A stretch of 32,000 bases of DNA from Candidatus Thorarchaeota archaeon (GTDB lineage Archaea > Asgardarchaeota > Thorarchaeia > Thorarchaeales > Thorarchaeaceae): the NCBI GenBank assembly GCA_008080745.1, contig SHMX01000005.1, forward strand, positions 1-32,000, given 5' to 3'. Positions 1-32,000 of the stretch are shown piece after piece. Both the position numbers and the translations under genes were made by a program. The notes beneath the pieces are model-generated. The model did no database searches. It was given only the letters and a program-made list of their open reading frames with translations, and had not been told where the DNA came from. Every line of letters starts with the position of its first letter. Within the stretch, counting starts at the first letter, position 1.

Positions 1-558
1 CTGAGCTCCATCGTTCGCAAGATGCAGAACAACTGGGAACGGAAGCATCCTACCAAGGAGAGTCCTCATCATCTCAGGAAGAAGGAGCGGTTCTTGGACG
101 CCCTCTGGCGAAAGGTCCGGAGGGTGGACCGAGAGATAGCTCGATTGGTGGCCTATCGTACCACGTGGTTCTGCGAGGAGCACGGGGTCAAGACCCTGTT
201 CTTTGAGAACCTCAAGTCATACAAGCCGCCAAAGGGATGGGTTGCAGGAACGCTCTCGTGGAAACTGTCTACGAACTTGTGGGCCAAGATCCTTGATACC
301 ACCACCTACATGCGGCAACAGTTGGGACACAAGTACGGTGGGGTCTGGACCGTGAATCCTGCCTACACCTCTCAGGACTGTCATGCCTGTGGTGAACGGG
401 GAATACGGGTGGAGAAGCAGGGAGCTCGAACCAAACGTCCCGGTGGAGAGTATTTCTACTGTCCTCACTGTGAGTCAGAGTTACATGCGGATGTCAATGC
501 CGCGAGAAATATCATTGACGTCTATCAGTCCAGTACCGTTGCTGGACGGACTGCTTGA
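1..558 (+). mobile_element. tnpB: TnpB (IS200/IS605-family RNA-guided nuclease), C-terminal part; ORF open at the left window edge
   Basis: Frame 1 is open from base 1. It shows the RuvC-II Glu (FFENL), the VNPAYTSQDCHACG...CPHC zinc finger and the RuvC-III Asp (HADVNAARNI). GC is higher than in the flank (hand counts: 32/60 and 35/60 in lines 1 and 121, versus 24/60 in line 661). Confidence 0.9.
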
Positions 559-586
559 TGTCCAAGTTTGTCCAAGTAACAATCAA
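489..586 (+). ncRNA. Candidate 3' part of the TnpB omega-RNA scaffold / element right end
   Basis: Two stems lie in the tnpB 3' end: 489-499 pairs with 513-523 (GGATGTCAATG/CATTGACGTCT, two GU pairs), and CAGTCC 526-531 pairs with GGACTG 548-553 (alternative GTCCAG/CTGGAC). A TCAA at 583-586 resembles IS605-type right ends. The boundary is inferred. Confidence 0.4.
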
Positions 587-599
587 CGGTCTAATCAAA

Positions 600-1010
600 A
601 TGCCACGCCAAAGGAATCACAATCAAAGAGACTACACCCTCTTTGAAGGACCATTATTACAGAGTATACAATCTTATTTAGTTAAGAAGCTCAAGCGGGT
701 AGCTTCCAGCTCATCTGATGAATACCCCTCTGCAATTATTGGCAGCAACACATTAGCAGATCAGTTCATTTTAGAGAATTGGGGTATTAGAAAATCACAA
801 CGGGTGAGCTATCGCAATCTGTTTCAACGAGTGCGGTTAGAATGCAGATCTATATTTAATCGATACCTACGTCTAGGCAGATTGGAGATAGATGCTGAAA
901 CCAGAAAATACGCATTTAGAGTTTACAAATTCAGTGAAAATCGGGGAAACCTGATTCTTGGATTTGTTAAGTATTCAAGAAATTCTGAATGGGCTCCCTC
1001 AGCTTCATGA
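600..1010 (+). CDS. Hypothetical protein (start ATG 600, or 555/558 overlapping the tnpB stop)
   Basis: Open frame with host-like composition; no recognisable motif. Confidence 0.55.
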   Translation: MPRQRNHNQRDYTLFEGPLLQSIQSYLVKKLKRVASSSSDEYPSAIIGSNTLADQFILENWGIRKSQRVSYRNLFQRVRLECRSIFNRYLRLGRLEIDAETRKYAFRVYKFSENRGNLILGFVKYSRNSEWAPSAS

Positions 1011-1031
1011 TTGAAAATATACTCAAAGGGA

Positions 1032-1421
1032 CTATGGGTTGTCACCAAACTCAGCAGTTAGTCTCCGAAGTAGGGGCGTTCGAACTGATTGCATAATGAG
1101 CTCACTACCCTTCTCCGTAAGAGTCCCCTTTACAAAAATATGTCCTGACGAACGGATATACACCAGCTTTCTTTTCTTTAGTTTTTCAAGACTAGAAAGT
1201 ACAAGCTGTGTTAGCTCATCATCTGTAAGATCAAGCTTTCCCATTGGATTTTGAAGTGACTGTGACATCCTGAGAATATTCTTCATAGAACTTAATTGTC
1301 GTCGATTATTCTCATATGGACTTGAGAACATCCAAAGTAGAACTATGAGGTCTGTTATCTCAAGATCTATGTCTGGATTCCTCTCGATAATCTTCTGGGC
1401 TACAAGTTCTACTATTGGCAT
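1032..1421 (-). CDS. Winged-helix-like hypothetical protein
   Basis: C-terminal SLEKLKKRKLVYI...GTLTEKG pattern typical of a wHTH recognition helix plus wing. Confidence 0.55.
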   Translation of the reverse strand: MPIVELVAQKIIERNPDIDLEITDLIVLLWMFSSPYENNRRQLSSMKNILRMSQSLQNPMGKLDLTDDELTQLVLSSLEKLKKRKLVYIRSSGHIFVKGTLTEKGSELIMQSVRTPLLRRLTAEFGDNP

Positions 1422-1466
1422 TTTCTTACCATGTCCGTTTTCTCATTATTATTACCAACCGATTTC

Positions 1467-2177
1467 TTATATCAGTTGCACAACACCAGGCTTTGGTTCA
1501 AATATCTCTCCTGTTCTCATAAGCTTCTCCAGAGAATCTTCTACCGAACTTTCCGATATTCCTGTATCTGTAAAATTATGGATTAATTCCTCAACATCAA
1601 CAGGGCCTCCTCTTTCATGAAGTATCTTTACAATGTCTTTTGATACATCGACCTTTCGACCTGGATCAGCTTCTTCCTGTTGTTCTATTCTTACTAGTTT
1701 GACTTTCCATGGTCTAGGAAATATCAACACACCTGCATTTGCTAACTTATTCAACTGTCCCTCCACCCAGGGCCAATCGAGTTGGTATTCAGAACATACT
1801 TCTTCTATATGGTCCAGAGTGCAGCCCTTTCCCTTAGCCTCTCTCTCAAGTAGGGTCATTAATCGCTTACTCTTTCCTGTGGGTAGAGCTTGCCCATCTT
1901 CATCTACTATGTCTTCAACTTCAATTCTTTCTTTAGGTACTAGCTTCAAGATCTTCTCCCGAGAACGTTCTGCCACCTTCTGGAATTTATCATCCCTTTG
2001 TGCATTATATTCCCTGACTGCTGCTGAAGCTTCTTGTGGTGTTTCATATAGTGCCTTCCTCACCTTTTTGATATCGATGAATGAACCGCAATAGGAGCAT
2101 CGACGTCTCTTCTGCCCCACTGGGGCCAGTGTAAACCTATGGCATTTCGAACACATGAATACAAAATACTGTTTCAA
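1467..2177 (-). CDS. DUF1922-like zinc-ribbon protein with C-terminal winged-helix domains
   Basis: N-terminal CSKC...CSYC with YETPQEASAAVREYN. The C-terminus LEKLMRTGEIFEPKPG resembles the MCM-type WH domain. Confidence 0.65.
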   Translation of the reverse strand: MKQYFVFMCSKCHRFTLAPVGQKRRRCSYCGSFIDIKKVRKALYETPQEASAAVREYNAQRDDKFQKVAERSREKILKLVPKERIEVEDIVDEDGQALPTGKSKRLMTLLEREAKGKGCTLDHIEEVCSEYQLDWPWVEGQLNKLANAGVLIFPRPWKVKLVRIEQQEEADPGRKVDVSKDIVKILHERGGPVDVEELIHNFTDTGISESSVEDSLEKLMRTGEIFEPKPGVVQLI

Positions 2178-2297
2178 GATGATTTACTCCAGTTTCAATT
2201 TAGTATAAGTTTGTGAGTATATAATGCTCTCTCTCAAAATCCATATGTTAACAGTTATATCTCCACACAAGACTCGCAGACGTCGGAGACGTGTATC

Positions 2298-2519
2298 ATG
2301 GCGAAGAAGGCCAAAGCTATTCTTGTTGACGAAAGGCTCTGTAAGGGCTGTCATATCTGTATATCTGTTTGTCCGCATGGTGCCCTCAAGAAGGCAGAAA
2401 ACGTTGACAATCGGGGATTCTTTCTTCCTACCGTGGTAGACTTGGAAGCGTGCAAGGTCTGCAAATTATGTGAAATGGAATGTCCGGATTTTGCAATAAC
2501 TGTTGTTGTAGAAGAATAA
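2298..2519 (+). CDS. 2x[4Fe-4S] ferredoxin (2-oxoacid:ferredoxin oxidoreductase delta-subunit-like)
   Basis: CKGCHICISVCP and CKVCKLCEMECPDFAI motifs. Confidence 0.9.
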   Translation: MAKKAKAILVDERLCKGCHICISVCPHGALKKAENVDNRGFFLPTVVDLEACKVCKLCEMECPDFAITVVVEE

Positions 2520-2617
2520 AAGATGTAGCTCGGCACATAATATCGAGTGATTCATAATACATACTGTAATTAGTTGCAAGTGAGTATATTTTCTGACACG
2601 AAAGTGGTGTAAAGACA

Positions 2618-3178
2618 TTGGAGAATCCCAATATCAAGATCCTTCTGGAATTACGAAGCGACATGGAAGAGCAGATTGAAAAACATCGGAGAGAAATTGA
2701 TAGATTACAATCATACATTCAAGCTTTGGATTCGATGATTGATGTTGGAAGTTTCTCGACTGCGGATGCGGTTATGGTTCAGACTCAACAAGAGGGTAAT
2801 GAGGAACAACCAGAAGAAGAGCCTGAAATGAAGTCTATAGTCATTATGAATAAGGCGCGTGACTTAGAATTGGCAACAATAGAGATTCTTGATCAAGACT
2901 TACGAATTATCCCCGCTGAGGATGCAATCTATGATATCAAGCTAGGTGCTTTCGCAAGATTCTTTCTTGACAAAATTTTAGGCGAATTTCAACGAGAGGA
3001 TCGACAGAAGGTTGAAGATGATGAACTTGACTGGGAAGATGCTTTTGAATTCAATGTCATTGCTGAGGATGGTATTTTGGATGAGATATTGATTCAAAAT
3101 TATGGTGACGAGTCCCGTCTGAATGAGATTCAACGTACTCTGAGATGGTCTCTAGAGAAGATTCATCGCCACAAGTAG
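2618..3178 (+). CDS. Archaeal hypothetical protein with N-terminal coiled coil
   Basis: Long acidic ORF with heptad-like N-terminus; TTG start. Confidence 0.7.
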   Translation: MENPNIKILLELRSDMEEQIEKHRREIDRLQSYIQALDSMIDVGSFSTADAVMVQTQQEGNEEQPEEEPEMKSIVIMNKARDLELATIEILDQDLRIIPAEDAIYDIKLGAFARFFLDKILGEFQREDRQKVEDDELDWEDAFEFNVIAEDGILDEILIQNYGDESRLNEIQRTLRWSLEKIHRHK

Positions 3179-3285
3179 TTACCTTAAAAAAGGCGCGCAA
3201 TGGAAATAGAGGCAAGTTATTTATAACGCCAATTTTTGTTGAGTATTTATACGCTAAAGTCTAGAGGAAGAGGAGCGTAGCAAAA

Positions 3286-3897
3286 GTGGCTCATATCGAA
3301 AATACTAGTATGGTTGTTAGCCCTCAAGTAGTGGTTAACACTGTACGCGATGCGCATGAATACTATCAAGGGCATAGAATAGATGAACGTTATGAGGCCA
3401 TGGCCCTGGATTTGATTCGTCGTTATGTTTCTCAAGAAGGTTTACCTCGTGATGCTGAACCATTCTTTGGTGCTACTCTGTATATGGTAACAAGGCATCC
3501 TTGGAGTCACCCTAATCCCCTCACCAAGACTGAATTTGCAGCAAAATTGAGAATGAAAGAGTCAAGCCTTGATTGGTATACTGCTAGCATTGTTGAGAAG
3601 CTAGACTTTGTGGTGATGCACGACAGAGGGCATCTCCCCTTCTTTCTCGATCCTGAAGGAACAATAATGAGTGTTGTAAATTCCATAGTGAAATCCAGTG
3701 TTGGTGAAGAAGTAGTACATAGTATTGTACGCGGAAGTGTCGTTGCACCCCATGCACTTGCAGATCGTATTGTTGATCGTTTATGTAGTGTAGTAAAAAT
3801 AATCCCCTCTGCATTCGAGCAAGAACTTCATGTAGTCGTCGAGAGAAAAATTGAGGAAGTCAGCAGTCAACTGTTAAACGAGCTAAATCGCGAATAA
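3286..3897 (+). CDS. Hypothetical protein with a putative single TFB/cyclin-like helical domain
   Basis: PRDAEPFFGATLYMVT...LTKTEFAAKLRMKESSLDWYTASIVEKL aligns by eye with TFB GRDPLGLAAAAIYVAS...RTQREIAEVARVTEVTVRNRYKEIVKRL. GAGGAG RBS upstream. Confidence 0.6.
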   Translation: MAHIENTSMVVSPQVVVNTVRDAHEYYQGHRIDERYEAMALDLIRRYVSQEGLPRDAEPFFGATLYMVTRHPWSHPNPLTKTEFAAKLRMKESSLDWYTASIVEKLDFVVMHDRGHLPFFLDPEGTIMSVVNSIVKSSVGEEVVHSIVRGSVVAPHALADRIVDRLCSVVKIIPSAFEQELHVVVERKIEEVSSQLLNELNRE

Positions 3898-3903
3898 ACT
3901 CGA

Positions 3904-4200
3904 TTAACTGTTCTCTGGTTGAAGCGCAACTTCCTCCACAAATCTCTTTCCAGCAACAACTTGATCGATTGAGTGAATTACAGCGCCAGCCTCTTCAAGA
4001 ATCTCTTTTATTGACTCGTACTGAAGGTCATCACCTTCTAACGTTATAGCAATACTCTCAGTATTCTGGTCAACCTCTTTTAGAGAAATATTGAGACCAT
4101 TCACCCTATCATCTCTTGCAAGCATAAGCGCAAGATCTGTTAATCTTGGCGTGTGTGGTTTCAAAACATCTAGGACAATTCGTCTAATGCCATGGGGCAA
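3904..4200 (-). CDS. DUF211 family protein
   Basis: RRIVLDVLKPH...ITLEG...IHSIDQVVAG signature. Confidence 0.88.
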   Translation of the reverse strand: MPHGIRRIVLDVLKPHTPRLTDLALMLARDDRVNGLNISLKEVDQNTESIAITLEGDDLQYESIKEILEEAGAVIHSIDQVVAGKRFVEEVALQPENS

Positions 4201-4334
4201 TATTATCGCTTACTCCGCAAATAACCTCAGGGGTCATATTTGTCTTTGAGTTCAATTACCAATCTCTTGTTAAAGCTTACGTAGGTGGTAATTTTTCACA
4301 ATTCTGTGAACTAGATTGATGTCTGTTTGTTAAA

Positions 4335-4748
4335 ATGAGTGGAATTGTTTTCCTCAAGCCTTATAATCGATTCCACGCAAAAAAGTATGTGGCCTCACTT
4401 GAGGCAACGCCGGGAATCAAAGGAAGGATGTCGAGCTTGAAACAAGACCGATTGACAGATTATTCAGCTGAGAAAATACACGAAATGACAACCACAGAAT
4501 ACACTCCGATATCTGTACCATCATCTCGTTTTCTAGATATTGACGAAGATTACAAATCTCATCCGCTATGGACGATATTGGTAGAATGTGTGAAGCGAAA
4601 CCCACTCTACCCTGGTCTTGTTAGCTACTTTCGATCCAAAATCCAACCTGACTCACCTGACATGTCTCCCCGAGAGTTGGCAAGTAAACTTTCCATAACT
4701 GTTGGCGAGGCTCTGGTAATCCTACATGACTGTGTAAAACCCGAATAG
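4335..4748 (+). CDS. Hypothetical protein, possible C-terminal HTH
   Basis: MSPRELASKLSITVGEALVIL resembles an HTH; start codon uncertain. Confidence 0.55.
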   Translation: MSGIVFLKPYNRFHAKKYVASLEATPGIKGRMSSLKQDRLTDYSAEKIHEMTTTEYTPISVPSSRFLDIDEDYKSHPLWTILVECVKRNPLYPGLVSYFRSKIQPDSPDMSPRELASKLSITVGEALVILHDCVKPE

Positions 4749-4808
4749 CTTAGTCCCTTCCATTAGCTTTAATGCGACTCGATTGTTTGAATGTATTGGG
4801 TCCGAAGA

Positions 4809-5885
4809 ATGTTTGATAAAGAATTTCGAAGCGGAAAATATGCTAAAGCTGTAGTGAAGGAAATAACTCGGCTTAGCAAAGGTAAGTCCGTTCGGATTGT
4901 CCATGTCTGTGGCACTCATGAACATACTATCAGCCACAATGGCATTCGATCAATACTCCCTTCTGAAATAGAACTTATTGCAGGACCTGGTTGTCCAGTA
5001 TGTGTCTGTGCTGCAAGTGACATCGATATGGCTATTGAGTTGGCACGACAAGGGCATATCATCACGACATTTGGTGATATGATTAGAGTTCCATCAACCA
5101 ATTCTTCATTGGCAAAGGAGCGAACTAAAGGTGCTGACGTCCGAATTGTATACGGCCCAAATGATGCTGTGGAGATTGCAAAGAAGAATCCAGACAAACA
5201 AGTAGTGTTCATCGGCGTTGGATTCGAAACCACTGCTCCAACAATGGCAATAGAGATATCCAAAACACCTCCTGAGAATTTTTCATTGTTGACCTCTCTC
5301 AAGATTATCCCTCCAGCTATGGAGATTCTTGTAAATATAGAGGGGTTGAATATTGATGGATTTCTTACTCCTGGCCACGTATCAGCAATTATTGGCACAG
5401 AGGCCTATACCCCTTTAGCTAAAAAACACAAAATTCCATGTGTGGCAGCAGGGTTCGAACCACTCGATGTCTTGGAGGGAGTTCGAATGCTCTTGGTACA
5501 AATCGAAGAGGGCCGTAGTGATTCTGAGAATGAATACACTCGTGTAGTACGTCCTGATGGGAATCCAATTGCTAAGAAGATTCTCTCAGAAGTCTTCGAG
5601 ATTGATGATGCACCTTGGCGGGGTCTTGGTAACCTTCCCGATTCTGGAATGTATTTGCGTGAAAAATATTCAGAATTTGATGCGCGATTGCGGTTTGAGT
5701 ATCCTGAGTTTGAATCTGTAGATATTCTTCCTGGATGCCGATGCCATGAAGTCATTCTGGGTATGGTTGACCCCTCTGATTGCTCACTCTATGGGAAGAG
5801 GTGTATCCCTGAAAATCCATATGGTCCTTGTATGGTCGGTCATGAGGGTACATGTCGAATCCGTTATGAAAGTCAAGGCTTGTAG
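4809..5885 (+). CDS. hypD: [NiFe]-hydrogenase maturation protein HypD
   Basis: VCGTHEH, GPGCPVCVC, GFETT, PGHVS and C-terminal GCRC...C...C...GPCMV..EGTC motifs. ATG 4809 preferred over 4791. Confidence 0.97.
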   Translation: MFDKEFRSGKYAKAVVKEITRLSKGKSVRIVHVCGTHEHTISHNGIRSILPSEIELIAGPGCPVCVCAASDIDMAIELARQGHIITTFGDMIRVPSTNSSLAKERTKGADVRIVYGPNDAVEIAKKNPDKQVVFIGVGFETTAPTMAIEISKTPPENFSLLTSLKIIPPAMEILVNIEGLNIDGFLTPGHVSAIIGTEAYTPLAKKHKIPCVAAGFEPLDVLEGVRMLLVQIEEGRSDSENEYTRVVRPDGNPIAKKILSEVFEIDDAPWRGLGNLPDSGMYLREKYSEFDARLRFEYPEFESVDILPGCRCHEVILGMVDPSDCSLYGKRCIPENPYGPCMVGHEGTCRIRYESQGL

Positions 5886-5960
5886 GTAAATCCCCTTAAG
5901 CTACTCAAATACCAGTTATTTTTTCTTATTTATTGACTCTCTGTAACGCTGATTTAGGAA

Positions 5961-6587
5961 TTATGTCCGTTTTCTTGTCCTCTTCTCGAGCTGTCTAAGA
6001 TCATTCTCCGTGTTAACATTCACAAAACTCACTAGATCTGGGTCAAACTGTTTGAGAACCGCTGTTGATACGTAAAGAACATTCCTAAGGCCATCTAGGA
6101 GGTCTTTCATCTTGTATTTCCCTGCATCTTCAAGATCAAGTCCTACTCCATATGCATGTTCTGCTAGATATACTGCATGTAACGGTTCGATATAGCCTGA
6201 AGGCCAAGATGGAACAATTGCTCCATGATTTCCTATCATCTGGTAGAGCACTCTGAGCATTGCAGGTACCGCTAGAGGTGTATCAACCGGCAACAGCATG
6301 ACATATGGAGTTTCAGCATATTCAAAAGCAGTGATAGCTCCTGAGAGAGCACTCTTAACCTCAGTATCTGGATCCATAACAATATTCTCTGACTTTATCA
6401 TTTCTGCAATTGCTTGTTGCTGGGATTCTTCAGATACCACAATGATGATGTTTTCCGATAACTGCCTTGCAATCTCTACCATATGTTGTATCAAGGGCTT
6501 ACCGTGAAAAAGTGCAAGAGGTTTTTCAGTCCTGAATCTTGAGGAGTTTCCACCAGCCAATATTGCAATAGTCAAATCTTCAGGCAT
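5961..6587 (-). CDS. mobA: Molybdenum cofactor guanylyltransferase
   Basis: ILAGGNSSRF..EK, LLPVDTP, EPLHAVY and FVNVNTENDL motifs. Confidence 0.88.
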   Translation of the reverse strand: MPEDLTIAILAGGNSSRFRTEKPLALFHGKPLIQHMVEIARQLSENIIIVVSEESQQQAIAEMIKSENIVMDPDTEVKSALSGAITAFEYAETPYVMLLPVDTPLAVPAMLRVLYQMIGNHGAIVPSWPSGYIEPLHAVYLAEHAYGVGLDLEDAGKYKMKDLLDGLRNVLYVSTAVLKQFDPDLVSFVNVNTENDLRQLEKRTRKRT

Positions 6588-6671
6588 AATTCATCACAAT
6601 CAGTGGTCCTTGAAAAGGAATATGGGAAAAAGATTTGGGATGGACCAGATTATCTGGTCCAACTTCAATTA

Positions 6672-8642
6672 TTATTCGTGTGCTGAAAGGTATTCAGTAA
6701 TCATAGCCGCAATTTGACCATCCGTGTAATGTTGAGAACGAATGGCGCCACTTGCACAAGTGGAGGTACAAGTTCCACATCCTTTGCATTGTGCTGGGTT
6801 GACTTGTGCCTTACCACGCTCATTTATTGTTACTGCATTGTATGGACAGACTGATACGCAGACTTGACATCCTGCACATTTATCCTCGTCAACAACAGAG
6901 TAATAGGGCTCAACAGTAATCTTGCCTTTGCCCATTAGTGCCATTGCTCCAGCTGCGGCTGCTTTTGCTTGTGCTACCGTATCAGGAATATCCTTAGGCC
7001 CTTGAGCCATACCCGCCACAAATACACCATCATTGAAGCTATCCACAGGTCTCAGTTTTGGATGTGCTTCCATCAAAAAGCCATCTGGTGATATGCTCAG
7101 ATTAAGTACGTTTCCAATCTTTTTCGCTTTGACTGATGGTACTACTCCAGTGGATAGAACGACTAGGTCTACATTCTCAAGTTCGATTGGTTTGGATAGA
7201 AGGGTATCTTCTCCTCGGACAATCAGTTTTTTCGTCTTTTCATCTTCAAGAATCTGCCCAACTCTACCTCTAATGAAGGTTACACCTGCCTCTGCAGTAG
7301 ATTCATAGAACTCTTCGTATCCTTTTCCAAAGGTTCTCAAATCTATGTAGAATAACCATATTTCAGCCCCAGTCTTATCGCGAATCATTCTAGCCTGTTT
7401 GATTGCTGTCATACAACAAATCCGTGAGCAATACCTGTTTGTTCGTTCATCTCGACTACCTACACATTGGATATACACGATTTTCTTGGGTTCTTGAAGG
7501 TCAGAGGGTCGAACAACATGTCCTTGAGTGGGACCAGCTGCATTAAGCATACGTTCAATCTCCCCAATATTTACTACATTCAAGAAATCTCCGTATCCAT
7601 ATTCTTCCTTCAAAGTTGCATCGAACAAATCAAATCCGGTAGCAACAATTATCGTGCCTACTTCAATCTCGATGGATTTCTCACGGTCATCATAATTGAT
7701 TGCTTCAGCTTCACATGCATCTTTGCATTTTCCGCATCGCACTGCGTCTACACCAAGGCAGTTTTCCATATCCAGAAGATATGCAGATGGAACTGCTTGT
7801 GCAAAGGGAATATAGATTGCTTTTCGGTATCCCAGATTTGCATCGAACTCTGCTGGAATATCTACGGGGCATATATCAGAACAGTCCCCACAAGAAGTAC
7901 ATGCATCGACATCTACATATCTTGGCTGTTGCTTGACAGTGACAGTGAAATTCCCCACGTATCCATCTACTTTCTCTACTTCTGCCATAGTCAAAAGCTC
8001 AATATTGGGATGAGATCCCACTTCTGCCATCCTTGGAGTCAAAATACAGCTTGAGCAATCCAGAGTTGGGAATGTCTTATCCCATTGACTCATCTTCCCT
8101 CCTATGCTGGGTTCTTTTTCTACCAGGTACACTTTAAATCCCGCATTAGCAAGGTCCAAAGCTGCTGATATTCCCGCAATTCCTGCACCCACGATGAGGG
8201 TGCTTTTCTTAATATCTACAACTGGCTCTTCGAGTGGCTCTAGAAGTCTTGCACGAGCTATAGCCATTCTTACTAGGTCAACAGCCTTCTCGGTAGCAGC
8301 TTCTGGGTCATCAGAGTGAATCCAGCTATCATGCTCTCGGATATTTGCTATCTCTAAAAGGAAGGGATTTAGTCCAGCTTCTCGCATAGTCTGCCGAAAC
8401 GTAACTTCGTGCATACGCGGAGAACAGGCAGCAATAACGATTCTTTCTAGCCTATGTTCGTTAATGCAATCTTTGACTATTTGTTGTCCTGGTTTGGAAC
8501 ACACATATTTGTAATCTTCAACATGAGCTACGCCAGGGAGGTCTTTTATCTCCTCCATGACAGTGTCGATATCCACAACACCAGCTATGTTACTTCCGCA
8601 ATGGCAGAGAAATACTCCAATCCGTTTTTCTACAACAGGCAT
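6672..8642 (-). CDS. hdrA: Heterodisulfide reductase subunit A (FAD/Fe-S), Cys form
   Basis: GVFLCHCG, AACSPR, GAGIAG, KTFPTLDCSSC, two ferredoxin motifs, YCSRICC and C-terminal ferredoxins. GGAGTG RBS before ATG 8642 gives 656 aa. Confidence 0.96.
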   Translation of the reverse strand: MPVVEKRIGVFLCHCGSNIAGVVDIDTVMEEIKDLPGVAHVEDYKYVCSKPGQQIVKDCINEHRLERIVIAACSPRMHEVTFRQTMREAGLNPFLLEIANIREHDSWIHSDDPEAATEKAVDLVRMAIARARLLEPLEEPVVDIKKSTLIVGAGIAGISAALDLANAGFKVYLVEKEPSIGGKMSQWDKTFPTLDCSSCILTPRMAEVGSHPNIELLTMAEVEKVDGYVGNFTVTVKQQPRYVDVDACTSCGDCSDICPVDIPAEFDANLGYRKAIYIPFAQAVPSAYLLDMENCLGVDAVRCGKCKDACEAEAINYDDREKSIEIEVGTIIVATGFDLFDATLKEEYGYGDFLNVVNIGEIERMLNAAGPTQGHVVRPSDLQEPKKIVYIQCVGSRDERTNRYCSRICCMTAIKQARMIRDKTGAEIWLFYIDLRTFGKGYEEFYESTAEAGVTFIRGRVGQILEDEKTKKLIVRGEDTLLSKPIELENVDLVVLSTGVVPSVKAKKIGNVLNLSISPDGFLMEAHPKLRPVDSFNDGVFVAGMAQGPKDIPDTVAQAKAAAAGAMALMGKGKITVEPYYSVVDEDKCAGCQVCVSVCPYNAVTINERGKAQVNPAQCKGCGTCTSTCASGAIRSQHYTDGQIAAMITEYLSAHE

Positions 8643-8835
8643 TTTTTTCACTCCAGATTCTGAATGTCGTGGGGGACATTCATCTGAGGATGGTCTTGAC
8701 AAGAAGCCTAAGACTCTCGTGCCTCGATTGGATTAGGGTAATAAAGTATTGTGCTTTGAGGTAAAGTTTTGTTTAACAAATGTGAATTTCTCATAAATCA
8801 TTAAATTTAGGTTAGAGTATGTACAGGTCAAACCT

Positions 8836-9462
8836 ATGTTCGAGATGTGGATAGTAGGTCCAGTAATTTCCATTCTTGCAACTGTGAATGTGCTGATTCA
8901 TCTGTATGAAGACTGGAAAATACTCCAAGAGAACGATTCGCGTTCATTTGCAGAGCCTTCTACAACCATCGATCCTTTGCCTATGGCTGTAACTGTACTA
9001 TCTACCCTCTTGTCCTTTGGAATTGTTTTAGTCATTATTGTGGAATATCTATTTGGTTTCAACGGCCAATTTTTTGGTCTAATGATTCCTTTGTTGGATC
9101 CACCATTTTTGGTCTGGTTTATAGGCTTCCTGCTAGTTTCTGTTGGTATTGTTCTTCATGCTTGGTCTCGTTATGTTCGCCAAGACATGGCTACATCTTG
9201 GGCATTGACCCATACACATGTTTTAATCACAAAAGGACCTTATTCGAAAATCAGACATCCATCATATTCTGCTTATTTTCTTTGTTTCATTGGTCTTTTT
9301 CTTCTTATTCCATCTGTCATGACTCTAATGCTACTTGTTGGATTTTATGGATATCATGAGATAGCTATTACCGAGGAGAAGTTGCTTCTAGATCATTTTG
9401 GTGATGAATATAGAGATTATATGTATCGGACTGGTCGGTTTCTTCCCTTCTCATCTGGATAA
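8836..9462 (+). CDS. Isoprenylcysteine carboxyl methyltransferase / PEMT-family membrane methyltransferase
   Basis: Multiple TM segments plus LITKGPYSKIRHPSY and EEKLL...FGDEYRDY..RTGRFLP. Confidence 0.85.
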   Translation: MFEMWIVGPVISILATVNVLIHLYEDWKILQENDSRSFAEPSTTIDPLPMAVTVLSTLLSFGIVLVIIVEYLFGFNGQFFGLMIPLLDPPFLVWFIGFLLVSVGIVLHAWSRYVRQDMATSWALTHTHVLITKGPYSKIRHPSYSAYFLCFIGLFLLIPSVMTLMLLVGFYGYHEIAITEEKLLLDHFGDEYRDYMYRTGRFLPFSSG

Positions 9463-9546
9463 CTTTAGAATAATCCCCACAATAGTAACACCAAAACCAT
9501 AAAAAGCAGGCTAGGATTTTCGACCATTACTCTTGGAGGCTCATAT

Positions 9547-10320
9547 ATGCCCGGAAAGGTTTGGACCTATATTGAAGAGAAACTTGAGAAAGAAGGTGCG
9601 CTGCACTTTTCACTTTTAGACCCGGACCCCCTCAAGATTACCAAAGATGATATTGTGGAATTGGCTGAACTAGCCGAGTCTGCAGGTACAGACGCCATCA
9701 TGATTGGCGGAAGTACTGTTCTGGGGTATATCGACGAGTATGTGGAGTCAATATCGGATGCTGTGGATATTCCTACGATACTCTTTCCGGGAAATGTGAG
9801 TGGTGTATCAGAATATGCCGATGCAATGTTTTTCATGAGTCTCTTGAATAGCACAAATCCCTACTGGATTATTGGTGCTCAGGCCCTTGGTGCTCCGAAA
9901 GTTAAATTGACAGGTATTGAGACCATTCCAATGGCATATCTCCTTGTAGAACCCGGTAAGACTGCAGCCTGGGTTGGAGATGCAAAAGTATTTCCACGAG
10001 ATAAACCAAAGATTCCTGTCATGTATGCTCTTGCTGCAGAGTTTCTGGGTTTCAGACTGGTCTATCTTGAGGCTGGCAGTGGTGCAGAGGGTGGTGGTGT
10101 CCCCTCTGAGATGATATCGATTGTATCTCAATTCTGTGATATACCCCTCATAACTGGCGGTGGTTTCAACACTGCTGAGGATGTTGTTCGTGGAGTTGAA
10201 GCAGGAGCTTCTATAGTTGTACAGGGTACCTATATTGAGAAGCACGTTCAAGCAGATAAAGGTGCAGAATTGAAGAAGATTGTTGCCGCTCTGAAAGAAG
10301 CAGGCGCCAAGAGAGTTTAA
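9547..10320 (+). CDS. Geranylgeranylglyceryl phosphate synthase (group II)
   Basis: LLDPD, IMIGGST, LFPGN, FMSLLNS, YLEAGSG and TGGG motifs. Confidence 0.95.
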   Translation: MPGKVWTYIEEKLEKEGALHFSLLDPDPLKITKDDIVELAELAESAGTDAIMIGGSTVLGYIDEYVESISDAVDIPTILFPGNVSGVSEYADAMFFMSLLNSTNPYWIIGAQALGAPKVKLTGIETIPMAYLLVEPGKTAAWVGDAKVFPRDKPKIPVMYALAAEFLGFRLVYLEAGSGAEGGGVPSEMISIVSQFCDIPLITGGGFNTAEDVVRGVEAGASIVVQGTYIEKHVQADKGAELKKIVAALKEAGAKRV

Positions 10321-10369
10321 ATAGATGGATGAGTCTTTCACCAGATGAAATAAGGGAGGAAAAGATGTT

Positions 10370-10759
10370 TTGTCAAGTAAGACCGAAATGCTGAACGAGC
10401 TCCTTGAGGACCTTAGCAAAGCCTCCCAAGGGAATGTACAAGCTAGCCTGATTATATCAAGGTCTCAGGGACTTACGATTTGTGCGCACTTTCCAGCTGA
10501 TGTTGAAGGTGAACTACCTGGTGAGGATGTGATTGCAGGTAGGTCTACCCAGATTCATATGGCTACCAATAAAGTGTTCAACCAACTGAAACGGGGTAAT
10601 CTCTTCCGGATACTGGTAGAGGGTGACTCTGGCTATGTCATCATCTGTGATGCTGGGAAGGAAGCATTGCTTGCTGTGCTTACCAATAAACGGGTAAACC
10701 TCGGCTATCTATTCTTCATGATGACACGAGTATCTCGTAGAATCGAGAATATTGTCTAA
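10370..10759 (+). CDS. Roadblock/LC7 domain protein
   Basis: IISRSQGL...RGNLFRILVEGDSGYVII..AGKEALLAVLT...NLG pattern; GGAGG RBS before TTG. Confidence 0.85.
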   Translation: MSSKTEMLNELLEDLSKASQGNVQASLIISRSQGLTICAHFPADVEGELPGEDVIAGRSTQIHMATNKVFNQLKRGNLFRILVEGDSGYVIICDAGKEALLAVLTNKRVNLGYLFFMMTRVSRRIENIV

Positions 10760-10827
10760 TAAGCCACTCCGTCAGTCTTTTATTCGAACATACTAGTTCG
10801 TTTACTGTTAGTATCAGGTGAATATTG

Positions 10828-11775
10828 ATGTCAGATGAGAAACCATCAGAAAAGGTAGAGTCTGAAGATGCTGAGGAAGCTGAAGAAGAGGATATTTGGG
10901 ATAAATGGCGTCGAGCGGGCGTAGTAGCTCGTGAAGCTCTAAAGATTGCCAGACCCATGGTAAAACCCGGTACTAAAGTACTTGATATTGTTGAAGCCGT
11001 TGAAGGCTATATCATAGAAAATTCGTCCGGATGCTCATTTCCCTGTAATGTGGCATTGAATCATGTCGCTGCTCATTACACATCTCCTCTCAACGATGAA
11101 ACTGTTATTACTGAAGGCGATCTAGTCACCATTGACTGTGGCGCTCATATAGATGGTTGTATTTCTGATAGCGCTATTACAGTGGCTCTGGATTCTGATC
11201 ATGAAGCATTAGTGAAGGCGTCAATAGATGCCACTAATGTTGCAATTCGAATGTTACGCCCTGGTGCCAAACTAAATACCATCGGAGCTTTGATTGAAGA
11301 CACAATTCAAAGTGCAGGTTTCAAACCTATCAAGCAACTCACTGGTCATCAACTTCGAGAGTACGAACTTCATAGTGACAAGCAGATTCCTTGTGTTTCA
11401 GGAAAGTCCGAAGTTCTTGTTGAAGAAGGAGAGGTCTATGCTGTAGAGACCTTTGCAAGTACTGGTTCGGGTAATGTCACCGATCTTCCCAATCCTGTAA
11501 TTTATCAACTGCTTCCAATTAGGGTGCCTGTCCGTTTCAGAGGAAGCCGTGAATTCCTCTCAATAGCCAGAAAGAACTATGGTGAGTTTCCCTTTGCTGA
11601 ACGATGGATAGCACAAGAGATGAAACACGCTACACTCAAGATGGCTGAACGTGAACTAAAGAAGAATGGGGCACTTATTGCACATAATATTCTAGCTGAA
11701 GAAAAAGGTGAATTTGTTTCACAGAGTGAACACACCGTCATAATCACTGAAGACGGACACGAAAAGACCACTTGA
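10828..11775 (+). CDS. map: Type II methionine aminopeptidase
   Basis: FPCN, AAHYT, DCGAHIDGCISDSA, TGH, AVETF and QSEHT metal-ligand motifs; AGGTGA RBS. Confidence 0.96.
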   Translation: MSDEKPSEKVESEDAEEAEEEDIWDKWRRAGVVAREALKIARPMVKPGTKVLDIVEAVEGYIIENSSGCSFPCNVALNHVAAHYTSPLNDETVITEGDLVTIDCGAHIDGCISDSAITVALDSDHEALVKASIDATNVAIRMLRPGAKLNTIGALIEDTIQSAGFKPIKQLTGHQLREYELHSDKQIPCVSGKSEVLVEEGEVYAVETFASTGSGNVTDLPNPVIYQLLPIRVPVRFRGSREFLSIARKNYGEFPFAERWIAQEMKHATLKMAERELKKNGALIAHNILAEEKGEFVSQSEHTVIITEDGHEKTT

Positions 11776-11784
11776 GGAGAAAAT

Positions 11785-11802
11785 AGCCCTCTTTTGAGGG
11801 CT
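11785..11802 (+). terminator. Hairpin downstream of map (candidate terminator)
   Basis: AGCCCTC-TTTT-GAGGGCT followed by TTCTATT. Confidence 0.5.
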
Positions 11803-11845
11803 TTCTATTAAGATGCGCCCTTGTGTCATTAACAATAACAAATCC

Positions 11846-11859
11846 CAGAAACTTAAATG
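11846..11859 (+). promoter_or_regulatory. Candidate BRE/TATA promoter of tfb paralog 1
   Basis: CAGAAA immediately followed by CTTAAATG in the intergenic region. Confidence 0.45.
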
Positions 11860-11968
11860 CGTTTTTTCCAAATATTAATGCGTGGTTCCGGAGATAACCT
11901 CTAAAACTGATTATCTACCATAATCGTTGACTGCATTGTACACCGGTGCTACTTGTGGAGGAGAGAAG

Positions 11969-12946
11969 TTGGACCAGATTAAAGGTGTAGTTTCGGATAA
12001 GGGCGTACCCGAGGGTGAGGAACCTGAAACCGTTGTATGCCCTGAGTGTGGCTCCACATCTGTTGTGGAGGATAACACACGTGGTGAACGTGCGTGTGCT
12101 GAATGTGGGCTTGTTCTATCAGATCACAGAATCGACACAGGCGCTGAATGGCGGGCTTTTAGTGCTGAAGAATCAGATTCACGTAGTCGAGTAGGAGCAC
12201 CTATGCGATATACGGTACATGACAAAGGACTTTCTACAGTGATAGACTGGCGTGATAGAGATACATCAGGAAAGAAGCTAAGCCCAAATCGTCGGTCACA
12301 AATATACCGTCTTAGAAAATGGCAAATCCGATCTCGCGTTCATAGTTCGGTTGATAGAAATCTAGCCCAGGCTATGTCTGAACTTGAACGATTAGCCTCT
12401 CAACTTGGGATAACCAAACCTATTCGCGAACAGGCCGCATTACTCTATCGGAAGGCCATTCAGAAGAAGCTTGTTCGTGGTCGATCTATCGAGGCTATGG
12501 TAGCTGCTACCTTGTATGCGGCGTGTCGAATACGTCAGAAACCGCGCCCTCTTGATGAGGTTGCTGATGCTTCACGTATTGACAGAAAGAAGCTTGGTCA
12601 ATGCTATAGACTTCTGTTGCGTAGTTTGAAAGTTAGGATTCCCCTCTCCAATCCAGTGGATTATATCTCCCGCTTTACATCTCAACTTGAACTTTCAAGT
12701 TCTGTTCAATTGAGAACAATCGAGATTCTTCACAGAAGTCGCGATATCGGTCTCACCATTGGTCGTGATCCTCTTGGCCTGGCTGCTGCGGCAATCTATG
12801 TTGCTTCTATTATGTTAGATGAACGCCGAACCCAACGAGAGATTGCAGAGGTAGCTAGAGTGACCGAGGTAACCGTTCGAAACAGATACAAGGAGATAGT
12901 TAAACGGTTAAAAATAGATAGTATGGGACTTCCTAGTTCACACTAA
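11969..12946 (+). CDS. tfb: Transcription initiation factor B (paralog 1)
   Basis: CPEC...CAEC zinc ribbon, GAEWRAF B-reader, two cyclin repeats, TQREIA..VTEVTVRNRY. GGAGG RBS favours TTG 11969 over 11927. Confidence 0.96.
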   Translation: MDQIKGVVSDKGVPEGEEPETVVCPECGSTSVVEDNTRGERACAECGLVLSDHRIDTGAEWRAFSAEESDSRSRVGAPMRYTVHDKGLSTVIDWRDRDTSGKKLSPNRRSQIYRLRKWQIRSRVHSSVDRNLAQAMSELERLASQLGITKPIREQAALLYRKAIQKKLVRGRSIEAMVAATLYAACRIRQKPRPLDEVADASRIDRKKLGQCYRLLLRSLKVRIPLSNPVDYISRFTSQLELSSSVQLRTIEILHRSRDIGLTIGRDPLGLAAAAIYVASIMLDERRTQREIAEVARVTEVTVRNRYKEIVKRLKIDSMGLPSSH

Positions 12947-13007
12947 CCGTATACCATACTTGGTAAGATGCACCTACATGAGAATGCGTTTGAATCTCTA
13001 CTTTAGG

Positions 13008-13346
13008 TCATCTTCTGCCGCCCTGGAATCCCCAATCAATCGCTATTTGCTCTTCTGGGAATCCGAGTTTGCCAAGAACTTTACCAATTGTTCCCCTATG
13101 GTCTCCCTGGAGTTCAATATGGCCATGTTTGGCTGCTCCGCCACATGCAAGTTTGGATTTGAGCTTAGAAGCGAGTTCGCCAAGGTCAATGTTCTTATCA
13201 AAGCCTTCGACGACTGTATACATTCTGCCCCATTTTCGGCGTTCGACAGTTACCGTAATTCGGGCTTCTTCCTGTGCAATTGTTTCGCAGACACAGAGGT
13301 CTACTGGCAATCCACAATTTGGACATATTCCGCCTTCGTCTGACAG
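13008..13346 (-). CDS. sui1: Translation initiation factor aIF1 (SUI1), apparent CTG start
   Basis: ICPNCGLPVDLCVC N-terminus, LKSKLACGG and IELQGDHR motifs. The only plausible start upstream of the first Cys pair is CTG at 13344-13346, which follows an in-frame TGA. Confidence 0.92.
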   Translation of the reverse strand: MSDEGGICPNCGLPVDLCVCETIAQEEARITVTVERRKWGRMYTVVEGFDKNIDLGELASKLKSKLACGGAAKHGHIELQGDHRGTIGKVLGKLGFPEEQIAIDWGFQGGRR

Positions 13347-13482
13347 ATTTCACTTACTCCTGATTTTTTCTATTAGCTAAAGCTGTTAGCTGTATTGCAA
13401 TTATACCATTAATAAGTTCTGTCTTGGTATCTAAAAACACATTTGAAAAGAATAAAGTATACATTTTTGCGAAGAGGATTCT

Positions 13483-15066
13483 ATGACTGACACAGTTCTG
13501 ATTGTAGATGCACTAAGTGCTGGCTCAGGACAACGTACCAGCTCTCGGGATTCTATAGGATGCGGACCTCGAACTATTGCTGGTGTCTTTGAACTATGTG
13601 ATATACCCTGTGGAATTCGTCGGGTAGAAGATGTCTTATATAAAAAAGGTACAACTCGGGGTTTTACTCACTTAGCAATCAGTGCTATGTCTATGGATTT
13701 TCCTGTAGTTGAACAAGTAATCAAGATGTGGAATCGCACACGGCCCCAGGGGCGTATTCTTCTAGGAGGCCCCATCTCCGGTGAACCTCAGAGAATGGTT
13801 TCACTTCTTCGACCCGATGTTCTCATAATTGGTGAAGGTGAGGCCACATTGGAGGATTTGATTAGTTCAGATTATTTGGATTCCTCTATCGACCTCTCTA
13901 TGATACAGGGTATTGCATTCAAAAAGAGGAAAGATGTCGTTGTGACATCGCGCCGTCCTGCAATATCAGAAGAGAAGCTATCAGACTACTACAAACCCTC
14001 CACTTTTCGTGTAATGGACTATTCAGGTTACCAAGCAAGTCGTGTCTATGTTGAGGTGGTCAGAGGGTGTTCGAACTTTCAGAGAACGAAGATCCGACTA
14101 CCTGATGGACGAGAGTGTTATGATTGTGGGTCGTGTGATTCCGTAGATCCAACCATGCGGTTAGATTGTCCCGAAGATATACCTCCTGGCTGTGGATTTT
14201 GTAGTGTTCCTGCAACATGGGGGTCTCCTCGAAGCAGAAGTGAAGATGCAATTGTGAGTGAAATTGAAACTCTACTTGATCTTGATGTTCATCGGATTGT
14301 CTTAGAGGCACCAGGCTTTCTAGACTATAAGCGCGGTTCTTATCCATTGACAACTCCCTGTTCGCCGCCTGCGAATATAGACGCTATATCCAATCTCTTA
14401 TCCAGAATAAACTCTATTCCTCAGATGAAAGATGGAATTGCTCATCTCTCTGTTGAGAATATCAAAGCATGTCTATTCTCTGAGCCTGTGGCAAAGATGT
14501 TCTCAGATATGTTACCCAGTATATCCCCCAATATAGGGATGGAAACTGGCTCAGAACATCATGCTCGCACAATTGGAAAATGCAGTACTCCCCAAGAGGT
14601 CTTACAAGCAGTGAGTCTTGCTAAGAAATTTGGATTGAATCCATTCGTCTATTTGATCTATGGTCTTCCTGGCGAGAACATTCTCACAGTAAAAGAAAGT
14701 GTAGATATGGTAAAGAAATTGGCCGATTTGAGTGTAGAGAGAATCATTCTCTATGGATTCAGACCTCTGCCAGGTTCAGCATTCGCCGATTTCGACCCTC
14801 CTACTCATGACGATCCAATAAGCCAAGAACTTAAACAAGCAGTAAGTCGAGTAAATCGAGAAAGAAAATATGCATATCTTGGTCGCAAAGTAAAAGCCAT
14901 TGCTGCAGAAGCCTCTTTGACTCATCAGGGATATACGATGTTTTATCCTCTGAAGGAAGGACCTCTTATCACAGCTTTAGGAGGTTATTCTCCTGGTACT
15001 TTGGTCGATATTGAAATCGAAGAGGTACTTAGCGACGGGCTTGTACGTGGTACCGTTATAAAATAA
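13483..15066 (+). CDS. B12-binding-like/radical SAM protein with possible C-terminal TRAM domain
   Basis: GGP...IIGEGE N-domain, EVVRGC...GCGFC, GMETGS and YLIYGLPGE motifs, beta-rich C-terminus. Confidence 0.85.
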   Translation: MTDTVLIVDALSAGSGQRTSSRDSIGCGPRTIAGVFELCDIPCGIRRVEDVLYKKGTTRGFTHLAISAMSMDFPVVEQVIKMWNRTRPQGRILLGGPISGEPQRMVSLLRPDVLIIGEGEATLEDLISSDYLDSSIDLSMIQGIAFKKRKDVVVTSRRPAISEEKLSDYYKPSTFRVMDYSGYQASRVYVEVVRGCSNFQRTKIRLPDGRECYDCGSCDSVDPTMRLDCPEDIPPGCGFCSVPATWGSPRSRSEDAIVSEIETLLDLDVHRIVLEAPGFLDYKRGSYPLTTPCSPPANIDAISNLLSRINSIPQMKDGIAHLSVENIKACLFSEPVAKMFSDMLPSISPNIGMETGSEHHARTIGKCSTPQEVLQAVSLAKKFGLNPFVYLIYGLPGENILTVKESVDMVKKLADLSVERIILYGFRPLPGSAFADFDPPTHDDPISQELKQAVSRVNRERKYAYLGRKVKAIAAEASLTHQGYTMFYPLKEGPLITALGGYSPGTLVDIEIEEVLSDGLVRGTVIK

Positions 15067-15128
15067 GTATACGTACTGAAGAAAAGCTTCATATGCTCTC
15101 CCTGTAGCTCTCCTATTGGTGCTTAAAA

Positions 15129-15272
15129 ATGGTCTATGTATGTCACACTTGTCGGAAAGAGGTGACACCGGAGGGACTAAAAACACTACCCGGTGTAAAA
15201 TGCCCCTATTGCGGTGGTAGAATACTATACAAAATACGCCCTCCCGTTGTTAAGCGAGTCAAGGGAGTATAA
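15129..15272 (+). CDS. rpoP: RNA polymerase subunit Rpo12 (RpoP); absent from the ORF track
   Basis: Hand translation gives MVYVCHTCRKEVTPEGLKTLPGVKCPYCGGRILYKIRPPVVKRVKGV*, with the Y-CxxC...CPYCG-RIL-K-RP signature. Confidence 0.93.
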   Translation: MVYVCHTCRKEVTPEGLKTLPGVKCPYCGGRILYKIRPPVVKRVKGV

Positions 15273-15283
15273 AATACCTGTTT

Positions 15284-15311
15284 TTTTCAAGCCCCTTTTA
15301 GGGCTTGAAAA
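15284..15311. terminator. Hairpin between convergent rpoP and get3/arsA (candidate bidirectional terminator)
   Basis: Perfect 11-bp stem TTTTCAAGCCC / GGGCTTGAAAA with a 6-nt loop. Confidence 0.6.
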
Positions 15312-15398
15312 CCAGATATGCCGCAGCTAACATAGAGAGCAGAAATAATAGCATAAAACAAGCTCCCATTAGTTTCTTCTTCATTGCATATCTCATTC

Positions 15399-16358
15399 TT
15401 ATTTATCCTCTCCGATCAGAATTTTTCCAAGTCTTGTAAGACCTTCAATTCCTCTTATTTCTTGGTTGAATAAAGGCACCTCTGTTAGGTCCATATCCTG
15501 ATATAGTTCTCTGATGTCCTCCATATTTGATTGTTGCATCTGTCGTCTCTTATGACAGAACTGACAATCTGGGTTTTCAGGAACAAGCTGGTTGATAATG
15601 ATGTTATTAGCGGGTATATTCCATGCATGAAGACTAGCTAACAGTCTTTGGGTTTCAAAGACCGCCATTGCCTCTGGGATCATTACCACTACAAATTGAG
15701 TTACCTCTTCATCCGCAAGTTCGATTCTTGCAGCCTTGATTTTTTCCTTTGTCTGTTGAAGCATCTCCCATGATTGGTCCTCTTCTCCGCCTCCTCCAAA
15801 CATCGATTTAAGTCCAGACATCATCGAACTCAGTCGCTGTCTGAGGGTGAGTATCTTCCCAAGCCAACTATCTAGAAGCTCAGGCAATTCTAATAGCTTG
15901 AGAGTATGTCCTGTAGGGGCCGTATCGAAAATCACTCTATCATATGATGAGTCCTCAATGAATTCGAGAATCTTTCCAAAGGCCATTGCCTCATCAGATC
16001 CGGGTGGTGCCATTCCCCCAACATCACCCATAAACTGAGATGCCATCTGCATCTCGGGGCCTCCAGCACCGCCGCCCATTGCAGATTGGAACTCAGCCAT
16101 TCCTTTCTCTGTGCTTATTTCCATGCCCCACAGATTGTCTACTCCCTGAATTGGAATGACTTCTCCTCCAGCCAGATTCTGATCAAAACTATCTGACAAG
16201 CTGTGGGCTGGATCTGTTGAGAGCACAAGGGTTCGATATCCTTGTTGAGCTGAGAGTACTGCCATAGCTCCAGCACAACTAGTCTTTCCAACACCGCCCT
16301 TTCCTCCAGAGAGGATGAATTTGATGCTATCCTTGTATATTACATCCTTGAGAGTCAT
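15399..16358 (-). CDS. ArsA/Get3(TRC40)-family ATPase, single domain
   Basis: GGKGGVGKT, STDPAHSLSD, PGSDE, DTAPTGHT, C-terminal CQFC, Met-rich insert. Confidence 0.92.
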   Translation of the reverse strand: MTLKDVIYKDSIKFILSGGKGGVGKTSCAGAMAVLSAQQGYRTLVLSTDPAHSLSDSFDQNLAGGEVIPIQGVDNLWGMEISTEKGMAEFQSAMGGGAGGPEMQMASQFMGDVGGMAPPGSDEAMAFGKILEFIEDSSYDRVIFDTAPTGHTLKLLELPELLDSWLGKILTLRQRLSSMMSGLKSMFGGGGEEDQSWEMLQQTKEKIKAARIELADEEVTQFVVVMIPEAMAVFETQRLLASLHAWNIPANNIIINQLVPENPDCQFCHKRRQMQQSNMEDIRELYQDMDLTEVPLFNQEIRGIEGLTRLGKILIGEDK

Positions 16359-16505
16359 TATTGTCCACTAGAGCTCCTCAACACCTGTGGGACTATTAAT
16401 GCTTCCATTTGTTGTAATCTATACATATCACGAATAGACTTATGGCATCTCAAACAAAAAACTAACTTGGTTGAGTTGTCTGCTGCAATCTAGGAGGTTG
16501 CTCTA

Positions 16506-17222
16506 ATGTCCTTTCCACAAGTGCGTACATCTGTTGATGAATTTCCATCCACCATTCTGAAATTGCTGGGAATCTCTGTACCCGATGATTTTCCTCCTCC
16601 AAATATGGAGATTGTTTCCAAATTCGACCCCAAAGCAATTGTTATGATTATGATTGATAATTTTGGCTTGTTTGAGGCAGTAGTATACAAACCCGAGGCG
16701 CTGATACGCAATATGGAGGTATTAGCACTCTTAGAGACTGACGACCCCTATGCGGAACCCCTAATAAAACGAATCTTGCAAGGCACTGGTGAAAACTTTC
16801 ATCTAGTTCGTCATATTCGCCAGTTTGGGAAATTTGTGAGAGTTATCTGTCGTGACGATGAATCTGACCTCTTTGGGTTCGACGCAGGGTGTACTGTTGG
16901 TGTTCGAGATGATATGTCTACTTATGTAGAATCAACAAAACATGTCTTTCGTAGTGAGCTTCTCTATCTCCATTTCCTTGATTTCGAGTCACTATATGCT
17001 CAGTATGGTCATCGGACACCCCCAACCAAACTCTTAGAGAAGATTGTGAAACGTACTGATAATTGGGTAAAAGTCCTCTTACGTCAAGCGCGAGTAGGCA
17101 CACTCTTCGTAATAGTGGGGAACCATGGACGGCATACAATTCCTCTAGACTACGAGGGGAAATTGGCAGAATGGAGAAAAGCCAACGCACCTGTTGCTAT
17201 AATGTTTCAGAAACGCGCCTGA
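16506..17222 (+). CDS. Degenerate alkaline-phosphatase-superfamily-like protein
   Basis: IMIDNFG, LHFLDFESL and IVGNHG correspond to the DGLG, D..H and ADHG motifs with substitutions. Confidence 0.6.
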   Translation: MSFPQVRTSVDEFPSTILKLLGISVPDDFPPPNMEIVSKFDPKAIVMIMIDNFGLFEAVVYKPEALIRNMEVLALLETDDPYAEPLIKRILQGTGENFHLVRHIRQFGKFVRVICRDDESDLFGFDAGCTVGVRDDMSTYVESTKHVFRSELLYLHFLDFESLYAQYGHRTPPTKLLEKIVKRTDNWVKVLLRQARVGTLFVIVGNHGRHTIPLDYEGKLAEWRKANAPVAIMFQKRA

Positions 17223-17226
17223 CAAA

Positions 17227-18018
17227 CTAGATGAGCGCAGGAATACCGAAGATTATTGCTACGGTTCCAAGAACTATACAAAGCTTCCAAAAACTTACCT
17301 TCTTAGCCAAACGGAGAAGAACCTCCATTGATGCCAGACCAACAACAAATACGATTATCTCGATAACTACAAGATCCCCAATAGGCACAGGCAGAGGTGC
17401 TTCTCCAATAATCACATCCAGAACAAAAATACCTAGTACTGCCGGGACGCTCATCAGGAAACTGAATGTCATTGCTTCCTCCTTCTCAATCTTCTGCATG
17501 AGAAGAGCTGATATTGTAATTCCGGATCTACTCAAGCCAGGTAAGACTGCAAAACCTTGAGCCAGTCCTGCAAGTAGTGATTGTCTGTCCTCAGGTTCTT
17601 CAACCTGGTCAATGACCTCCTCCTCAGAATGTCGAGTTGGAAGATAGAGGAATAGAGCTGTCACAAATAACAGACCCCCCACAAAGATATTGATAATTTC
17701 TCCATGAAAAATCGTGAGAGTTTCTTTGAGAAATATGTATAATGGAATTGCAGTCATCGCAGTACCACAGGTTGCAATTAACAGACTTCTTACTAATTTT
17801 CGGTCTTGAATACTTATGATATTCAGAATGGTTCTGGGATATCGAACGATGACAGCCAATGTTGTTCCCAAATGAAGCCAGACAACCAAGGTCAGCATGC
17901 TTTCCATTGGTATGGTTGCAAAATTGTATACGTAGAGGACTGCTTGCCCCTCGCTACTGATTGGTAACCATTCAACGAGTCCTTGAATCAGTGCTACAAT
18001 GATTTGCCATGGCTCCAT
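17227..18018 (-). CDS. uppP: Undecaprenyl-diphosphate phosphatase (BacA/UppP family)
   Basis: QGLVEWLPISSEG, HLGT, QGFAVLPGLSRSG and FSFLMSVP motifs. Confidence 0.93.
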   Translation of the reverse strand: MEPWQIIVALIQGLVEWLPISSEGQAVLYVYNFATIPMESMLTLVVWLHLGTTLAVIVRYPRTILNIISIQDRKLVRSLLIATCGTAMTAIPLYIFLKETLTIFHGEIINIFVGGLLFVTALFLYLPTRHSEEEVIDQVEEPEDRQSLLAGLAQGFAVLPGLSRSGITISALLMQKIEKEEAMTFSFLMSVPAVLGIFVLDVIIGEAPLPVPIGDLVVIEIIVFVVGLASMEVLLRLAKKVSFWKLCIVLGTVAIIFGIPALI

Positions 18019-18091
18019 GTTGTTTTCCTCTTATTTTGAGGCGAAGTCCCCAAGACTTAAAAGATTCCGTTAGAGGCTGCGCATTGAAGTT

Positions 18092-18763
18092 GTGGATACA
18101 ATGGTTCTAGATAACGGTCGCTATATTAGCTCTGAAATGGGTAATATTACTCAGATGTTAGAGGAACACTTCAGAACTGCTCTTTCAATCAATAAGATGG
18201 TCGTAAATGCCGTATCTGAATGGTTAGAGGAAGGAAAGGTCCTAGAACAGGATACTCTTACCAAGTTGACTGAGCTAGAAGTGAAAGGTGATCAGCTAAA
18301 ACGCAAGATTTTACACGAACTTGCCAACGCCACAACCCTCATGCAACGGGAAGATTTGCTCCGTCTTGTTCATTATAATGACAAACTAATTGATGGTGCA
18401 GAAATTGCTGGCTATCACTTAGCAGCCATGATGGACAAATGGGCGCCAACTGGTGCTCTACGAGCAAAAGTAATCGAATTAGGCAAGCTGTTCATCTCCG
18501 AAATCAAAGAACAGAGAGAAGCTGTACGTTTTCTATCCATCAATATGGTAGAGTCTATGAAACGTGCTGATGCAATCTGCAACATAGAGAAAGCTCTTGA
18601 TGTACTACAACGAGAGATACTAACACTTCTCTACTCTGAAAAGATTGATCTAGCTATTCTTCTTCGCTTTCGTGATTTCCTCAATACAATTGAAGAGCTG
18701 GCTAATCTTGGTGAGGATGCAGCAATCACCATTAGAAGCCTTTCTTTGACCCTTAATTCATAG
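18092..18763 (+). CDS. DUF47 / PhoU-like phosphate transport regulator family
   Basis: LEVKGDQLKR, REDLLRL...DKLID, EKALD and EELANLGEDAA in two helical repeats. Confidence 0.8.
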   Translation: MDTMVLDNGRYISSEMGNITQMLEEHFRTALSINKMVVNAVSEWLEEGKVLEQDTLTKLTELEVKGDQLKRKILHELANATTLMQREDLLRLVHYNDKLIDGAEIAGYHLAAMMDKWAPTGALRAKVIELGKLFISEIKEQREAVRFLSINMVESMKRADAICNIEKALDVLQREILTLLYSEKIDLAILLRFRDFLNTIEELANLGEDAAITIRSLSLTLNS

Positions 18764-18776
18764 TTGGTGTTTCTTA

Positions 18777-19343
18777 GTGGGAAACACTCCAGAAGAAACT
18801 CCTATCGCAAAATTCACACTCGATAGGGCTGTAGTCTGGAATCCAGAGGACGGTATGCATCTTTATGCCAATGGCTATTTCGGTCAACCTGTAGGCATAA
18901 GAAAACCCAAGTCACCTGAATTTGACAAGCCTCTCGAATTATCTCTTGTTGAATGTGCTTATCTGGTGAAAAAGGGCGAACTAAAGGTTCATGCTATTGA
19001 TTCTGAAAAGGAATTGACGGTTGATGATGTTATTGAGGCAGGATTAGCCATAGACAAGGAGTTCAAAGAGCGTCTTCAAGTCTATACAGAACTTCGCACT
19101 CGTGGATATGTTGTTCGTCCGGGTTTAAAATTCGGTACTGACTTTTCCGTCTATGAAAAAGGTCCTGGTCTTGACCATGCCCCCTTTCTAGTTCATGTCA
19201 TTCCTCAACGAATGGGCGTTGTGCCTCTTGACATTGTTAGAGCGGGTCGTCTTGCTACTAGCGTGCGAAAAAAATTCCTGATTGCTACGATAAAAGATAA
19301 TGGACAAATTGTCTATTATTCGTTTATTTGGCATAGACCATGA
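18777..19343 (+). CDS. endA: tRNA-intron endonuclease catalytic subunit
   Basis: LSLVECAYL, RGYVVRPGLKFGTDFSVY, GLDHA and RLATSVRKK motifs (Tyr/His/Lys triad present). Confidence 0.95.
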   Translation: MGNTPEETPIAKFTLDRAVVWNPEDGMHLYANGYFGQPVGIRKPKSPEFDKPLELSLVECAYLVKKGELKVHAIDSEKELTVDDVIEAGLAIDKEFKERLQVYTELRTRGYVVRPGLKFGTDFSVYEKGPGLDHAPFLVHVIPQRMGVVPLDIVRAGRLATSVRKKFLIATIKDNGQIVYYSFIWHRP

Positions 19344-19440
19344 CATCATCATCACTTTTTTAACGAACCACTAGCAAGACAAATAAAGGCTGAATACATC
19401 AGTCTCTTATCCCTCATCTAGCCCACGAGGTAGATTCCTA

Positions 19441-19758
19441 ATGGCAGACAAGGCAGAGAACGCAAAGACCTTTGGAGCACTATTAGCTCAGGCATGGGAG
19501 AATACTCCTTCCTTCATCTGTAGCAATGATTACTATATTTACTGCCTATTTCCCGCAGATGATTCGAAGGCAGAATGGATTGAAGCTTCAATCACCTTCC
19601 CGGATGGCTCTTTAGACAAGAAGGACATATCCGCTTCAAAAGCGATTGCACTTCTTATTGAAGAGCTCAAATTATTGCCGACTTATGGTGCGGACACAAT
19701 AGTAACGTCAAAGGCCAAATTAGATCAAGTCGCCGTCAGACTCGGCACTTTGACATAA
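19441..19758 (+). CDS. Hypothetical protein
   Basis: Clean 105-aa ORF with a GAGGT RBS. Confidence 0.7.
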   Translation: MADKAENAKTFGALLAQAWENTPSFICSNDYYIYCLFPADDSKAEWIEASITFPDGSLDKKDISASKAIALLIEELKLLPTYGADTIVTSKAKLDQVAVRLGTLT

Positions 19759-19828
19759 ATACAAAGTCTAACCTATATACTTGATAGGTCTCCAACCTAT
19801 CCAAACTTGGTAATGGGAGAGTAACCCG

Positions 19829-20641
19829 ATGTCAAAGGCCCTCATCGTGTGTCGGAAATGTGGCCGGGAGGTCCCCGATGGACGATTTTGTAAGTTCTGC
19901 GGTAATCCTCTGGAAACAGAGGAACATATAGCTGTAGAGGATACTGGGTCCGACTTGGTAACGGACTTGAAAACAGATGAAACCTCAATGGATGAAACTC
20001 ACGAAGTATCCCTTCCCGAGTTCGATATTGAGGTGGATGGCATGGATCATAGATCCTTGGCATCCATTCTTTCTAGGTCGGAGCTTGATGTTCTACAATC
20101 TGATCTTGACTCGATTATTGAGCAGACTCAGGCAATTCGACAAGCACTCAATCTGGACCATGCTGACAAAGCATTGCTCAAGTCACGAGCAGAGGATCTC
20201 AAGATTCACTTTGATGCAACTAAAATACGTCGAGCTGAACTATCTGATTTTGATTCAAAGCTAAAGATGGAAGAAAGTTCAGAACGTTTAGCGAGAGAAC
20301 AGACGCGCCTTGAAAAATTAGAAGAGATAAAACCATCTCTGGACTCTGAAGTATACAAGGAACAGCGAGAAGAAATTTTGGTTAGCATGAAAGCGTTTCG
20401 CCACGAGCTTGAGGCACTGGTAAAGACTGGAAAAGCTTGGAGAAAGGCTTTGGCTAAGAAACGCAAAGAGATTGAACGCAATCTAAATCGTCTCGAAGCC
20501 AAACATAAAATTGGTGACATCTCTGATAGTCATTATGAGAGTTCAAAACGACACATTGAACGCTCAATAAGGATTCTTGATGGTGGGTTTAGAATACTTG
20601 AGGAGGTAATAGAATCAGCTGAGCAAACCCTGAAAGCTTGA
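19829..20641 (+). CDS. Zinc-ribbon + CdvA-like coiled-coil protein
   Basis: CRKCG...CKFCG, then coiled coils with repeated (G)xISxxxY-type motifs (SLDSEVYKEQ; KIGDISDSHYES). Confidence 0.6.
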   Translation: MSKALIVCRKCGREVPDGRFCKFCGNPLETEEHIAVEDTGSDLVTDLKTDETSMDETHEVSLPEFDIEVDGMDHRSLASILSRSELDVLQSDLDSIIEQTQAIRQALNLDHADKALLKSRAEDLKIHFDATKIRRAELSDFDSKLKMEESSERLAREQTRLEKLEEIKPSLDSEVYKEQREEILVSMKAFRHELEALVKTGKAWRKALAKKRKEIERNLNRLEAKHKIGDISDSHYESSKRHIERSIRILDGGFRILEEVIESAEQTLKA

Positions 20642-20666
20642 GCTGAACAAACTGGAGTGAACTAAG

Positions 20667-20978
20667 ATGAGCACTCTTCCAGAATGTACTCCCCTATGTA
20701 GGAAATTTAAGTGTGAAAAACAACCTAGTGCCCTGAAAATACGCAAACAAGGCGGTAAAAAAATAATTTGGTGTACTTGGGTTGATGATGAATGTGATGG
20801 CCCATTCTGCAAGTTTGGAGCCTGTGCTATACGCAAGATGACCATGGATGGTTATTGTAAACGCGTAAAGAAAAAAGCTGAACCCGATGATCTTGATTAT
20901 GTAGATGACCATGATGTTCCAGCAGACGATACTATACCTAAGAAGTATGCAAAGAAAATCCGGACTAAGGGAAAATAG
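20667..20978 (+). CDS. Cys-rich putative metal-binding hypothetical protein
   Basis: Eight Cys (CTPLCRKFKC...WCTWVDDEC...CKFGAC...C); basic composition. Confidence 0.7.
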   Translation: MSTLPECTPLCRKFKCEKQPSALKIRKQGGKKIIWCTWVDDECDGPFCKFGACAIRKMTMDGYCKRVKKKAEPDDLDYVDDHDVPADDTIPKKYAKKIRTKGK

Positions 20979-21055
20979 ACTTCCAGGGCAAGCTTAGTCT
21001 TGCCCAAATCTCTATAAGTGAGACTAATCTGCATCAGCTTGTTAGGTGACATAAG

Positions 21056-21181
21056 TTGTTTGAAGAAATCCGTTCTGAGATGAGAGCTCTCATTGCTTTT
21101 ATGATTGGTATCTCTCTATTGGGAATAGGCCTTCTATTAGAACAGGCACTGTTTGCCATCGAATTTCTAGGCCCCCCATAG
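21056..21181 (+). CDS. Small 41-aa single-TM protein; absent from the ORF track
   Basis: AGGTGA RBS at 21044-21049, TTG start, MFEEIRSEMRALIAFMIGISLLGIGLLLEQALFAIEFLGPP*. It fills the gap between two same-strand genes. Confidence 0.55.
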   Translation: MFEEIRSEMRALIAFMIGISLLGIGLLLEQALFAIEFLGPP

Positions 21182-21192
21182 AGCTAATCTGA

Positions 21193-22194
21193 GTGATTCC
21201 TTTGAAGTCATTAGATACGATTATTAGTCTACTTCGGGACTTCGATGGAATCTCAAGGAAGTTTGTGATTCCAAATATAATTCATAGATTACGCGATTGC
21301 TCCTACAATGGTGACCTACCTCATTCATTAGGAGAAGATTCAGCAGCAATCGGAACTGATTGTGATGATTTTGTTCTCTTGACCACTGATGCAATAGTTG
21401 AGGAATTATGTGTCAACCATCCTCAGGCTGCTGGATTCAATGCAGTTCTTGCAAACATAATGGATATCTATGCTGCTGGGGGAGTTCCTACCTCTTTCGC
21501 TGTAGCGCTTTCATATTCTGATGCACATTTAGGAGATAAGCTTCTACAGGGTTTGATTGATGGTTCTCATACCTTTCGTGTACCGATTGTACGTGGTCAT
21601 ACGAATCCCTCGTCCTCTTCTACCTATATTGTTGGGTCTGCAACTGGTACTGTGAATAAAGAAAACATCTTGACTGCGGGTGGAGCTGAAACCGGAGACC
21701 ATCTGGTGTTACTTTTCGACCCCAAAGGTCATCGTGGGGAGCACTACCAATTAGGTTGGGACGCTGTTACGGGGAGAGATTCAAAAGAGGTCATCAAGCG
21801 TCTTTCTCTAATGAATGTAATAGCAGAGGAACACCTCGTTCATGCAGCAAAGGATGTTTCTGTTGCTGGGATGGTGGGGACCGCAGGTATGATGTTGGAA
21901 TACTCTGGTAGGGGTGGCATTGTGGATATCGATATAATTGACAAACATCGTCCTGAATCGGTGAATCTGGTAGATTGGTTGCGAATGTACATCTCCCTGG
22001 GTTTTCTAGTTGCAGTTTCTCCGGAAAAAGCAGCTCGTTTATCGGAATTGGCTCAGGAACATTCACTATTTGCCGTGATTATCGGTACGGTTGATGACAC
22101 TCAAAAATTATGTCTGAAAACAGGAACTGAGAAACAGGTCATGTTCGATTTCTCGGGAGGTCCATTATTGACTCCCCGTAGAACAAATAAATGA
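21193..22194 (+). CDS. AIR-synthase (PurM)-like protein, methanogenesis-marker-2/sll0787-like
   Basis: GISRK, GEDSAAI, TTDAI, NIMDIYAAGG, GGHT-like RGHT and AAKDVSVAG motifs. Confidence 0.8.
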   Translation: MIPLKSLDTIISLLRDFDGISRKFVIPNIIHRLRDCSYNGDLPHSLGEDSAAIGTDCDDFVLLTTDAIVEELCVNHPQAAGFNAVLANIMDIYAAGGVPTSFAVALSYSDAHLGDKLLQGLIDGSHTFRVPIVRGHTNPSSSSTYIVGSATGTVNKENILTAGGAETGDHLVLLFDPKGHRGEHYQLGWDAVTGRDSKEVIKRLSLMNVIAEEHLVHAAKDVSVAGMVGTAGMMLEYSGRGGIVDIDIIDKHRPESVNLVDWLRMYISLGFLVAVSPEKAARLSELAQEHSLFAVIIGTVDDTQKLCLKTGTEKQVMFDFSGGPLLTPRRTNK

Positions 22195-22224
22195 TAAGTC
22201 CGTCAACGTTATAATGGGTCACTG

Positions 22225-22461
22225 TTGATAAAACCTGAAGTGGCTAACGTGTCGAAGAAAATTTGTAGCATTACTGGATGTGAAAAACCGTCAAAACGAT
22301 CCTTCTCGACTTCACGCATTGGCGAGAGTATAACTAATGCTGGTCTTCAGATTAAGGACGCCCGGGCACGCAAGGCATATCTCTGTCGAGAGCATTGGAA
22401 GCAAGTGAAGAAACATTACAAAAAAGACACCAAAGCAGAACGATTGCGTTGGGGTCACTGA
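22225..22461 (+). CDS. Small basic putative Zn-binding protein
   Basis: CSITGC...YLCREHWK; Lys/Arg-rich. Start may be GTG 22240 or 22249. Confidence 0.7.
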   Translation: MIKPEVANVSKKICSITGCEKPSKRSFSTSRIGESITNAGLQIKDARARKAYLCREHWKQVKKHYKKDTKAERLRWGH

Positions 22462-22508
22462 TTAGATCCGAATGAATCCCTGGTCTTCTCAGTATAGAAG
22501 GTGATGAG

Positions 22509-22847
22509 ATGACCGATGATATTTCCTCCGATTTGCAGCCAAATTATAAGTTATGGCTGGAGCACAAGGGAGAATATGTATTTGGCCCTGGAGCATATGC
22601 TATTCTTTCAAGTATTGACCGAGAAGGTACCATCACAAAGGGTGCCGAGGCATTGGGAATGTCTTACCGATATGCCTGGGGTGTGGTAAAGAAAATCGAG
22701 AAAAAATTAGGTCTCCCACTTTTAGAAACCTTCAAGGGTGGTACTGTAGGTGGCGGGGGTGCAGTGGTCACAGAATATGGAAAACAACTGATGGAAATGT
22801 TTGTCCGGGTCAAATCAGAATTCGATCGAGTAATTGAAGACCAATAG
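22509..22847 (+). CDS. modE: ModE-type winged-helix transcriptional regulator (HTH domain only)
   Basis: KLWLE...FGPG..ILSSID.EGTI..GAEALGMSYRYAW...GG..GGGA motif. Confidence 0.85.
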   Translation: MTDDISSDLQPNYKLWLEHKGEYVFGPGAYAILSSIDREGTITKGAEALGMSYRYAWGVVKKIEKKLGLPLLETFKGGTVGGGGAVVTEYGKQLMEMFVRVKSEFDRVIEDQ

Positions 22848-22880
22848 CTTTTTTCATAGTTCTAAATAAAAGGAATTGAT

Positions 22881-22910
22881 GGTTGCCATTGCTATATACG
22901 ATTGGCAACC
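22881..22910. terminator. Hairpin between convergent modE and the Fe-S membrane protein gene
   Basis: GGTTGCCA / TGGCAACC 8-bp stem, extendable with bulges; preceded by a T-run. Confidence 0.5.
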
Positions 22911-22926
22911 AATCTAGTTTTGTCCC

Positions 22927-24003
22927 TTATCCAAATTTAATCTGGATGGCACCATTGGGGCAATGGCTAACACATTCAAGACAAAGAATACATTCTGGAG
23001 AATGAACATGTGAATATGGGAATCTTCTGATTCTTATGTTCATTGGACAGACCACTTCACACTTGTTACAGATATCCGGTGTGCATTTTGCTGGATTCCT
23101 TCCAATTCCAATCAATGAATCTCTACCAACTAATCCATATAGCCAACCAGCAGGACACAGCCAACGGCAGAACCATCGTGGGAACCACAAGGAAACAATT
23201 AGTATGATTCCAACAAATGCAAGTTGGACTAGAAAGATTCCCCACGTTGATATATACCAAAGAGTTTCGATACTTGTTGGCCAGGGCTGTTCAGGGGCAA
23301 GTTTGAACAGTATATATGCAGGATTTACTGGATCAAAAGCGGCAAATGCAAATATCCCCAACGCGTCAACAAGATTCTCTGCTGAATTTTGAATTACGCT
23401 AATAAACATCCAGACTGCAAGAAACATGACGATGAAGAAGATATATCCCTTAACACGTCGTAATTCTTCTTCGGTATTTGGGGCGGGACGAACCTTGTTA
23501 GGGTTAAGTAGAGATACATAGTCCTGCATTGTTCCTATTGGACATACCCAACCACAAGCAGCTCGTCCGAGTACGGCAAGAATGATTATCATTGCGCCCA
23601 AGGTGAAGAATGGAAATATTCCTGCAGTGAACTCTCGTTGTATTGTATCAAATGAACCTGCTATTATTGCAAAGGGCGCCTCAAGGGGAGCAATAATGGG
23701 CAGGGTTGGCAACACATTTCTAAATTGTTCCCAGAATAACGTGACTTGTTCGGCTCCAAACCAAGCCGTGAAGATATATCCATTAATTGCAAAGAGGAAG
23801 AATAACTGAACTAGTCTACGGACCATCCGAATATTGACTATTTTTGAGAGCGGCCACGGTATTCTACCTTTGACTTTGCGTTTCTTATCTTCTTTCTTCT
23901 CCTTTTTCGGAGCACTCTCTTTCTTTTTGGTTTTGGTCTCTTCGGATTTGGCTTCTTCGCCAATCTGCTCGGACCTTTCGCCTTCCTCTGACATAGCAAT
24001 CAA
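22927..24003 (-). CDS. NapH/MauN/YccM-like 4Fe-4S-binding membrane protein
   Basis: GRAACGWVCPIG and RWFCRWLCPAG (CxxxCP), TM helices, C-terminal CNKCEVVCP and CILCLECVSHCP. Start may be ATG 23994. Confidence 0.88.
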   Translation of the reverse strand: MIAMSEEGERSEQIGEEAKSEETKTKKKESAPKKEKKEDKKRKVKGRIPWPLSKIVNIRMVRRLVQLFFLFAINGYIFTAWFGAEQVTLFWEQFRNVLPTLPIIAPLEAPFAIIAGSFDTIQREFTAGIFPFFTLGAMIIILAVLGRAACGWVCPIGTMQDYVSLLNPNKVRPAPNTEEELRRVKGYIFFIVMFLAVWMFISVIQNSAENLVDALGIFAFAAFDPVNPAYILFKLAPEQPWPTSIETLWYISTWGIFLVQLAFVGIILIVSLWFPRWFCRWLCPAGWLYGLVGRDSLIGIGRNPAKCTPDICNKCEVVCPMNIRIRRFPYSHVHSPECILCLECVSHCPNGAIQIKFG

Positions 24004-24098
24004 TCTCGCCTAAGGCGTTCCTGCCGCGAAAACCTGAACCAGTATTAAAAACATTGTGTTGAGTGTGGTTTGCTCGTAGAGTCTGTCTAACTAGATTA

Positions 24099-24509
24099 TT
24101 ATGCCACTGGTTGGAAGTTAATTATTATTTCTTCATTAACAAGCCTTACAGTTAAGAAATACAGACCTGTTGAACTAGGTGGTATTAACTCAATACTATG
24201 TGAATATGTTTCAGTCCATGTTATTGTTTGCAAATCATTCTTCTGGAATGTTATCATGAGTGTTGATTCTGAAGAACTCAAAGAAATTCCAGTTGGAACC
24301 GAGATCTGCAGAGTCGTATCATTGGAAATTCCTCTATCAGTACTGTTTACTATACTGTGTACTTTTCCAGCAAAATCCTCTGCAGCCTCTAATTGGCTTG
24401 CATTATTCAGAGTGTCCATGGCGTAAAGCAGCACGGGCACTCCTACCAATACTGCCGTGGTCAAACCTACTGCGATTAGCATCATTTTCTCTAATGAACG
24501 TGAAACCAT
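24099..24509 (-). CDS. Hypothetical protein with one N-terminal TM helix (surface/pilin-like)
   Basis: AGAGGA RBS before ATG 24509; hydrophobic MMLIAVGLTTAVLVGVPVLLYAM followed by a beta-rich domain. Confidence 0.6.
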   Translation of the reverse strand: MVSRSLEKMMLIAVGLTTAVLVGVPVLLYAMDTLNNASQLEAAEDFAGKVHSIVNSTDRGISNDTTLQISVPTGISLSSSESTLMITFQKNDLQTITWTETYSHSIELIPPSSTGLYFLTVRLVNEEIIINFQPVA

Positions 24510-24600
24510 AATCCTCTGTATTACTTCCCGCCTCATAAACTACTCTCTTATTCACTAAGGTTTTTACTGGAGTAGGTACTCCTTCATATGAGTGATATTC

Positions 24601-26001
24601 ATGAAATCCTCTTCCCAACCTATACATATCCATATCGGGCTTGTAGGTCATATCGATCATGGGAAAACTGAATTAGCTCGTGCACTAAGTGAGAAAGTTT
24701 TCACAGCAGGTCTTGACCGACATCCGCAAGCACAAAGAAGAGGTATAACTATCGATCTTGGATTTACCATGTTCAATCTTGGTAAGTATATAGTGACCCT
24801 AGTTGATGCTCCTGGTCATGCTGATTTGATACGAAGTGTCGTTGCTGGTGCCAATATCATTGATGCCGCTATTTTAGTAGTTGCAGCCGATGAAGGCCCC
24901 AAGATTCAGACTGGAGAACATATTGTTATTCTGAAATCGATGGGAATCTCAAATATTTGTATTGCAATTACGAAATGTGATTTAGTGAATGAAGAAAAAC
25001 AAGACCATGTCGAATCTCAAATGCGCAAAATTTTCCGGTCTATTGGTATAAAGGATATTTCGATCGTTCGTTTATCTGCAAAGACGGGCACTGGGATTGA
25101 GAAGCTCAGAGAAACGCTACTAAAGATAATTGAACCCAAACTACGTCTTACAGAAGAACCCTTTTCATTACCTATTGATCATGCCTTTTCTGTACGAGGG
25201 CATGGTACAGTCGCAACGGGCACAATTCTTAGTGGGTCCATTGAAATTGGTGATTCAGTGGAGCTCATGCCTCATGGCATTCTCACCAAAGTACGGACAA
25301 TTCAGACATTTGGTGTTAGCCGTGAATCCGCTCAAGCAGGTGATAGAGTTGGTATCAATATACCCGACATCAAATCCGAACTTGTCAGTCGTGGGGATTA
25401 TCTCAGTTGGCCCGGAACGATGAAAAAAGTTAATCGGGTTGTTGTTAGAATAAAACGCAATGAACTATACCGGAATAAGATTACTAGGGGCATGACCATA
25501 GGTGCCACAATAGGAATGCCAACTATCACTGCAAAACTGATTCCTTTTGCTATTGAGGGCAGGAAGAATCTCATACTTGCTGAAACTACTGCTGATACTT
25601 TTGATGCTTTGTTGCTTTTGAAACAGAATATCACTGTACAGAAAAGAATGAACGTGCTACTTCTTCGTACTGATTTACCACCTAATAGCATGCGTATTAT
25701 AGGGTCTGGTGAAATTCTATCCTTTGATGAGTCGATGATTTTTCACAGGAAACGAGTTCGTAAAGGACGTATCTCTAGGATTCGTGAAGAAGATGTTCTG
25801 GTTGAGGGTCTTGCGAGTCGGAAAGAGACTGCTCAGAAATTAAACGGGTATTCTGTACACACTCCGACGGGCGTAGATGGCATCCTTAAAACCTCCTTTG
25901 GCACCCGCGGAGTAGTATCTGCAGTCTTTGATAAGGAGGTTCATCTTGATGATGAGGTCATTCTTGAACAAATTACAGAGGAAGATGTAACACATGAATA
26001 A
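24601..26001 (+). CDS. selB: Selenocysteine-specific elongation factor SelB (archaeal/eukaryotic type)
   Basis: GHIDHGKT, RRGITIDLGF, DAPGHADLI, TKCD, IDHAF and GDRVG motifs; short domain IV (..FGTRGVV). Alternative start GTG 24592. Confidence 0.95.
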   Translation: MKSSSQPIHIHIGLVGHIDHGKTELARALSEKVFTAGLDRHPQAQRRGITIDLGFTMFNLGKYIVTLVDAPGHADLIRSVVAGANIIDAAILVVAADEGPKIQTGEHIVILKSMGISNICIAITKCDLVNEEKQDHVESQMRKIFRSIGIKDISIVRLSAKTGTGIEKLRETLLKIIEPKLRLTEEPFSLPIDHAFSVRGHGTVATGTILSGSIEIGDSVELMPHGILTKVRTIQTFGVSRESAQAGDRVGINIPDIKSELVSRGDYLSWPGTMKKVNRVVVRIKRNELYRNKITRGMTIGATIGMPTITAKLIPFAIEGRKNLILAETTADTFDALLLLKQNITVQKRMNVLLLRTDLPPNSMRIIGSGEILSFDESMIFHRKRVRKGRISRIREEDVLVEGLASRKETAQKLNGYSVHTPTGVDGILKTSFGTRGVVSAVFDKEVHLDDEVILEQITEEDVTHE

Positions 26002-27313
26002 GGACCTGACAGAATACCTTCTGGATCTTATTCCGAAGAGCATGCTTGAACGTGGGAGAACATCCCTTGAAGCGCGTCTCTCCCCAATTCGAGATGTGCT
26101 TAATCGTCAACACTTTCCTGATTCAGCACTTTCGGAATGGCAAATTGAACAATTACTCAATATCTTTGCTTCTATGGATTCTGATAAAGACCCTATTGCC
26201 GCACGTGTGGGTGAACGGGAGGGTCGCACAGCTTCTTCTTTGGTATCACGTCTAGCTGGAGGGTTCAATCATGGAATTGGTCGTAGTGGACACATAACTG
26301 CACCTCAACCCAAGGCAGCAGGAGCATCACTTATGCAGAGGCTGACAAACAATATCGTACTTGATGCTATCCAAAAATTAGGTCTCTCCAATATACGTGC
26401 AGGCATCGTTATGCCTCTATCAACAGGGATGAGCATAGCTCTCGCTCTGGGGATGCTACACCGTGAACAAAATGTTTCAAAAGTATTGTACACCCGGATA
26501 GACCATACCTCATCCAAACGTGGGATTGCTCTAGCAGGTCTGGATATGATTCTGGTTGATACTATGATTGTGGATGATGCTGTTAGGGTTGATATGGGTG
26601 ACCTTGAGAAGAAAATTAACAGGTCTGAGAATATCTGCGTCCTGGGAACCTCCACTTTCTTTGCTCCTCGTGAAACAGATCCAGTAAAAGAGATAGCCAA
26701 GATATGTCTCGACTTTGATGTCCCATTTATCATTAACAATGCATATGGGATTCAATCGAAATCCGTGATGGCAATGATTCGTTCAGCTATTGATGCTGGA
26801 AGGGTCGATGCAGTTATTCAAAGCACAGACAAGAATTTCCTGACTCCTGTAGGTGGATCTATTATCACATCGCCATCTGAGAATACGATTGAACTAGTTG
26901 CAGAAACCTATGCTGGTCGTGCAACGGCAGCTCCACTGATACAATTGTTAGCTGCTCTACTTTCATTAGGCCTTCACCGATACACTGAGCTCCGCTCTCA
27001 ACAACAGGAGAATCGTATTTACCTTGAAACTCTCCTGGATGATCTTGCAGATGAAGTGAATCAGAGAGTATTAGAGGTTGAGAATCCTGTATCCTGTGCT
27101 GTAACAATGGACGATATTGACGTTAGGGAGCTTGGTGCTCGATTATACAATCATCGGGTGACTGGACCTCGTGCAGTAGAAAAAGACTCCTATGGGTCTT
27201 GTGTCGATGGTTATCCACACAACTATATTGTCATGAATGCTGCAATTGGTTCTCGCAGAGAAGATATTGAGACCGCAGTTTCTAGGTTGGGCGAAGAAAT
27301 CCGTTCACTCTGA
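25994..27313 (+). CDS. spcS: O-phosphoseryl-tRNA(Sec) selenium transferase SepSecS
   Basis: VGEREGR, HGIGRSG, QPKAAG, NNAYG, QSTDKNF (PLP Lys), PVGG and YAGRA motifs; 8-nt overlap with the selB stop. Confidence 0.96.
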   Translation: MNKDLTEYLLDLIPKSMLERGRTSLEARLSPIRDVLNRQHFPDSALSEWQIEQLLNIFASMDSDKDPIAARVGEREGRTASSLVSRLAGGFNHGIGRSGHITAPQPKAAGASLMQRLTNNIVLDAIQKLGLSNIRAGIVMPLSTGMSIALALGMLHREQNVSKVLYTRIDHTSSKRGIALAGLDMILVDTMIVDDAVRVDMGDLEKKINRSENICVLGTSTFFAPRETDPVKEIAKICLDFDVPFIINNAYGIQSKSVMAMIRSAIDAGRVDAVIQSTDKNFLTPVGGSIITSPSENTIELVAETYAGRATAAPLIQLLAALLSLGLHRYTELRSQQQENRIYLETLLDDLADEVNQRVLEVENPVSCAVTMDDIDVRELGARLYNHRVTGPRAVEKDSYGSCVDGYPHNYIVMNAAIGSRREDIETAVSRLGEEIRSL

Positions 27314-27437
27314 GTATCTATTTAGCAAATCTTTTCAATCCCAAGATGTTATATATTGTAAAAATCTCCTCCGTTGCTAAACTCTTTAAAGAGTAAATTC
27401 ATCTCTATCAATGCCATACTAGGGAGGCGTAATCCTA

Positions 27438-28088
27438 ATGGAAGGAATTCAGGACAAAAAACAAGTTGACAAATCACTTAGCTATAATATTCCTGATTCT
27501 GTAGTTGTATTTAGAATCGCGTGGTTCATTGTTGCATCCAGACCTGGCGCCATTCTTAACGAGTACAGTGAGGCTGAGAGTCAGATTTTCAAAGGAAAGG
27601 CAATCTTTTCAGTGAAATATAATGACCACCCCATCAATGTGAGAGTCTGGGTTGAAGAAGCTCAGACATCGGTAGAACTCACTGCCTGGGGTGATGACGA
27701 AGCACTTCTCGAAAACTATCTTGATGAAACTGCATCTGCACTGAAGAATGCCATTGAGAAATATGCCTCTTTGGAAGAACCTAATAAAATCAAGCTCCGT
27801 AAAGCTCTTGTGGCAAAGACTTGTTGGGACCGACTTATATTCGAGATTCTAAACAAGGCACCCCAATCTGCTGTGTATATACAGGTTGCACATGGTCGCG
27901 AGATGTCTATCAAAGCTACTGAAGGCGAAGAGATGCATCCGCTTACATTAACGACCTCCGGCTGGCTATCAAAGATTGAAGACCTTCCAAGTGATGAACC
28001 ACTTCCATCGGAGATTGCTACAGAATTAGCCAAGAAGTCAGTAGAATGGAAGAAGGAAACACATGAGATAATTCGTAAGTATTTGTAA
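27438..28088 (+). CDS. Hypothetical protein within the Sec locus
   Basis: 216-aa ORF with GGAGG RBS; ends 16 bp before tRNA-Sec. Confidence 0.8.
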   Translation: MEGIQDKKQVDKSLSYNIPDSVVVFRIAWFIVASRPGAILNEYSEAESQIFKGKAIFSVKYNDHPINVRVWVEEAQTSVELTAWGDDEALLENYLDETASALKNAIEKYASLEEPNKIKLRKALVAKTCWDRLIFEILNKAPQSAVYIQVAHGREMSIKATEGEEMHPLTLTTSGWLSKIEDLPSDEPLPSEIATELAKKSVEWKKETHEIIRKYL

Positions 28089-28104
28089 ACTCGAATGTCA
28101 TCAT

Positions 28105-28195
28105 GGCCTTCTATAGGAGCGGTGGTCCGCTTCCGTGGGCTTCAAACCCATGATCGTGCAAGCGATTAGAGTTCGATTCTCTTAGGAGGCCGCCA
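28105..28195 (+). tRNA. selC: tRNA-Sec (anticodon UCA), 9/4 fold, CCA encoded
   Basis: 9-bp acceptor (28105-13/28183-91), 7-bp D stem with 4-nt loop, 6-bp anticodon stem with loop CTTCAAA (TCA at 28142-44), variable arm with GCAA loop, 4-bp T stem with TTCGATT, discriminator G plus CCA. Confidence 0.97.
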
Positions 28196-28937
28196 CTTTG
28201 TCTTCTAATAGATCTCTGAGAAGTTGTTCAGTTTCAATTAATGTTAGGTTCTGATTATTTGCTATCTCTAGAACCTGATGTCGAATATCCAATACACTTT
28301 GCATGCCCCTGTATTCTTTGTTTTCCCGAAGAAAATCCGCCATAACTTTTCTAGTAATCTGATCTCTCTTTTCAGATTCTGATATTGTTGTTTTGGCTTC
28401 TTCTTTAGAGGCATGTGAGAGCTTCGATAATTCCTCTTGCAACTCCTCTAATTCCCTTGTAACCTCGTTTCTACTCATATCTATGGTCTTTATTGGTTCA
28501 TCCCAAGAATACTTGGATCCTGGATTATCAAACCGTTTTGCTATTCTCTCTATAACGAGCTCTGGGAGCGGGGACTGTCTTTGTGCGTTCCATGTTACTG
28601 CAGTTTCAAAAGGGGTTGCTACATGAATAATGCCAAATCTGCACTGGTACTGGTTTGCCAATTCTAAAAGTTCGTGCCGCATACTGGTATAGTAGTTTGT
28701 ATCATCATGGAGTACATTTCTTCCTGCTCTGAGTAATTCTTCTGTTTTTTTCAAAGCGTTTTTTCTTACTTCATGCTCTTTCTCCGGCATGAACTCTGCA
28801 TAATACTTCTCATCTCTCCACTCGTCTGTACTTACTAATTCAAAATTGTATAGAGCCAAGTGTTTGCTGATTAAGTTTGCAAGAGTGGTCTTTCCAGAAG
28901 CAGGGATACCACAGAGAACGAGCAGAATTTTGGTCAT
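28182..28937 (-). CDS. pstK: O-phosphoseryl-tRNA(Sec) kinase PSTK
   Basis: CGIPASGKTT P-loop, DDTNYYTSMR, WNAQR and WDEP motifs of the PSTK/KTI12 family; adjacent to tRNA-Sec. Confidence 0.9.
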   Translation of the reverse strand: MTKILLVLCGIPASGKTTLANLISKHLALYNFELVSTDEWRDEKYYAEFMPEKEHEVRKNALKKTEELLRAGRNVLHDDTNYYTSMRHELLELANQYQCRFGIIHVATPFETAVTWNAQRQSPLPELVIERIAKRFDNPGSKYSWDEPIKTIDMSRNEVTRELEELQEELSKLSHASKEEAKTTISESEKRDQITRKVMADFLRENKEYRGMQSVLDIRHQVLEIANNQNLTLIETEQLLRDLLEDKVAAS

Positions 28938-28963
28938 CTTTTTTCTGCTCGTTTTGTCTATGC

Positions 28964-28971
28964 TATTTAAA
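28964..28971 (-). promoter_or_regulatory. Candidate TATA box of pstK (near-leaderless transcript)
   Basis: TTTAAATA on the minus strand, 26 nt upstream of the pstK ATG. Confidence 0.5.
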
Positions 28972-28979
28972 CTAGGTTT

Positions 28980-29975
28980 CTACGCGAATCTACCCTCTGA
29001 AGGATCCATAGTGATCTGTAGATTCTTCACAAGTTCTTTGTAACGATTTCTCACCGTTACCTCGGTGACGTTACTAGCTTGGGCTATTTCGCGTTGTGTG
29101 CGTCGGTCATCTTCGATTATGCCTGCAATGTACAATGCAGCTGCTGCAATACCTCCAGGGTCCTTGCCAACAGTGATACCCTTTTGTCTGGCATCTTCGA
29201 TGATATCGGTTGCTCTGCGAATAGTTCTTCCTTGCACACCAAGATCGGCTGATATACGTGGTATAAGATTCTTGGCTGAAGGAAGTGGAATTTTCATATC
29301 CAGATATCTGATAAGCAGTCGAACCGCCTGACCGAGTTTCTTTCTATCAATTCTGCTCTCATCAGCTAGCTCGTCCAACCTTCGTGGTATCTTATGAATT
29401 CTACAGGCCAAGTATACTGCTGCAGCCACCACACTCTCAATACTTCTACCTCTAGCTAGTTTTTTGCTTAGAGCTTTTCTGTATATCAGAGCTGATCGTT
29501 CACGGGTCTCATGAGGAATTCCTAACTGAGAACTGAGTCTCTTCAGTTCGTTTAGGGCGATTCTCAGATTCCGTTGATCCGAACTATGAGCTTGTGTTCT
29601 TATCTGCCATTTTCGCATACGGTAAATAGAGGCTCTCGTGCTTGCTTTAATTGGCCTGCCACTTGCGTCTCTATTACTCCAGCTGATTGTTGTAGAGAGT
29701 CCTTTGTCTGCTACCATTACACTCATTGGCGCTCCTGTTCTCTCACGAGATTCTCTCTCTTCAGCAGTAAAGGCACGCCACTCTGGACCAGTGTCTATAG
29801 TGCCTTCTCCGGCTACACATCCACAAGAAGTGCAGATGGTTTCTCCGCGCTTTCTATCTTCATAGAATTCCTCGCCACCGCATAGCGTGCACACAGTTTC
29901 TCTGTTGTCTTTGATTTTTCTACCGTCTATACCCATTTTAACGACCTTCGAACGAAGGATCTTCTGCCTCTCCAT
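28980..29975 (-). CDS. tfb: Transcription initiation factor B (paralog 2)
   Basis: CTLC...CTSC ribbon, GPEWRAF, two cyclin repeats, VTEVTVRNRY. Confidence 0.96.
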   Translation of the reverse strand: MERQKILRSKVVKMGIDGRKIKDNRETVCTLCGGEEFYEDRKRGETICTSCGCVAGEGTIDTGPEWRAFTAEERESRERTGAPMSVMVADKGLSTTISWSNRDASGRPIKASTRASIYRMRKWQIRTQAHSSDQRNLRIALNELKRLSSQLGIPHETRERSALIYRKALSKKLARGRSIESVVAAAVYLACRIHKIPRRLDELADESRIDRKKLGQAVRLLIRYLDMKIPLPSAKNLIPRISADLGVQGRTIRRATDIIEDARQKGITVGKDPGGIAAAALYIAGIIEDDRRTQREIAQASNVTEVTVRNRYKELVKNLQITMDPSEGRFA

Positions 29976-30178
29976 CTCGGATTATATGAATCGTCATAAT
30001 ACCATTATTTTGTGATACGGAGAGGCATATGATTCCGAGTTGCATTCACTAATTGTATTTTACACTTATAAAAGGTCGGAATCCCGTGATAAATTACTGA
30101 AAATCTGTTATCGAGTCCTGTACTATCTGTATTTGTCAGACTGGATTCTCGAAGAACATTAAAAGAAAAATGAAGGAA

Positions 30179-30202
30179 TGTGGTGGATATGTCGCCACCA
30201 CA
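30179..30202 (-). terminator. Hairpin plus T-rich tract after tfb paralog 3
   Basis: TGTGGTGG / CCACCACA 8-bp stem followed on the minus strand by TTCCTTCATTTTTCTTTT. Confidence 0.55.
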
Positions 30203-30231
30203 CAGAACCAATAGGATTGCGGGCGGTTCAA

Positions 30232-31176
30232 TTACGGTCTAATAGTGATTTGTAGGTTTGTTGCAAGGTCCTTGTACCTGTTTCGCACAGTGACCTCGGT
30301 CACATTGCTGGCTTCTGCAATCTCGCGTTGTGTGCGTCGGTCGTCCTCGATAATACCTGCAATATACAGAGCAGCTGCAGCTAGACCACCAGGATCTTTG
30401 CCAGCGGTGATTCCTTTTTCTCTGGCTTCATTGATGATGTTCATAGCTGTCTGAACTGTCTTTCCGTCCAATGCTAGGTCTGCAGAAATTCTTGGCATAA
30501 GGTCATTTGCTGATGGGATTGGGACTTTAACATCTACATAACGGAGAATAAGCCGTACACATTGGCCGAGTTCCTTGCGATTGACTCGTGCCTCTGTTAC
30601 AATCTCATCAAGTTGACGAGGTATCTTATGGATTCTACAAGAAAGATAGATTGATGCTGAAACCATCCCCTCAATGCTTCTTCCCCTGACAAGTCTCTTT
30701 GTTAGTGCTTTTCGGTATATCAGTGCGGCTGTTTCTTTGGTGTCCCGTGGAATACCTAATTGGGATGTTAGTCTATCCATCTCACTCATAGCAATACTGA
30801 GATTTCGATGTTGTGAACTGTGGACCAGCGTTCTAATCTGCCATTTTCGCATACGGTATATCTCGGCACGTTTTGTGGCTGCGATGGCTCTTCCATTAGC
30901 ATCACGGTCACTCCAACTGATAGTTGTTGCTAGTCCCTTGTCCGCCATAGTAAGGGTCATTGGTGAACCTGTCCTAGCTCTAGCATCTCTCTCTTCAGCA
31001 GTAAAGGCACGCCATTCTGGACCTGTATCCATAATTCGTTCATTCACAACACATCCGCATGATGTACAGATGTTCTCGCCTCGCGTAGTATCTTCATAGA
31101 AATCTGTTCCACCACAGATGGAGCAGACAGCTGATCTTTTTCGCCTGTCACTCAAGGCCCGGACTGGTTTCGCCAT
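30232..31176 (-). CDS. tfb: Transcription initiation factor B (paralog 3)
   Basis: CSIC...CTSC ribbon, GPEWRAF, two cyclin repeats; AGGTGA RBS. Confidence 0.96.
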   Translation of the reverse strand: MAKPVRALSDRRKRSAVCSICGGTDFYEDTTRGENICTSCGCVVNERIMDTGPEWRAFTAEERDARARTGSPMTLTMADKGLATTISWSDRDANGRAIAATKRAEIYRMRKWQIRTLVHSSQHRNLSIAMSEMDRLTSQLGIPRDTKETAALIYRKALTKRLVRGRSIEGMVSASIYLSCRIHKIPRQLDEIVTEARVNRKELGQCVRLILRYVDVKVPIPSANDLMPRISADLALDGKTVQTAMNIINEAREKGITAGKDPGGLAAAALYIAGIIEDDRRTQREIAEASNVTEVTVRNRYKDLATNLQITIRP

Positions 31177-31365
31177 TTTGAATCACCTGATTGAATTCTC
31201 TCTAAAATCTGGTCTTCTGTCGGAATCCAATAAGCAGCAATTGTAGAGAGAACGCTTTTCCGATTTGCCTCATTTTCAGTATTTAAGTGTAAGCATCTAT
31301 GAACGAATGTTCTAATCGTTTAAAAAAATCTACTTTGTATCAATTAGATAACTGAAAAAATAGTG

Positions 31366-31391
31366 GGGGGAATAATGGTGTTCCTTCCCCC
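31366..31391 (-). terminator. Hairpin plus T-run after the last ORF
   Basis: GGGGGAA / TTCCCCC stem followed on the minus strand by CACTATTTTTT. Confidence 0.5.
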
Positions 31392-31401
31392 TTCCAGGTT
31401 A

Positions 31402-31974
31402 CTATTCGAGACAACTCATCTCACGAATTACTGCATCGGGAATAATGTGGATATTTTCAAAAATAGTATCTCCACTTTCAATCTCTGTCTTTGCAAGAGC
31501 AATTTTTACCAGACCATCTTTTCTACCTAGATAGTATCCGGCCAGATATTGGATTGGTATATGTTTCTCAATAGCTTCTTCTTTGGTCATGGGACAACAT
31601 TCGACTCCCGGACTCTCATAGCTCACTTCTACTATCTCGTGACCATCACAAAAATCCAGACGGGAAAGGTGTTTCGTCCTTCCGTCAATTCTGTCCTTCC
31701 CACTTATACTATGAACAGCACTTGCATCATAATGGAATGGATCTCCTCTCTGCTTGTGAATGCTACTCACTAGATATACCGTTTTGTCCTCCATTGACTC
31801 CACTTTGTTACTTCCATCATCAACGAATTTTTTGTCTGTACTCTCGCCAACTACATAACGAATATGATAGTGTTTTGCATCTACCAGCTTTTTACTATCT
31901 CCTTCTTTCACAGTTATCATGGTATTATCCCACAATTCTATTGGTTCGAAAGGATTGTTTTCTAATTCACTCAT
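31402..31974 (-). CDS. Hypothetical protein (beta-rich)
   Basis: Long ORF; AGGTG RBS favours ATG 31974 over GTG 31983. Confidence 0.7.
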   Translation of the reverse strand: MSELENNPFEPIELWDNTMITVKEGDSKKLVDAKHYHIRYVVGESTDKKFVDDGSNKVESMEDKTVYLVSSIHKQRGDPFHYDASAVHSISGKDRIDGRTKHLSRLDFCDGHEIVEVSYESPGVECCPMTKEEAIEKHIPIQYLAGYYLGRKDGLVKIALAKTEIESGDTIFENIHIIPDAVIREMSCLE

Positions 31975-32000
31975 CACTGACACCTGATTGTTTTAACTAT

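Follow-up and report, generated by a model that had tools for sequence, protein, structure and literature searches.

Probable CUG initiation of the aIF1 gene in a Thorarchaeota archaeon and a possible feedback through start-codon stringency

At which codon does translation of the initiation factor aIF1 begin in this uncultivated archaeon, and could that codon let the factor limit its own synthesis? The question arises from the minus strand of the window (the whole 32,000-nucleotide stretch of Candidatus Thorarchaeota archaeon DNA that we analyzed, positions 1 to 32,000 of contig SHMX01000005.1), where the initial annotation had proposed that the aIF1/SUI1 gene starts at CUG and is autoregulated through it. 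The strand reads AGGAG (13361-13357), TAAG, TGA (13352-13350), AAT and CTG (13346-13344), continued by the codons TCA, GAC, GAA, GGC, GGA, ATA, TGT, CCA, AAT, TGT and GGA and by TTG (13310-13308), and all coordinates of that proposal proved correct on re-reading. Translation reproduced the absence of ATG, GTG and TTG between the in-frame TGA and the CPNC motif, which holds the first two cysteines of the zinc knuckle, and the sequence after TGA-AAT-CTG encodes the conserved aIF1 N-terminus SDEGGICPNCGLP. The start in the list of open reading frames, TTG 13310, yields 100 amino acids and drops the CPNC half of the N-terminal motif, as had been claimed. We re-defined the aIF1/SUI1 coding sequence as 13008..13346 (-), with a CTG start, 112 codons and a TGA stop at 13010-13008. 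Judged by sequence comparison, translation of aIF1 very probably begins at CUG 13346-13344 on an mRNA led by a Shine-Dalgarno (SD) motif.

The CTG initiation codon (13344..13346, -) aligns with the GTG or CTG of 66 family genomes and has no canonical in-frame start upstream. The in-frame TGA stop (13350..13352, -), two codons 5' of the CTG, closes the frame. On its 5' side the frame consists of the codons TAG, CTA, ATA, GAA, AAA, ATC, AGG, AGT and AAG before the TGA; a start upstream in frame and an upstream ORF were both rejected, as the frame holds no start codon there. The SD motif AGGAG (13357..13361, -) is located 10 nt 5' of the CTG, and its complementary basis is the host 16S 3' end, GGATCACCTCCT, i.e. 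...GATCACCTCCT. The spacing from GGAG to ATG in the host genome peaks at 8-10 nt, and the 10 nt between GGAG/AGGAG and the aIF1 start is thus the usual spacing of this genome. The initial annotation had also named GTGA (13353-13350) as an SD-like motif; this part did not stand, since no more than 3 nt separate GTGA from the CTG and relatives have GTAA instead. We also rejected ATA 13328-13326 (Ile7) as the start, as it is 28 nt away from the SD and the five codons preceding it are under protein-level selection. A putative TATA-like promoter element, TTATTAATGGTATAATT (13399..13415, -), would imply a leader of about 35-45 nt, and a TTATAT(G) motif occurs approximately 60-75 nt 5' of the start in most family loci. 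No conserved RNA structure was detected around the SD and the start (RNAalifold -0.05 kcal/mol, covarying pairs absent), and no unusually stable fold was detected in the leader (single-sequence z-score of +1.1). The CTG is presumably read by initiator tRNA-Met with the anticodon CAU.

The CTG-started protein matches the SUI1 family in Pfam (PF01253, 3.7e-18, 66.2 bits versus a cut-off of 25.5) and passes the curated threshold of the NCBIfam model NF002096 (126.8 bits versus a cut-off of 98). Positions 3-101 of the 102 positions in the NF002096 profile correspond to residues 6-103 of the CTG-started protein; since this alignment reaches residue 6, the family N-terminus lies upstream of TTG 13310. 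Zinc knuckles have been described for many archaeal aIF1 proteins (PMC6237735). Here the N-terminal knuckle of four cysteines, C8-P-N-C11 ... C18-V-C20 (13287..13325, -), is complete only if initiation takes place upstream of TTG 13310, and 13 diverse Asgard aIF1 sequences all have C8, C11, C18 and C20. The predicted product, Met-Ser-Asp-Glu-Gly-Gly-Ile-Cys-Pro-Asn-Cys..., would retain the four-Cys knuckle intact, and the N-terminal peptide expected from a CUG start would be (Ac-)SDEGGICPNCGLPVDLCVCETIAQEEAR or MSDEGG.... The ORF is intact, and a profile search of the host genome (3.16 Mb, 98% complete) identified a single copy of the SUI1 gene. Nearly all of 24 family loci share the gene order TFB - aIF1 - radical SAM; TFB was not found in one of them (L018).

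For comparison we gathered aIF1 loci from 67 further species of the host's family, in which the named relatives are 'Candidatus Thorarchaeota archaeon' MAGs; 66 of the species have readable 5' ends. The codon aligned to CTG 13346 is GTG in 50 of the 66 and CTG in the other 16, which belong to seven genera, and it is never ATG. An alignment of sui1 5' regions had been named in the initial annotation as the check on its proposal, and it gives a conserved non-AUG codon (GTG, CTG or ATT) in the 67 family species. A GGAG(T) motif is located 8-12 nt 5' of the start in every family locus, a stop codon immediately precedes the start in six species, and the aIF1 proteins of the relatives are 112-114 aa long from the aligned start codon. 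Codon 2 encodes Ser in 64 of the 66 species (AGY in 46, TCN in 18); since Ser is kept via both codon types, codon 2 must be translated and is under selection at the protein level. Altogether, the aligned GTG and CTG codons, the optimally spaced SD, the selection on the codons that follow, the stops that precede and the identical assemblies described below strongly support the proposed CUG initiation.

The history of the codon within the family is less clear-cut. A tree of two flanking proteins (779 columns) mixes CTG and GTG genera and implies six changes on the best tree, with a weak backbone. The AU test failed to reject a single CTG clade (p = 0.358), and the tree therefore does not establish a repeated origin of CTG inside the family; the missing ATG could in part reflect inheritance. 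A search for aIF1 protein positions that co-vary with the start-codon state found one conservative column only (I/V at position 101), which is probably phylogenetic. Two local variants were also observed. One further species (L017, genus g3) has GGAG, 11 nt and then ATT, followed by CAG, GAA and GAT, where the nine other members of its genus have GTG; a TTG in the same frame, 15 codons further upstream, is an alternative start candidate in this species. Three genomes of one genus carry an in-frame GTG within a AAGGTGGA motif, four codons upstream of the CTG, which may be an SD or a start.

We estimated start usage in the host genome from the excess of SD-preceded codons over background, using 1981 ORFs of at least 200 codons. 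The SD-led starts are approximately 71% ATG, 20% TTG and 8.5% GTG, with at most 2% CTG, a value within noise. No genome-wide enrichment of CTG starts was observed: SD-preceded CTG candidates without a nearby canonical start numbered 8 (including aIF1), compared with 4-12 for control codons. The divergent radical-SAM neighbour of aIF1 has ATG in about 22 of 24 family loci, and the convergent TFB neighbour has TTG or GTG across the 24 loci and never CTG. Among the other initiation factors of the host, aIF1A starts with TTG, aIF2-beta and aIF2-alpha with ATG, and aIF2-gamma with GTG. The near-cognate start is specific to aIF1 and is no genome-wide habit.

Several smaller observations concern the same genome. 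Weaker canonical starts are present on several of its initiation-factor genes, and a non-canonical start on none but aIF1; the aIF1A gene (contig C2, 151518-151709 region) appears to start as GGAGGT, ATATT, TTG, and aIF2-gamma (contig C2, 498369-498620 region) appears to be GTG-started. For the TFB gene of the window (11927-12946, +), the longest ORF runs from TTG 11927, and the real start is probably TTG 11969, where GGAGGA (11957-11962) followed by TTG aligns with the SD and TTG/GTG of relatives. A 306-codon ORF on contig C1 (-), beginning LSRLDQLLEEEKFVVTGEITPPHG, has CTG as its sole SD-positioned start candidate (aaaaGGAGagctttaatCTG), and a canonical start is lacking within 10 codons. This CTG could be another genuine start, or the match may be due to chance. 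The initiator tRNA-Met gene maps to contig C2, ~495,920-496,045 (-), within L257, and has an intron in the T-arm region, and it was missed by ARAGORN, the calls of which include two tRNA-SeC and one 'tRNA-Stop(tta)'.

Three other accounts of the start region have to be weighed against CUG initiation. Public annotation places the start at TTG 13310 (13308..13310, -), the first canonical start in frame, and the exact 100-aa protein is present in NCBI nr (window 13011-13310, -), where it is missing the first 12 residues and with them two of the four zinc-ligand cysteines, C8 and C11. However, this TTG is not preceded by an SD and encodes Leu13 of the CGLP motif, for which TTG is used in only 31 of the 66 relatives, the others having CTT, CTC, TTA, CTA or CTG. 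The 12 codons before it are conserved as protein, with synonymous variation, the family profile extends 5' of it, and a start at this point would delete two of four invariant zinc ligands; we thus consider translation from TTG 13310 very unlikely. The missing ATG might instead be ascribed to an error of sequencing or assembly, given that the host genome is metagenome-assembled, to a private mutation, to a pseudogene, or to a frameshift by which GTG 13353, the first codon of an overlapping 51-codon frame, reaches the N-terminus. Two public contig sets match window positions 12900-13600 exactly, with word depths of 46 and 131 and zero variants, and both give the same CTG at base 13346, a position that the initial annotation had singled out for such a check. 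Both sets belong to a single marine-sediment study and bear on sequence identity only, not on expression. The source sample may be their origin, and the stronger argument against error is therefore that from the relatives. An ATG in close relatives would have pointed to an assembly error or a private mutation; none occurs in the family and CTG recurs in 16 species of seven genera, which rules out both. The intact, single-copy ORF argues against a pseudogene, and the frameshift is contradicted by the position of GTG 13353, only 3 nt from the SD, and by the GTAA found in relatives. Taken together, this group of explanations is extremely improbable.

A dedicated initiator-like tRNA with a CAG anticodon could also read the CUG, in which case the start would not be weak. 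We considered this account since tRNA detection is incomplete in this genome (ARAGORN reports 39 tRNAs, and introns cause misses). However, one canonical initiator tRNA is present, with A1:U72, three G:C pairs beside the CAU anticodon and an intron, and no CAG, CAC or AAU/UAU variants of the initiator anticodon arm were found at up to one mismatch. The lack of genome-wide enrichment of CTG starts also speaks against such a tRNA, and we give this account almost no weight.

To describe the distribution of such starts, we applied a conservative rule to 169 Asgard species, by which the start was taken to be any ATG, GTG or TTG that lies in frame in the 25 codons 5' of the knuckle. Under this rule, 46 species have an aIF1 gene without a canonical start (15 CTG, 21 ATT, 2 ATC, 7 ATA and 1 other), and the remaining species have GTG (76), TTG (7) or ATG (40). 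The non-canonical class spans 9 of the 26 Asgard families, and plain ATG is found in 13 of the 26. The SD before a non-canonical start is always 4 nt or longer, and before the 15 CTG starts it is always 5 nt or longer, a result that is partly circular, as the rule picked the near-cognate codon with the best SD, and that carries little weight. An outgroup sample of 74 non-Thorarchaeota loci, which covers many archaeal phyla and a few other Asgard MAGs and in which the starts of model organisms were seen, has ATG on aIF1 in about 62 loci. As predicted from these sequences, the near-cognate aIF1 start is recurrent yet lineage-restricted.

What such a start could mean for the factor depends on the known activity of aIF1. 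According to work on S. solfataricus and P. abyssi, initiation complexes at codons other than AUG become less stable in the presence of aIF1: with S. solfataricus aIF1, 30S complexes form on AUG and not on AUU, and P. abyssi aIF1 holds the initiator tRNA back from full accommodation (PMC4705826, PMC6237735). Lower initiation is expected from GUG and UUG (PMC4705826, PMC6237735), and aIF1 stimulates the binding of SD-containing mRNA (PMC6237735). We assume by homology that the Thorarchaeota aIF1 likewise binds 30S and rejects non-AUG or non-initiator complexes. Since aIF1 destabilises non-AUG complexes, a near-cognate start on its own gene should give negative feedback. When abundant, aIF1 would reject the CUG complex on its own mRNA and its synthesis would fall; when scarce, it would let the CUG complex through and its synthesis would rise, which would result in homeostasis. 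With a strong SD at the optimal spacing and an unstructured leader, recruitment of 30S would be efficient, and codon-anticodon proofreading might thereby be left as the limiting, regulated step. However, because aIF1 also promotes the binding of SD-containing mRNA, a feedback could on balance have either sign. The initiation site of the gene is both suboptimal and conserved, being GTG, CTG or ATT and never ATG in the 67 family species. A feedback loop is consistent with the way in which near-cognate starts (CTG, ATT, ATA, GTG) recur on this one gene across the phylum. The statement as a whole, a single CUG-started aIF1 gene with feedback through start-codon stringency, seems to us evenly poised between right and wrong.

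The same sequence facts are accounted for if the CUG merely sets a low constitutive level of translation for a factor that is needed in modest amounts, with no feedback by aIF1. Many archaea use ATG on aIF1, and its presence in about half of the Asgard families and in most of the outgroup loci indicates that a weak start is not required for aIF1 biology; the TTG of aIF1A and the GTG of aIF2-gamma are weaker canonical starts as well. On the other hand, expression could be lowered by a weaker SD or by TTG, which accounts for approximately a fifth of host starts, whereas aIF1 keeps a strong, well-spaced SD and never has TTG in the family. Instead, the gene repeatedly takes start codons that are otherwise essentially unused (CTG, ATT, ATA), and these belong to the codon classes that aIF1 reportedly rejects (PMC4705826). 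A low constitutive level, the main rival reading, is a rather doubtful explanation, which nevertheless deserves serious attention.

Feedback through start-codon stringency would have two precedents. Bacterial infC, which encodes IF3, has an AUU start and is subject to translational autorepression (Butler et al. 1987, as reviewed in PMC4705826), and the eukaryotic eIF1 (SUI1) gene has an AUG in a poor Kozak context and shows negative autoregulation (Ivanov et al. 2010, as cited in PMC4705826 and PMC6237735). As in infC, the Thorarchaeota gene for a fidelity factor itself begins at a near-cognate codon of the kind that the factor discriminates against, an SD precedes the start, and relatives keep the unusual codon; ATT or ATC even serves as the aIF1 start in other Asgard families. 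In contrast to infC, the Thorarchaeota codon is CUG, with a mismatch in the first position, rather than AUU, and the trait is confined to certain archaeal lineages instead of being near-universal. IF3 is, moreover, unrelated to aIF1, and feedback is established for infC and proposed for the Thorarchaeota aIF1. The eIF1 case is closer in protein terms, as eIF1 is a homologous SUI1-domain protein that has the same part in proofreading and whose own mRNA carries a suboptimal initiation site. However, eIF1 retains an AUG whose context is poor for scanning ribosomes, whereas the Thorarchaeota aIF1 has a non-AUG codon placed by an SD. Compared with a canonical archaeal aIF1, such as that of Methanocaldococcus (with the codons ATG, CCA, GAA, ATT and TGT at its start), the Thorarchaeota protein shares the family, the zinc knuckle, the length and the M-x-x-I-C-P-x-C-G-L-P pattern, but ATG is found there and only GTG, CTG or ATT in the Thorarchaeota family.

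Among archaea, the Asgard group is the one most closely related to eukaryotes. We tentatively suggest, leaning somewhat to the doubtful side, that the aIF1 mRNAs of Thorarchaeota (CUG/GUG), other Asgard lineages (AUU, AUA, CUG) and some Hadarchaeota sense aIF1 activity and form a third, undescribed case of autoregulation by stringency, that such a loop is present in all three domains, and that an Asgard-type aIF1 loop might be ancestral to that of eIF1. A full-text literature search turned up reviews on archaeal initiation and on recoding, none of which mentions that archaeal aIF1 genes have non-AUG starts or are autoregulated, although a description may still have been published. If the proposal is true, the self-limiting logic of IF3 and eIF1, based on a poor start site, would extend to archaea, in the lineage nearest to eukaryotes, and it would offer a testable handle on the stringency of archaeal initiation and on how this stringency is set. 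For annotation, gene callers restricted to ATG, GTG and TTG truncate or mis-start aIF1 in such genomes. The 46 of 169 Asgard species without a canonical aIF1 start, approximately a quarter of those sampled by a conservative count, are therefore open to the same mis-call.

The start regions of individual lineages show considerable variety. In the largest sampled Asgard family (f9, L216-L241), a conserved ATT, replaced by ATC in two loci, is located 8-9 nt after the SD-like AGGTTGTGA, and the TGA inside AGGTTGTGA closes the aIF1 frame. The equivalent codon in one genus (L212-L215) is ATA, or possibly a GTG within AAGGTAGTG. In six other Asgard families (L026, L075, L078, L247-L249, L251) aIF1 appears to be ATA-started, mostly 9 nt after AGGAGG, AGGAG or GAGGT. 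One Asgard family (L244-L246, L251) has ATG, TTG or ATA at the same aligned position, depending on the genus. The pattern AGGTG, 7 nt and CTG is found in a further family. Two Heimdallarchaeota MAGs have GTG on aIF1, and Methanomethylicia (L102-L104, L106) have TTG after AGGTGA. One Hadarchaeota MAG (L140) has GGAGGT, 9 nt and CTG, with a stop two codons upstream, and a second MAG, from Hadarchaeales (L156), has ATG.
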